A DNA stretch of 59,514 bases from Craspedostauros australis (lineage: Eukaryota). Positions 1 to 59,514 of the stretch are shown here, piece after piece. A model generated the notes under the pieces. It saw nothing but the letters and a program-made list of their open reading frames with translations. It was not told where the DNA came from and ran no database searches. A program made the translations under genes and the position numbers. The stretch spans positions 1 through 59,514 of the forward strand of contig JALAGF010006100.1 of NCBI GenBank assembly GCA_030167865.1. The letters run 5' to 3'. Within the stretch, counting starts at the first letter, position 1. The number at the start of each line of letters is the position of its first letter.

Positions 1-567
1 CTCTACTTCAAGGATGAGTTCGACCAGTCCACCGAATCTGCCGCCGCCATCGCCTCCATCTTCGGGTGGATGAACCTGTTCGCTCGCGGAGTCGGAGGCT
101 TCCTCAGTGACAAGGCCAACGCCAGCATCGGAATGCGCGGACGCATCTGGGTCCAGACCATCCTCCTGTTCTGCGAGGGAGCTCTTGTGCTGGTCTTCGC
201 CAACACTGGAACTCTCGGAGGTGCCATCGCCGTCATGGTCTTCTTCTCTCTGTTCGTCCAGGCCGCCGAGGGATCCACATACGGTATCGTCCCATACGTC
301 GACCCACCGGCCACAGGATCCATCTCTGGAATCGTCGGAGCCGGAGGCAACTCTGGAGCCGTTGGATTCGGACTCGGATTCCGTCAGCTGGGATACAAGA
401 GCGCCTTCGTCATCATGGGCTGCACCATTCTGGGATCCGCCTTCTTCTCCGTCCTCATCAACATCAAGGGCCACGCCGGTCTTTTGTGTGGAGAGGATGC
501 TCCAGTCCAGACCAAGAGCACCTTGGCCGTCCCAGAGCCAAACGGCGAGAAGGATGATGAGGCCTAA
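1..567 (+). CDS. NRT2: High-affinity nitrate transporter (NRT2/NNP family, MFS), 3' part only; gene begins left of the window
   Basis: Frame is open from base 1 (LYFKDEFDQSTESAAAIASIFGWMNLFARG...). Contains the NNP-type motif GSISGIVGAGGN and is near-colinear with the full paralog at 27984-30087. Stop TAA at 565-567. Confidence 0.93.
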   Translation, partial: LYFKDEFDQSTESAAAIASIFGWMNLFARGVGGFLSDKANASIGMRGRIWVQTILLFCEGALVLVFANTGTLGGAIAVMVFFSLFVQAAEGSTYGIVPYVDPPATGSISGIVGAGGNSGAVGFGLGFRQLGYKSAFVIMGCTILGSAFFSVLINIKGHAGLLCGEDAPVQTKSTLAVPEPNGEKDDEA

Positions 568-1815
568 GCGACAAGGCAGGTGGTTTGTGGCATGTGGGGC
601 GTGTGACGGGCAGGACGCATCTGCGTCTGTGCCTACGTCTACATCTGAATGTACACCAACACAATCACCCAGTTCCCAAACCAGGGCAAGACATCGACAT
701 GACAGATGAAGTTGAGTCGAGTTGAGCCGAGTTGAGACGTCTGATTTACACCGCTGGTCATCATTTGGATGATCCTATCTGAGCCTCCACACGCTGTGTC
801 AACGACGCAGTGCGGCATGAGGCCAGATTACAGCGCTGATGATGATGATGATGATGTCTCCTTGACGCCTTGGTGTGGTGACACAATTTATACATGTACA
901 AAGTGAAACAGTAATATTAATAGCAACAGTAGTTCACATCTGCTCTCGCCTTCACCAGTGCATCGTTTCTTTTCCGTTGCATTATTGACAAGTATCATTG
1001 AGTGTGCCATGTGATCATCTTGCACCGAGGGACCGTTCCACATACATAAATCGTTTCCAAGACGTTGTCGCGATACTGTTGCTTCTCTCATGCCCAGGCG
1101 CCGTCTTCCTCTGCTCCTTTCACCCTAAGTTGGTCGACGGTAAAGAGATCACATATTTCTGAAGGCACCAAGCCAGCGTTTCGGAGCAGGTCCTCCTGAG
1201 TGCCGAGGTTAGCAAGTCACCGAAACAGGAAACCGTTTTGGTTTGACCTCTCGTTTCGATATTTTCATCGTTACGCCCAAGGAATGTAGTGCTCTGCTGA
1301 TCATGACAATGGAGCAGATGAAAATGACGAATGGTCTCCTCAAAACATTCATCTTGATTTTGGAGTACGATGGATGGCATCAGCTTGTCATCTCTCCGAA
1401 CTCGTGGACTCTAGCGTGGAAATCATCGCGTGATGTCACCTGAATTCAACCGTCGTAAGCGCGTGTACTTGGCGTTTTGCCGAGAAGAGAAGATCGCCAA
1501 ACAGTTCGCTTGGTCTTGATGCCTCCCTCGGCTAGGTTGGCTGTGAGAATCGTACTCTTCGGGGCTTCTAGATGAGCCTGGTTCAAGGCATCTTGTGGGG
1601 TCTCCAGCTCGGTCGTAGAAACGGTTGCTGGATTGCTTCATTGATTGCGTTGTTGCGTACAGACACAAGAAGACCTCACACGTGCAATGGTAATCACGAT
1701 GGCAAGTAGTGCACCGATCATCTCGTGTGGACCAGCTGTGAGGCGTGGGCTGCTGAATGGCAGTGCCTGGATCAGCAACGTTGGCTGTTCCTTCTTTGAT
1801 TCCAAATGTCCTTCA

Positions 1816-3121
1816 TCAACCACGCCTCCTCAATATTTGAAGTCTCGGTTTTGCCCGATAGTGTGCAGCAGTTCCAAGCAAGATCGATTGAGCCCGTGTT
1901 TTGTCCTCGTAGTGCGCGTCCTCCACAAACGATGCATAATGTTTCTGATTCATGAGCCTGTAGCCTCTTTTCTTCCAATTGTTCCCGATAGCTGATCGAA
2001 GGATGTAATATTTGCTGGTTGACGGATCACCCACAACACGTAACGTTCAATTGCTCATGCCAGCGTGAAGACCAGCCTTCGGATAAGCGAAGTTAGGATC
2101 TTGCATGAACCGAATGCCCGCACCCTTGAGCGCGCCTAGGCCAGTGGTGAACGGCACGTATTGAGTCAGTACATTTTCGGCGTTGAGAAGCCTGACGAAA
2201 GCTTCATGGACGGCCAAAAACATGAGTGGATGCTTCAGTGAGGCCGCGATACAGTACTGCGACATAAAGCCTCCCCTCTCAATCACGACATATGCGTCGT
2301 TCTCGGGTTGGATGGCTGCCTCTCCTAGGTACTTTTCAGCTGGAGCTGTGTCCATGTCAGAGTAGATCCCACCGTATTCAGACAGAACGAGGTATCGCTA
2401 CAGGTCGATCTTGGCGGCATCGCTGACGAGGCATTCCTGGATGAGCTGGAGCTGCGGAAATTCCGGCCAGAACTTGGCGAGCAGCCGATCTACCGCGGCA
2501 TCACCATGAAACGCAAAGGAATGGCCTTCGAGGTGCCATGTCTTCATTATGGCTTGGAACCCCATCGTCGTGCACGGCAGTTTGGCGCTGATATGGACGA
2601 TCCTGGGTATCTTGCGTGGGAGCAGCACGAAAGCTTTGGGACCCCTTGGCTTAGGAACAAATGCATTATATTCCGGATGAAGGAGGTTTTATTGGGGCAC
2701 ATTCCTGGTTGGAAATTGCTCGTCGATACAAGTTCTTGGAGCGGAATGTGTCCCGTTTCTCGGTCCGTGAATTTCCTTCTCTCCGCCGATATTGGCATCG
2801 TTGGTGCTACCGTCTCTGCAGGTGCTGCTGTCTTGGCCAACGATGAATTGAATGCTGCATCATTGTCGGTAGCCTTGGCAACCACAAGACTCCGATTCGT
2901 GGCTTCGGAAGCATTGGTGGCAGATGTGGAAGGTCCATCTCGATGTCTTTTTTGCGGAAGGAGGTGAGATCTGTCATGTTGCTCGCCCAGAATGCCATCA
3001 TCAGGATAGCAGTCAGCACATTCCGCATCGATATGAGCGACGGCCGTGATCTCGCGCTTGTCTTTGCCATGATCCGCTCGCCATCAGGAAGCACCTGACT
3101 TCGTCTGAGTGATTCTGCCAT
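1816..3121 (-). pseudogene. Decayed DXD-motif glycosyltransferase (Gly_transf_sug / Och1-like), type II membrane architecture
   Basis: Joining the minus-strand ORF fragments gives an N-terminal TM anchor (VLTAILMMAFW), then KIPRIVH, AKIDL*RYLVLSEYGGIYSDMD, HPLMF and TTGLGALK. In-frame TAG at 2398-2400 sits where the conserved W is expected, in-frame TGA at 2047-2049, and at least two frameshifts (about 2885 and about 2640). Confidence 0.8.
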
Positions 3122-5029
3122 CAAGGAAGCGCCTTTTGCGGGAGATTGATCCGGGCTGCTGGTGCCGGCGCCCTCAGTGCGACTGATCCTGTTTGCCGAT
3201 ACGACTGTGACGTCGCTGTGGTTACGCCTGCTGAGTGCAGAAGCACAGACAACGAGGGCGATGATGGCAACACCTGTAAGATTCGTGCTCGCGTGTTCTT
3301 GGGGCGAAGATCCTTGTCGTGCTTGTCATCGTCCTTGTTGGTTGTGAAACCGTTCATCCGTCCAACACACGCTTCTGTGATTGATCTGTGTTGGTTGTTG
3401 TCTCACGAACAGAGTTTGGATTCGGTTTCTCCGAACTTGTATCGGTTCAATTGCATCTGTCCGTCTGTCCGTTTCTAAAAGTGGCTTATTTCGTCTGTCC
3501 GTAGGCTGGTTGAACAGTCGTTGTCTCCCACTAGATTCGCGGAGGAGCTGGCGCTGACATCAAAGGGGGTGTGGAGGACAGAATGCATTCGTGTTCGTAG
3601 ATCGCAGCCTGCAGATCGCACCCATCCAACAGCACTCCCATCCATGCTCAGCCCCAGTATCGGAGCTCTCATCTGGTTTGATTGCGATTGTGGTTGCGAT
3701 TGGGGTGTGCAACTTGTACTATCTTCGACTACTCGCATGGTACGAGCTTGATGGGTGATGAAATCACACATGAACAGAGCAGCGTTTGCGCCCGTTCTTC
3801 TCTTGTGACCATTTTGCCGTATCCAACTGGTGTTCATGCACGAACAGAAGAAGACCGGTTGCGACTGATTGTTCGCAACAATTGACAAGGGACAGAAAGG
3901 CGGACACAAAAAACGTTATTGGTCGTGGCGATTAGTTTCTCATTGGACAGCGCATGTTCTGGTGGACACTGAGTGTACATAACGAAGGCGCCTCACGCAT
4001 CGCTTCGACTCCGATGATAGGATCCTTCCAAAATACGGAATTGTTTGCCCATTTCTACAAGTCTTTGATCAAATCAATGCTTAATTAGTCTGTTGTGTAG
4101 ATCCAAATCGTATACTTAGTTTTATCAAGAGCTAGCAGATCTGCGAGGAAGGATGGTGTGTTCGGTAAAGGCTGCGGGGAAGGGATCTGGATGACCTGCG
4201 AGGTGGAGTACAGCTTGAGTACTAAGCACCGTGGTCGTGGTTCAGAGACAAAAGGCTCCGACAAAAACGAATGTAACTTTCGCCGCAACAATTCCTTCAA
4301 TCTCGCATAGCACTAAATACGGAACGTGACATGGGTCATCGACCGAGTTCCATGAGAAATAAACTCGCGAAAGCGGCGTATGTGAAGCTATTTAGGCTAT
4401 TGCGCCTCGCTTGATAGTCACAACTCTCTCAAGTGTAAGAAGACGAAGAGGAGGAAACAGACGCCACACAAAGGGATCGCGCCGGTTCCACGAATTGATT
4501 TTGCTTTGGGGAATTGGCCACAGAAGGGCGCAGCACGACCTGCGCAGCTCGCCAGAAACCATGGGATAATTGTCATGTCACCTTGTTTGGTGCGAGTACG
4601 AGTTGTTACGCGGGATTAACGTTGCGAGAAGCGCGGGTGATGCAACTACAGCACCAGAACCGTCGACGTTGCGCGCCAAGGACAGAACGGCGGAGACCGC
4701 AACACTGCGGGTGGCACCATCTCCGGCGCCAAACAGAATCTGCAACAAGTCCAAGAGACTGCCCAAAAAGCATCTCTTTGGACACCATCCCATCGACCAG
4801 GGATCCACCATCCCTCCGGCCTCCCCTCCAAAAGCCTCTGTCAAACGCATCCTCTCTGCATCCACTCTCCTGTGGCAACGACGAACAGCCAGTCTCCACC
4901 CACCAAACAAAGAAGAGCAAAGTTAAAGAAGGCAAGGTGGCGCCAACTCGACCCAAACTAAACCCAAACTGAGACAAAGCAAGACGGTGCCAAGCAACAG
5001 CAACCAGCTTCCTCACCATTGTTCCCGAC

Positions 5030-8000
5030 ATGGCGCCCAACCATTCCTCCCAACGCCGCCACCAGCATCCCACCATGGAGTACCTGACGGCCGTGCCAGA
5101 GGAATCGAACATTCCCGAGCTGTTGCCAAGCGATAGTGGCGACTCCTCAGACCTCCCAAACAGCGGAACGGACAAGACACGCCAGAACATGGCTCCTCGT
5201 GTCTCGCGTCTTGCCGAGCCATCGCCTCAACCATTGTCACCCTCAGCGGCACCGTCTGCGCAAGTTGCTGGATCAGAAGCGATGCAGCATGGGACGCAGA
5301 CACAGAAGAAGCACAGGGTTCGAGCAGCGCTGCGGTCCTTGACAACCTTCGTGTCCAAGAAGAGGCGGAGAAACGAAGGCAAAGCACGATCCAGCAAGAA
5401 GGACAACCAGAAGGCAGATGAACTCAAACAGAAACATGCAGGCGCCGACGCAGGTGCAACTGCGACCGTCCTTGATGATCGCATCACAGCTGCGCACGAC
5501 CCACCTCCGGAGAGCGCTACCAACCGCGTCTCTCTTGATGCCACGAGCAAGGGCAGCGATTCCCATCACGTCCTCGATTCTGCATCGCGGTCCGCTTTCG
5601 ACGCAAGCAGAACGATTCCCGGCGGCTCCTTTCCCGAGAGTTCCCAATCCAGGGATGAGTCGTCCTCGTACGATTCATTCGCGGAAGAAGTGACAACCAG
5701 CAGTTTGCGCGCCATCGAGAGACCTCCTGCGGCACCGGTTCCTCCGACTCCAGAAACATCATCGCCAGAAACAACGAAGAACCAGATCGCCTCATTGTCT
5801 GCGAGCAGCTCCCAAACCGAATCTCAGGCCCAACCTCAATCTGCGACCGTGCACCAACAGCAACAACGCACCGCAAGCGAAGCTGCGCCACAACCAGCAC
5901 TGACTGCAGCGCAGAAGAAGGCAAAGAAACGCCGGGAAGCAGCACAGTACTGGAAGGAGTACAGAGAGAAGATCAAGAGCAACAAAAACAAAGATAGGCA
6001 AGGAACACCCGGTCCGGGCATGGTGGCCGAAAGCACGCCACAACTGGTTGAGAGACTGCAGGGAACACTCAAGTTCCGCAGAGGACGAACGAGCTGCGCT
6101 CCGACAGGAATGGCGCAGTCAGCAACATCGGCATCGTCTCCCGCACAACCACACAAGGAGGAATCGCCGTCGTCATCGAACAAGAACCACCGCCTTTGGG
6201 GCCCTACATTTGCCGTGCTGGACCTGGACAACGGTGGCACATTTGCCACCTACGAGGCCAAGTATTCACCCGAGAACATTGCGCTGCAGGCTAAAGCCCA
6301 GGAAGGGATGCGACCAAGGCCAGGTCATTCGAAGTCCAAAGCAATGGCGCACCCGTTGCCTGTCCTGTATTCCAAAACACGCATCCTGTATTCTCCGAGA
6401 GGTGATAAGAAGAACCTGCACAACACCCAGTTGACTCCGACCTTGCGATTGCCACCAACATTGGATTGGGTAGTCAAGGACCTGGAGTACGACCCAGCGG
6501 GCTTCGTCATCGAGATCTGCGGTCCGTCATTCCATTACAACGGGGATGAAAACGAGCGATCAACGCGATCGCTTCGATCATTCTCACGAAGCAACACGAA
6601 CAACAACGACGATCAGTCCGGCTCGTCCGAGGCCTCCGATTCCTACTATTACCAGGGCGTGCTCCCTGCCTCTCTGCGCATCGACTTGCATTACGCCAAC
6701 CACATCCACAACAAGCCCTTACGTATCTACTTCCGCTGTTCACACGGATCCAACGAGAAGGCGCTGTGGATGCGTGCGTTCACGAGGATCCACCGGCTCT
6801 CGCACAGATGCAGGGTCAACCCATCCAAGAGCCTCTTCACGAATGTGTGGACCAAGATCAGGAATGCCAAGATCTCACATGTGCGCACCCGAAGCGCACG
6901 CGCGCATGCATTCGCATTCCAGCGCAGTGCGATTGAAAATGGAGCGGCCGGTGCTGGATCGAGCCACGTTCTATCCGCCAACTCAGCAGCCAACGTGACC
7001 GCGAGCATAGGCAGCGCCGCAGAGGGCAGCGCCATGCCCGCACCGCTGGTGCCATTCAACCCCAAGGGCCGCAACGTTCTCGAAAAGGAGTACGTCGTCT
7101 ACCCAACCTACGCGTACCCCAACCGATGGATGACGCACATGGAGATGCACCAGGACATGCTGCAACCATCCACGATGTTCCATGATTTGCGACCCAAGAA
7201 CAGGGAGGAAATCGGCTCCCTGCACGTCGAAGTCCTGCAGTGCCGTGGTTTGCCGCAGCTAGATCGCATGTCGGAGACCGACGCCGTCATCTACATGGTG
7301 TGCGGCTCCCACGCATTCTCAACCGACGTCATCTACAACCGCTTGAATCCAATCTGGTTGCCAAAGACGAAACGAGCCTGCATCTTCCCCCTGTACCACG
7401 GTTATGCGGAACTGTTCGTGGGAGTATTCGATGACGACGGACGCAACGAAAAGGATGACTTCGCAGGCCGCGTCGCCATACCCCTGTCCAAATGCCGACC
7501 AAGATCAACGTACGACGTCACCTTGCCGCTGCGCCTCTCAACGCACGTGTACACCAAGCGTTCTCGCGGCGTCATCCGTCTGCGATTCACCGTGCATTGG
7601 AAGTCCGACAAGCAGATGATCCTTTCATACCTCCCGCAGAACATCAGGCAAATCCAGCTGTTCGGTGGTAAGAACAAGCACAGCGGCACTGTGACTTTCC
7701 AAAACACACAAGGCGCAAGTCGTGGCGACAGCGGCCGTGATTACAGTCGGCGCGGCAGTGGACGCGGCCAGCGAAGCCGCGATACGGCTGTGGACAACCC
7801 AGCGCAGACCACTGTGATATGCGCGGACGAAAAGGCGTTCCGAAACATTGCATTCACTGTCCATGGCATCCACATGCCGCGCCACTTCTCGTTCCAGCAA
7901 TGGAAGTCGACGATGAGGGAAATCAACTTCACCCGGCGGCGCGCGCAGCAAATTCTCTTCCATTTCATCCTCTACGATATCGTCCTCTGGCATTCGCCCA

Positions 8001-10177
8001 TCGTTGCCTTCTGGGTCTTCGCCACGTATATGCACAGCATCTACATCAACTCCGTGAGCATACTTCCTGCGCACGCCGTGTCCTTCATGTGGATCATCAT
8101 GATCCGCAACTACGTCCTGTTCGGGATGAAGCAGAATTCCAACGGATTTCTACCACCTTCGCTGGAAGAGATTCTCCGGGCACTGTTCACGACCACAGGT
8201 GGCAAGCAAGCAGCAACAACGAACCAGACGAACGAGCATCATGTGATTGAGCCACTGGAGCTCACTCCTTCGACCGGTCGTAGACAATCGCACCATCAGA
8301 AGCGGGTCCCATTGCAAATGCTGGATGACGACAATGAGGGCGACCTCGATGGCGGTGGTGGTGGTGCCGACGGAACCAACGACATCCACAGCAGCACTAC
8401 CTACAGAAGCCTCCAGGCCTGGTCAACTGGCATGCGACAAGCCCTGCGGTATCTGGGCATTGATTATTTCAACTTTGCGAGCTTGCAGCCAAGCGCCGCG
8501 ACGGATCAAGCAGCCGACATGGAGTTTCCATTTTCCCGTGGCCTCAACTACCCTAGGTTTGCCGTGAACGAAGCACTTGCATCCAAGACGGCTCCGGCGT
8601 CACCGGTGCGCAAAAGCAACAAAATGCTTAGCAAGAAGAACAAGGTCAAGGCGCTGCTGAAGAAGAAAGCTGAGGGCAAGGACACTTTCGCTTCCTCCCC
8701 GTCATTCGATTCCGTCATGGAGTTGGACGCTGACGACAACGTTGACAACGAGATGTACCAGCTTGGCATGCAAGGCCAAGATAATCCCCGCGACGTGGCG
8801 TCGCCGCATAGGCAGTCAACATTGCAAAAGACGGTGAACAGGGTCACTGGCAGGGACATTCGTCAAGGCACGACGGAGGATGTCCTGGATCGAACCTTTT
8901 GCACCTCCACCCTCCTCGCAGCACAAGCACGGTTCACGATGGGATTGTCAAGCGCCACCGCCCACTCCGACAGCACGGCAGCCAACCAAGATCAACAGCC
9001 GCTGTCTCGGGAAGAGAACAAGAGCAACGACGACAGAGCCAGTGACAACGCCGCCGCGACAAACAACAGCAACAGCAACGACGACGACAGCAACGGGAAT
9101 GCACTCAACGCTGGTGCCGACACTGAAAGAGGAATCCTTCGCCCCTCTTCCTCGCCCATGACGTTTCCCGCAAGGTCCAGCAGCACGCTGTCCCTTCCAG
9201 GTGGTGATTACCTGCTCCAAGGCCCAGTGCCTGAGCAGAATATTGACGTCAATGTCACGAAGACGACCAAGCTCGTCGATGATCTGTCCGACCTTCGCGA
9301 CAACATGCACAAGTTGACCTTCAACTTTTTCAATGATCGAACTCACATTATCCGACATCGAGACGCACGATACTTTGGCCAACGCCCTTCAGGGTCGTCG
9401 GGACTACCAACCGAGAAGACGTGGAGACGAACAGATGTGTCCTACAGTCTAGATCGTCTCCTCAACGTTGGACAATACTCCAGCTCCAATCCGGTTGTGT
9501 CCCGCGTTGGTCATATCGTGGAACCCATGATTGCGGCAGCGCAAAGTGGGATAGGTCTCAGTCGAGCAGTATACAACGTACTGACGTGGAGAGATCCGAT
9601 CATGTCGTTCTGGGCAACTTGTGTTTTGACAGTCGTCGCAATGGTTCTGTTCATCTTCCCTTGGCGGCTCTTTCTGTTCGTGCTGGGTGCCGTGGTCCTC
9701 GGTCCGCAGAATTGGCTGCTGCGCATCCTGAACGATCAAGGCCGAATGCCGGTGATGATCATCAAGCTCGTCGAGATGTACCGCGAAAGGAAGGGCCGTA
9801 TGATGACGCAGAAGTCTTCTCGCCGCAAGGTCGGCTTCGCGGATTCTGTGAACGACAAGCCAATCATCCAAGGTCACACGGTGAACGGAGAACGGCAGCC
9901 AACGTTGAGACACGAGGATGTCGACAAGCGGGCTCTGCATGAAGTGTGCATCCCGTACTCGCCACTGATACATCAGCGATTCTACGACTGGCCGCCCGAG
10001 GCAGCATATGCCAAAGTGACCCCCGTCGATCGGGAGGACGGAGTTCGCGGCCATGGTTGCAAGACGGATGCAGTAAGGTCGAGAAGAAGTGCCCCCAGAT
10101 CTGTTCACGTCCGCAAACGCCGACGGCAACGACATGGTGAAATGGACATCAGCCGCACATCCGCCGCTTCCCCTTGA
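5030..10177 (+). CDS. Large intronless C2-domain transmembrane protein (MCTP/PRT_C-like), possible N-terminal PH-like region
   Basis: 1715-aa ORF. C2 domain LHVEVLQCRGLPQLDRMSETD...NPIW...VGVFDDDGRNEKDDFAGRVAIPL with acidic Ca-binding loops. Hydrophobic hairpins, including LTWRDPIMSFW...FPWRLFLFVLGAVVLGP as in MCTP C-termini. Start could be 5030 or 5075. Confidence 0.75.
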   Translation: MAPNHSSQRRHQHPTMEYLTAVPEESNIPELLPSDSGDSSDLPNSGTDKTRQNMAPRVSRLAEPSPQPLSPSAAPSAQVAGSEAMQHGTQTQKKHRVRAALRSLTTFVSKKRRRNEGKARSSKKDNQKADELKQKHAGADAGATATVLDDRITAAHDPPPESATNRVSLDATSKGSDSHHVLDSASRSAFDASRTIPGGSFPESSQSRDESSSYDSFAEEVTTSSLRAIERPPAAPVPPTPETSSPETTKNQIASLSASSSQTESQAQPQSATVHQQQQRTASEAAPQPALTAAQKKAKKRREAAQYWKEYREKIKSNKNKDRQGTPGPGMVAESTPQLVERLQGTLKFRRGRTSCAPTGMAQSATSASSPAQPHKEESPSSSNKNHRLWGPTFAVLDLDNGGTFATYEAKYSPENIALQAKAQEGMRPRPGHSKSKAMAHPLPVLYSKTRILYSPRGDKKNLHNTQLTPTLRLPPTLDWVVKDLEYDPAGFVIEICGPSFHYNGDENERSTRSLRSFSRSNTNNNDDQSGSSEASDSYYYQGVLPASLRIDLHYANHIHNKPLRIYFRCSHGSNEKALWMRAFTRIHRLSHRCRVNPSKSLFTNVWTKIRNAKISHVRTRSARAHAFAFQRSAIENGAAGAGSSHVLSANSAANVTASIGSAAEGSAMPAPLVPFNPKGRNVLEKEYVVYPTYAYPNRWMTHMEMHQDMLQPSTMFHDLRPKNREEIGSLHVEVLQCRGLPQLDRMSETDAVIYMVCGSHAFSTDVIYNRLNPIWLPKTKRACIFPLYHGYAELFVGVFDDDGRNEKDDFAGRVAIPLSKCRPRSTYDVTLPLRLSTHVYTKRSRGVIRLRFTVHWKSDKQMILSYLPQNIRQIQLFGGKNKHSGTVTFQNTQGASRGDSGRDYSRRGSGRGQRSRDTAVDNPAQTTVICADEKAFRNIAFTVHGIHMPRHFSFQQWKSTMREINFTRRRAQQILFHFILYDIVLWHSPIVAFWVFATYMHSIYINSVSILPAHAVSFMWIIMIRNYVLFGMKQNSNGFLPPSLEEILRALFTTTGGKQAATTNQTNEHHVIEPLELTPSTGRRQSHHQKRVPLQMLDDDNEGDLDGGGGGADGTNDIHSSTTYRSLQAWSTGMRQALRYLGIDYFNFASLQPSAATDQAADMEFPFSRGLNYPRFAVNEALASKTAPASPVRKSNKMLSKKNKVKALLKKKAEGKDTFASSPSFDSVMELDADDNVDNEMYQLGMQGQDNPRDVASPHRQSTLQKTVNRVTGRDIRQGTTEDVLDRTFCTSTLLAAQARFTMGLSSATAHSDSTAANQDQQPLSREENKSNDDRASDNAAATNNSNSNDDDSNGNALNAGADTERGILRPSSSPMTFPARSSSTLSLPGGDYLLQGPVPEQNIDVNVTKTTKLVDDLSDLRDNMHKLTFNFFNDRTHIIRHRDARYFGQRPSGSSGLPTEKTWRRTDVSYSLDRLLNVGQYSSSNPVVSRVGHIVEPMIAAAQSGIGLSRAVYNVLTWRDPIMSFWATCVLTVVAMVLFIFPWRLFLFVLGAVVLGPQNWLLRILNDQGRMPVMIIKLVEMYRERKGRMMTQKSSRRKVGFADSVNDKPIIQGHTVNGERQPTLRHEDVDKRALHEVCIPYSPLIHQRFYDWPPEAAYAKVTPVDREDGVRGHGCKTDAVRSRRSAPRSVHVRKRRRQRHGEMDISRTSAASP

Positions 10178-11113
10178 GCAGAGCGATGCGATGCGATGCA
10201 AACCAAGTCCGCAGAGAAGCGACATGCACGAACACACATCCTGTACCACACTGCTTTTAATATGCACCATATGGTGCTATGCATTCAATATTTTCAATAC
10301 TCAAGTACATTTACATACGTCCACTCAACGAGCATGCATGATAACTCCACCAACGACGTCTTGCTGCGAGGAGCAGTGCACTGTTCCGTCATGATCGACA
10401 CAGGCGACACATACTCTGAGTGCTTGGGTGGAGTCCGGATTTGCGAGTAGAGCTTCATCTTGTGCGAAGGGCACCATGCTTGTGCTTGTATGCGGCTGCC
10501 AGGAGTACACGTACTACATGAGAGCTGGAAGAGCGATGGAATCGTGATCAGGTGGAGGCAAAGATGCAAACAGATAGGGTCAATACTATCCTCCATCCTT
10601 CCAGCGATAGTGTTTTTACCGAATTGTATGATAGTCAGCAGCGTATGGGCAGTCTTGTCAACCCTTCTACTCTACTCTATTGCTGTGCATGATGTATGTA
10701 TAATACATAATACTTGTCTGGAATACTTGGTACGAATTTAGAGAGTATGTCGTGTCGCAAAGTATCGTATGACGTGTCTGTATCTTGTGATCCATTGCGT
10801 GGTATAGAACTCTTGAGCAGTGGTATGTTCGCATATCGTCAACCGATCAAGTTCCATCGGCGCCTTGCCATGGAGTTGTTGTCCACGTATCGTCATGTAA
10901 ACGCACATCCATGGTCTGCTCCTTCCGTTATTGTCCACCATGCGTTGCTCGAGTGTATTGTAGAGTCTTCTGATTTCTCCCTCATGTGCATTTGATCATG
11001 TTCCATCGTTTGCATTGGATGTGTCGTACTCGTACGTTTGCTTGTTGTAGGCCATCCCATACCGTGCCGTCTCACTACGAGTGTTGAGTACTCTAGTCCA
11101 GACCACCCCACAC

Positions 11114-11598
11114 TCATGCACCAGCTCTCAATGGTGGACTGACAAGAACGATGATATCACCTCGCACAAAGAGCATGCCGATTTTTCGCACCTGCTTCTT
11201 CACGATTTCTTCATCTGTCTCTTCATCAACCTCGGTGGTCGTCAGCGTCTCTTCCACCTCGCCCAGTATCATGTTCAAATGCTGATCGTAGGCCTGCGTG
11301 GTATGTTGTTTGGTGGAGTATTGCGTGATGGATTGACAAAGAAAGGAAGGAAAGAGATTGGATTGGATGAGACAGATGCGGAAACGAGCTTGGGCCAAGC
11401 CACGACCAATCGCAATGAAAGTGGAAAGGCAAACGAGACCTGAGAGCGCTTCCACTGCCACGGACTCAATGTTCATCGCCTTGACGCGTTGCGCAGCGCA
11501 CGTACATGCAGTTTCCCACGCAATTCTCGATCACCCCGACACTTGACGTATACTCTCTCATCAATGGAGAGACGGATCAAGTCAAGTGGCTCCTCCAT
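11114..11598 (-). CDS. LSM3: U6 snRNA-associated Sm-like protein LSm3 (2 exons, 90 aa)
   Basis: Exon1 11598-11506 [31 protein letters not shown]; intron GTACGT...CAG 11505-11294; exon2 11293-11114 [16 protein letters not shown]...[17 protein letters not shown]. Canonical LSm3 sequence. Confidence 0.95.
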
Positions 11599-12185
11599 CT
11601 TGTCTCTTCGCTTGTTTTATTTGCGTTGAGTTGCGTTGTCACCGTGTTTGCGTCTCTCTGGCTGGATGAGTTTGGACGTGGCCGTGGGTGGATAGCAAGA
11701 GCGAAGGTAGAGGAGATACGGAGATGGGTAGCTGCCAAGATGCCAAGATGCGATGGGTTGGGTCTGTGTGTTCGGAAAGGAGGAGGAGGTGGACCTTTTG
11801 TGGATGATTTGTGTTGGTGGCAGATCGTTGGTCGTTGCCTCGTTGGTTGGTTTTGTGAGGATACCGCTATTCTAAATCCAGTCGCTGTATTTGAAGGATT
11901 TCCGGGGATTCCAATAATTGGCTTAATTCGATCATTCCAAAATGTTGGAGATGTAATCACATCAACGATTCTTGTTGGTGATGGGCTTCTCTTTCGCATT
12001 TGGTTGATCGATCACGCAGAACCATGTACAAACGCAACAACACTCACTCCAGCGCAGAGTGGCGAACGGCTGACCCACAGAAAATCATTCATTTCCAACA
12101 GGGCCAACAAGGCAACAACATCGATCTGCCGCTGCGATCCAGCGCGTGGTTGCTACAAGTACTCTACGCACTTCCGCCGCCCACA

Positions 12186-13448
12186 ATGAGCTCCGATGCA
12201 TTCCTTCATCTTGACATGGTCGGAGGGAACGTGGTTGAAGTCAGCGATGATACTCCCAAGCAAGCGCCCGCGTTGGAATCAGATCTCTTTCCAGATCTCT
12301 TCCAGGATGTTGGCGATCCAGTACCGCAGGAGAAGGGGCAGACCGCGGAAGCTGGGCCAGGGGCTTCGGCTACGGTCTCTGCGTCGACACAGGTGGAGAC
12401 GGCGGGAGTCGGCAGCGCGCAACAGACAGGGCCTCCACCGCAGCGTAGCCAAGATGCCATGCTTCGCGAAATGATCCACCAAGATGCTCGTGACTTCAGC
12501 AAACGGCCCTCATCACAACGCAAACAACCGGAGAGTCCCTTTCCTGACATACCTGGTTCCCTCGCATCCGCTCCAAACGATCATATCCAAAGCACGGTGC
12601 CCATGCCAACAAGTGGCGTTTGCGTCCAACCAACATCGCGAGAGCAAGACCAAAAACAGGTCGGGCCCGTTCCTCAGCCTGACGTTTTGCAGCGGCCGCA
12701 AAAGACTGCCTTGTTGATCATCGAGATCCAGAAGTACTGCTGCGACGACAACGACACAACACAGTACTATCGCACCCAGACGTTGCCCCAGATGTTCTCC
12801 AACGCGGGCAAGTTGCTGAAGGCATTCCGGCGGCATCGCGACAATGGCGTCGGTGGGCCAGCTTGCGAGATCGTGTTCATCATGTTGCGGTCCATGGTTC
12901 ACGATGCTCGAGATGTACGGATGCGGTCCAAAAGTGAAAAATCCGGATCCAAGGGCAGCAACAGCATCCCCACACCGTCCACACCGGACAATGAACTGTT
13001 CATGCCTGGTTTTGAACCGCAGCTGAAGTTGGGACACGGTGATGTGATGATCCCCACAACAACGCGTGACGCCTTCGTATCGACCAATCTGGACTACGTG
13101 CTGCGCAGTCTTTGCATCACGCAGCTGGTGATCTGCGGCCAGCTGATCGATCAGTCTGTGGAAAGTACCATGCGGCATGCAGCGGATTTGGGATACCGCG
13201 TTTCGGCCGTCCACGATGCCTGCGCTGCATCGTGCGGAGAGCATCATGCAGGATGCATCGATCGTCTGACGGCGTGGGGACGAGTGATTTCAACGCAACA
13301 AATTCTGGAGGAGTTGATGGCGATTGGCGCAACACGTCAAACAATGGGGGGAGAGATTCGCGGCGGCAAGGGTGGACTCAATGTTGGGGATCGAATACAT
13401 CGAGTGTCGCGGCAACAACGAAATAAAGAGCGCCGAGACTCTTGGTAG
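12186..13448 (+). CDS. Isochorismatase/cysteine-hydrolase family protein with substituted catalytic triad and a disordered N-terminus
   Basis: TALLIIEIQ, DAFVSTNLDYVLRSLCITQLVICGQLIDQSVESTMRHAADLGYRVSAVHDACAA matches the isochorismatase-family pattern. First in-frame ATG after the TTG-started ORF-track start is at 12186. Confidence 0.85.
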   Translation: MSSDAFLHLDMVGGNVVEVSDDTPKQAPALESDLFPDLFQDVGDPVPQEKGQTAEAGPGASATVSASTQVETAGVGSAQQTGPPPQRSQDAMLREMIHQDARDFSKRPSSQRKQPESPFPDIPGSLASAPNDHIQSTVPMPTSGVCVQPTSREQDQKQVGPVPQPDVLQRPQKTALLIIEIQKYCCDDNDTTQYYRTQTLPQMFSNAGKLLKAFRRHRDNGVGGPACEIVFIMLRSMVHDARDVRMRSKSEKSGSKGSNSIPTPSTPDNELFMPGFEPQLKLGHGDVMIPTTTRDAFVSTNLDYVLRSLCITQLVICGQLIDQSVESTMRHAADLGYRVSAVHDACAASCGEHHAGCIDRLTAWGRVISTQQILEELMAIGATRQTMGGEIRGGKGGLNVGDRIHRVSRQQRNKERRDSW

Positions 13449-14470
13449 AAATGACCGAGGTGGTTGGTTTTTGGTTGTGGTAACGTGTCGAACACGAATT
13501 GCGGGTGCTTGGGCGTCCCATTTACACCGTATCGGAGCAGCCCTTGTGCCATGGCAGGCAAGACACATTGCTCGTAGCCACAAGATCCAGTATCGACAAG
13601 AAGCCAAGGGATATGCCGCCGCATCGCATCGCCATGTGTTTCCTAGGTTTCCGAAAAGGCTCCCTCTCTAGATCACAGGTGATAGAATTGAGTGCGTGCG
13701 TTACGGCGCCATTCGATCAATGAGTACGGCGGCACAATCCGATCCCTTTTGCGAGGGACAGGAGGACGGTGTGCAAAAACATGACCACATACAAGTAGCG
13801 CAGAGTATCCTGCAGCGCATGGTAGAATGATCGAGGAATTGCCTTTCTCTGCCCTACATCCTGGCAGCAGTGTGGGTGAGTGTTTGGGAGAAATACTGAC
13901 AACCATCGTTTGCCACCAACGTCTCCCGCCCACTCTCCCCGGAGAGAGAGAGAGAGTACCAGCGTTGCTCGCATGCTGAAGATCGCCGTGAGGTTGTTGC
14001 GGTGGTGGTGTGTCGCGATAGATTCGTGGAGTTGTGCGGACTGACGCATGACTGGACCATCGCACAACGAGAAGCGAAAACCATTCCAACGATCGGGACC
14101 AAGCCAGCCGCAGCGTGGTCGAATGAGTCATTAACCGTATCCAAATGGCCGACAAACGAATCACACAGGAACAAAGGAGGCCCAAAACGACGCACACTTT
14201 AGTCACAAATCCATCATGGGAATCACTTCATGCATCAGGACGCACTTTCGCTTCGATAACAGCGAAGAAAGACACATGAGTTCTTCTCACTTTGGATCTT
14301 CGCGGGGGTTGGCTCAAAGCGGCCAACACTCTGTGGGCAGAAGTCTTTGGGTGCTGACACTGCGAACAATCGACGAACCAGCAGCACAAAAGACACATAA
14401 AATGTGATAGATCGCAGATTGGCCACAAAGCACAAGCAAACCAGGAATAGCAAACCAGCACAAGACAACC

Positions 14471-16080
14471 ATGAGCTCCGACATCATCGCAGACCAAGAA
14501 TCGGCGTACGCCACCGCCCTCGTGCGTTCCTTGAAGCAGAATGGCGTCAAGTTCCTTCGCTACTTCACCATCGACCTCCTCAACACCGTCCGTTGCAAGG
14601 TCGTGCCGCTCGATCATATCACGCGCGGGGATGGCAAGGTCGACACGCTCCAGCATCAGGTGTCCTTGGCGAACGTCTCTCACGGGGGCATGCCATCCTA
14701 TGCGGATATGATGATCTCCGGGACCGGCATCGACGCCAGAGACGTGGTCAAGATCAACCCTGATCTGTTCACGCTCAACGTCTTGCCGTACAACCCCAAG
14801 TCCGCCATCGTGCTCGGAACTTTGGAGGACCCCGTCACCAAGCAAACCAGCGGATTGTGCACGAGAGGACGCCTCATGAGGATCGTCAAGGAGGCTGCCG
14901 AGAAGCACAATGTCACTTTCGTAAGTACTGCACCGATTGCGCCATGGCGCGATTCTCCTTTGCTTCGCACCATCATGATGAGCGTATCCCCCTCATCCAA
15001 CCCAGTTCAACTCAACGCTGACGTCCTTCCCTTGCGTCCTTGCGCACATCCTCGAATCTCTTCGACCGTGCGTGTTGCTGCTCCCCCCGAACTAAATACC
15101 CTGCACTTGCGTTCCGACCACGCCATTGCCTCCCGACACTCCAACGACAGTCGGTCGGAGGCGAGCTGGAGTTCATTCTCTATCAGGCCGATGCCAAGAC
15201 GCCGATCGACAACTCCCTCTTTGCCGGCTCGACCACCTTGAACAACAAGGAGGACTACATCACAGAGCTCTACGACAGCCTCACTGCCCAGAACATCGAC
15301 GTCGAGTTGATCCATGCCGAGAGCGGACCGGGACAGTTGGAGATCGTCCTCGCATACCAGCACGATCCGGTCAAGTTCGCCGACAACATCGTCATGGCCA
15401 CCGAAACGATCCGCGCAGTTGCTGCGAAGCATTCCATGGTGCCATCCTTCCTGCCCAAGTACGATTGGATGAAGGCCGGCAGCGGAATGCACGTGCACAT
15501 GTCCATCTGCGACGCCACCACCGGCAAGCCGCTTTTCGCCGGCGACAAGAAGGGCGAGATCAGCACCCAGGGCGGCGCCTTCCTCGAAGGTATCCTGCAG
15601 CATCTGCCGGCGCTTCTGGGCGTCACGCTGCCGACCCCATTGTCCCACATGCGCGTGGGTAAGGGTTGCTGGACTGGAAGTTCCGTGACGTGGGCCGTCG
15701 AGGACAAGGAGATGCCTTTGCGCGTGTGCCGCAACTTGGCGACCCAGGAATGTGATCATTTCGAGTACAAGCTGATGGATCAGACGGCCAACATCTACAT
15801 GGCGCTGACGGCGCTGTTTGCGGCCGGTATGGAAGGTATCGACAAGAAGATGCCCCTGCGCGCGCCGCATGACTACAGCAGCGAGGACTCAAGCAAGGAC
15901 CCGCCGCTGCCATCTGGTGTCCTCGAGGCGCTTGATCTCCTGGAGAAGGACCAACTCCTGTGCGACGCAATTGGACCAAATCTGACGAAGTCCTACCTTG
16001 CCTTGCGTCGGCATGAGGCCGAGAGGTTGAAAGACAAGAAGATGGAGGAGATCGTTCAGGACATCCTCGGTTCTCTATAA
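14471..16080 (+). CDS. Glutamine synthetase type I-like ligase (FluG/NodGS/gamma-glutamylamine-synthetase-like; 2 exons, about 459 aa)
   Basis: Exon1 14471-14920; intron GTAAGT...CAG 14921-15150; exon2 15151-16080. Motifs GGELEF, HAESGPGQLEI, FLPK..GSGMHVHMSI, PLRV, HFEYKLMD.TANIY. Confidence 0.88.
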
Positions 16081-16759
16081 AGACTGAGCAGAACAGGACT
16101 GACTGGGCAAGTCCGAGTCTCTCGAGTGTGCACGACCACAATCCTTCCAGCACAGTACGCTAGGCATTTCCCGCCAGGCAAACACTTTCACATAGGTAGT
16201 ATAGCACCATGTGGACGTACACGTTAGTTATCATCGATGTTGAATGTGATGTACCGGGTACGAGTGCGGAGAGACATACTATTGTGTCGAACATGAATCC
16301 TTCGGCCTCGGGCGGTGTGCACACGGTCAGCCATACCAGAGCTGCATACCATACTGTATGTATAGTATGGTGAATGTTTGTGCCCTCCGCTCTCCCTTCG
16401 AATAGTTCTACCGAGATATGAACAGAGCAGCATCACATGCATGGTTGTGGCAATTCGTATCAATTCCAGCAGTCTCGCTACCCAACAAACAACTCGTACA
16501 ACCAGCAATTTTGCATTCAATCGAGTTGCAATGGGAGTACGAGCTACAAGTACGCAGTGGAGAAAGGTACAGTAGAGCTGATGTTTTTGTGCTGTGCTTA
16601 TTTGCCATTTCATTTGCCATCGATGGGAAACCTTTGTTCATTCTCCGGGTCCACAAGCACCCGCACATGGCCGCGGCCGAACGCAACTGCTCTTGCATCT
16701 TGACTACAACCAGCACGCAACACCCGTCCGACACATGTGGGATCTCCATTCCGCCGTGC

Positions 16760-17547
16760 CTACATTCCCAGCTTTCGCTCCATGGCGCTGTGTGGGTTCT
16801 CGCTTCTCATGTGCACCGGTCTGTTGGATGGAAGTCCCAAGAAATCTTCGAAGTGGATCTTGGTGTCGTTGCCAGACAGGATGTCGGCCATGAGGCCGCT
16901 GGATGGGAGGCCCACAACACCTCGAGTGCCTTGTTCCACGCTCAGCTTGCGCTCGGTTGCCAATCGCATTGCCAATCCGGATCCGTACAGTCTTCGCACT
17001 TCCTGCTCTCCTGCGGTTCCCAGGAATGAGTTCATGTTCGTGGCTGTGATGATGGAGACGAAGAAGAAGAAGAAGAAGAAGAAGGTGATCATGATGGTGA
17101 TGTTGGCGGATAGCACAGCATAGCATGGCATAACATAGAACATGTCCAAAGTTTTCATCCGTTCGTCCATGTGTTCGTTTCATTTCATTTCATTTCGCCA
17201 GGAACAAGCAAGAGGATGCATTGTTAGCATGAAAACAAGACGTAGCAGAGAAGGTTGGGGAAAGTTGTCAGTTCGAGTGTCTAATGCATCAAGGCACCTG
17301 ATGGCCACAGGGCATGCACGAACTCGAGAAAAGGAAAGACTGTGTCTCGGGGATTTGTTCGAAAAAGACTTGCATCTGCATCCACATCTGCATCAGCATC
17401 CGCTGCCAGGTCGATCTCACCTCGTTGCCGCTGCATGTCGTCAATTGGGTGGCGGCTCATGGCCATGTGCTCCAGATTGTCACCGTTGGGGCCACTCTCC
17501 ATCATGTTCGATGGCTTGTCCATCACGGGAATCATACCGTCCATCAT
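16760..17547 (-). CDS. UMP1: Proteasome maturation factor UMP1/POMP (2 exons, 136 aa)
   Basis: Exon1 17547-17421 (MMDG...HPIDDMQRQR); phase-1 intron GTGAGA...CAG 17420-17044 with a (TTC)n pyrimidine tract; exon2 17043-16760 RRLYGSGLAMRLATERK...LPSSGLMADILSGNDTKIHFEDFL, the UMP1 signature. Confidence 0.85.
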
Positions 17548-18336
17548 GATTGCGGTGTTGTGCGAATAGTGCGTGTAGTAGTATTAGTGCTTGGTTGGTT
17601 GGTGCTTCTGCTGTTGCCTTTGCTGTTATTCTTGCTGTTATTCTTGCTCTTGGCTGGACTGAAGTCGCGAGAGGATACGGTGGCTTCGGTTGCTGCTGAT
17701 TGCTTGATGCTTCCGTGACCTTCAGGTGTTGTGTTCTGTGGGATACATTGGTATGAGAGCAGACCACGAAGACAGGATCCGGCAGCAACAACAACAACAG
17801 ACAAAGCAGAACGGCGACGGGCGCAGACTTCGCTGGGCGTCATGGTCGATCTGTTTTCCGATCTCGGCCGAAGCGGAACGAACCAGACAGAAGCAGTCCT
17901 TACTGTTCGTTTAGTCGTATCAGTCAATCGCGTTCCAACGTTTCGCTGGAAGACCGGAAGCTTCGGAAGAACGACGAAGTCGTTCCTGTGCATTCCACGG
18001 TAGAACAGAGAAAGAACGCAGTCGCAACACATGTCGTGAACACTGCCGCACGCACCAAACTTGGATCCTTCTTGCATCGGTGTCGCTTGGCGTGGATCTT
18101 TACCGAGGGTGGAGGCGGTCCGAAAGACTGCTCGGCAGTAGCAACCACCAGTGCGCAGAGAGGCCGAGAGCTTCCCGATTGTGTCATAATACCTGCACAG
18201 ACCCCAATCTGCTCTGCATGCACAACGGCAGGGCAAATAGGTATTCCACAAGCACGCATACATCACAACGTCGAAGCTGATCGAAGTCGCCTTCAGGACC
18301 TCGTGAGCACGCTGCAAGAGTTACAAAAGCACCAAT

Positions 18337-19968
18337 ATGAACAACAATACGAGCAACAACACGAGCAACAACAACATGTGGCAATCCTTGATGACCCTGG
18401 CCATCATCGGCGGCGTTGACGCCGTCTCGTACATGATAGTGACACCATCGCTCATCTTTTACGTGCTGCAATGCGGCGGTAGCGTGGAGCAGTACGGTCT
18501 CATCCTCTCCGTCTTCTCCTTTGCGTCCTTCTTCACCAAGCCATTCTTGGGTTGGTGGATCGACGCCAACGGCAACAAGTTCCGAGCGCCTTACGCCACA
18601 TCCATCGGCACTGCCATCGTGGGTTCCTTCATCTACTTTCTGGCCAGCGCGTACCAGGACAGGACCGGCCTGGCCATTGCGCTCATCTTCATCGGTCGCT
18701 TCATGGGTGGCGTGGGAGCGGCCAACCAGGCACTGGGCTATGCTTACATTGCGGCCACGATCCCCCATGAGAAGCAGACAAGCACCAACTCCCTGCTCAG
18801 CATGGTCCGCGTTCTGGGCATGGCGGCGGGACCTGGATTCAACGTCTTCCTGCACAAGATCGACACATCCATCACCATCGGAGGCACTACGATCGCCATC
18901 GATGAGCTCAACTCCGTGGGCATCTTCCTTGTTGTCCTCAACATCATCGCCCTCCTCGTTCTTCTCGTTTTCCTGCAAGAACCGCCGGAGAAGCCAGACC
19001 ACAAGAAGGCCGCCGAAAACGCTGCTTCCACAGGTGACGGCAGCGGCCCATCGACAATGGAGATCATCAAGGCATCCCTCACTTTCGAGATCATTCTCCC
19101 CATCTTCACGCTCTTCGTCTTCAACTCCGCCTTCCAGCTCATCGAAACGGGTTTGGCACCTGCCGCGAACGATGCTCTGGGTTGGGGACCGGTGGAAACG
19201 TCCGCTATCTTGGGAGGCATGTCCGTCCTCATGGTCGGCTGCATGATCCTTGTCATGGTCCTGTCTTCCAAGCGCGTCAAGGACACGATCATCATGGGCA
19301 TCGGTTGCATGTGCTGGACCGTCGGCGGCACCATGATGTTCTTCTTGTGGAGGCGTGGTGCCAAGCCGTGGCACTTCGTGGTCCCGATGATCATCGCCGT
19401 GGCCGGTTTCCCATTCATCGCACCATCCAACCGATCCAAATTCACCAAGGCGGTCGACCGAATCCCGTTGCTCGATGGCAAGCAGGGCATGATGCAGGCC
19501 GTCCTTTCCATGTTCGCAAGCGTCGCTGGCTTTGCCACGCCAGGATTCGTCGCGGCCTACGTTCTGCGCCATCCCGAGGAAATCGACGGCAGCTCCAACC
19601 AGCGCGAACTCAACGCATCCGCCCTCTACGTCGCGATCCTGCCGGTCTTCGTGCTCATCGGGATCTTCTTCCTGGACCGCCGCGAGACCAAGCAGCGGCT
19701 GGAGAAGGAAGAATCGTTGGGAGTGACGGATGAGGCAACGCAGCTGCTGGCCGGCAGACACCACGAAGGCCGTGGTTTCACCGTCGTTGCCATGCAGCAG
19801 GACATGGACATTCGTACCGAAATGGCCCGACGTGCGAGTCTCCAGGTTGCCGGCACTGGCATTCCACTCATGATGGTTGCCTCGGAGCGGGAGAGACAGG
19901 ACAAGCTGCATGCCCAGATGAAGGAGTTTGATTGGTCGGAGTTCGTGGACGAAGATGAAGAGTCCTAA
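18337..19968 (+). CDS. Major facilitator superfamily transporter (MFSD8/CLN7-like, about 12 TM)
   Basis: 543-aa ORF with about 12 hydrophobic segments; YGLILSVFSFASF..KPFLGWWID, IGRFMGGVGAANQ..GYAYIA, LGMAAGPG. Confidence 0.82.
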   Translation: MNNNTSNNTSNNNMWQSLMTLAIIGGVDAVSYMIVTPSLIFYVLQCGGSVEQYGLILSVFSFASFFTKPFLGWWIDANGNKFRAPYATSIGTAIVGSFIYFLASAYQDRTGLAIALIFIGRFMGGVGAANQALGYAYIAATIPHEKQTSTNSLLSMVRVLGMAAGPGFNVFLHKIDTSITIGGTTIAIDELNSVGIFLVVLNIIALLVLLVFLQEPPEKPDHKKAAENAASTGDGSGPSTMEIIKASLTFEIILPIFTLFVFNSAFQLIETGLAPAANDALGWGPVETSAILGGMSVLMVGCMILVMVLSSKRVKDTIIMGIGCMCWTVGGTMMFFLWRRGAKPWHFVVPMIIAVAGFPFIAPSNRSKFTKAVDRIPLLDGKQGMMQAVLSMFASVAGFATPGFVAAYVLRHPEEIDGSSNQRELNASALYVAILPVFVLIGIFFLDRRETKQRLEKEESLGVTDEATQLLAGRHHEGRGFTVVAMQQDMDIRTEMARRASLQVAGTGIPLMMVASERERQDKLHAQMKEFDWSEFVDEDEES

Positions 19969-20445
19969 GTAGACTACTCGCACATAGAGAGAGAGAGAGA
20001 GAGAGAGGGATCGATCCAAGGTTGGAAACGATTGGATGCGTAAACAGCGTCGCTGCTGCCATCGGTCTTCCTGTCAGACTATTCGTATTCGCACCTTCAG
20101 TAATATCACAAAATACATACTCTACTCTACAACAGCCACTCTGCACCATGCCTACCATACGTATTAGTACGAGTATGAGTATCCCTTGTCCCACTCGTAC
20201 TAGTTTCTATAATTGACAAATAGAGACGTACCATATTAGTACGTGGGCGTGCAACATCAATCTTCTGCTTTACCATACGTATGGTAGCTCGTGCTTGTGA
20301 GGCAACTGATGATGGGTAATAATTTACTCTCCAGAGAGTGCTCTCTAGTTTGTTCTGCTCGTTGCTGCCCATCCAAAGCCATTACGCCCTGCTCGACCAA
20401 CCCATGTTTTCATAAAGATATGTATGGCAGGCATCGTGGCAACGG

Positions 20446-22667
20446 CTACATCATCTGATGACTGGCCGGGGCCATGCTGGTGAGATGCGCGTCGCTGCCT
20501 TCGAAGAGGGTGCTGAGCACGAAGGCCTGGCTCAGCAGCATTTCAATTTCCTTGTCGGTCCAATCCTCCGTGGGCATGTTCTGCATGAATCCGAACAGCT
20601 CATCGAATTCCATGCACTGCAACTGCCCGCTGAATTGGCACAAAAACGCCGCGCAGACATAGACGTGGAAGTCTTCGAATCCATTCTCGCTGATGTACGT
20701 GTCCCACAGACGGATGACGCAACGCAGCGGGAACTCTCGTAGCAGCAGGCAATTCATCCACTTGAAGGCGAACTGAAGGAACTGAATCCCCGTCTCTCTC
20801 AGGTACCTGCACAGATCGGCGTCTATCCTGTTGACGAGTTCCTCCAACCTCATGACCATTCGCTGGACGCCGGGTTGATCTGCTGTGTAATGATCCTGAA
20901 TGCCTGCAAGGATGTTTGTCAAGCACCAGTAGCAATCGGCTTCGATCTGAGCAGATGTGCGTGTACGTAACATGTGAGGTAACGTGTGTAGTAACGACAG
21001 TCAGCGAGCCATGACGAAATGCAAATGCACATCGGGATGGTGGAAAATGGGTCGTCGAGAGTCGTGTCGGATATTTGAGCATAGGCAAGATATTGTCGTG
21101 CCGTGCCGTGGCATGCCGTGGAGTGCACCAACGGTGCAATGCAAAGCGAGGCGATGTGTGAGAGACACTGCTTCAAGTTCTCGTCGAGTACACACTCTTA
21201 CACGCATCGCGCATAGCGACCAAGGAATACCAGGGCACCAAGCGTATCGTATCGTCTCATGCTACGCCATGCCATGAAATGCCAAGCCATGCAGGTGCCT
21301 TCGAGTACATACCTCATCGAGCTTTTCATCCGGCAGAACGACCATGATGTTGCCATCCAGCACATCCTCCCCGTCGTAAAGATCGCCCAAGAACACAGCA
21401 TAGAGCGGGGTTGCCAAATCGTTGATCCCCTGCACGTAGCTCGACGCGGGATGTCGCATCGCCCAAATATACAGCATGCGTCCCAAGGATCTCCGAATCT
21501 TCTCGTTGCGGAAGAGCGGGACTTCCGGTGCCGTACGCGGTACGTCCACCAGGACCTGTCGCAACGTCTCCTGCTCCTGCAGACTCCTGGTGTCGGCATC
21601 GATATCATAGTGCTGTGCAATGGTGTCTCTGTATTCTGCCCGTTTCCGCTGAATGACATGCTGCCGACGGCTCTCGTTGGCTGGCAAGTACCCCAGCATG
21701 AGCTTCCATGCCATCCCTCTGTGTTCTCTCTGATTCGCCGAGTGTGGGTGTAGCATTCGTGGTGCCGATGTCAATGCCGTGCATACCAAAGTGCAATGAT
21801 CAATCCCAGCACAGTGGAGCGAAGAATATCGCACCGTGGCATTGGCACGAGTTGACATGAACGACAGGGTGAGTCAGTGACCAGATGAGATGAGCGATGA
21901 GACAAAACAGGACAGCAACGCGTGATGAATTGTTTGGGTGAAAGATCAAGTGCGAAGGTACGAATGCGCAAAGACAAGAGTGAGTGACGATAAGAAGGCA
22001 AATGCGAGTGGAAGGGCAACCCTCCACAACGAGTTCCAACGTGCAGCAACGCAAAGCACACCCCAGATAGAACCAAATATCGTAGAGCATCGAAACACAA
22101 CACATTACCACACGCATTCCATGCCTGCCAACTCACCGGTATGCCATTCCACGCCAGCTTTCGCAGCTCGGACAGCTGCACGACATCGGAATGGATGACC
22201 TTCTCGTACCGCGTTTCTCTGTAACTCGGTTTGCGCTCCGCCGCAAAGTGCGGCTGCGAGAAGTCCTTGCGCGACGACCGCTGCGAATTCTCGAGGCTGC
22301 TGACAGATCCCACATCATCCGTGCTTCCCAGCTGCGAACCATCGCCAGGTGTTATGCTGCCATCCTGCGATGAGTTCTGCTTGGTGAAGTCGCGCTGTTG
22401 GGCATCATTGTCGCCGTCGTGGTCGCCGTTTCCGGCTGCCGGCTTGTCCGCAACGGGGCTGGCGACGCTGTCTGCATTCGTGGTGCTGTCCTGCGAACGC
22501 GCTCTGTCTCGTGCATCCTTGCCGCTGGTTGCGCCTGCCGCGTGCTCGTGGCCATTTGCGGCGCTCGTGGCCACCGCGGGCGATGCCGCAGCAACCTCGT
22601 CCTCGTCTTCGGAGTAATCCACGCGCAAGGTCCTGCGGATGAAGCCTGGCAGGCCTTTCGTCGTCAT
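20446..22667 (-). CDS. TBC-domain Rab GTPase-activating protein (TBC1D22/Gyp1-like; 3 exons, about 482 aa)
   Basis: Exons 22667-22137, 21729-21313 and 20946-20446, all GT-AG phase 0. Motifs LRKLAWNGIP, AWKLMLGYLP, DVPRT (Arg finger), YVQGINDL (Gln finger), EADCYWCL, FAFKWMNCLLLREF, RLWDTY. Confidence 0.92.
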
Positions 22668-23324
22668 GGTCGGGTCGTCCAGTCTGTGCTTGCTCTGCTT
22701 ATACTTGCTTGTTTGGGGTTGATCGCCGTGAGATGGAGTCAGTCTCGAAGGCGCAGATTGAAGGGTGAGCGCTATCAACAGCAGCTGCGCTCAATGCGGT
22801 GGTTGCGTCCAGTGTAATGGTGGAAAGGATTGGGAAGTGGAGGATCAACTCCAATCAGCTGCGACGCAGGTGTGGGGGGAATACAGGGAGTGTAACCGTT
22901 GTGCTTTGATCCTCTCCTTCTTGGTCTGCTTGTTTTGTTTTGCTTTGTCTTGTTCTGCCTGTTTGTGTACGTGATTTGCCTGACACCATTGTTGAGACGT
23001 TCTTCTTCTCCTTCTGTTGGTTGTTCTGGCGGTGCCGTGTTGGGTCATTTCCGTTGTCTTCTTGTTTGATTCATGTGATCAACTCAAGTACATACCGGTA
23101 ACCAAGCAAACGAAGCAAGTTCAGTGAAGTCAGCTGGGCGGAGCGGAACACGTCATGTATGGTACCATACGAACTCCACCAAGTTTGCCACCAACAAAGT
23201 CCAACGAAAAGTAGTAATACTTTGAAATTGGGAGAAACATTGAGATGTCTACACCCTCCTGTTCTAATTTATTTTTTACGTTTGATCCTTCTCGCCATCA
23301 ATGTTGCGAAATGAGCAGAGAACG

Positions 23325-23399
23325 CCATTCCATTCCATTCCATTCCACTCCACTCCACTCCACTCCACTCCACTCCACTCCCCTCGACTCGACTCGACA
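23325..23399. repeat. Compound pentanucleotide microsatellite (CATTC)n-(CACTC)n-(GACTC)n
   Basis: Visible 5-bp tandem array with stepwise unit drift, downstream of the SWIM gene. Confidence 0.85.
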
Positions 23400-23451
23400 C
23401 TATGTGCCCTGCCACACTTGCACATGCAATCTCGTTTCGTTCCATCCCCAA

Positions 23452-24246
23452 TCATCGAATCGTCCGTTGCAGGATAAGATTCGTGAATTCTTCTTCCGTC
23501 GACGTCGTGATGGTCTGATGCTTGACGTTCGGTAGATGCGGCAGCAGCATCAAGGCCAGCAGGTGCTTGCAGATCCTCGGTGCCACGGGACACCGGTCCG
23601 TGCCCTTGGCCTTTTCCAAGTACGACCTGCAGCTGCATGAATAGCAGCGGGCATGCACGTCGGTGTCTGGATTCGGAATGATGCACAAGTAGAATGGACC
23701 ATCCTGCTGCGCATTTGCATTGAGGCTCGCGGGGTCGGGCATGTCACCAGTTGCCGCCATGTACGGGTTGGGAGGATTGAACGAGCTGGACGACTTGTAC
23801 CTCCCGTTCCATTGCTTGCTGCCTCTCACCAAGAAGTAGCTCCTGTACGAAGTTCCGTGACCCGTCTCAATCTTCGTGATGATTCGTTCGCTGGTGTCCA
23901 GCAACGCCAAAGCCGCCGACAGCATGTTGCCAAAGAGGAAGTGGCAAACCCTGATGATCTCATCCGTCCATTCCTCGTCAGTCTTCATCAATGCTGCTCC
24001 TGCTGACGCTCCTGACGCATGGCTTGCGTATCCTTGTTGTTTCTGCTGACGTTTCTGCTGTTGTGAGAGATCTCTCAGGAAATTCTCAAGCAGAAAGAGC
24101 GGGTGTATGTTGTGCGCAGACACAGATAGTGCCATCGGGGGGAGGGCACGGACATCATCTGCGACGGAGGTGGCGCACTCCATTCTCACGTCATCCTGCC
24201 CTTTCCCATCTTCAATAGCGTTTCTGCCTGGTTGGCGATGCATCAT
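23452..24246 (-). CDS. SWIM zinc-finger protein (ZSWIM7/SWS1-like)
   Basis: 264-aa ORF with CSC-x19-CKHLLA SWIM motif, preceded by FLFGNMLSAALALLD as in SWS1/ZSWIM7. Start codon uncertain. Confidence 0.72.
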   Translation of the reverse strand: MMHRQPGRNAIEDGKGQDDVRMECATSVADDVRALPPMALSVSAHNIHPLFLLENFLRDLSQQQKRQQKQQGYASHASGASAGAALMKTDEEWTDEIIRVCHFLFGNMLSAALALLDTSERIITKIETGHGTSYRSYFLVRGSKQWNGRYKSSSSFNPPNPYMAATGDMPDPASLNANAQQDGPFYLCIIPNPDTDVHARCYSCSCRSYLEKAKGTDRCPVAPRICKHLLALMLLPHLPNVKHQTITTSTEEEFTNLILQRTIR

Positions 24247-24885
24247 GATACTGTTTCGAACAAGGTTTGCTATCGTCCGCTTACTCTCTTCTTTCTGGCA
24301 AACACCTCTGGTTCAATGCGATCGTTGATGAATTAAATGAAGTATTGTTGCGGAGGCTTTCTTCATCAGTTGTTCAGCTCTTGTGACCTCTTCTTCCAAC
24401 ACCTTCATCGTTCGTTGTCAGGTTGAGGTGATCGTCGTGAAGTGTTTGCTCGGCGCGCCATCATGCTCGCAATCTCGTGGCAACAACACGAAACGACACG
24501 CATTTGTTGTTGTTGGCGTGTTCTGGCGGCAAGTTTTGTGCTGTTCGTGTTCGAGAGATGCCAGACTTAGTCTGATGTGTCAATTCGATTAATACGAACG
24601 CATCTCGTCTCACAAATGCCAACAACCACGACCAACGAACGAAATCAGGAATCACCCTTTTTCTCAACCTCTGTTTCCTTCTTCTTTCCAACAACACCCA
24701 CACACAACGACGAAGAGCCGCCACGACACAAACACGAAAACAAGACACCTCCACGATCTCCAACTCCAACAGAACACATTCGTGAGCTGCTGTTTCTCTT
24801 CCTCTTCATCATACAAGTACCCAACTGCACCACACAACTCTGCAGCACAGCACTAACATAACACGCATATTCGAATCAAGCAGCG

Positions 24886-27348
24886 ATGTCACGCGCAGCT
24901 CTCTCCCGTCAGGCGGGCAACGTCAAAGAACGAGAACGTGTCGCCGACGAGCTGTTCGATCAGGCTGTTGAGGGCGGAAGGGTACGTACGTTTGTCGTTG
25001 CTTATTGTGCTGGCAGAGGGCTTGTATTGCAGCCGCAATGACATTCACTATCATTACCATGCGACTTTGTCGTGCTCTGCAACTAGTCTCCAACAACTCC
25101 CCTCTCCTCCATCTCACAGCTGTCTTATTCGATTCTCTCGACTTTCTCTTCGTACTCGTATCTCATCGATCACAGAACAACCGCGCCAAGAATCTGCTGC
25201 CGCTGTGGGGACCAGATGATAGCTTCCATCTCAACAGAATGCTGCTGCAGAACATAATCCACTCAAGCTACTTCCAGAAGTGCTGCCGGGAGCTCACGGA
25301 TTGGAACAAGATTGTCGACGAGATCTACTACAAGGTGGATCATTTGGAGCCATTTGCATTAGGTGAGTGAATCGATGTGATGCAGAGTACTCTCTACACA
25401 GTAAAGTACGCATTACCCAAGGTTCAGAGTGTGTGCAGGGTGGACGCAGACAACGCAACCGTTATGGATGGCTCCGTTTCTGGTGTCTTGATTGTTCGTG
25501 GATTCGTTTTTTGCACCTTGTATCCCGCACACTCGATGATGGAGGATCACCCGGTGGACGGCGTGCTTGGCGCTGGGCACGACGAACAACATCCCAATTT
25601 ATGTTCATTCATACTACCATAGTATTATCAGGTGGGGGCATCCAGAGGGTTCGAGATGTGTTCCCATACCTGATCATCCATTCGTCATTCATTGGTCAAC
25701 AACGAAGGCCACATGCAACCTTGAATCTGCGCATCGGCTCCCACATATGGTGCCAATGTGTCGCTGGAGCACATAATACAGACGACGGCGGTGCTCTACT
25801 CGTACAATGAAGCACCAAAGTGCCAAGCGAGGCATTGCCAGGCTCACGCTCAACCATGAAAAGCGCTTTCGTCATTGGCGTCAGTCCACCGGTAAATGCA
25901 ATGTGTGTGTGTGTGTTGGCACCGTGTGAGGATCGCATGCGTACTCATACCAATACTTCATCTCGGCGATGATTGTGTGGTGCTCCTGCTGTAGAGGAAT
26001 CTCAAACCATCGCAGCTACGAGTAAGGCTGCTGTCACTGGCAAACTGAAAAAGCAAAGCGTGCTCCGACACCCCGTCTCATCAACTCCATTCTCACCATC
26101 TTTCTTCCGCACCTGCATTGTGTATCCGCCGAATCTATCCGCTGCGCACGATTTACGGTTCACGGTGTGCAACGTTCGAATATCCAACCAAATAACATGA
26201 CACATTCATCAGGCTCGAAGACCGAACCATCGGTGGCATTCTGCTTGCTGCTGCGTCTTCTCACCTTGAGATGCACGGCGAAGCAGATGCAGCTGTTGCT
26301 GGAGCATGCCGATTCTCCTTACATCCGCGCGATTGGATTCCTTTATCTGCGCTACACAGGAGAGCCGAAGCAGGTGTGGAAGTGGATCAAACCCTACATA
26401 CACGACGACGAGCCGGTGGATGTTCTTGCCAACCCGAAGGCGAAGCACGGCGCAAAGACAACTATCGGTGAGTATGTCCGATCCTTATTCTCCGTGCGGG
26501 ACTACTACGGAACGATGCTGCCTCGTTTCCCGATGGAGCAGGAACGCGAGATCCAAGTCAACCTTCTGCATGCCGAGAAGATTGGCGAACGTGCAACCAA
26601 GCACGCAAACAATCCAACGGCATTGCAAACATTCCGAAAGGTCGGCGCGAAGGTGAGGGCGCTGTACGGTGACGACGAAAATCCAATCCGCTGGTATGAT
26701 GCCGTTGTGGACAAAGTCCTCGACAGAGACCCTGAGAGCGGCGAGGCACTGAAGCAACCCAAGTTCGTCGTCACATTCCCAGAGTATGGCAACACGGAGA
26801 CAGTGACTTTGGGGGAGATGGAGATGCCCGGCGTGAATCCAGATGAACCATCTCGCAACTCAGCGGAAGGCGGCTCTGATCGCAGAGGACGCGACCGTGA
26901 CTTTGGCAGGGACGATGATCAGCGAGACCATATGCAACGCGGACGAGGAGGCGGGTACGACCGTGATCGCGATCGCAATCGTGACTACGGACGTGGCGGA
27001 AGGGATAGGCATGGGCGTGATAGCTCCGATGGCGATCTCTACGAAGAGGTGAAACGTCGCGAGCGTGAAAGCAGCACGGCGGGCGGGAGGAGCCACTTCT
27101 CTCGCCATGCTCCAAACCAATCTCGGCGCAACTATCACGATCGCGACGACGATGGGTACGACAGGCACAACCGTCGCAATGACTCGCGTGGAGGACATCG
27201 GAATGAGCGCAACGACGAACGATCCCGCAATTCGGGGCGCTCGAATCAATCCGAAACCAGACACGAGCCGCCTGAACGCAAGCGCACACAGGAGGAGCTG
27301 GCGGCTCTTGCCACGAAGAAGAGGAAGCTCATGGCCAAGTACGGCTGA
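24886..27348 (+). CDS. Pre-mRNA splicing factor PRP38 family (PRPF38B-like) fused to an SMN/SPF30-type Tudor domain and an R/D/G-rich tail (3 exons, about 472 aa)
   Basis: Exons 24886-24981, 25176-25362 and 26213-27348 (GT-AG, phases 0 and 1). PRP38 motifs LPLWG..FHLNRMLLQNI..SSYF, VDEIYYKVDHLEP, PSVAFCLLLRL, HADSPYIRAIGFLYLRY, YYGTMLPRFP. Tudor motif RALY...WYDAVV...VTFPEYGNTETV. Confidence 0.88.
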
Positions 27349-27983
27349 GATGGGATTGTATTGAGTGTTGCTTCTGTGGATCGTTGGATGGATGGGTGTT
27401 TACCATACATTGACAACGATTGCGGCAGACGGTTTCGTTCGTGCTCTTGTGCGAACATGTAGGTTCGTACCCGTTAGGGTATGGGAGGTGGCGGAGTTTC
27501 AACTATTGCAAGCCACACTGTCAGAGGAATAATGCGATAGATGGAGGACCGTCGAAAATAAGATGCAATTCTTTGTGTGCGTGTGTGACATGTTGCAACT
27601 GGTGTGTACGGTACTTTTAATCTATTCCGTACTCTTCCATTCTCGTATCGAGAAGTGATTGTGTTCATCGTTGTCGTGGTTGTATGAATTCATCTAATGT
27701 ACAGCCCTGAGATGGTGTGTTGATCTCAAGGACGGTGCAAGCATGGAGGCGCGCATTTCCACAGGAATGCGTGCGTCCTCGTGTTTGTATGGTATGGTAT
27801 GGCGTGGTGTGACAGGCAGGCATCCTCTCCCATGAGAAGCGTGTCAGCCCCGAGAGTTGCCCAGAAAATCATCAGTTGGTAAATCCATCATGCAACGCAG
27901 CCTTTGTCGGTGATAGTTCTGACCACACGCACGAAATGAAGGAGGTGTGTCATTTCAAGTTCCCAACTCTATTCTCCTCTCCT

Positions 27984-30087
27984 CTACACTTCAATAACGC
28001 CATCGGATTGCTCCGACTCTGGGTCCGTCTCGATGGATTCATTGGTTTTCGACTGCGATTGCGAGTCGGCGTCTTCGCTGGACAGGAGAGAGTCCTCCGG
28101 TGCTTCAGTGACGCAATCCATCTCCGCTGCGCCCTTCTGTGGCCCAGCGCTTTGCGGTCGGGCGCGGTACTGCTCCTCTGGGCTTTCCTTGCCGCAGAGC
28201 AAACCGGAATGGCCCTTGATGTGGACGAAGATGCTGGTGAAGGAAGATGCGATGATGGTGCATCCCATGATCGCGAATGCTTCTCGGTAGGGCAGCTGTC
28301 GGAAGGCCAGGCCGAATCCCACGGCGCCTACGTTGCCACCGGCTCCGACGATTCCAGAGATGGATCCCGTGCAGGGTGGATCGATGTAGGGCACGATGCC
28401 GTACGATGAACCCTCCGCTGCCTGGACGAAGAGCGAGAAGAAGATCATAACGACGATGGCACCTGCGAGAGTCCCAGTGTTAGCGAAAACGAGGATGAGC
28501 GATCCTTCGCATGCCAACAGGATCGTTTGCACCCAGAGGCGTCCGCGCATCCCCAGGCGAGCGTTGGCCCGGTCGCTGAAGTAGCCTCCCATTCCGCGCG
28601 CGAAGAGGTTCATCCAACCGAAGATGGATGCGATGGCGGCGGCGGATTCGGTGGACTGGTTGAACTCGTCCTTGAAGTAGAGCGCAGCGGCGTTGTTCAT
28701 GGTCAGCTCGACGCCGAAGCAGCAGGAATACTGGAAGAACAGGAACCACGTGTTGACGTTGACAAATCCTTGCTTGAAGGAGGCGGCGGCCGAAACCTCG
28801 GCCATCAGACCCCTCTTCTTGAGCTCGGAGTAGTTGCCCTTCGGCGAGTCTTCGCTGATGAAGTAGATCGTGATCCCGGAGATGAAGGCGATGATAGCAG
28901 GCACGATGCACACCGTTCTCCACGCCTTCTCGGAGTCGCCGTCATAGATGACCTTGAACAGGGGCAGCAGGCCCGAACCGACGACAAGCTGGGTCACGCC
29001 TCCTCCAAGGTTTCCCCACCCGCCGACCATGGCGTTGGCCGTTCCCACGATGTCCTTGGTGAACATGCTGGTCGTCCAGAACTGGCACATGACGAAGATC
29101 CCGCCAACGATGCCGATGCAAAGCCGGAGGATGGCGAGCCCCATCGCAGTGTGAACAAGCCCCGTGCATGCTGTTGGGATGGATGCCGCGCACAGGATGA
29201 TGGTCGTCAGCACTCTCGCCCCGTACTTGTCGCAAGCAGGTCCCAGCATGAATCTCATCAGCACGGTGCCCGCCACGCCTGTGATCGATGATGTCCAGAT
29301 TTCTTCGTTTGTGATCTCCAAGTCGTCCCGAATCTCCCCCAGCAGCGGTGATATGGAAAACCACGTGAAGAAGGCCAGGAAGTACGCCCACCATGCGCAG
29401 TGGAAGGCTCTCATGTGCGGACGAGCGAAGCTGCACAGCTTGATCCGCACTGCCTTGTCATTCTGGTCGGGGTCGACCTCGACGTCGTAGGTTGCGTACG
29501 GCTTCCATTCAGCGTTCTGCTATCACGTCGTTCATATCGTGTTGGAGGGGTGGGCGAAGAGAGTGTGGTGGTGGTTGTGGTCGTGACAAGTGGTAGTGTG
29601 AGTGACAGGTGATGGCAGAAGTGATGGTGCAAGGGAGAGTTGAACACAGGATGGGATGATGGTGCCACAATCTGTCGAGTACCATCTGGTGGAGCATGCA
29701 ACACAGTGCAACGCAACGCAAAAAGTGGAGGCGATACGGTTTCTCCTCCTTCTCCAAACTCGTCGGCAACATCATCTGCGCGGAGCAGATGAATCTAATG
29801 CATGCCGAAGATGGAGGATCACGAAGCTGTCAACTCGCATGCACCCAAGGAGGACTTTCGTATGGCACAGCGTACTGTGCGCGAGTACAAATGCGTTGCA
29901 TTGTCGGCACGCAACACCCATGGCATGACAAATGCCGATATGAGCAAAGACGATGTCACAGGTATCGAGCACCATCTGATGGCATGGTGCTGATCATAAA
30001 GCAACAGCGTGCGCTTACCTCCGTTCCTTGCTGGATCTCCGTCATGGTCTTGTCGTCGTTACTGTTGTCGCTGCTGCCGTCAGTCAT
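27984..30087 (-). CDS. NRT2: High-affinity nitrate transporter NRT2 (probably 2 exons, about 533 aa)
   Basis: Main exon 29516-27984 (acceptor TAGCAG; the frame is closed by TAG just upstream, so a 5' exon is likely). Best candidate exon1 is 30087-30019, MTDGSS...QQGTE|GTAAGC, phase 0. Motifs SFARPHMRAFH, FVMCQFWT.SMF, GWGNLGGG, CFGVELT, MNLFAR, GAGGN. Confidence 0.9.
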
Positions 30088-32380
30088 GGTGATGGTGATG
30101 TTGTTGTTGGTGGTGTTGTTGATGTTGTTGATGATGGCTTGCTGCTCTGTACTGTGGATAACGTGGATGTTACGAGTAGTCTGCGTGTTCGTTGAGTTCG
30201 TTCGTTGGCCGATGCAACTTGGTGGCAGGACGCCTTGTGACCAATGCGGATGATGACAACCAAAGAGGACGCGAAGAAGTGTTGCGAAAGTGTGGAGGAA
30301 GGTGTGATTTCCGTGAAGACACAGAAGCAAAAGAAGAAATCTGTCAGGCATCACGAAGCGCATGGCGGTCGGCCTGTTGTCGGCGTTGCGTCGGTTGGAG
30401 GTGCGCCTGCGCGTCGTTTGGGCAGTACTACACGACAGAGTACTCCACGCTACTCGTGGTGAGCGTCTGTTTTGCGCGGGCTTGGTCACATGGTGCAACA
30501 ATCACGTACTCTAAATAGCACATCGCTGTTGCGTGGTGGATGAATGGAGAAGTGCACGTTGCGCCGGCGCCGAATTTTTGGCATCATTGTCCATCCGGAA
30601 CTCGTCGGCACGAGCCATCATATGAATTCTTTGGCGTTTCGGCAACAGCGTGCCGGGCTTTTACCATCTCTTTGTTGGCACAATGTCGCTAACAGGGCTA
30701 ATAATATTGATCTTCCGGGCGCCAAAACCATGTTTGTCGTCTCACCGAGCGCTCCGAGACGTTATGTTTGGCACGTGTGCTCAACACAATCTTTCGATCA
30801 CAATTTGCAATTAGCGCAACGTCGGGATGCGCGAAGAGCACTGCGAACGCCTCCAACTTGCTCTCGCCGCGCTTTCCTCTCCCTTCTCGTGACGACGGAC
30901 CTTCTCCAAACCAGACAACCACGTTTTCTGTTTCACGTTCTGTGGAACACTCTCGTGATGCGTTTGGTGTCGGTCTTGTGCTCACACAGTGCCACGCAGC
31001 GCCATAGTCCAGGTTCGCATGTACAAGGAGGTGCATCGAATAGTGCGAGAACGAGCACGACTACGAGGACGACCACTCTGGACTACAACTATTATTATGC
31101 TCGATTCCAACGATGGAGAGAGGCGAAGGATGGAAGAAAACGAAGATACTCACTCTCTGCGCGCGCTATTCGGCGAGGTGGGACGAGGCAGAATCGGAAC
31201 GCTTTTCCTTCAACTCTTCTGCTATTTGAGGTGTCCTCCTCTCTTCGAGGCTCTCATCCCAATGACGGAGAGAAGGATAACAGGATACGGACACTTCCGT
31301 GCGCGCAAGATCTCAACGCTTCGGGCAAGAACATTTGGGACATGGCTCTCCAGGAGGCGGGTGGCAATTGCTGAGCAAGGAGGATCACTTTTGAATGTTT
31401 GGACGCCACAAGGTGCCAAGGAGTACGCGGAGCAGGGGTTCTGTTCGATCAGCTCTCAGATGCCATCGTCTCTTTGCGCACGAGGAGATTGCAATCCGTT
31501 GGAATTTCGAAAATGGAGGGCAGTCAATTTTGAGCACGTGTTGCAGAATTCGAAAGCTGCTTCCGCCGCCCTGGTCTTGGTCGTGCTCGACGTTGGTTGC
31601 ATCACTTGGTCTGCTCTTACGCTCTGTGGTATGGCGCCACACACTGCTGCTCTCACCCTGCCAATGTTGGTTTTGGGCGCAAGAGTGCTGAGTAATACAG
31701 TAGACTACTCCACGAGTACATCCGAGTACGGGCAACGACACGGGAGAGTCGAGGAGAGTGCCCGTACGCGTATTCTGGTCGTAATCGGACTTCTCCATCA
31801 TGAATGATAGTGGGGGAGCCTGTATCGTGGGGTGCTCATTGATGCGAGTCGCATTGTGTCTGTTGGATAATTTCAAAGATCGCCAGGCGCAACGGTTGGA
31901 AGTGGCAGGTGAACGATGCACGAACCGGCCAAACAAGACACAAAACAGGAGGGTGGTGCCAAGGAAAGGAACAACGAAGAGACACCAAAACAGGACGAGT
32001 CATCGCAGAACACAGCCAATCAAACAGAGAGAAGTGGACCCCAGAGCGAACGCGCACCAGGGTATAGTAGCTCGCACGGAGACACCATCTCAATCTACGT
32101 GGCCAGCGTATGGCGGAACAAGAAGAACACTTCGAATGCCCTCTTGCATGGGCTTTGTGCTCTGTGTGTCCGTCGAGAAAGCGAGGCATTCTTCTGTGAG
32201 AATCGGAATCAGATCGAGAGCCAAGGAAGGAGCATCTGCACCATACCTACCAAAAGCAAACAGACCCAATACTCGCTTGAGCAGAGGAGAGCGAGCATCG
32301 TCGCGGAAAGCCAAGAGGCACGGACGGGAGACCCTGGTCGTCGCGGCACGTCGAATCATTCTGCTGCCACCTCTGCAGAC

Positions 32381-33271
32381 ATGATGCAACAGCAACAACA
32401 AGAAGAAAGACCCACCGTGGTGATCTTCGTTGGAGGCTGGTCACCCGGACCGATCCTGCATCTCATTCCGTTCCTGAGGAAGAATGAACGCGTGCTCAAT
32501 GTCCAATGGATGACCATGACAGGCTTCCCAATGCCGCCCATCCCATCCGCAGGATGGTGCTGCAATCTCTACTTCTTGGCGATGACCATGGCCTTCGTTG
32601 CCGTCCTGTCATTCCTCTCGCATCGAGGTCATCACCATGACGATGATGCCGGTTTCCGTGCGCTCATGGTGCTGGCCATCGTTGCATGGGTGCTGGTGTG
32701 GGGGAGACTCATTGCATGCGTCGCCGTCCGCATCTCCATGCGAAAGGGCGTCGATCAACTCAAGCGCATTGTGCAGCATCAGCGACATCCGACGGTCGTT
32801 GTGGGCTTCTCGTGGGGCGGTGCGGTGGTGGCGGAGTACTTGCATCACATGGATTCATCCATTGGTGCCGCAGCAGCATCGATCGCGCAGAACGATGAAC
32901 TCCACTCTTCTTCAACTCCAAGCGCAACTGCACATGTGGGAAGGATGCCTTCGACAGAGATCGAGAGGATTCATACGCGCAACGGCAGCAGCGATTCGCC
33001 TCTGAAGGCAGCCTTGCTCATCGCCCCGACAACCTCATTGATTGCGTCCGTTGCGATGGATCGGGATGTGGCAGTTCGGATGGCGCACCGTGCGTCTGCG
33101 ATTCCCATCCACGTCGTGCACGGATCGTTGGATGGTTCGTTTTGTCCCAACCAGTGGCGGTGGGAGCATGCTCCTGTCGAGCTTCACACCATGGAAGACA
33201 ACCATGTCTTCTTCCATCCCACGTCAAAGAGGCAACTTGCGCAGATTCTGGTGGATCTTGTACGGCAATGA
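32381..33271 (+). CDS. Alpha/beta-hydrolase-fold protein with an inserted transmembrane hairpin
   Basis: VVIFVGGWSPG, two hydrophobic helices, nucleophile elbow GFSWGG, ALLIAP, HVVHGSLD, DNH. Likely ATG at 32381; the frame is open upstream to 31916. Confidence 0.7.
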   Translation: MMQQQQQEERPTVVIFVGGWSPGPILHLIPFLRKNERVLNVQWMTMTGFPMPPIPSAGWCCNLYFLAMTMAFVAVLSFLSHRGHHHDDDAGFRALMVLAIVAWVLVWGRLIACVAVRISMRKGVDQLKRIVQHQRHPTVVVGFSWGGAVVAEYLHHMDSSIGAAAASIAQNDELHSSSTPSATAHVGRMPSTEIERIHTRNGSSDSPLKAALLIAPTTSLIASVAMDRDVAVRMAHRASAIPIHVVHGSLDGSFCPNQWRWEHAPVELHTMEDNHVFFHPTSKRQLAQILVDLVRQ

Positions 33272-33692
33272 AGCGAGTAGATCATCGCTCATGCCTGCGA
33301 GCATTGCATCTGGAGGTGTCGCTACTCGTACGTCTGGTACATCACAGAATTCATTGTTTGGTCTTCCACCACGAGACGGTTTCGAACTTCGAGAACGCAC
33401 ATACACGTATTCTGTGCTACTCAAGAGGATACTCGATCAGCAAGTGCGCAGATTCGCGATGCAAAACAATCTACTCTTCTCTACTTCATCAAGAATGCAT
33501 TCATCAGTCACCGTTAGCTGTTAGAAGCAGACTTAGAGATTGGAATACCACCATGGACCGTTGGAGAGCAGCCAGCTTAGCGATGCGCCTGTGGTGCAAG
33601 CGGACCATCAGCATCAACATGAGCACTCGACACCACCGCCCAGCCATCGGATCGATTCATTCATGAGAAACCCTTCCGAACCGGCCTCATGT

Positions 33693-36600
33693 TCACGTCC
33701 GATCACTTCGGGTAAAATCGATGATCGACACCACGTTGGAAGAGAAGCATGCGGCCACTCTCGTTTCCTCCTTGTTCCATGCCACCTCAAAAATGTCACC
33801 CTCTCCCTTGAAACTCTTTATGTGGATTCCGAGCTGCACGTTCCAAATGAAAAGCTGGCCTGCCAACGAACCGCTCGCGAGGAAGTCGCCGGATGGGGAA
33901 AATGCAACGGAGTACACCGAGTCGCTGTGCTTTGAGAACACACGGAAGCAGGAGCCATCCCGGACGTTCCACAGCCGCACGGAGCCATCAAACGAAGCCG
34001 TTGCCAACATCGGTTGCTTGCCTGGATTTGCTGATCCAGGACCTGTCGGACTCCTGTATGTGCAGTCATTGTGACGGTTGCATTGGTTTTCATCAAACGG
34101 ACCGAGTGCCGGATTTTGAAGCCGTCGAGGTTTACGAATGAACAGACCCGCATCAACGATGCCATGGAGAGTGCCAGTGTTAGTTTACCATTGGGGGATG
34201 GGAAATCAGTTGCGTACCCAAACTTGCAAGGGAAGATGCTTGGACTTTGGACGAAGGAGCGGATGGCGAAATACAAGCCACACAGCACCGTGCATGCAGG
34301 AAACATGGCAGACCAGAGCTAGGTGCGCCATCCTCGCATCAAAGAGAGGAGCGTGTGCACTTACAGATCACAACAACATCTGAGGAAAGCACAATCACAA
34401 ACACAAGCACCACCGCGCACGTACCATTTGACAGTGTAAATCTCTTGCTCGTGACTCTTGAAGTCATGCAACGGCTCGGTCTTGTTGCTCGTCACTTCCC
34501 AAACCTTGGCTGTGCAATCATCGGAACAGCTGGCAAGAAGCATCCCCGATGGATCCCATTTGACAGCATTGACTTCGTCTGTGTGCCCTGTGAAGATCTT
34601 CAGCGGCCGTTGTGTACCAACCTGGCATATGTGCACGGTCTTGTCGGTCGAGCATGATGCGAAGGTCATGTCATCCTTCCAGTCCACGTCCAGCGCTGGT
34701 TGCTTGTGGTCGTTGAACTGCTGCTGGATGAACCCCGTGCTAGTTGACACGTCCCATACGATGGTGGTCTTGTCGTAGCTTCCCGAAAGCAAGAAATTCC
34801 CTCGTTTGTTCCACTTCAATGAAAAGATGGGACCCTTGTGTCCACGGAGGGTGTGCACAAGGGCGCCGCTCTGACTCCACACCCGTGCCACCCCATCGTA
34901 GCTCCCGGTTGCCAGTAATTTGCCATCCGACGACCATTCCAACGTGGTGACGTCCTTGTTCTTTTTGTCTTTCGGTCCGGCACCATGCGGGAGCAGTATG
35001 ACGGGTCCCAGACCGTCGGATGCCAACGGCCCGCCCATCTTCCAGATTCTCGCAGACGCGTCGCCGCTGCCGGTTGCGATGATGTCAGTGAAGATCGGAT
35101 TCCAAGCACACATGAAGACCTCGGAGGAATGCATCTTCAGATCCAGTACTTCAGTTCTTGGTTGGAGCAAGACGTTGGTGTCCCCCAGATGCCTTTGCAC
35201 AGTGTTGGTTGAAGTCAGTGTCGTTATGAGGTTGCTGCCCGACTGTCCATTCTTCTGGACACCGTCTGCGCTGATAGTTGTTGATGGTGTGGGTGTCATT
35301 TGCACCGCCGGGACTGTTGCAGCCGATGAGGAAGATGGCACTGGGGTGGTGACAGGGTGAGCCTTCTCGCCATTGCTTGTTCTGTGTTTGTGTTGCTTCT
35401 TGCCACCAACACGTTCGTTCGAACCATTCTTCCCATTAACTTCCTTCGAGGCACCGTTGAGTGGATTCTCCTTGGTATCGTTGGGAGGGACAGCGTTGGC
35501 ACCCTTCTCATGAGCCGGCATGGACAAGACCTTCTCAGTGTCGATCTCATCAACATCCATGGCACTGGCACCGCCGCCACCAATTGCTGCTGCCGCACTC
35601 GTTTTTGTACCTCCGCCAGTCGCTGCAGGTCCTTTGCTCTTGGAGTTGGTGGACGAAGACTTCGATTGCTGGGTCGATGCTGTCGCGGTGCTTGACTTCT
35701 TCGCTCCCGCTGCTTCCGATTGCACAGCGGCTTCGGTAAGGGACGCCAATCCACGATCGTGGAGGGCTGTCTTTGACTGCGTGTCGTTCTTGCTCACTGT
35801 TGATGTCGCCGCCGCAGCTCCCGCGGAAGTCTTCTGCTTCGCTGACTTTCCTTTGCCCTTCTGCCCCTTTTTGGATGAAGTGCTGAGTGCTCGCTTCGAC
35901 CCCGACTGCTGCTGCGAACTCTTGGTGGGTGTCAGTGGAAGGGTGGACGCTGATGTTGTATCCATCGGTGTGACACCTGTCCCACCACTGCCGCCACTGG
36001 AGGCGGCCGGACCACCGCCTCCTCGAGGACGTCCTATACGCTTCGCTTCATGAAGCTTCTGTTGCTGTTCTGCTAGTTGCTGCTGCTTGAGCTCGAGCTG
36101 TTGTTGTTGCTCTTGCATGGCCGCCATCTCGCGAGCGACCACCCGTCTCTGTTGCGCCACGAAGGCGGCGGCGCCAGCGCTTTCCGCCGGGGCTTGTCGG
36201 ACCAGGTCGTCTGATGGGTGCAATGGGTTGACTCCTTTTGTTGCGGCTTGGACCGCGAGGGCCTGAGAGGAAGTTTGATGGAGGGCCTGCTGCGGTTGTC
36301 GCTGGTGCTGGGCGATGATCACGGCGGTGGATGCGGAGTCGTTCATGGGTGCTTGCTGTGGGAGGCCGGAGGGACCCGAGCTTTGCTTCCTGCCGTTGGC
36401 TTTGGCCGCCTGCGATTCCTTGGCTGCCTTGATGGCCGCCGCCTTGCGCTGTGCCTCCTGCTTGGCCTCGATCTCCAGACGCGCTCGGACTGCCGCAGCC
36501 GCCGAAGCCGGAGGGACGTTGAGTTGGATTGGCGGGATCTCCCTGGTGAGCGCTCCGATGGTTTGGGAAGACAGCAGCGACACCCCGGCCAGATCCTGGT

Positions 36601-37657
36601 TGGACGACGCCTTCTTTGACTTTGCGGTCTCCTGATGCAGCCTCTCTTCGATCCCCACGAACTGCAACCCCTTCTGGAGAAAGTTCACCAGCGCACCAGG
36701 CGGTATCGACTTTTCGGCGTTTCGGATGTTGGATCTCCCCAGCATGCTCTCGTAGACGAATGTGAAGGCCGAGTGCACGTACCCGCACTCTTGCATGTAT
36801 CTGACATGGCATGACATGGTTGGATATTGGTAGATGAATAGATGATTGGCGGTAAGGGACGCGACGCGATGGGGAGGAGTCGTTCAGGCGAGCGTGGCAG
36901 CGGCAGCATGGAGGTTCACAGGCACATGCACACGCACACGCACAGCCAACAGAAGGGGACAACAGCGCAGACGTGAGAGTAATATCAAGCCAAGCCATGT
37001 CAAGATGCGCCGATTGAGATAGTATCGTTGTGTCCGCGTTCGAAGCCATGTGGAATGCATCGCATTGCGAGGGATGCAAAGCGGGAGCATCGCCAGATCC
37101 GTTTCGTGTCAGCGATGCGCAAAGCGGAAGGGAATGGTGGGACAGGATCGGGTGAGCACGAATCAATCATTGCAATGCAACGCAACGCACTGGACTAAGG
37201 TCGGTGTCGTGCGAAGGTGGACAGTGGCAATGACAGCAACGCTGCTCGTCGAGGATACTCCCATCTTGTTCATTGCGTACTGGCCGCTGTTGCTGCTACT
37301 GCGGTGGATGGCGCTGGATGTATCCTTGGCCTGCCTCTTCCAACTCCCGCAAAGATGAAGGCGGTAGCGGAGACCGAAGGCCCGCGCCATGAGCACCACG
37401 AACTCCGACTCGATGCTCTGTGATCTCCACCGCAAGACACAGCGCAATGCAACGGAACGCAGAGCACGATAGGATAAGACAGGACGTTGGTATCGCTTGA
37501 CGTACCGGAAGATGAGGTAGTTGATCTCGTCGCTCGACATGCTCATGCTTGGCATGCCATCTTCACTGCTCCCCAGTCCTTCATCTTGCCTCGAGCTGCC
37601 ATCGTTGCCACCGCCGGCACCTCCCGCCTTGCTGCTGCTTGAACCGGAGGCCGACAT
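33693..37657 (-). CDS. TBL1/Ebi/Sif2-like LisH + WD40 co-repressor subunit (3 exons)
   Basis: Exons 37657-37506, 36800-34425 and 34053-33693 (phase-2 GT-AG introns). LisH [41 protein letters not shown]; WD repeats HSSEVFMCAWNP, KDVTTLEWS, HKGPIFSLKWN, IYTVKWSPTGPGSANP, LATASFD, GDIFEVAWN. Confidence 0.93.
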
Positions 37658-39191
37658 GGCTTGGTTGCGGTTGCTTCAATGTGGTGCTAATTGCTACAAT
37701 AATTGCTGTTCTTGCTCGTGCTACTGCTGTCGCAATCGCTATCGTTGCGTGGTTGTGGTTTGGCGCGCAATGATCTGCTCCGCAATGTCGCCGCTTTGGC
37801 TTGCGCGAGCTATGATACTAGCAACGATACTCGCAACGATACTCGCAACGTGCAACCTCTCGTGGATCACTGGGCTATGTCGACCAATGTGCCTGCTCTG
37901 ATGGTGCAGCAACTTGATTGTGGTGGGCGTTTTGCCAGTTGTGGTCAGTCAGTCAAACACGGCCGCTCCTTTCTGGATTGCCTTCCAGCGTCAGCCTGGT
38001 ACTGATGTTACTGCTGATACTGTTGTTTTGGTGGTCTGCGTGGGTGGCGCGTAGCCAGCGTTACTAGCAACACCGTTGTGTTTGGTGCTCTGGGAAGCAA
38101 CAAACGGCTCTCGATCCACCAATCCCAAGACAGCACCACCAACGGCAGGGCAAAAAATCAAACTCGTTTGTGTGGAAGTCACCGCGACACGAAGAATCAA
38201 CGATGGCGCGGCAAGATAGTAGCGCGCGACGCTGTGCCCATCGTCTCCCACGACCACAGCGGTTCTCGTGTTGTTGTGCGCGATGCTGTCGTGGAATGGT
38301 ACTCATCGCGCCCCAATCGCTTTGGGTGGTAGAACGCGAAGCACGCGTAGTCGCCAGTACATAGCCTCACGCGAACAGCAACCAACAGCGTAGCCATGAG
38401 AGATACCACCAACAAAAACAGCCACAAAGACAACAAAAGCGATAACCGCAACGGGAAACACAACAAACGACGAATGAACCACATCGCAACGATAAAAAAC
38501 AAGGCGTGCCGCTGCCCAGTATCCGTTCGCCAGGGAGAAATCCACGTTGGAAACCTACCGACTGTGGAAGCAGAACCGAGCGACAGGCAGACCATGAGCG
38601 ATTAATTTAGCCGCATGTATCACTTCACAAGTGTGCCCTGGCGCATTCGTACGACTGTCGCAGGCTCACCATCCAAAATACTGAATCCAGAACTTGAATG
38701 CCGCTCTGAGGAGGGCTTAGCTCATGCAGTACCTGAAAATCCAAAATTCGGTTTTGCCACGTGGAATATCAGCAACCAATGGTTAAGATCTTGCATTCGC
38801 GATGTCATCATTTCAGGTACCGGAATGATCGATGAAATCGATACAGTTTCACAGGTACCTGTTGGCCTGGTCTATGAAAAACAAAACTAGTCTCTTCCAC
38901 CTTCATTTTGCCTATCTCACGCCACAACGCAACAAGTTGCTGCAACATTCATCTCAGGCCCGATCTCGCAATCCGTGGAGGATCAACCAGGACTGGGGGC
39001 GCAGTGTAAAGATATCCTGGTGCTCGACCGCAGACGAAACACAAAGAGAGCAACGGAAAAGAATACTCGTATGGTTGTAGTTCTCGGGAAATGTGATTGC
39101 CCTCCTCCTCTCACTCACGCCTTGGAGATCACTCTGGTGTATTATATTTGAGAGAGATAGTGCTCGACTGCATAAACTTTGGCTCTTCGTT

Positions 39192-40154
39192 CTAATCCAG
39201 CATGTCGAATTCACCATCGCTCCACCTGCACACGAGATGGACCTTGAATTCCGACAGCTTGATTCCGAAGTGGGTCAGCAGCTTGCACTTCTCCGGCGAC
39301 AGCTCCTCACCCTTCTTGCACAGCCTGTGCTCGTTCTTGGAGTTGATAAGAACGATCTTGCCGTTGTCAATATCCACCGGAAGTCCCAGCTTCTTGAACT
39401 GCTGCTCCAGCATGGACGTCGGGTGGTTGAACAGCATCTCGTTGGTTATTATCACATCGCGTGGACTCTGGAATCCGGCACGCGCAAAGTCCGGCTCCGA
39501 AAACCCGGCGAAGAAGCCCTCAACCTCCTTGCGCGGTCTCGAGGTGAACAGCAGCCCGACGCTGCCCTCGATCTGCTTCGAGACCTGACGCAGATTATCG
39601 GCGTATTCGTCTTCCGGCCCCTTGCCCAGCGCGATCTTCAGCAGCTTGTTCTTTCCCAGCAGAATGCGCGACGGCTTGTGCTCGCCGTTGTTGTCGCGGA
39701 AATGCATGCGGATGTCCTTGAACTTGTTGCTTCTCATGTTTTCGTACGAGAAGAGGTAGACCTGCTCATGATTATCCACCGCATCGCGGACCTCCTGGAT
39801 GTAGGACGTCTTGTGCTCCCGCGTCGTCCGCTTTTCCGTCTGAGTGAGATGGACTGTTGGTCATCACAGTTGGATTCGTGTCGTCGTCGTTTTCGTTGTG
39901 GATTGATAATGGATGAATAGTGGTCAGAACAAGGTTCGTCGAACAGCACTCCACAGATGACAATGGATGTGATGCTGTGTGACGACACATGAAACCATGA
40001 AGCTCCTGCAATGTGTTATCGAAGCCATTGCCAACGAAAAGCGCTGACTGCCTGCCGGTGCCTCTCCAGTTCTTCGGAGAGAGCAAGGGCAACTCGTCAA
40101 TCCGCAGCATTCAGTTCGAAGCTTACCGAGTTGAGCTCTCTTGGATCGTGGCAT
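39192..40154 (-). CDS. MRT4: Ribosome assembly factor Mrt4 (mRNA turnover protein 4; 2 exons, 229 aa)
   Basis: Exon1 40154-40127 MPRSKRAQL; intron GTAAGC...CAG; exon2 39853-39192 VHLTQTEKR...NMRSNKFKDIR...GKNKLLKIALG...GSVGLLFT...DFARAG...KLGLP. Confidence 0.93.
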
Positions 40155-40281
40155 GTTGAAATCGCGTTCCTTGCTTCGTTCCTTGGTATGGTCGATGAAT
40201 GATGCTCCAGTATTGACAGTGCAACTCGTTCCTGCAATGGCTTCTCCAAGAATCAGATGCGTTCTGGTGGGACAATTAGAT

Positions 40282-40362
40282 GCTGTTGTTGTTGTACTTG
40301 TTGTTGTACTTGTTGTTGTGCTTGTTGTTGTGCTTGTTGTTGTGCTTGTTGTTGTTGTTGTT
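40282..40362. repeat. (GTTGTTGTRCTT)n / (GTT)n low-complexity tandem array in the MRT4-NDUFS5 divergent intergenic region
   Basis: Visible 12-bp periodicity; it generates the spurious poly-V, poly-C, poly-L and NNKH ORFs in the track. Confidence 0.8.
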
Positions 40363-40782
40363 CTTGGTGTGGGTATTGCTCTTGTTGCGTTTTGCGTTTT
40401 CGCCTTTGTTGCTTTTGTTCTTTTGTTTGTTGGTCTTCGGTGGCAACGCGGATGGCATGGACAGACGAATTATTGATTCATTATATTATCAGACCTCGTG
40501 ATTGTGTGGAAAACCTCGCGGTCAAGGATCGAGCAGCAACGAGAACAACAACAAAAAGCGTGGAACGCCAACAAAAACACACGCCGAAACTCCCAACAAC
40601 TCCGTCACCATGAGATACCACAGGATCATCATCACCATCAACATCATCATCGTTGCTTTTGTTGTTGTTGTTGTTGGCCATCAACTAAGTTCGAGAAACA
40701 ACATTCCACAACACCACGCCGCATCACACCACATTTCATACGCGCACTTTAGTATACTCGCACAATAGAAGGACAGTGCATC

Positions 40783-41470
40783 ATGGTCAGCGAAATTGGA
40801 GTGAATGGAACCGTCGGGCGTTGCTACCCATTCTACGCCGACCTGCGCAAGTGCATCGTGAGTGCAGAACAACGAACTTGTTGACCAACCTTCTCGACCA
40901 ATCTTGTTGACCAACGAGGCGACCAAGTGCAGAAGGAGCAAAGCGGGATGCCGCGTGAGCATTGATTGATGATCCACAGTGCGACGGTCCGATTGTTCAG
41001 TTCAGAGTCGCCCGCACTTCGTGAAGGCACCCTTTCTTCGGTCACAAGTTCCGGGGGTGGTCTCTGTTATGATCGTTCGTCCATGCGCCTCTCTCTTGGC
41101 TCCATTTCTTTCTCAACGTTGATGTTCAACTCACAGTCTCCACCCCCTACTTGACAATCCAACATTCGTTCCATGCGTTCGTGCGTTCGTGCGCTCATCT
41201 GCACATGGATATTTGCATGATTGACTGCAACAAAAACTAATTCGGTCTTCACATATGCTCGTACTCTACCACACCGCATCACCCTATGCTCACAACCGCA
41301 CTTGAACAACGTCGCAGTCGAAAAAGCATGAGGAGAGTCCACAAACCATGTGCATTTCGCAGCAGCAGGATTACTTTGAATGCCTTCACGGACATAAGGA
41401 GAAGCGCAGAATCAAGGCCGTGCGTGAGGAACGTCTGAGACGGGAGAAGCTTGGAGAGTCCTTCAACTAA
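40783..41470 (+). CDS. NDUFS5: Mitochondrial complex I subunit NDUFS5 (15-kDa, twin CX9C; 2 exons, 75 aa); not in the ORF track
   Basis: Exon1 40783-40857 MVSEIGVNGTVGRCYPFYADLRKCI|GTGAGT; exon2 41318-41470 after CGCAG, SKKHEESPQTMCISQQQDYFECLHGHKEKRRIKAV...*. Has CX9C twice plus the G.NG..GRCY.F and DY.ECLH..KE hallmarks of plant/fungal NDUFS5. Confidence 0.85.
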
Positions 41471-42508
41471 GCGCAAGCTTTGCGCTGGACCAACCGTATG
41501 GTCTCATCGAAACCTCTGTGCGTCTCCCCAGGCACCCACTTGCTTGTGCAGCTGTGAAGAGTCGGGCGGAGAGGCATGCAGTGGGCTTGGTGTCAACGGT
41601 GGGCGGATGCAATTGATCGTTGCCATTGTCGTTGGTTCGATTACGAATATGTGGGCGGCACTGACATCACCATTGGCAATAGTGTTGGCCGAAGAAGCGG
41701 CAGCAAGCCAGATCAGGTGCAGCGGTCGTTGGTATCGTTCATGAGATAGCCAGTGCAAACGAGAACAAACCAGAGGACGACACTCTACTCTACTCTACTC
41801 TCCCTCTCTAGAATACCCCAACATATGAGCAATACACTTTCTGAAAAAGATGGAATGGCCAATGCCCTTTCAAGATGAATGAAGGGCTGCCTTGCAATGA
41901 AACAAAAGCGGTACGACACTCCGAACGCGACACGCCACGCATGTGCCGTGCGCTGGTCGACGACGTGGGCCAACTGCAAGGAGCATTGCGCTGCGTCACC
42001 TGTACCTCCACATTGGTGCTTGCCTTGCCTGTGTGCTGCTGCACTGTTTCAGGTTGGATATCAACGTGTTTGCACATTGGTGGAGAGATAGAAGACTTGC
42101 TTGTGCACCATCCGCAGAGGGTGGCCAGCGTCGCGCTTCGCCTGGATGTTACATAGCGCATATGCAGATACATATTGTACCTCCTCCTTTCTAGCGATTT
42201 CGGCTGATTCAAATGAAGTCGCAACAAGATGCTCACACCAGTTTCATCTCATCTGTGGTCGTATCCAAGATCATCCACGAACTAGTTCGAAGATGGTGTT
42301 CTTGTTTGTGGATGATTGGCTCGTGGCAGTTGACGGCGCCATCATTTGGGGAAACAGCGTCAAACGGCAACACGAACAAGAGATCACCCATCCGCAGTCA
42401 CGGGAGACAAAGAGAAGCCTTGGACACACTCCAAGGGAAGCGACGAAGCGGACACAGAACTCATCATACCCGCACACAAACCAGGAACAGCAACAACAGC
42501 TAGATCGT

Positions 42509-42552
42509 ACTAATACTAATACTAATACTAATACTAATACTAATACTAATAC
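42509..42552. repeat. (TACTAA)n hexanucleotide microsatellite
   Basis: About seven tandem TACTAA units immediately upstream of the ATG at 42563. Confidence 0.9.
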
Positions 42553-42562
42553 GACAACCCCA

Positions 42563-43885
42563 ATGGCGCAAGAGACAGACAACGAAATGGACGTGCCGCT
42601 GGTCCAGAATGACTTCACCACGGATGGGGCATCGCCAGCAGTTCAGCTTGCTGGCGGTCAGCAAGACGCCGAGCATCATGGTGACATTCGCAGACACAAC
42701 AGCGCTGTGCGTTTGCACCCAAACGCAATCGCAGATGGACATGGCCAGCACACGTCTCCACAACAGGAAGACATGCTTGGCAGAATGAGCATCAACGAAA
42801 TGCGCATCCCATTCTGGAGCATCCCTGTGCTGTCGCCCGCCAACCCATTCTTCCAGCGTTCGGATGGCTGTCCCAAGGATTTCCCCGGCGACATCGTGCT
42901 GTGGGGCAAGTTCGCCTTCCACACAAGGCGGGCTCTGGAGCCGTGTCACATCGAGTGGGTCCTGATCCTCAACTTCTACATGCTGCTCACCTTCGCCCTC
43001 ATCATTGCAGGCACGCTCGGAGCGGGGGCAGTGTGGGGCACGCATTACTTCGCGCCCTACGTGTCCGCCATGGGCATCGCTCTTTTGGCGCCTTACTTCC
43101 TCGTGCTCAAACCGAAGAAGCAGAAGGTCATCAACCGCGCCAACGATCTGCTCACGGCTCTGACCCAAAGCACATTGCGCCAGCCGTTTCAAGATGCGGG
43201 GTACAGCATCCAGTACGGAACGGCGCAGCAGGGCGCATTCATCCTCCGAGAATTCACCGGGGAGCAAGACATACTCGGAAGCAGCGCGCTTGATGGGGAA
43301 GGCGGTGACGGCATGGATGCTGAAGCAGCGGCATCGGCACCTCGGATACCCGACATCCACATCAGCGGCCACTCTCCCACTCTCTGCCTCAACATCCGAA
43401 AGATACCGAGCCGTGCAGATCCCACGGGCCCGCACTCCCAGCTCAACAACGCGCAGATGGAGATGATCTGGGGCGTCGTACGCGAGTCCTACTTCAAGCT
43501 GAACAACGGCTACACTGCAGCTCGTACCGGTTCGGTGGGCGTCATGTACATCTTCTGGATCATCGTGTTCCCAGACTACCACGTCTTCTTCCCCGCCTTC
43601 GGCATCTTGACCTTCGCGGCCGTCGAGGTCTTCACGCGCGAATGGTTGCTGACTCCCAAGTTCGAAGCCGCTCTGCGCGACGAGCTGTCCGCGGTGCTGA
43701 GGGAGCGCTTTGGGTACAAGGTCAGCATGCGGACCAAACGCCACGGAAGGTTCCATTTTCCCGCCAAGCTGCTCAGCTTCATCCCTGCACGTGATTACGA
43801 ATATGACGATGTCCACGGCGGCGACAGTGACGACGAGAGCGATGGTAGTCCGCAGGAGGAGCCAACAATCCAGATCCAAGGATGA
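42563..43885 (+). CDS. Uncharacterised membrane protein with two similar TM-hairpin modules (about 440 aa)
   Basis: Strong coding-type codon bias (C-ending codons) and two pairs of hydrophobic helices. ATG at 42563 follows a CA-rich leader; the longer ORF-track start runs through a microsatellite. Confidence 0.7.
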   Translation: MAQETDNEMDVPLVQNDFTTDGASPAVQLAGGQQDAEHHGDIRRHNSAVRLHPNAIADGHGQHTSPQQEDMLGRMSINEMRIPFWSIPVLSPANPFFQRSDGCPKDFPGDIVLWGKFAFHTRRALEPCHIEWVLILNFYMLLTFALIIAGTLGAGAVWGTHYFAPYVSAMGIALLAPYFLVLKPKKQKVINRANDLLTALTQSTLRQPFQDAGYSIQYGTAQQGAFILREFTGEQDILGSSALDGEGGDGMDAEAAASAPRIPDIHISGHSPTLCLNIRKIPSRADPTGPHSQLNNAQMEMIWGVVRESYFKLNNGYTAARTGSVGVMYIFWIIVFPDYHVFFPAFGILTFAAVEVFTREWLLTPKFEAALRDELSAVLRERFGYKVSMRTKRHGRFHFPAKLLSFIPARDYEYDDVHGGDSDDESDGSPQEEPTIQIQG

Positions 43886-44768
43886 AGCATGCATTGGTAA
43901 GGTCTGCCCAATGGTGCGCATGCGCAGTCTCTGGTTACTTACAATCGCACACGCACAGACACAAGCACAGACGACGATACATATACATCCATGGACACAT
44001 TCATGGAGCTTGTAAATATTATACGCATTTCCGCTTACCACGAGCAACGAACAACGTACCAAATGTCACACAGTGATGACAGAATCCTTCCCACGAGTAT
44101 GCGCCTCTCAGTCGCCAGGCATTCCTGGAGCACGTTCCACAACTTTATACTACCACACAGATAGGCACGTTGGTATCACCGTCCAACCATCTATACCAGC
44201 ATTAGAGAAACGCTAGATACTCTACGAGGAAAGACGGAGACAGAGAGTGTGGCATTTGTGTGCGCCTGTTGCATGTTTGCGTGTTTCTCTACCTTTCAAT
44301 ATGTAGACGCATCGCTCTAGAGCACGTAGCGTGTGTTCAAATCGAAAATGGAGTACTATGAATAGAATACCCGTGATAGACGGAAACGCGATCGTGGTAT
44401 CGAAAAGACTGACGCACTCAACCAGTGTGTTCGTGACAGCCATCAATCAAACCGAGCACAGTACCGCCACAGCGAAGAGAGAGAAAAGCAAAAAACCATT
44501 CCACCCCTTGGCCACCCATCACGGCGATCGACGCCTCGTTGATTTTTGTGGCTGACGAACGCCAACGCGCGAGAACAGTGGACACGACAGACCGGCTGGT
44601 TTGAGAGAGAGAGAGAGAGAAGCGGGTAGAAGAACAGCTGGAGGACCATCACGTTGCGTTGGTGCGAGTTCGGACGCCAGTACGAACATCACCATCAACA
44701 ACATCGCCATCATCGACAGCGACAGCAACAACAACATCACCGAGAACAAACACAACCAAGCCGTCACC

Positions 44769-45833
44769 ATGAACAAGTTCCTCTCCCTCGTCGTTGCTCT
44801 CCTGGCCATCTGCCAGGCAACCGCCTTCATGGGCACACCAATCCGATCGGCTGCCCCAGCTGTGAGTTTCAACGTTCACTGTGACGCGGTGGTGATGTCG
44901 GTTGGCAACAGACTGGCTGACTGAACGACTGACTGAACGATGGTGATGCAGCCCATCTCCATCTCGTGCTGAACCTGAAACGCCAATGGAGTTGATGGCT
45001 GATGGCTGATGGCCAATAGGTGATGGGTAGTTCCGACTGCAATCGCGATGGCCAACCATGACATGCTTTGCTTGACGAAGGCAAGGGAGGCTGTGATGGG
45101 AAGAACAGCACGGCGAAGGCTATCACTAGTCTGGCCTTCCAAATCAGCAACCAGCTTCCTTTGGCTTGATGGGTCAGCGGAACCACCCATCACCTTGTTC
45201 GTGGCAACGCACCCGTCTCGGCAAAGAACGAAACCTGCGGGGCATGAAATCTGCCGAAGAACTTGTCAGGCCAGCTGGTTTGCCTATTGTGCTTCTGTTG
45301 TTGATGTCTTCCAAGCAGTTACCTCCGCATGGAGTTCTTGGGGAGATAACAACATGAGCACTGTCGGCGTGTAGTAGTCCCTCACCTCTTCGTCTGCAAC
45401 ATGAACACTGTCAGCGTGTAGTAGTCCCTCGCCTCTTCGTCTGCAACATGCTCACACCTTTCTGCCTCACTGCTCTGCTCGCTATCTGCTTCTCGGAACT
45501 TGCTCCGCATTCACGCCACCGCCAACATCACGCTCACTGCCGACACCACAGTTCGCACCAAAGCAGAACGGAGCCGCTTCCATGGAAATGCGCGCACGTG
45601 TTTGCGACCTCCTCGGAAAGAAACCAAACAGGCAGGCCCGCGTCGTCACCTTCTCCCACAGACGCATCAAGAAGGTCCAGGCAGTCAACCTCCAGTGGAA
45701 GCGATTCTACTCCGACAGCCTCGACAGAAACGTCCGTCTCCGTCTCTCCACCAAGGGAATCAAGACCGTCAACAAGCTGGGAGGAATCGATGCTGCCGCC
45801 AAGAAGTTCGAGGTCGATCTTAGCAAGTTCTAA
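44769..45833 (+). CDS. rpl28: Nucleus-encoded plastid 50S ribosomal protein L28 with bipartite targeting peptide (2 exons, 124 aa)
   Basis: Exon1 44769-44861 MNKFLSLVVALLAICQATA-FMGTPIRSAAPA|GTGAGT (signal peptide + ASAF-type motif); exon2 45552-45833 ...RARVCDLLGKKPN...TFSHRRIKKVQAVNLQ...RLRLSTKGIKTV. Confidence 0.9.
45351..45450. repeat. 47-bp near-perfect tandem duplication inside the rpl28 intron
   Basis: AACATGAGCACTGTCGGCGTGTAGTAGTCCCTCACCTCTTCGTCTGC (45351-45397) is repeated at 45398-45444 with 3 mismatches, followed by AACATG. Confidence 0.9.
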
Positions 45834-46211
45834 GCCCGACGATCTTGCCGCTTCCTTTCACTGGAAGTAGATCTCAGCAGAGCAGAGTATGGTACAGCAC
45901 AGTACAGTACATCCACTTCTCGATGTATTTACCAAACTCGTCTACTCGAATAGCACAAACAAACGTAACCACACAGACACGCACGCACAACAGCATGGGA
46001 ACCAACATCTAAGCACTCCTTCAAACTACGCAAAACACTCTCTGCATGCTATTGCATCATAATAGTATGGGAAGAACTCTCCCAACAGACAGTAATCTAC
46101 GGGTATGGAGAAAGAAGAGTTCTGCGTACTCCAGTGCTTTGTACAGTCATCTAATTCCCGTCTGGCCTTCCTTTTTGGTTGTTTGCTCTTAGCCTCCACT
46201 ACCCGACTTAC

Positions 46212-49200
46212 CTATCCTTGACAGCTCAAGCAGACATCGTCTGGTTGTGTCGAAGGAATGTTGGAGAGGCCCATCCTGCCATTGCCACTGCCACCGTCAC
46301 CACCATCCGCATCGTCGTCACCGCCAACATTATCACTTCCTGGGGAATTCTCCACGGTGTACTGGATTGCGTTCACTGCCGGCTTCGTGCGGAGGTAGTA
46401 CATTCCTGTTTTCAACCCCCTCTTCCAGGCGTAGAAATGCATGGCCGTGAGTTTGTCGACGGTCGGATCGGCGATGAAGAGGTTCAGGCTCTGGCTTTGG
46501 TCAACGAACTTGCCGCGATCGGCAGCCATGTCGATGATCTGCTTCATCTTGATCTCCCAAACGGTCCTGTAGAGTTCCTTCAGGCGGTCTGGGATCTCCT
46601 TGATGTTCGCAATGGAACCACCGTCGCGCATCAGCTGGTTGCGGATCGCCGGCGTCCACAGTCCTCTGTCGGTGAGGTCCTGCAGCAGGTGAGGGTTGGC
46701 CATGATGAATTCTCCGGCCTTCACACGTCGAAGGTACAGATTGGAGCTGAACGGCTCGAAGCATTCGTTGACGCCCAGGATTTGGGAGGTCGAAGCTGTG
46801 GGCATTGGCGCGACCAGCAAGGAGTTGCGAAGTCCCGACTCCATCATTCGCTCTCGCAGCGCTTGCCAATCGTAGCCCCGGCCGTTGCATGCATCCGGAT
46901 AACGCTGAAAGCTGGCCTTATCCAGTGGCTGCGTGCAATGCCTGTGACTTGGGGTGTCATCGTCATCGCAACCCCACATGTTGTGCTGGAATTCTCCCCT
47001 GCTGGCTGGACTGCCGGCGAATGAATCATAGGCGCCTTCCTCTTCGGCCAGCTCCACGCTTGCTTCGAGCGCTGCGTGGTAGATCGTCTCAAAGATAGCC
47101 TCGTTCAATGCTTTCGCACCATCGGATGAGAATGGAAAGCCAAGCCGAATGAAAGCATCTGCCAACCCTGATACGCCCAACCCAATCGGACGGTGACTTC
47201 GGTTGGATTTGCGCGCCCCGTCAACGGGGTAGCTGTTGATGTCGATGACTTTGTTCAGATTCCGCGTGACGATCTTCACGACGCGATGCAGTTCTTCATG
47301 GTCGAAGTACGCCTTGCCAGAACCAGGTGTGACGGATCCGTATTGGCCATGCTCTGAGACAACGAAACGTGGCAAGCAACTATCATCGCAAGTCATAGAG
47401 ATGGTTGAACCGAGGAGGCAGCGGTATCGATAGAGAATGATATTGGCATTGGCATAGGTACGCCAGGCCAGGCCACGCCGAACCAGCATCGATATTGCGC
47501 AGAGTAATGGAGTGCCATAGAGTACACCAGGTGAGAGATCGATCAGGCACATTGCGTGGCATCGCACGAGTAGCATGCAAAGGATGTGCCGTTCGCACAA
47601 GCTGCGATACCATCCGAGTGTCTTGACCTGCCATGTTGCACCGATCAATGCTCGCCGCCCACATCACGACGACAACAACAAGGCCAGCAAGAGAAAGAGA
47701 ATGCAGCATGGAACTTCGCCCAAGTCACTTACATGCTCGCCAGGTTGCATACGGCAACTTCTTCCGAGTCGGTGTACTGGATGATCTCCGTGCACAGATT
47801 GCTGCATTGGATGGTACCGAGGTTCTGCTGGTTGCTCTTGCCGTTGGCTGCGTCCTTGTACAGCATGTACGGTGTGCCGGTTTCAATTTGCGATTCGAGG
47901 ATCGCTGACCAAAGCTCCCGCGCGCGGACTTGGCGGACGTACTGGCCTTTGCTCTCGTACTCCAGATAGAGCTTTTCGAATTTCTCGCCGTGCGTTTCGG
48001 ACAGACCTGGGCTGAGGTCAGGGCACATGAGGCTCCATACCTCATCCGCTTCGACGCGCTTCATGAAAAGATCCGGGATCCACAGACCGTAGAACAAATC
48101 ACGTGCTCGCTGCTCTTCCTTGCCATGATTCTTCTTCAAATTGAGCACATCGAAGACATCTGCATGCCATGGTTCCAGATACACCGCGAACGCTCCCGGT
48201 CGTTTGCCGCCACCTTGATCCACGTATCTTGATGTGACATCGTATACACGCAGCATCGGTACGAGTCCGTTGGAAGTTCCTCGCGTGCCGCGTATCGTCG
48301 TTCCGCGCGCGCGGATATTGTGGACGCTGAGGCCGATCCCGCCAGCCGCCTTGGAGATGACTGCGCAGCGCTTCAAGGTGTCGTATATCCCATGGATCGA
48401 ATCCTCGCTCATTTGGACCAGGAAGCAGCTGGAGAGCTGCGGGTGCGTTGTGCCGGCGTGGAACAATGTCGGCGAGGCATGCGTGAAATAACCCTGGCTC
48501 ATGTGATGGTAGGTCTCAAAGGCAGCCTGCAAACGAGCGTCCTCATTCTCTTGCGACACATCGGTCTGTCCCTCTTTCTTCGTGCAGTGGATGCCCAGCG
48601 CAACCCTCATGATCATGTACTGCGGTCGCTCGATCAATTCGCCCTCGTTGCCCTTGAGCAAGTACGCTCGTTCCAGCGTCTTCAAACCGAAGTAGGTGAG
48701 GTCGTTGTCCCGTTGCGGCACGATCTGGGCATCGATCTCCGCACCGCGGCGTTGCGCCAATTCCACAATGTCCTGATGGATAAAGTCGGTCCCATCCTTG
48801 GCCAGGATGCCAATCGCCTCTGAGAAGCTGGCTGGTGTTGACTCAGCCATCTGCGATGCCACGATCTGTGCAGCCAGCCGCGAGTAGAGAAGGTGCTGCG
48901 TGGCCATGCTTGCTGCCGTTTCCGCCGCCAACGTGTCGATCTCGTGCGATGTGACGTCCGGGTACGTGCCTCTGAGAACGGATTCCGTGAGCCCCTTCAA
49001 ATTCAACGATTTGACCTGTTCCTGTGGAAATGACGCCGACAGCGACTCCAATCTATTCAGGATCTGCATCCCGGCATGGAAAGCAAGAAAGGGTCAGTTT
49101 GGCTGCTCTGTTCTTGAAAGCGAAAGCAAGAGGGAATGGGCAATTGCAGCACGGAGTCTTTCGTGTGCAAAACATACTGTTATATGTTGAACGAAGATGT

Positions 49201-49548
49201 GAATGAACAGATGAATCCGTGAATGTGGGATGATCGTTCTCTACGTACCTTTGCACCATCAAGCTCCTCTCTCGTGCCATCAGACTTGGTGACGTAGATG
49301 ATGTTGCTCGCCTCCGACTTAACGCTGAGGAAGGTGGAGGCAATACCTGCGGTGCTGTTGCTGCCGTCAGCATCTGAACGCTGGGCTTCCGGTGCAGCGG
49401 TGGAGCCACCTCGTGGGATGTGCCATCCACGTGGCTGCGAGTGCGAGTGCGATTGCAAGCGATGGGCACCTGGAGCAGCAGAGCGCGAATCGTTGATCGC
49501 CAGCAACAGGGCCAGCAGGCCCAACGCCTTGGATCCACCGTGCCTCAT
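46212..49548 (-). CDS. RNR1: Class Ia ribonucleoside-diphosphate reductase large subunit with an N-terminal signal-peptide-like extension (3 exons, about 932 aa)
   Basis: Exons 49548-49249, 49063-47733 and 47379-46212 (GT-AG). ATP cone YVTKSDG...; ERPQY, HASPTLF, QLSSCFL, GGGKRPGA, SNLCTEI, VAVCNLASI, GLGVSGLAD, APMPTAST, DQSQSLN, GMYYLR, C-terminal CLSC. Confidence 0.95.
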
Positions 49549-50178
49549 CTTGCCGTTGCGCTTGCTTGCTGTACGAGTACTTCGATACGCCCAAGTACGC
49601 CTATGTACGCCCAAGTACGCCTTTGTGTGCCGACAATATAAGTCTCCGCTCTCTTCGCAACCGTGGCGTGGCGTTATGGATGTTCCGCGGCGATACTGAG
49701 TCTCTCCTTGTCCTTTCTCTGCCTCGGCGCTTGGTGGAGCCAACCGTGCAGCTCGTGCTCGTTTTGTTGATGTGGAGGGTTGGGAATCGTTGTGTCTCTG
49801 AACGACAGGGGAGGTCTTCGGCGTTCTCTGATGGTGTGGCCGGAGGATCGGTGGATTTTTCATTGGACATCAAACAGACCGTGACTCGATGACGCAGACG
49901 AGTCACGGACATGATCAATTGGTTTGTTTGTTGATGAAATCGTGCGAATGGCATCGCGATGTTCATCGATCTTGGTTGGAAACACACCACACCACACCAT
50001 GCCAAACCATACCACACCATACTGATACGAGCCACCGTACCCAAGAGCAAAGCAATCATACTATTATACACTCAAGAGTATACCAAAAACCAAGAATTGC
50101 ACTCCTATTGTTACTCCACTTGTAATTTTAGAGAGAGAGAGAGCGGATAATAGACCAATCTACTCAAGTGAATGAAGA

Positions 50179-50982
50179 ATGTCGTCACAGCACCAGAAGA
50201 ACGGCGACAATGATGGAGTGCCGACAAGAACAACGGCGGCCGACGTGGATCCGCAGACCAAGGCGCAGCAGCAGACGACATGCAACGCGTACATAGCATC
50301 GGCGCTTTCGGGCGATGCGACGGTGCATTTCCTGCTCAAGAACCTCATCGACATGGGCTGCGAACCGCCGGAGGGCTTCATCAAGTGCGTGGACTGCGAT
50401 GGCAAGCCCGTTTCGGGCGGGTTTGGAATGCTGCAGGAGACCAGCGTGCGCGATGGCAAGGGCACTGACAACGCAGCAGCAACTGCAGGAACAGAGTGGA
50501 ATGAGAATCGACAGAGCCAGTTGCAGAGACCGGATTGCACCAAGACGCGGACGCAGATCATGGAACAGTTCGACCGTGAGGCGTCGGGCGAATCGAAGCT
50601 GTCGCTGAAGCCCGAGATCTACCTCTGCCAGGAGCACGTCGCCGGTCCCAAGCACGTCAACACGATCCTCGCGCACGAGCTCATCCACGCCATTGACATG
50701 TGCCGCACCAAGATGGACCCGTTGCACAACTGCATGCAGCTGGCGTGCACGGAGATCCGCGCTGAGAACCTGAGCGGCGAGTGCAACTTCTGGTGGGAGG
50801 CGATGCGCGGCAAGCTGGACGGCTACTTCGGACATGGTCAGAAGTGTGTGCGGCGGCGCGCCGTCGATTCGGTTCGTGCCAATCCCAACTGCACGGGGAA
50901 GGCGGAGCTGTACGTCGATGCTGCCATGGAGCGGTGTTACAAGGACACGTTTCCCTTTGAACGGCACCCCAATCAGCGGTAA
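50179..50982 (+). CDS. ATP23: Mitochondrial inner-membrane metalloprotease ATP23 (peptidase M76)
   Basis: HELIHAID (HEXXH), ACTEIRAENLSGEC, CVRRRAVDSV, CYKDTFPF; 267-aa intronless ORF. Confidence 0.93.
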   Translation: MSSQHQKNGDNDGVPTRTTAADVDPQTKAQQQTTCNAYIASALSGDATVHFLLKNLIDMGCEPPEGFIKCVDCDGKPVSGGFGMLQETSVRDGKGTDNAAATAGTEWNENRQSQLQRPDCTKTRTQIMEQFDREASGESKLSLKPEIYLCQEHVAGPKHVNTILAHELIHAIDMCRTKMDPLHNCMQLACTEIRAENLSGECNFWWEAMRGKLDGYFGHGQKCVRRRAVDSVRANPNCTGKAELYVDAAMERCYKDTFPFERHPNQR

Positions 50983-51713
50983 CCGCAGAGTACGAGAGAA
51001 CTAGAGAGTGGTTGCCAACGACGTCCAATTGTGGAAATCATAACATCTGTGATTGTGCCATGTTGTTACTTTTCGTTGACAAGTGAGCCACTTCTTTGTG
51101 TGTGTGCATCCGCGCTGCCATGAAACTTGTACTCCATGTCCATTTCGTCCCAGGCGTTCGTGTCATTGAAGCGACACAACTTCCATCCTCTCTTCAGACT
51201 GTTGGATGTCTGATGTTGCCCCTCCGTTCTCGCACATTACGACGTCCACGCTCTTCCTTCGCAATTCCATCACCGCTCAGCACGCCAGTCTCCATTGTAC
51301 CAATACCCTCCTCCAATGATGCTCATCCAAACGCCACCGATAGCCCCATCATGTTCAATCGGCAAGACTCCATTGATCGACGCTGCGTCCACCATCATCA
51401 TCAATACCACCTTCACTGAGACTAAGAACAGGCAAACACATTGCAAACACTTGAATGTATTCGTTCGAACCACCACATCCCGCATTGTGATCAGTCGCAA
51501 GTTCCCGTTCAATCCTCCAGGCTGTCCAAGCGTCGAGCAGGCATGCACGAGAAGACACATCAAAGTGTGCCGATCTTCGTTCATGTCGCTATCCACTGGC
51601 CAAATCCTGTCCTGAATCGGGATGCTTGCTCCTGTGTCATCAATGCGCTGAAGCGGGGGTTCAAGCTGCTCACATTGAGATACGTGCGATAGAGACTCGG
51701 CTGGATTGTTTAT

Positions 51714-52419
<706 letters not shown>

Positions 52420-53967
52420 GGTGGCTTGGTTGTTCCTGTTGTTGACTTCGTGGGGGAGATACAAAGAAAGGACAAAAGGGTTAGAGTCGGACTGTGCCGG
52501 AGGGTGCTGCTCCTGATACTGCTGCTGTTGGTATTCCTGTTGCGGTGGATGCTCCTGTTGGTGCCAACATTCCTGCTGCTGTTTTCACTGTTGCCGTTTG
52601 CTTCGTGGTGGTTGCAAGCACGAAACCGCGACAGTGCCAACCCATTCAGCTGTTGTCTCTGTCGCAGCGAAAAGCACGGACGAAGACAGTTGTCGCCTTT
52701 TGTTGGTCTTGCCATACCCCACTTACTAACTTCTTGTCTGTCAGTTTGGGTGTGCAGTTTTCACCTGTATGAAGGCAGCGTTTCATTCACTAGTCATACA
52801 TGATTAATCGTTCAATACCAATATCTACAAAGCGGTATTGGAAATTAGAGAGGTATCAAGAGTAGGCGATTCCATCGCCAAAAACATACGGACGTTAAGT
52901 TGACAGTATTATCACAGAAGAAGACAATCTCTGCTCATTCATCGGTCACAAAACAGACAAAGCAAAAGACAAACGCACAACGGGGGATTCACACACATCG
53001 TGATTGGGCGCGTGATTGTTGCGCACACGAGCGATCACGTCACTGGCGTGTCGCGGATTGGCGCAAAAAACGCGAAAAGTGTGACAGACGCAGAGGAACG
53101 GCATGACACAGAAGAGAGAACAGAAGGCACATCGCTGGGAGCTTTGCGTCTTTGGCCACTGCTCCAAGCCAACAGTGGCCGATTTGCCAAATCGGCACAA
53201 CGCGCTGGATGGGTTGTCCGGCTCTTCATCGCCATCTCACTTGCCTGCTCATGGAACTCGCACAAGCACCTATTATTATAGAATACAGACAGCCGAGTGA
53301 CGACAACTATTGGACGACAAGGAGTGTTATATATCATAATAGTACGAGCAGTGCTTGTGCAGGGTTGATGCGGTTGTCACCCCGTCACATTGATTCATAG
53401 AGGCGACATCCATTGGGATTGGTGTTGGCACGACGGAGGTGAAGGCATCAAGAGGAAGTGAAGCGACAGTCGACTGAACAATCGAAGCAAGAAGCGAAAC
53501 AGGAAAGGACGGGACAACTCCGCGAACGCCAAAGACCACAGGCACGACAACAGCAGGGCAGGAGGCTTCGTGTCCATCCCCAGACTTGGTCGTGCTTCGG
53601 ACATCGAAGAGCGTAGAACCGAGAGGGGGAATACAACAGTGTTTGGGCGCACTTGGTGACACAACCAAACCACGAATCGAGCATAAAAACGGATTGCAGA
53701 GCAGTGGCTATTTGGTTACGAATGACCACAGGACAGTTGGAATCAGCCCCACCAAAGCAGAACATTCGGAGGTCCACGTATCGAACGTTCAGTCACCGCA
53801 CTGCGTCACACGGCATTGAGTCCAGCTCGAGTCGAATTGCGTTGCTTGTTTGATCACAAAAAGGTTGGCGCCAAATTCGAGCACACAAATCAGATCTCCA
53901 ACTTGGTTCCAGCTTTGTTCCAACCTTGGCTCCATTCGCGTACGATCTACTCATACAAACAGGCAGC

Positions 53968-56670
53968 ATGGTCAGCATCACCAACACCATGTCCCCTCTC
54001 CACCTCCAGAACTACGCAGAAATCACTGCCTGCGACAGCGACATCCACACGGAAAGCAGTAATCTTCAACTCCCTCTCTCGCCGACAGCAACCAATGGCG
54101 ACCATTCCAATATGCGTGCCAATACCACTGACAACAATGGCAATGGCAACGACAATGGCAGCGACAATGGCAATGGCAATGCTAACCATGAATCTGGAGA
54201 GAGCAATGCCAATACCAATGCTAGTACCAGCAAGAACGGAAACAGAAACTGCGACGACAATGGCAGCACCAATTCACATGCGAATGGCCACCCACGCCAG
54301 TCCCAGCCACAATCGGAAGCGCAGACAGACAAGCAAACGCACGACCATGCCAGGTCCCAAGGCAAAGACTACACGTACCATCCCAGACTGTACTCTCGCG
54401 ATCATTTCACAACCGTGGCAAATTGGAACGCCATCCCTTTCCGACCAGGTTGGAGGATGTTCAAGGATTGGATGGTGTTCAGAATTATCCCCACAGCAGT
54501 CGCCACGTATTGCATGACGAATTCACTTACTTGCCTATGTCTTGCAGGAGCGTTCTTCCCTTCCCTTTCCATGGCCCAGGGCGCCAGCGGCATCACCAAC
54601 TACAGAAAGGTCTTTGGCGATTCGCCGAATCCCAAGGCGCCCACGCACGGTGTCGTCCGTGCGATTGACCGCAGGCAGTACAGGAAGAACAAGAAGCTGC
54701 GACAGCAACAAAAGCAGCAAGACCAGCATGAAGATCGGCAGAAAGCAACTGATAGTGGGAACGACAGCAAGTCACCGCGCGCCTCATCGATGACGTCACT
54801 CAACCACCATCCAGGAGAAAGCACAACCACGCTCACCCACGGCATCATTGGCGAAGACAAGGATGATCAGAAATCAACGCCATTGCGTCTGCTGGTCATC
54901 GGAGACTCGTTGGCATGCGGGGTGGGGCAACGCAAATGTGCAACCCCGGTCTTGCCAGAGCTTGTGGCCAAACAGCTGTCGAAAGCCATGGACGGACGGC
55001 CCGTTCTTTGGACTTGTCATGGAGGGCCTGGTGCCTCCGCGGGATGGGTCGTACGGGAGCTGGAGCGTGGTGCTTTCAATCACCACCATCATAATCAGCA
55101 GTCAGCCTCGAATGCATCGGCGGCGTCCACCACAACCTCAACGCTAGTGACGGGCACAACGGCCACGTCGGTGGCAGACACCGCGAACACTGCAGACGCC
55201 GCAAATGCAATCGAAGTCAACAGTAGTAATCGTGAGATGGAAACAGAGAGCACCACCAGCAGCAACGGCAGCTTGGATGACGATGTCAGCGAATCAGAGA
55301 GGGGGGATGGTGCTGCCGGAACGAATTCTATATCCTCCTCGTCATCCACTGACCTTCCTGGTGATGATCATGCCGATCCCGAGGCAGATCGCATTGACAA
55401 GCAAACATGGACCGAACGGCTCAAGGAGCACCGCATTCACTTTGACCCGCAGGAGCTCAGCCTGTTCGACGTTGCCATCGTCATGACAGGCTCCAACGAT
55501 CTCAAAAGCGCATTCTTCCCCTTCCTCCTCACCGGAGAGGATGCCGAGTTCAGGAGACAGGCGCAGGAACGCGGAGGTGGCTACAGCGTGGAGCTCAACC
55601 GGCTGCTTGCGTCGCTCGACTCCAACATGCGACAGCGATTGGGGAAATTCCGCAAGTCTGTCACCACCATGTCACAAAGGATGCGAGGAGTTCATCATGA
55701 CGATCCTAGCGAGGCTCGGCACGGCCTGGCCTTGTCGCAATCTCCACGCAACGAATCACTCGATACCCCAACGAGCATCGATCACAAAAGTCAAGAGAAA
55801 CCACCGAAATCTATCCGATTCCAATCAGATAACAAGGCTGGTTCATCAACAACAGCAACAGGCGAATCTCAACCATTGCTCTCATCCGACATGCGTTCCA
55901 CGGAGGATACTCACAGCACGAACCACTCCTCCGTAGGGGCGAAGACAGCAACATCACCACAGTCGGCAAACAACGGAGCGTCCAATCCAAATGGCGCGAA
56001 CAGTTCTACGTCACTGGCACCGATCGAGTCAACCTCCGCCACAGGCAACGACCAGGACGGTGGTGGCCTCCAACACGCCTCGCCAAGGCAGCCGAAGAAA
56101 CCCTCATTCCCCGTCATTGTGCTCCCCGGCATGCCATCCCGTGTGCTGCCAGCATTCAACCGTTCCCCGTTGCGTTGGCTGGCCATCCCTATGGTAGACA
56201 TCATGGACAGTCACAAGCGTCGTCTGGCCGCAAAACATGAAGGCGAAGTACTCTTCATCGACCCGCCTGTCGTGGAAGATCTGATGAAGTTCAAGCACGA
56301 GGATGGGCCTTTCTGGTACGACAAGCAGTTCGAAAAAACGACGCTGAGCCTCCGCGACATCAAGCGTCGTTACGCGCGCCAGTTGGAAAAGGATATGCAC
56401 GCCTATTTCGAAGAGAAGAAGGACACGCATCACAAGTCTGCCGAGCGGAGCATACTTCATTCCATTGTCAGGTGGTTGGGGAAACCGTTCTCGCTATTCA
56501 ACGAAGCGCAGGATCATTACCCGCTCTTCTCCTTGGACGGCGTTCACCCCAATGAACTTGGATACGAGTTCTGGGGTCGGTACATTGGATATGCGATCGT
56601 TCGGGAATACAAGCGCCAGCAGGAGGAGTACAAGAACGCAACAGAATCGCATCAGCTCGTGCAGAAGTAA
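53968..56670 (+). CDS. SGNH/GDSL-like hydrolase with long low-complexity insertions and an N-terminal hydrophobic segment
   Basis: Blocks LLVIGDSL (I), GGPGAS (II), MTGSNDLK (III) and SLDGVHPNELGY (V) are all present; first in-frame ATG at 53968. Confidence 0.85.
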   Translation: MVSITNTMSPLHLQNYAEITACDSDIHTESSNLQLPLSPTATNGDHSNMRANTTDNNGNGNDNGSDNGNGNANHESGESNANTNASTSKNGNRNCDDNGSTNSHANGHPRQSQPQSEAQTDKQTHDHARSQGKDYTYHPRLYSRDHFTTVANWNAIPFRPGWRMFKDWMVFRIIPTAVATYCMTNSLTCLCLAGAFFPSLSMAQGASGITNYRKVFGDSPNPKAPTHGVVRAIDRRQYRKNKKLRQQQKQQDQHEDRQKATDSGNDSKSPRASSMTSLNHHPGESTTTLTHGIIGEDKDDQKSTPLRLLVIGDSLACGVGQRKCATPVLPELVAKQLSKAMDGRPVLWTCHGGPGASAGWVVRELERGAFNHHHHNQQSASNASAASTTTSTLVTGTTATSVADTANTADAANAIEVNSSNREMETESTTSSNGSLDDDVSESERGDGAAGTNSISSSSSTDLPGDDHADPEADRIDKQTWTERLKEHRIHFDPQELSLFDVAIVMTGSNDLKSAFFPFLLTGEDAEFRRQAQERGGGYSVELNRLLASLDSNMRQRLGKFRKSVTTMSQRMRGVHHDDPSEARHGLALSQSPRNESLDTPTSIDHKSQEKPPKSIRFQSDNKAGSSTTATGESQPLLSSDMRSTEDTHSTNHSSVGAKTATSPQSANNGASNPNGANSSTSLAPIESTSATGNDQDGGGLQHASPRQPKKPSFPVIVLPGMPSRVLPAFNRSPLRWLAIPMVDIMDSHKRRLAAKHEGEVLFIDPPVVEDLMKFKHEDGPFWYDKQFEKTTLSLRDIKRRYARQLEKDMHAYFEEKKDTHHKSAERSILHSIVRWLGKPFSLFNEAQDHYPLFSLDGVHPNELGYEFWGRYIGYAIVREYKRQQEEYKNATESHQLVQK

Positions 56671-56942
56671 TCCTTATTTCGAGCCAGTGGCGTGCACGAA
56701 GGAAATTGTAGACTATAAGCTATACCTCCTCGCATGGTTCCAGACCGTATCCGCGCGCTCTCTGTATGGTATTGTACGTTGCGGTAGGACATGTAGCACA
56801 TTTTACTCCCCTCTCCAGAGACGACGGTGTTAGAATGAAACAACTGAAGTGCTCCACTTTATAAACAACGATTGTAAGCGTGTCATATTCATGGTATGCG
56901 CACGCGAATAACCGATCAGAGTCATGGGCCCACTTCCATTGT

Positions 56943-58820
56943 TCACATGACATCGCCCAAGAAAACGATCTCGTGGTCGACGCCAAGTGGTTCCGGCTCG
57001 GGCGGCATAGTGCAGGCCTCCAAAATCTCCTCCGTCAGTTCGGGGAGCTCAGGAGCTTCGGGTGCGGGGTTACGACTGAGGAAATTCTGCACCTCATCGA
57101 CGGTATCTTCCGGGGTTTGCCCGTGAGCGGCATCCGAGATGATGCGCAGGCACCAGGCTTCCTCATCCTCGTTGTTGCCCTCGTATGTGGGGTTGTACAC
57201 CGACGCAACGATCAAAGCGGTGTGGTCGACGAGCTGGTTCAATTGGCAGATCTTGTACGTCGCGATTTCCTTGGCACCCTTGCCGGCTGAGAACACGCGA
57301 CAGGATGCGGCCTTGACAGAGTCGAGGGGTTGGCCGTTGGCGGAGTTGACCACGAACACCAGCTCCTTGATCTTTGGGTTCAGCTCGTAGAGGAAGATGC
57401 GGATACGCTCATCGTCGCCCTGCCTGGAGCCGTCGTCTTCGTCGCCACCGTGCCGGATGGCGTGGCATCCCGATTCGAGGTTCTCCTTGGAGATGATTTC
57501 GATGACTTCGCGCTTTTTGTCGAGGCAGATGACGGATGCATCCAGATCCATCGGCAAATCCTGCTCGCCGTCGCCATCACCGTCACCGGCGTCGTCACCA
57601 AGGGCACGCTCGCCATCGCCGTTGGGATCCTCAACTTCTTGGATGTCCTCGTCGTTGACGGCAACGGGCATTGGTTGAGGCGTGAAATCCCAGCTCACCG
57701 CGAAGCTGATGTTGGATGGAAAGCGCTCCACGTAGTCCTTGATGCGAATTGCTCCTTGCTTGCGCATGATGGCCTTGCGTCCGTGAGGGTCGAGCGGGAT
57801 ATCGGGCAGGACGTCGCGCGTGTAGGCCTTGATCTGCGGGATGACGGCCCCGAAATCATGCGCGATATCGTCGCCTTGGCCCATGGGGCGCAGGTACCAC
57901 CGCCCCTCCGATGGTTCCTTGTGGATGCGGACGAGGTAGGCGGTCGTCTGATCGCCGAAATCATTCTGGGCGTACCGACAAACGCCCATGCCGGTATTGG
58001 AATCGAGCATCCGGATCTCGGTGCCTGCGACGCCACCCAGCGTCAGATCTTGCTCCACGACCGAGAGGACGAGGTACAAAGCAGCGATGCCGCCGGGAAG
58101 GTCATGGAAGTTGACGGAAACTTGCTCGTCATCGCCGTACGTTCTGTGGGAAAGGCGGTCGCCGGAGTGCGAGATGGAGCGGTTGCGACTGAAGAGGTTG
58201 CCGGAGTACGCGCATTCTCTGAGATCGACGTTGCCGTTGCGGTCGACGGCGACGCAAGCCACGTCGACGTCCTTGTTGCCGCCCCAGCCCTTGCTGAGCG
58301 TATCCCAAGCGATGCCGAAGCGCACGCGCGGGTGCTCGATCTTGTGCGCCTGTCCTGGCTCGAGCTCCAGGTACTTGATCGCCTTGACTTCGGCAGCGAC
58401 GAGCAGCTTGCCCGTGGCATTGTCGCACTGCGTGCTGCCCTTGCCGCGGCCGACGTCGTACCAAGTGGCCTCGCTGTTGGAAATGTCGAGCGGGATCTCG
58501 ACCGTGCCCATGGGGTCGCTGAACGACACGACGTCCTTGTCGAAGATCCTGAGCTCGATGGGCTTGTTGTTGCGAACGATCTTCATGACCTGATCGGCGG
58601 AGAAGCTGAAGTCCAAGGTCTCATCCCAGACGGGGTCGCATGTCTTGTTGATCGTCTTCGTGTAGCCCACCTTGGTTCCGTCGATGTAGATGCGGATGAA
58701 GGGGTCAGAACCCGTCTTCTTGCCGCGCCAGTTCTTGTCCTTCGCCACCAAGTCCTCCGCTCTGTCGATGTGGAGCTTGACGGTGAGACCGGCCAACGAT
58801 GTGGAGGTGCTGATCGGCAT
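56943..58820 (-). CDS. C2 domain + tandem TerD-domain protein (about 625 aa)
   Basis: C2: LHIDRAEDLVAKD..GSDPFIRI..TKTINKTCDPVWDE..IFDKDVVSFSDPMG. TerD-1: FGIAWD..DVDVACV..SHSGDR..GDDEQVSV. TerD-2: VSWD..DLDASVICL..HGGDEDDG..GDDERIRI..VFVVNS. Likely ATG at 58820. Confidence 0.85.
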   Translation of the reverse strand: MPISTSTSLAGLTVKLHIDRAEDLVAKDKNWRGKKTGSDPFIRIYIDGTKVGYTKTINKTCDPVWDETLDFSFSADQVMKIVRNNKPIELRIFDKDVVSFSDPMGTVEIPLDISNSEATWYDVGRGKGSTQCDNATGKLLVAAEVKAIKYLELEPGQAHKIEHPRVRFGIAWDTLSKGWGGNKDVDVACVAVDRNGNVDLRECAYSGNLFSRNRSISHSGDRLSHRTYGDDEQVSVNFHDLPGGIAALYLVLSVVEQDLTLGGVAGTEIRMLDSNTGMGVCRYAQNDFGDQTTAYLVRIHKEPSEGRWYLRPMGQGDDIAHDFGAVIPQIKAYTRDVLPDIPLDPHGRKAIMRKQGAIRIKDYVERFPSNISFAVSWDFTPQPMPVAVNDEDIQEVEDPNGDGERALGDDAGDGDGDGEQDLPMDLDASVICLDKKREVIEIISKENLESGCHAIRHGGDEDDGSRQGDDERIRIFLYELNPKIKELVFVVNSANGQPLDSVKAASCRVFSAGKGAKEIATYKICQLNQLVDHTALIVASVYNPTYEGNNEDEEAWCLRIISDAAHGQTPEDTVDEVQNFLSRNPAPEAPELPELTEEILEACTMPPEPEPLGVDHEIVFLGDVM

Positions 58821-58853
58821 GTTCGTTGATTCTTTGTTCACGTGTGATGTATT

Positions 58854-58907
58854 ATAGAATAGAATAGAATAGAATACTATTCTACTATTAGAATAGAATA
58901 CAATAGA
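58854..58907. repeat. (ATAGA)n microsatellite with a short inverted internal segment, upstream of the C2-TerD gene
   Basis: ATAGAATAGAATAGAATAGAATAC-TATTCTACTATT-AGAATAGAATACAATAGA read directly from the sequence. Confidence 0.75.
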
Positions 58908-59514
58908 TGGAAGGGGAGATGCCAGCAACGAGGATGCGATTGCTGCTTCGACAGCTCTGGTTTACGATCTATTCTAATATTATGTGCAGTCTGAGGCTGC
59001 AGCAACCAGATGGTCATGCTGTGGCTCGGATCCTCCTTCCGTCGCCTCCTGCTCTGTTCACATCCGACTATTGGTGGGTCGTACCCAGGCTGTACGACTA
59101 TTCGTACGATCTATTCGTGTGATCTTTGGTGCCATGCAGGCATTGGGAATGACGATGCCGGAGGCAGTAACATCACGATTTGGCAGAACAACGCATGGCG
59201 TCCATGTTCGTAGTCGTGGCCGAAGAAGGGCGTGACTCCACACCAAGAGAAGGAGGGATACGATCTCTGGAGAAGAGAGGCTTTCGCCGACCTCGCAAGA
59301 ATGTGATGGCGAAGGCATTTTGGGTGATCACAGAGAAGATACGAACTGGGAGTTGTCGGAAAAGGAGAAAAGCTTACTTTTTATGTCGGAATTGGCAAGA
59401 CTAAGTACTTGATTAGACATAAATATGTGGTTTGCACCCATCATGGTACTTTGTTTGTTCCTACTACTATTGAGTACTTAGTTAGTTCTCTCCTTTGTGT
59501 TTCTGTTTCTGTTG

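Follow-up and report, generated by a model that had tools for sequence, protein, structure and literature searches.

In eukaryotes, ribonucleotide reductase (RNR) is normally regarded as a cytosolic enzyme, and its large subunit (R1) is recognized by Cys, Asn, Cys and Glu motifs of the active site together with a further redox Cys, a Tyr-Tyr pair for radical transfer and a CxxC at the C-terminus. The dNTP supply of plastids that lie behind four membranes has so far been explained by carriers only. In diatoms, NTT2 exchanges (d)NTPs against ATP, and NTT1 and NTT2 together lead to net nucleotide import into the stroma, as described in the available sections of a review on these carriers (PMC6995639). 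Cytosolic synthesis is assumed in these sections, and the terms "Ribonucleotide reductase," "RNR" and "reductase" each occur zero times in them. Likewise, the strings "ribonucle" and "reductase" occur zero times in the main text on the ASAFind 2.0 predictor (PMC12136025), and no RNR is present among the available portions of its list of proteins of the periplastidial compartment (PPC). In our literature search, no paper described an organellar RNR, or one with a signal peptide, for diatoms or nucleomorph-bearing algae, and no experimental localization (blob-like structure, split GFP) of a diatom signal-peptide RNR was found.

Our analysis of the window (the whole stretch of 59,514 nt) identified an R1 gene of three exons. 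A minus-strand ATG at 49548 opens a 300-nt exon 1 of 100 codons (49249..49548, minus strand), which ends in phase 0 at 49249 directly before a GTACGT donor and encodes a leader and the first codons of an ATP cone. Intron 1 (49064..49248, minus strand; GT...AG, 185 nt) is followed by exon 2 (47733..49063, minus strand), which completes the cone and adds the all-alpha domain and the first barrel half; SSCF, NLCTE and VCNLAS are encoded here. After intron 2 (47380..47732, minus strand; GTAAGT...AG, 353 nt, phase 2), exon 3 (46212..47379, minus strand) encodes the second barrel half and GMYYLR, followed by a tail rich in Gly and Asp, the C-terminal CLSC and the stop codon TAG. Spliced, the exons encode a 932 amino acid class Ia RNR large subunit. 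Since blastp alignments to six full-length orthologues (68-73% identity) cross aa 100/101 and aa 543/544 uninterrupted, both splice junctions are confirmed, and a gene-model artefact was rejected on this basis. No R2 gene was found within the window.

The enzyme core is that of a canonical R1. Pfam analysis detected PF00317 (9.4e-24, exon 2) and PF02867 (4.7e-99, exon 2; 1.7e-102, exon 3), with the Ribonuc_red_lgN and Ribonuc_red_lgC domains both present in the model. Searched singly, exon 1 matched zero families and exon 2 gave no cone match, because intron 1 splits the ATP cone; aa 76-132 align unbroken to orthologues for which PF03477 (ATP cone) is among the precomputed Pfam entries. The cone starts at IIYVTKSDG (aa 81), and orthologue alignment across the exon 1/2 junction places its first 20 codons (IIYVTKSDGTREELDGAK) at 49249..49308 (minus strand). 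The closest solved relative is human RRM1 (PDB 3hnc; exon 2, E 6.6e-154; exon 3, E 2.6e-113), to which SSCF, NLCTE, VCNLAS and GMYYLR are identical in the alignment. Human RRM1 and yeast Rnr1 (1zyz) share with the window protein the all-alpha and barrel domains, the catalytic motifs, the YY pair and the C-terminal CxxC. The initial annotation had described the catalytic motifs as intact, and SSCF, NLCTE, VCNL, MYY and the C-terminal CLSC are indeed all present in the translation and align with 3hnc and 1zyz; the protein ends in CLSCQG. Compared with canonical eukaryotic R1, the window protein has an 80-aa leader ahead of the cone, no Met at the cone start and the Gly/Asp-rich tail preceding CxxC; compared with 3hnc, it has a 29-aa barrel insert (exon 3 query 140-168, unaligned). 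Ile stands at the usual RNR1 initiator-Met position, as had been noted earlier, and within the first 200 aa Met occurs only as M1, M153 and M172, with none between M1 and the cone.

In cleavable ER-type signal peptides, the n-region is positive, the hydrophobic core spans 7-15 residues and positions -3/-1 are taken by small residues. The exon 1 peptide had been described as a basic n-region, a hydrophobic core, a small-residue cleavage region and an IPRGG stretch in frame with the cone, which our reading bears out: heuristically, from the translation and not as a predictor call, the leader fits an ER-type signal peptide. The signal-peptide-like segment (aa 1-23; 49480..49548, minus strand), delimited by translation, hydropathy and charge, comprises the n-region MRHGGSK (net charge +2), the core ALGLLALLLAI (11 residues with a Kyte-Doolittle value of 2.9) and the c-region NDSRS; at the likely cleavage site, positions -3 and -1 are occupied by small residues (S-R-S or S-A-A). 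The next 23 aa (aa 24-46, AAPGAHRLQSHSHSQPRGWHIPR; 49411..49479, minus strand) resemble a transit peptide, with a net charge of +3 and no Asp or Glu; they end in IPR and run into GGST. The R-G-G-S-T motif (R46-T50; 49399..49413, minus strand), read from the codons, is a candidate processing site and putative end of the presequence. A Ser/Thr/Ala-rich, net negative linker (aa 51-80; 49309..49398, minus strand) separates this motif from the ATP cone, and aa 47-80 as a whole have a net charge of -2.

Whichever of the two likely cuts is used, the residue at +1 is Ala, and Leu is first reached 7-8 residues downstream. The stromal feature of Phe/Trp/Tyr/Leu at +1 is therefore absent from the RNR1 leader, in contrast to the plastid ribosomal protein L28 encoded in the same window (CSA-FTP, Phe at +1), a difference that the initial annotation had already seen. 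The ASAFAP-type presequence of L28 is otherwise alike, with a signal peptide, a hydroxylated basic stretch and negative charge after the cut. PPC proteins (sCdc48, sDer1, TrxH and others) share with the window R1 a signal peptide and a transit-like part without Phe/Trp/Tyr/Leu at +1, and this composition, with a non-aromatic +1 residue, is stated as the PPC criterion in the available parts of PMC12136025 and PMC6995639.

An upstream in-frame ATG at 49863 had also been pointed out, and we found it, with the frame open and free of stops down to 49548. The 312 nt that separate the two (49549..49860, minus strand) contain zero ATG in any frame, which was matched by 155 of 5000 shuffles (3.1%). This stretch is probably the 5' UTR and core promoter. 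It contains a TATATT (about 49640-49635) and, at 49620-49585, GCGTA four times with 10-nt spacing. The start context of the ATG at 49548 is GCAAGATGAGG. In the product of a transcript that begins upstream of 49863, the hydrophobic segment would be buried.

To place the leader in a wider context, we analyzed the best 120 matches together with the window protein. Among the 99 models that begin with Met and carry at least 30 aa ahead of the cone, 78 have a signal-peptide-like N-terminus, and after removal of near-duplicates this holds for 66 of 77 non-redundant full-length diatom orthologues. A GG[SA] motif lies downstream of the hydrophobic peak in 50 of these 77 (7.8 expected from shuffles). 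The IPRGG element picked out in the initial annotation is both real and recurrent. In the motif logo, R occupies -1 in 22/47 cases and T follows GG[SA] in 27/47; the motif lies a median of 42 aa ahead of the cone. A charge switch at the motif is seen across orthologues: D+E amount to 6.0% and K+R to 10.4% before the first GG motif, against 16.2% and 8.0%, respectively, after the last motif. In the available part of Huesgen et al. 2013 (PMC3774753), diatom transit-peptide cleavage sites have a hydrophobic -2, a charged or small -1 and then a negative stretch, a description that the switch at the motif matches.

The hydrophobic core ranges from about 11 to 28 residues among orthologues. A transmembrane anchor was rejected as a function of this segment, the core being too short and too variable, and mitochondrial targeting was rejected given the hydrophobic core and a negative MitoFates result for the Phaeodactylum orthologue. 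No internal start is conserved: in 71 of 105 full-length orthologues, the stretch from aa 26 to the cone is free of Met, and in only 2 of the 105 does a Met fall at or adjoin the start position of the unextended RNR1. The apparent short orthologues result from truncation of the ORF calls; for P0074 and P0102, the same 90% clusters contain full-length partners (P0285 and P0293) with a signal peptide and two RGG. Position +1 is occupied by Val, Lys, Ala, Glu or Ser in most pennate orthologues. Several Thalassiosirales orthologues have Phe/Leu one residue past the likely cleavage site (S-F-L-P, S-L-L-P), which could point to stromal import in these cases.

The leader recurs across diatoms and is not a quirk of the genome from which the window comes. 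At 50% identity, the diatom clade is a single representative, P0121, with a signal peptide and GLRGGST, and among the other 149 representatives only P0122 and P0179 have a clearly hydrophobic N-terminal extension. The closest representative beyond the diatom cluster with an ordinary unextended N-terminus is P0124 (~56% identical). A search with P0122, whose lineage is without a Pfam ATP cone, gave diatom signal-peptide-type R1s (51-61% identity) as the nearest entries after the first three matches, and also three animal entries at 46-59%.

The gene in the window appears from these comparisons to be the diatom second class Ia R1, a paralogue distinct from the ordinary cytosolic R1. We searched for both forms in model diatoms, with Phaeodactylum genes taken from the available portions of PhaeoNet supplementary table 2 (PMC7596299) and ASAFind 2.0 predictions from those of the supplements of PMC12136025. 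The former contains two R1 and two R2 genes for Phaeodactylum, one pair of which is without a presequence (PMC7596299). The orthologue of the window gene is Phatr3_EG02045, classified as "Endomembrane" with the HECTAR call "signal peptide," while Phatr3_J42726 is an unextended R1 that begins at the cone and is classified as "Other" (PMC7596299). Of the small subunits, EG02241 is without a signal peptide, and Phatr3_J17523 ("Chloroplast") combines a signal peptide with an Arg-rich stretch and two RGG, a leader of the same type as that of the window R1 (PMC7596299). The Phatr2a catalogue in the second source has two K10807 and two K10808 rows, and for Thalassiosira pseudonana there are two K10807 rows and the R2 Thaps3a_22267, which has a signal peptide, the entry "asa-slp" and the prediction "PPC," and is "not_identified" in the organelle proteome column (PMC12136025). 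A separate unextended R1 and a leader-bearing R2 in one genome, both of which the initial annotation had proposed to look for, thus appear to occur together in Phaeodactylum and, in part, in T. pseudonana.

The two Phaeodactylum R1 loci EG02045 and EG02046 are one gene whose model was split in two. P0026, whose N-terminus matches EG02045 in the PhaeoNet table, shares 71.8% identity with the window protein across 850 aa. Both proteins run from the signal peptide through a GG[SA]T motif and a linker to the cone, with IYGGAT in Phaeodactylum in the place of IPRGGST. Published tables give this orthologue a signal peptide by TargetP 2.0 (cleavage VSA-EVP at 28; PMC12136025) and also by SignalP 3 and HECTAR (PMC7596299). 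Its ASAFind 2.0 PPC score is negative, below the threshold, and Phatr3_J17523 receives the call "Plastid, low confidence," its shifted cleavage site being followed by Leu; the PPC predictor has a recall of 25% and a precision of 79% (PMC12136025). The top hit of Phatr3_J17523 is to red algae (Cyanidiales) (PMC7596299). No endosymbiont origin is established for R1, because its top-hit origin in the available table is "Prokaryotes/Chlorobi" by a single hit (PMC7596299). The signal-peptide-bearing R1 and R2 fall into different co-expression modules, steelblue and ivory (PMC7596299). EG02045 and J17523 are known as database entries with automatic predictions; the genes and these predictions are already in public tables, and what is new here is their interpretation, not the data.

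The R-G-G element is also common to proteins listed as periplastid components. Among the 21 signal-peptide-positive T. pseudonana rows examined in the PPC-named table (PMC12136025), five presequences (sCdc48, sCdc48-2, Der1-1, sSec14 and TrxH) end in RGG, against a rough chance expectation, from amino-acid frequencies, of about 0.4 of 21. A further protein with RGG is ptDUP, the gene model of which is called noTP. The motif is absent from 16 of the 21 rows and thus does not amount to a general rule for PPC proteins. The literature search returned no paper on an RGG presequence motif, and in the sources as available the nearest one to combine RGG with a periplastid setting concerns a ubiquitin-like apicoplast protein.

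Taken together, these observations bear on the proposal of the initial annotation that a dedicated RNR enters the ER/periplastid route. The conserved leader, the unextended R1 and the leader-bearing R2 agree with it; the destination and the role in dNTP supply are inferred. In our preferred reading, which we hold at even odds, a dedicated R1/R2 pair is imported into the PPC, plausibly for plastid dNTP supply. Against it stand the below-threshold PPC score of the Phaeodactylum R1, the separate co-expression modules of the two Phaeodactylum genes, the Phe/Leu of several Thalassiosirales orthologues, the single prokaryotic top hit of R1, the lack of RGG in most of the PPC rows examined and the "not_identified" entry of Thaps3a_22267. 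Translation from the ATG at 49548 would yield a bipartite presequence, with a cleavable ER-type signal peptide from aa 1 to about 23 and then a short net-positive transit-like stretch without an aromatic +1, ending in [hydrophobic]-x-R/S-G-G-S/A-T. R1 would enter the chloroplast-ER lumen co-translationally, cross the second membrane into the PPC, lose its presequence at or beside the R-G-G element and assemble with the R2 paralogue that bears a similar presequence. Reduced by a thioredoxin or glutaredoxin listed for the PPC, the enzyme would make deoxyribonucleotides near the plastid, which takes in (d)NTPs via NTT carriers. The NTT carriers (NTT1/NTT2, PtNTT5) meet the same physiological need, plastid nucleotide supply, and an RNR in the PPC would add a synthesis step between the membranes to the scheme of the carrier review.

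Other explanations of the leader were weighed against this import into the PPC. ER retention works through a KDEL/HDEL-type signal, of which the R1 end CLSCQG has none, and RNR requires a thiol reductant whereas the ER lumen is oxidizing; both points count against what we regard as an unlikely reading, that the RNR pair belongs to the general endomembrane system, where it would be secreted or stay in the ER, nuclear-envelope or chloroplast-ER lumen and could exchange nucleotides via ER carriers such as PtNTT5. The PhaeoNet entry "Endomembrane" for the Phaeodactylum R1 orthologue agrees with such a location, but a conserved second presequence part with an end motif, as in sCdc48, Der1-1 and TrxH, would be needless for a plain secretory protein, and NTT5 is described as without a T. 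pseudonana orthologue in the available part of PMC6995639, yet the leader occurs across diatoms. That the presequence is instead a full plastid-targeting signal, with dNTPs made by an RNR pair inside the stroma, seems to us quite unlikely. It would accord with the calls for Phatr3_J17523 in the tables as available ("Plastid, low confidence" in ASAFind 2.0, "Chloroplast" in PhaeoNet), with the Phe/Leu of the Thalassiosirales R1 orthologues, and with the resemblance of the charge switch and the hydrophobic -2 to the stromal cleavage consensus (PMC3774753). The +1 residues of the window protein and of most pennate orthologues, together Ala, Val, Lys, Glu or Ser, stand against it, as does the Phe in the window's own stromal L28. 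In addition, Gly-Gly, the core of the GG[SA]T element of the RNR1 leader, falls outside the stromal consensus, in which the 63 mature N-termini are usually Ala, Ser or Met (PMC3774753, as available), and diatom plastids are described as importing (d)NTPs via NTT2 (PMC6995639, as available).

The hydrophobic N-terminus might also go unused, translation or transcription starting elsewhere, at the upstream ATG at 49863 or at a downstream position, to give an ordinary cytosolic RNR1. The frame between 49863 and 49548 would allow this, but we regard it as very improbable: orthologue ORFs, including "complete" ones derived from transcriptomes, have their Met right ahead of the hydrophobic segment; the 312 nt upstream are free of ATG to a degree that few shuffles reach; the next in-frame Met, M153, lies within the enzyme; the leader, the motif and the matching R2 leader are conserved; and model diatoms already have an unextended paralogue. 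Equally improbable in our view is a membrane-tethered precursor from which a ubiquitin-type protease releases the enzyme by cutting after R-G-G, the motif copying the LRLRGG end of ubiquitin. Under the positive-inside rule, by which a positive n-region sets the orientation, the bulk of such a protein would be placed in the lumen, and the core lengths in the window protein (11 residues) and its orthologues are typical of cleaved signal peptides. Deubiquitinases normally need a ubiquitin fold. The idea draws on several motif instances that read L-R-G-G or I-x-G-G and, in the available portions of the PPC table (PMC12136025), on a ubiquitin that ends in LRLRGG and on the deubiquitinase ptDUP among the listed proteins.

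Returning to import into the PPC, we tentatively put forward a fuller form of it, which as a whole we hold to be somewhat more apt to fail than to stand. The PPC, the shrunken cytoplasm of a red-algal endosymbiont, may contain a complete second RNR (R1 and R2), of which R2 at least would be red-algal in ancestry, and which would use the PPC thioredoxin to provide dNTPs for the plastid genome. A previously undescribed [hydrophobic]-x-R-G-G-[S/A] element, in common with the core import-machinery proteins sCdc48 and Der1-1, would mark its entry or maturation; it would mimic the ubiquitin terminus, and a ubiquitin-type protease of the PPC may cleave it.

If the RNR pair sits behind the ER membrane, the PPC would gain a metabolic role in DNA-precursor synthesis, and the reason for a thioredoxin in this compartment would be explained. 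The enzyme would also be a selectable, essential marker for studies of import across the second membrane. Finally, the R-G-G element is a concrete, mutable feature that could sharpen the prediction of periplastid proteins, of which the current predictor finds about one quarter.

The gene is encoded on the minus strand in three exons, comprising exon 1 (49548-49249; 300 nt from the ATG at 49548 to a GTACGT donor) and two further exons (exon 2, 49063-47733; exon 3, 47379-46212), which together translate into a 932-aa protein. The splice junctions (aa 100/101 and aa 543/544) were confirmed by unbroken blastp alignments with six full-length orthologues at 68-73% identity. Exons 2 and 3 carry the RNR all-alpha and barrel domains (Pfam), and the closest solved structures are human RRM1 (3hnc) and yeast Rnr1 (1zyz). 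In agreement with the initial annotation, which reported intact catalytic motifs, SSCF, NLCTE, VCNLAS and GMYYLR align identically with the solved relatives and the tail closes with CLSC. The enzyme portion is thus an intact class Ia large subunit. Exon 3 also encodes a 29-residue Asp/His/Cys-rich insert relative to human RRM1 (exon-3 residues 140-168, unaligned) and, preceding the C-terminal CLSC, a Gly/Asp-rich tail about 40 residues long.

The DNA in the window is ordinary diatom nuclear sequence; the top database relatives are diatom proteins (identity up to 74%), and among the neighbouring genes are those for glutamine synthetase, MFS carriers, PRP38, WD40 proteins, ribosomal protein P0 and an ATP23-type peptidase. 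The last of these (50179-50982, plus strand; Pfam Peptidase_M76, 7.9e-47) is transcribed away from RNR1 and, with 630 nt between the two starts, both genes probably share a bidirectional promoter region. A long ORF (56946-58961, minus strand) pairs a C2 domain with two TerD domains (Pfam 3.4e-17, 4.3e-39), which is unusual for a eukaryote.

The first 80 residues of RNR1 form a leader ahead of the ATP cone, which opens at IIYVTKSDG. The signal-peptide-like character proposed for this leader can be read in the translation: MRHGGSK, with a net charge of +2, precedes a hydrophobic core of 11 residues; small residues occupy the likely site of cleavage; the next 23 residues (net charge +3, none of them acidic) end in IPR-GGST, and a net-negative linker rich in Ser, Thr and Ala completes the leader. 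The next Met residues after M1 are M153 and M172, so a downstream start would remove most of the cone.

The rival start raised initially, an upstream ATG at 49863, does exist and is in frame with RNR1. In the 312 nt separating it from 49548, all frames are free of ATG (a result matched by just 155 of 5000 shuffles); none of the nine upstream ATGs is closer to the start than 49863, and the context of the 49548 ATG includes A (-3) and G (+4). As indirect evidence, this pattern fits a transcript leader beginning downstream of 49863. A short way upstream of the RNR1 start, a TATATT box (about 49640-49635, minus strand) and a series of four GCGTA units spaced by 10 nt (49620-49585, minus strand), two of them within 16-nt near-identical copies of GCGTACTTGGGCGTA, may constitute a promoter or leader element. 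Among 105 full-length orthologues, only two have a Met at or adjacent to the start position of unextended RNR1 and 71 lack Met entirely between residue 26 and the cone, so initiation of a cytosolic form at an internal Met is not conserved.

Relatives were identified by searching with exon 2 among longer proteins, and the best 120 listed are nearly all from diatoms, mostly 880-990 aa long. Including the window protein, 99 begin with Met and place 30 or more residues ahead of the cone; of these 99, a signal-peptide-like hydrophobic peak lies within the first 45 residues in 78, and GG[SA] follows the peak in 69. To remove redundancy, a set of 126 sequences (the window protein, database matches P0001-P0121 and four more) was narrowed to the 104 that were full length with an extension, and these to 77 by dropping extensions >60% identical to one already kept. 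The proposed extension is retained in this set, with 66 of 77 signal-peptide-like and 50 of 77 carrying GG[SA] downstream of the peak, against 7.8 expected from composition-preserving shuffles of the same regions. In the 47 orthologues with both features, GG is directly preceded by Arg in 22 and by Ser in 15, Ile, Val or Leu sits one position further upstream in 24, and Thr follows GG[SA] in 27. Many orthologues have two GG motifs; acidic and basic residues make up 6.0% and 10.4% upstream of the first motif, and 16.2% and 8.0% downstream of the last. RNR1 models of about 810 aa are, judging from close relatives, truncations: P0285 and P0293, the 90%-cluster mates of P0074 and P0102, extend further upstream to include a signal peptide and two RGG motifs. 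Fistulifera P0053 begins inside the cone, and P0054 and P0063 carry the same sequence on to a signal peptide. Four metagenome proteins (P0122, P0296, P0298 and P0300) form a non-diatom group that is sister to the signal-peptide-type R1, 51-61% identical to the diatom proteins, with no ATP cone in the precomputed Pfam list; P0122 combines a hydrophobic N-terminus with a CRGGDDPP element, and P0300 has a signal-peptide-like start without RGG.

The part of PhaeoNet supplementary table 2 consulted, which gives Phaeodactylum proteins with targeting predictions, contains four RNR genes, two R1 and two R2 (PMC7596299). Phatr3_EG02045 (R1) has a signal peptide (ASAFind 'Endomembrane', HECTAR 'signal peptide'), and its N-terminus matches that of database proteins P0020-P0029, which identifies it as the orthologue of the window gene. 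It is annotated as two adjacent models, EG02045 (781 aa) and the C-terminal EG02046, which begins inside the barrel; P0020-P0029 give one protein of 911-912 aa. The other R1, Phatr3_J42726, is a second, unextended RNR1 that begins directly at the cone ('Other'), with five consecutive oomycete top hits. Phatr3_EG02241 (R2) has no signal peptide ('Other'). Phatr3_J17523 (R2) has a presequence similar to that of RNR1, namely a hydrophobic N-terminus together with an Arg-rich stretch and a pair of RGG motifs, of which the second is RGGST with a run of Glu behind it; it is called 'Chloroplast' (HECTAR 'signal peptide'), and its top hits are red algae (Cyanidiales), one or two consecutive (PMC7596299). 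In the ASAFind 2.0 supplements, as far as consulted, the Phatr2a R1 rows (K10807) 45529 and 42726 are both noTP, and the R2 rows (K10808) are 17523 (SP) and 22705 (noTP). In Thalassiosira pseudonana, R2 Thaps3a_22267 is SP, 'asa-slp' and called 'PPC', one of two K10808 rows noted here among eight occurrences, and R1 Thaps3a_268807 and Thaps3a_370 are noTP (PMC12136025); like P0073, at least one of these two models is probably truncated.

The same supplements were searched for RGGS, RGGA, SGGS, SGGA and RGGD. In parts 1-2 of 4 of table s004, which lists T. pseudonana and Guillardia sequences under periplastid-protein names, R-G-G ends the N-terminal extension in 5 of 21 SP-called T. pseudonana rows (sCdc48, sCdc48-2, Der1-1, sSec14 and TrxH), immediately before a recognisable domain or acidic run; about 0.4 would be expected by chance (a rough hand estimate from typical Arg and Gly frequencies). 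It is absent from the other 16, so the motif marks a subset. The ptDUP model (noTP) has IPRGGS right ahead of its catalytic Cys box, sDTC the variant LRLGGAAS, and two Guillardia proteins of the cryptophyte table RGG after a signal peptide. Every repeat of the polyubiquitin row terminates in LRLRGG, the resemblance underlying a protease idea for RGG. In the stromal cleavage consensus of Huesgen et al., in the portion consulted, position -3 is hydroxylated or small, -2 is Leu and -1 is charged or small, and the mature N-terminus is Ala, Ser or Met with net-negative residues behind it (PMC3774753). The RNR1 element shares these flanks but starts with GG[SA]T, and thus looks like a candidate processing site related to, yet distinct from, the stromal one. 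Table s004 also lists glutaredoxin GLRX2 (Thaps3a_265333; Phe at +1, 'Plastid, low confidence'), which with TrxH gives two possible RNR reductants behind the ER membrane.

Plastid ribosomal protein L28 provides an in-window contrast. Its ORF (45405-45833, plus strand), 400 nt downstream of RNR1, stays open 5' of its Met and there reads ...LLLGTCSA-FTPPPTSRS..., which is the end of a signal peptide and has Phe at +1 (ASAFAP type), as first annotated; this extended frame has no Met, so the start must sit in an upstream exon.

The reading that fits these data best is a dedicated R1/R2 pair exiting the cytosol via the ER and bearing a second-stage signal. This signal would direct the pair to the periplastidial compartment, a destination we predict with moderate confidence because most orthologues lack the aromatic +1 residue of the stromal CSA-FTP type, the end motif is common to import-machinery proteins and a thioredoxin listed for the PPC, one R2 is predicted PPC, and R2 top hits are red-algal. 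Evidence against it comes from the automatic calls for the Phaeodactylum pair, which are negative or divergent, from the different PhaeoNet co-expression modules of that pair, and from Thalassiosirales orthologues with Phe or Leu near the cleavage site. A negative PPC call carries little weight, since the authors give the predictor a recall of 25% (precision 79%; PMC12136025). A general endomembrane location, as called for Phatr3_EG02045, is unlikely given the conserved second part of the presequence; the stroma, to which the 'Chloroplast' call for Phatr3_J17523 would point, is slightly less probable again with the +1 aromatic so often missing, and the remaining readings rank lower still.

Full-text searches, covering few subscription journals, turned up no publication dealing with a signal-peptide-bearing RNR, with an organellar RNR in complex-plastid algae or with an RGG presequence element, and the part of an NTT review consulted makes no mention of RNR (PMC6995639). 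The sequences and automatic predictions are already public; the interpretation is what appears new and does not appear to be in print. Since that review describes the plastid as importing (d)NTPs by NTT2, a periplastidial reductase, lying between the membranes, could feed dNTPs to the plastid.
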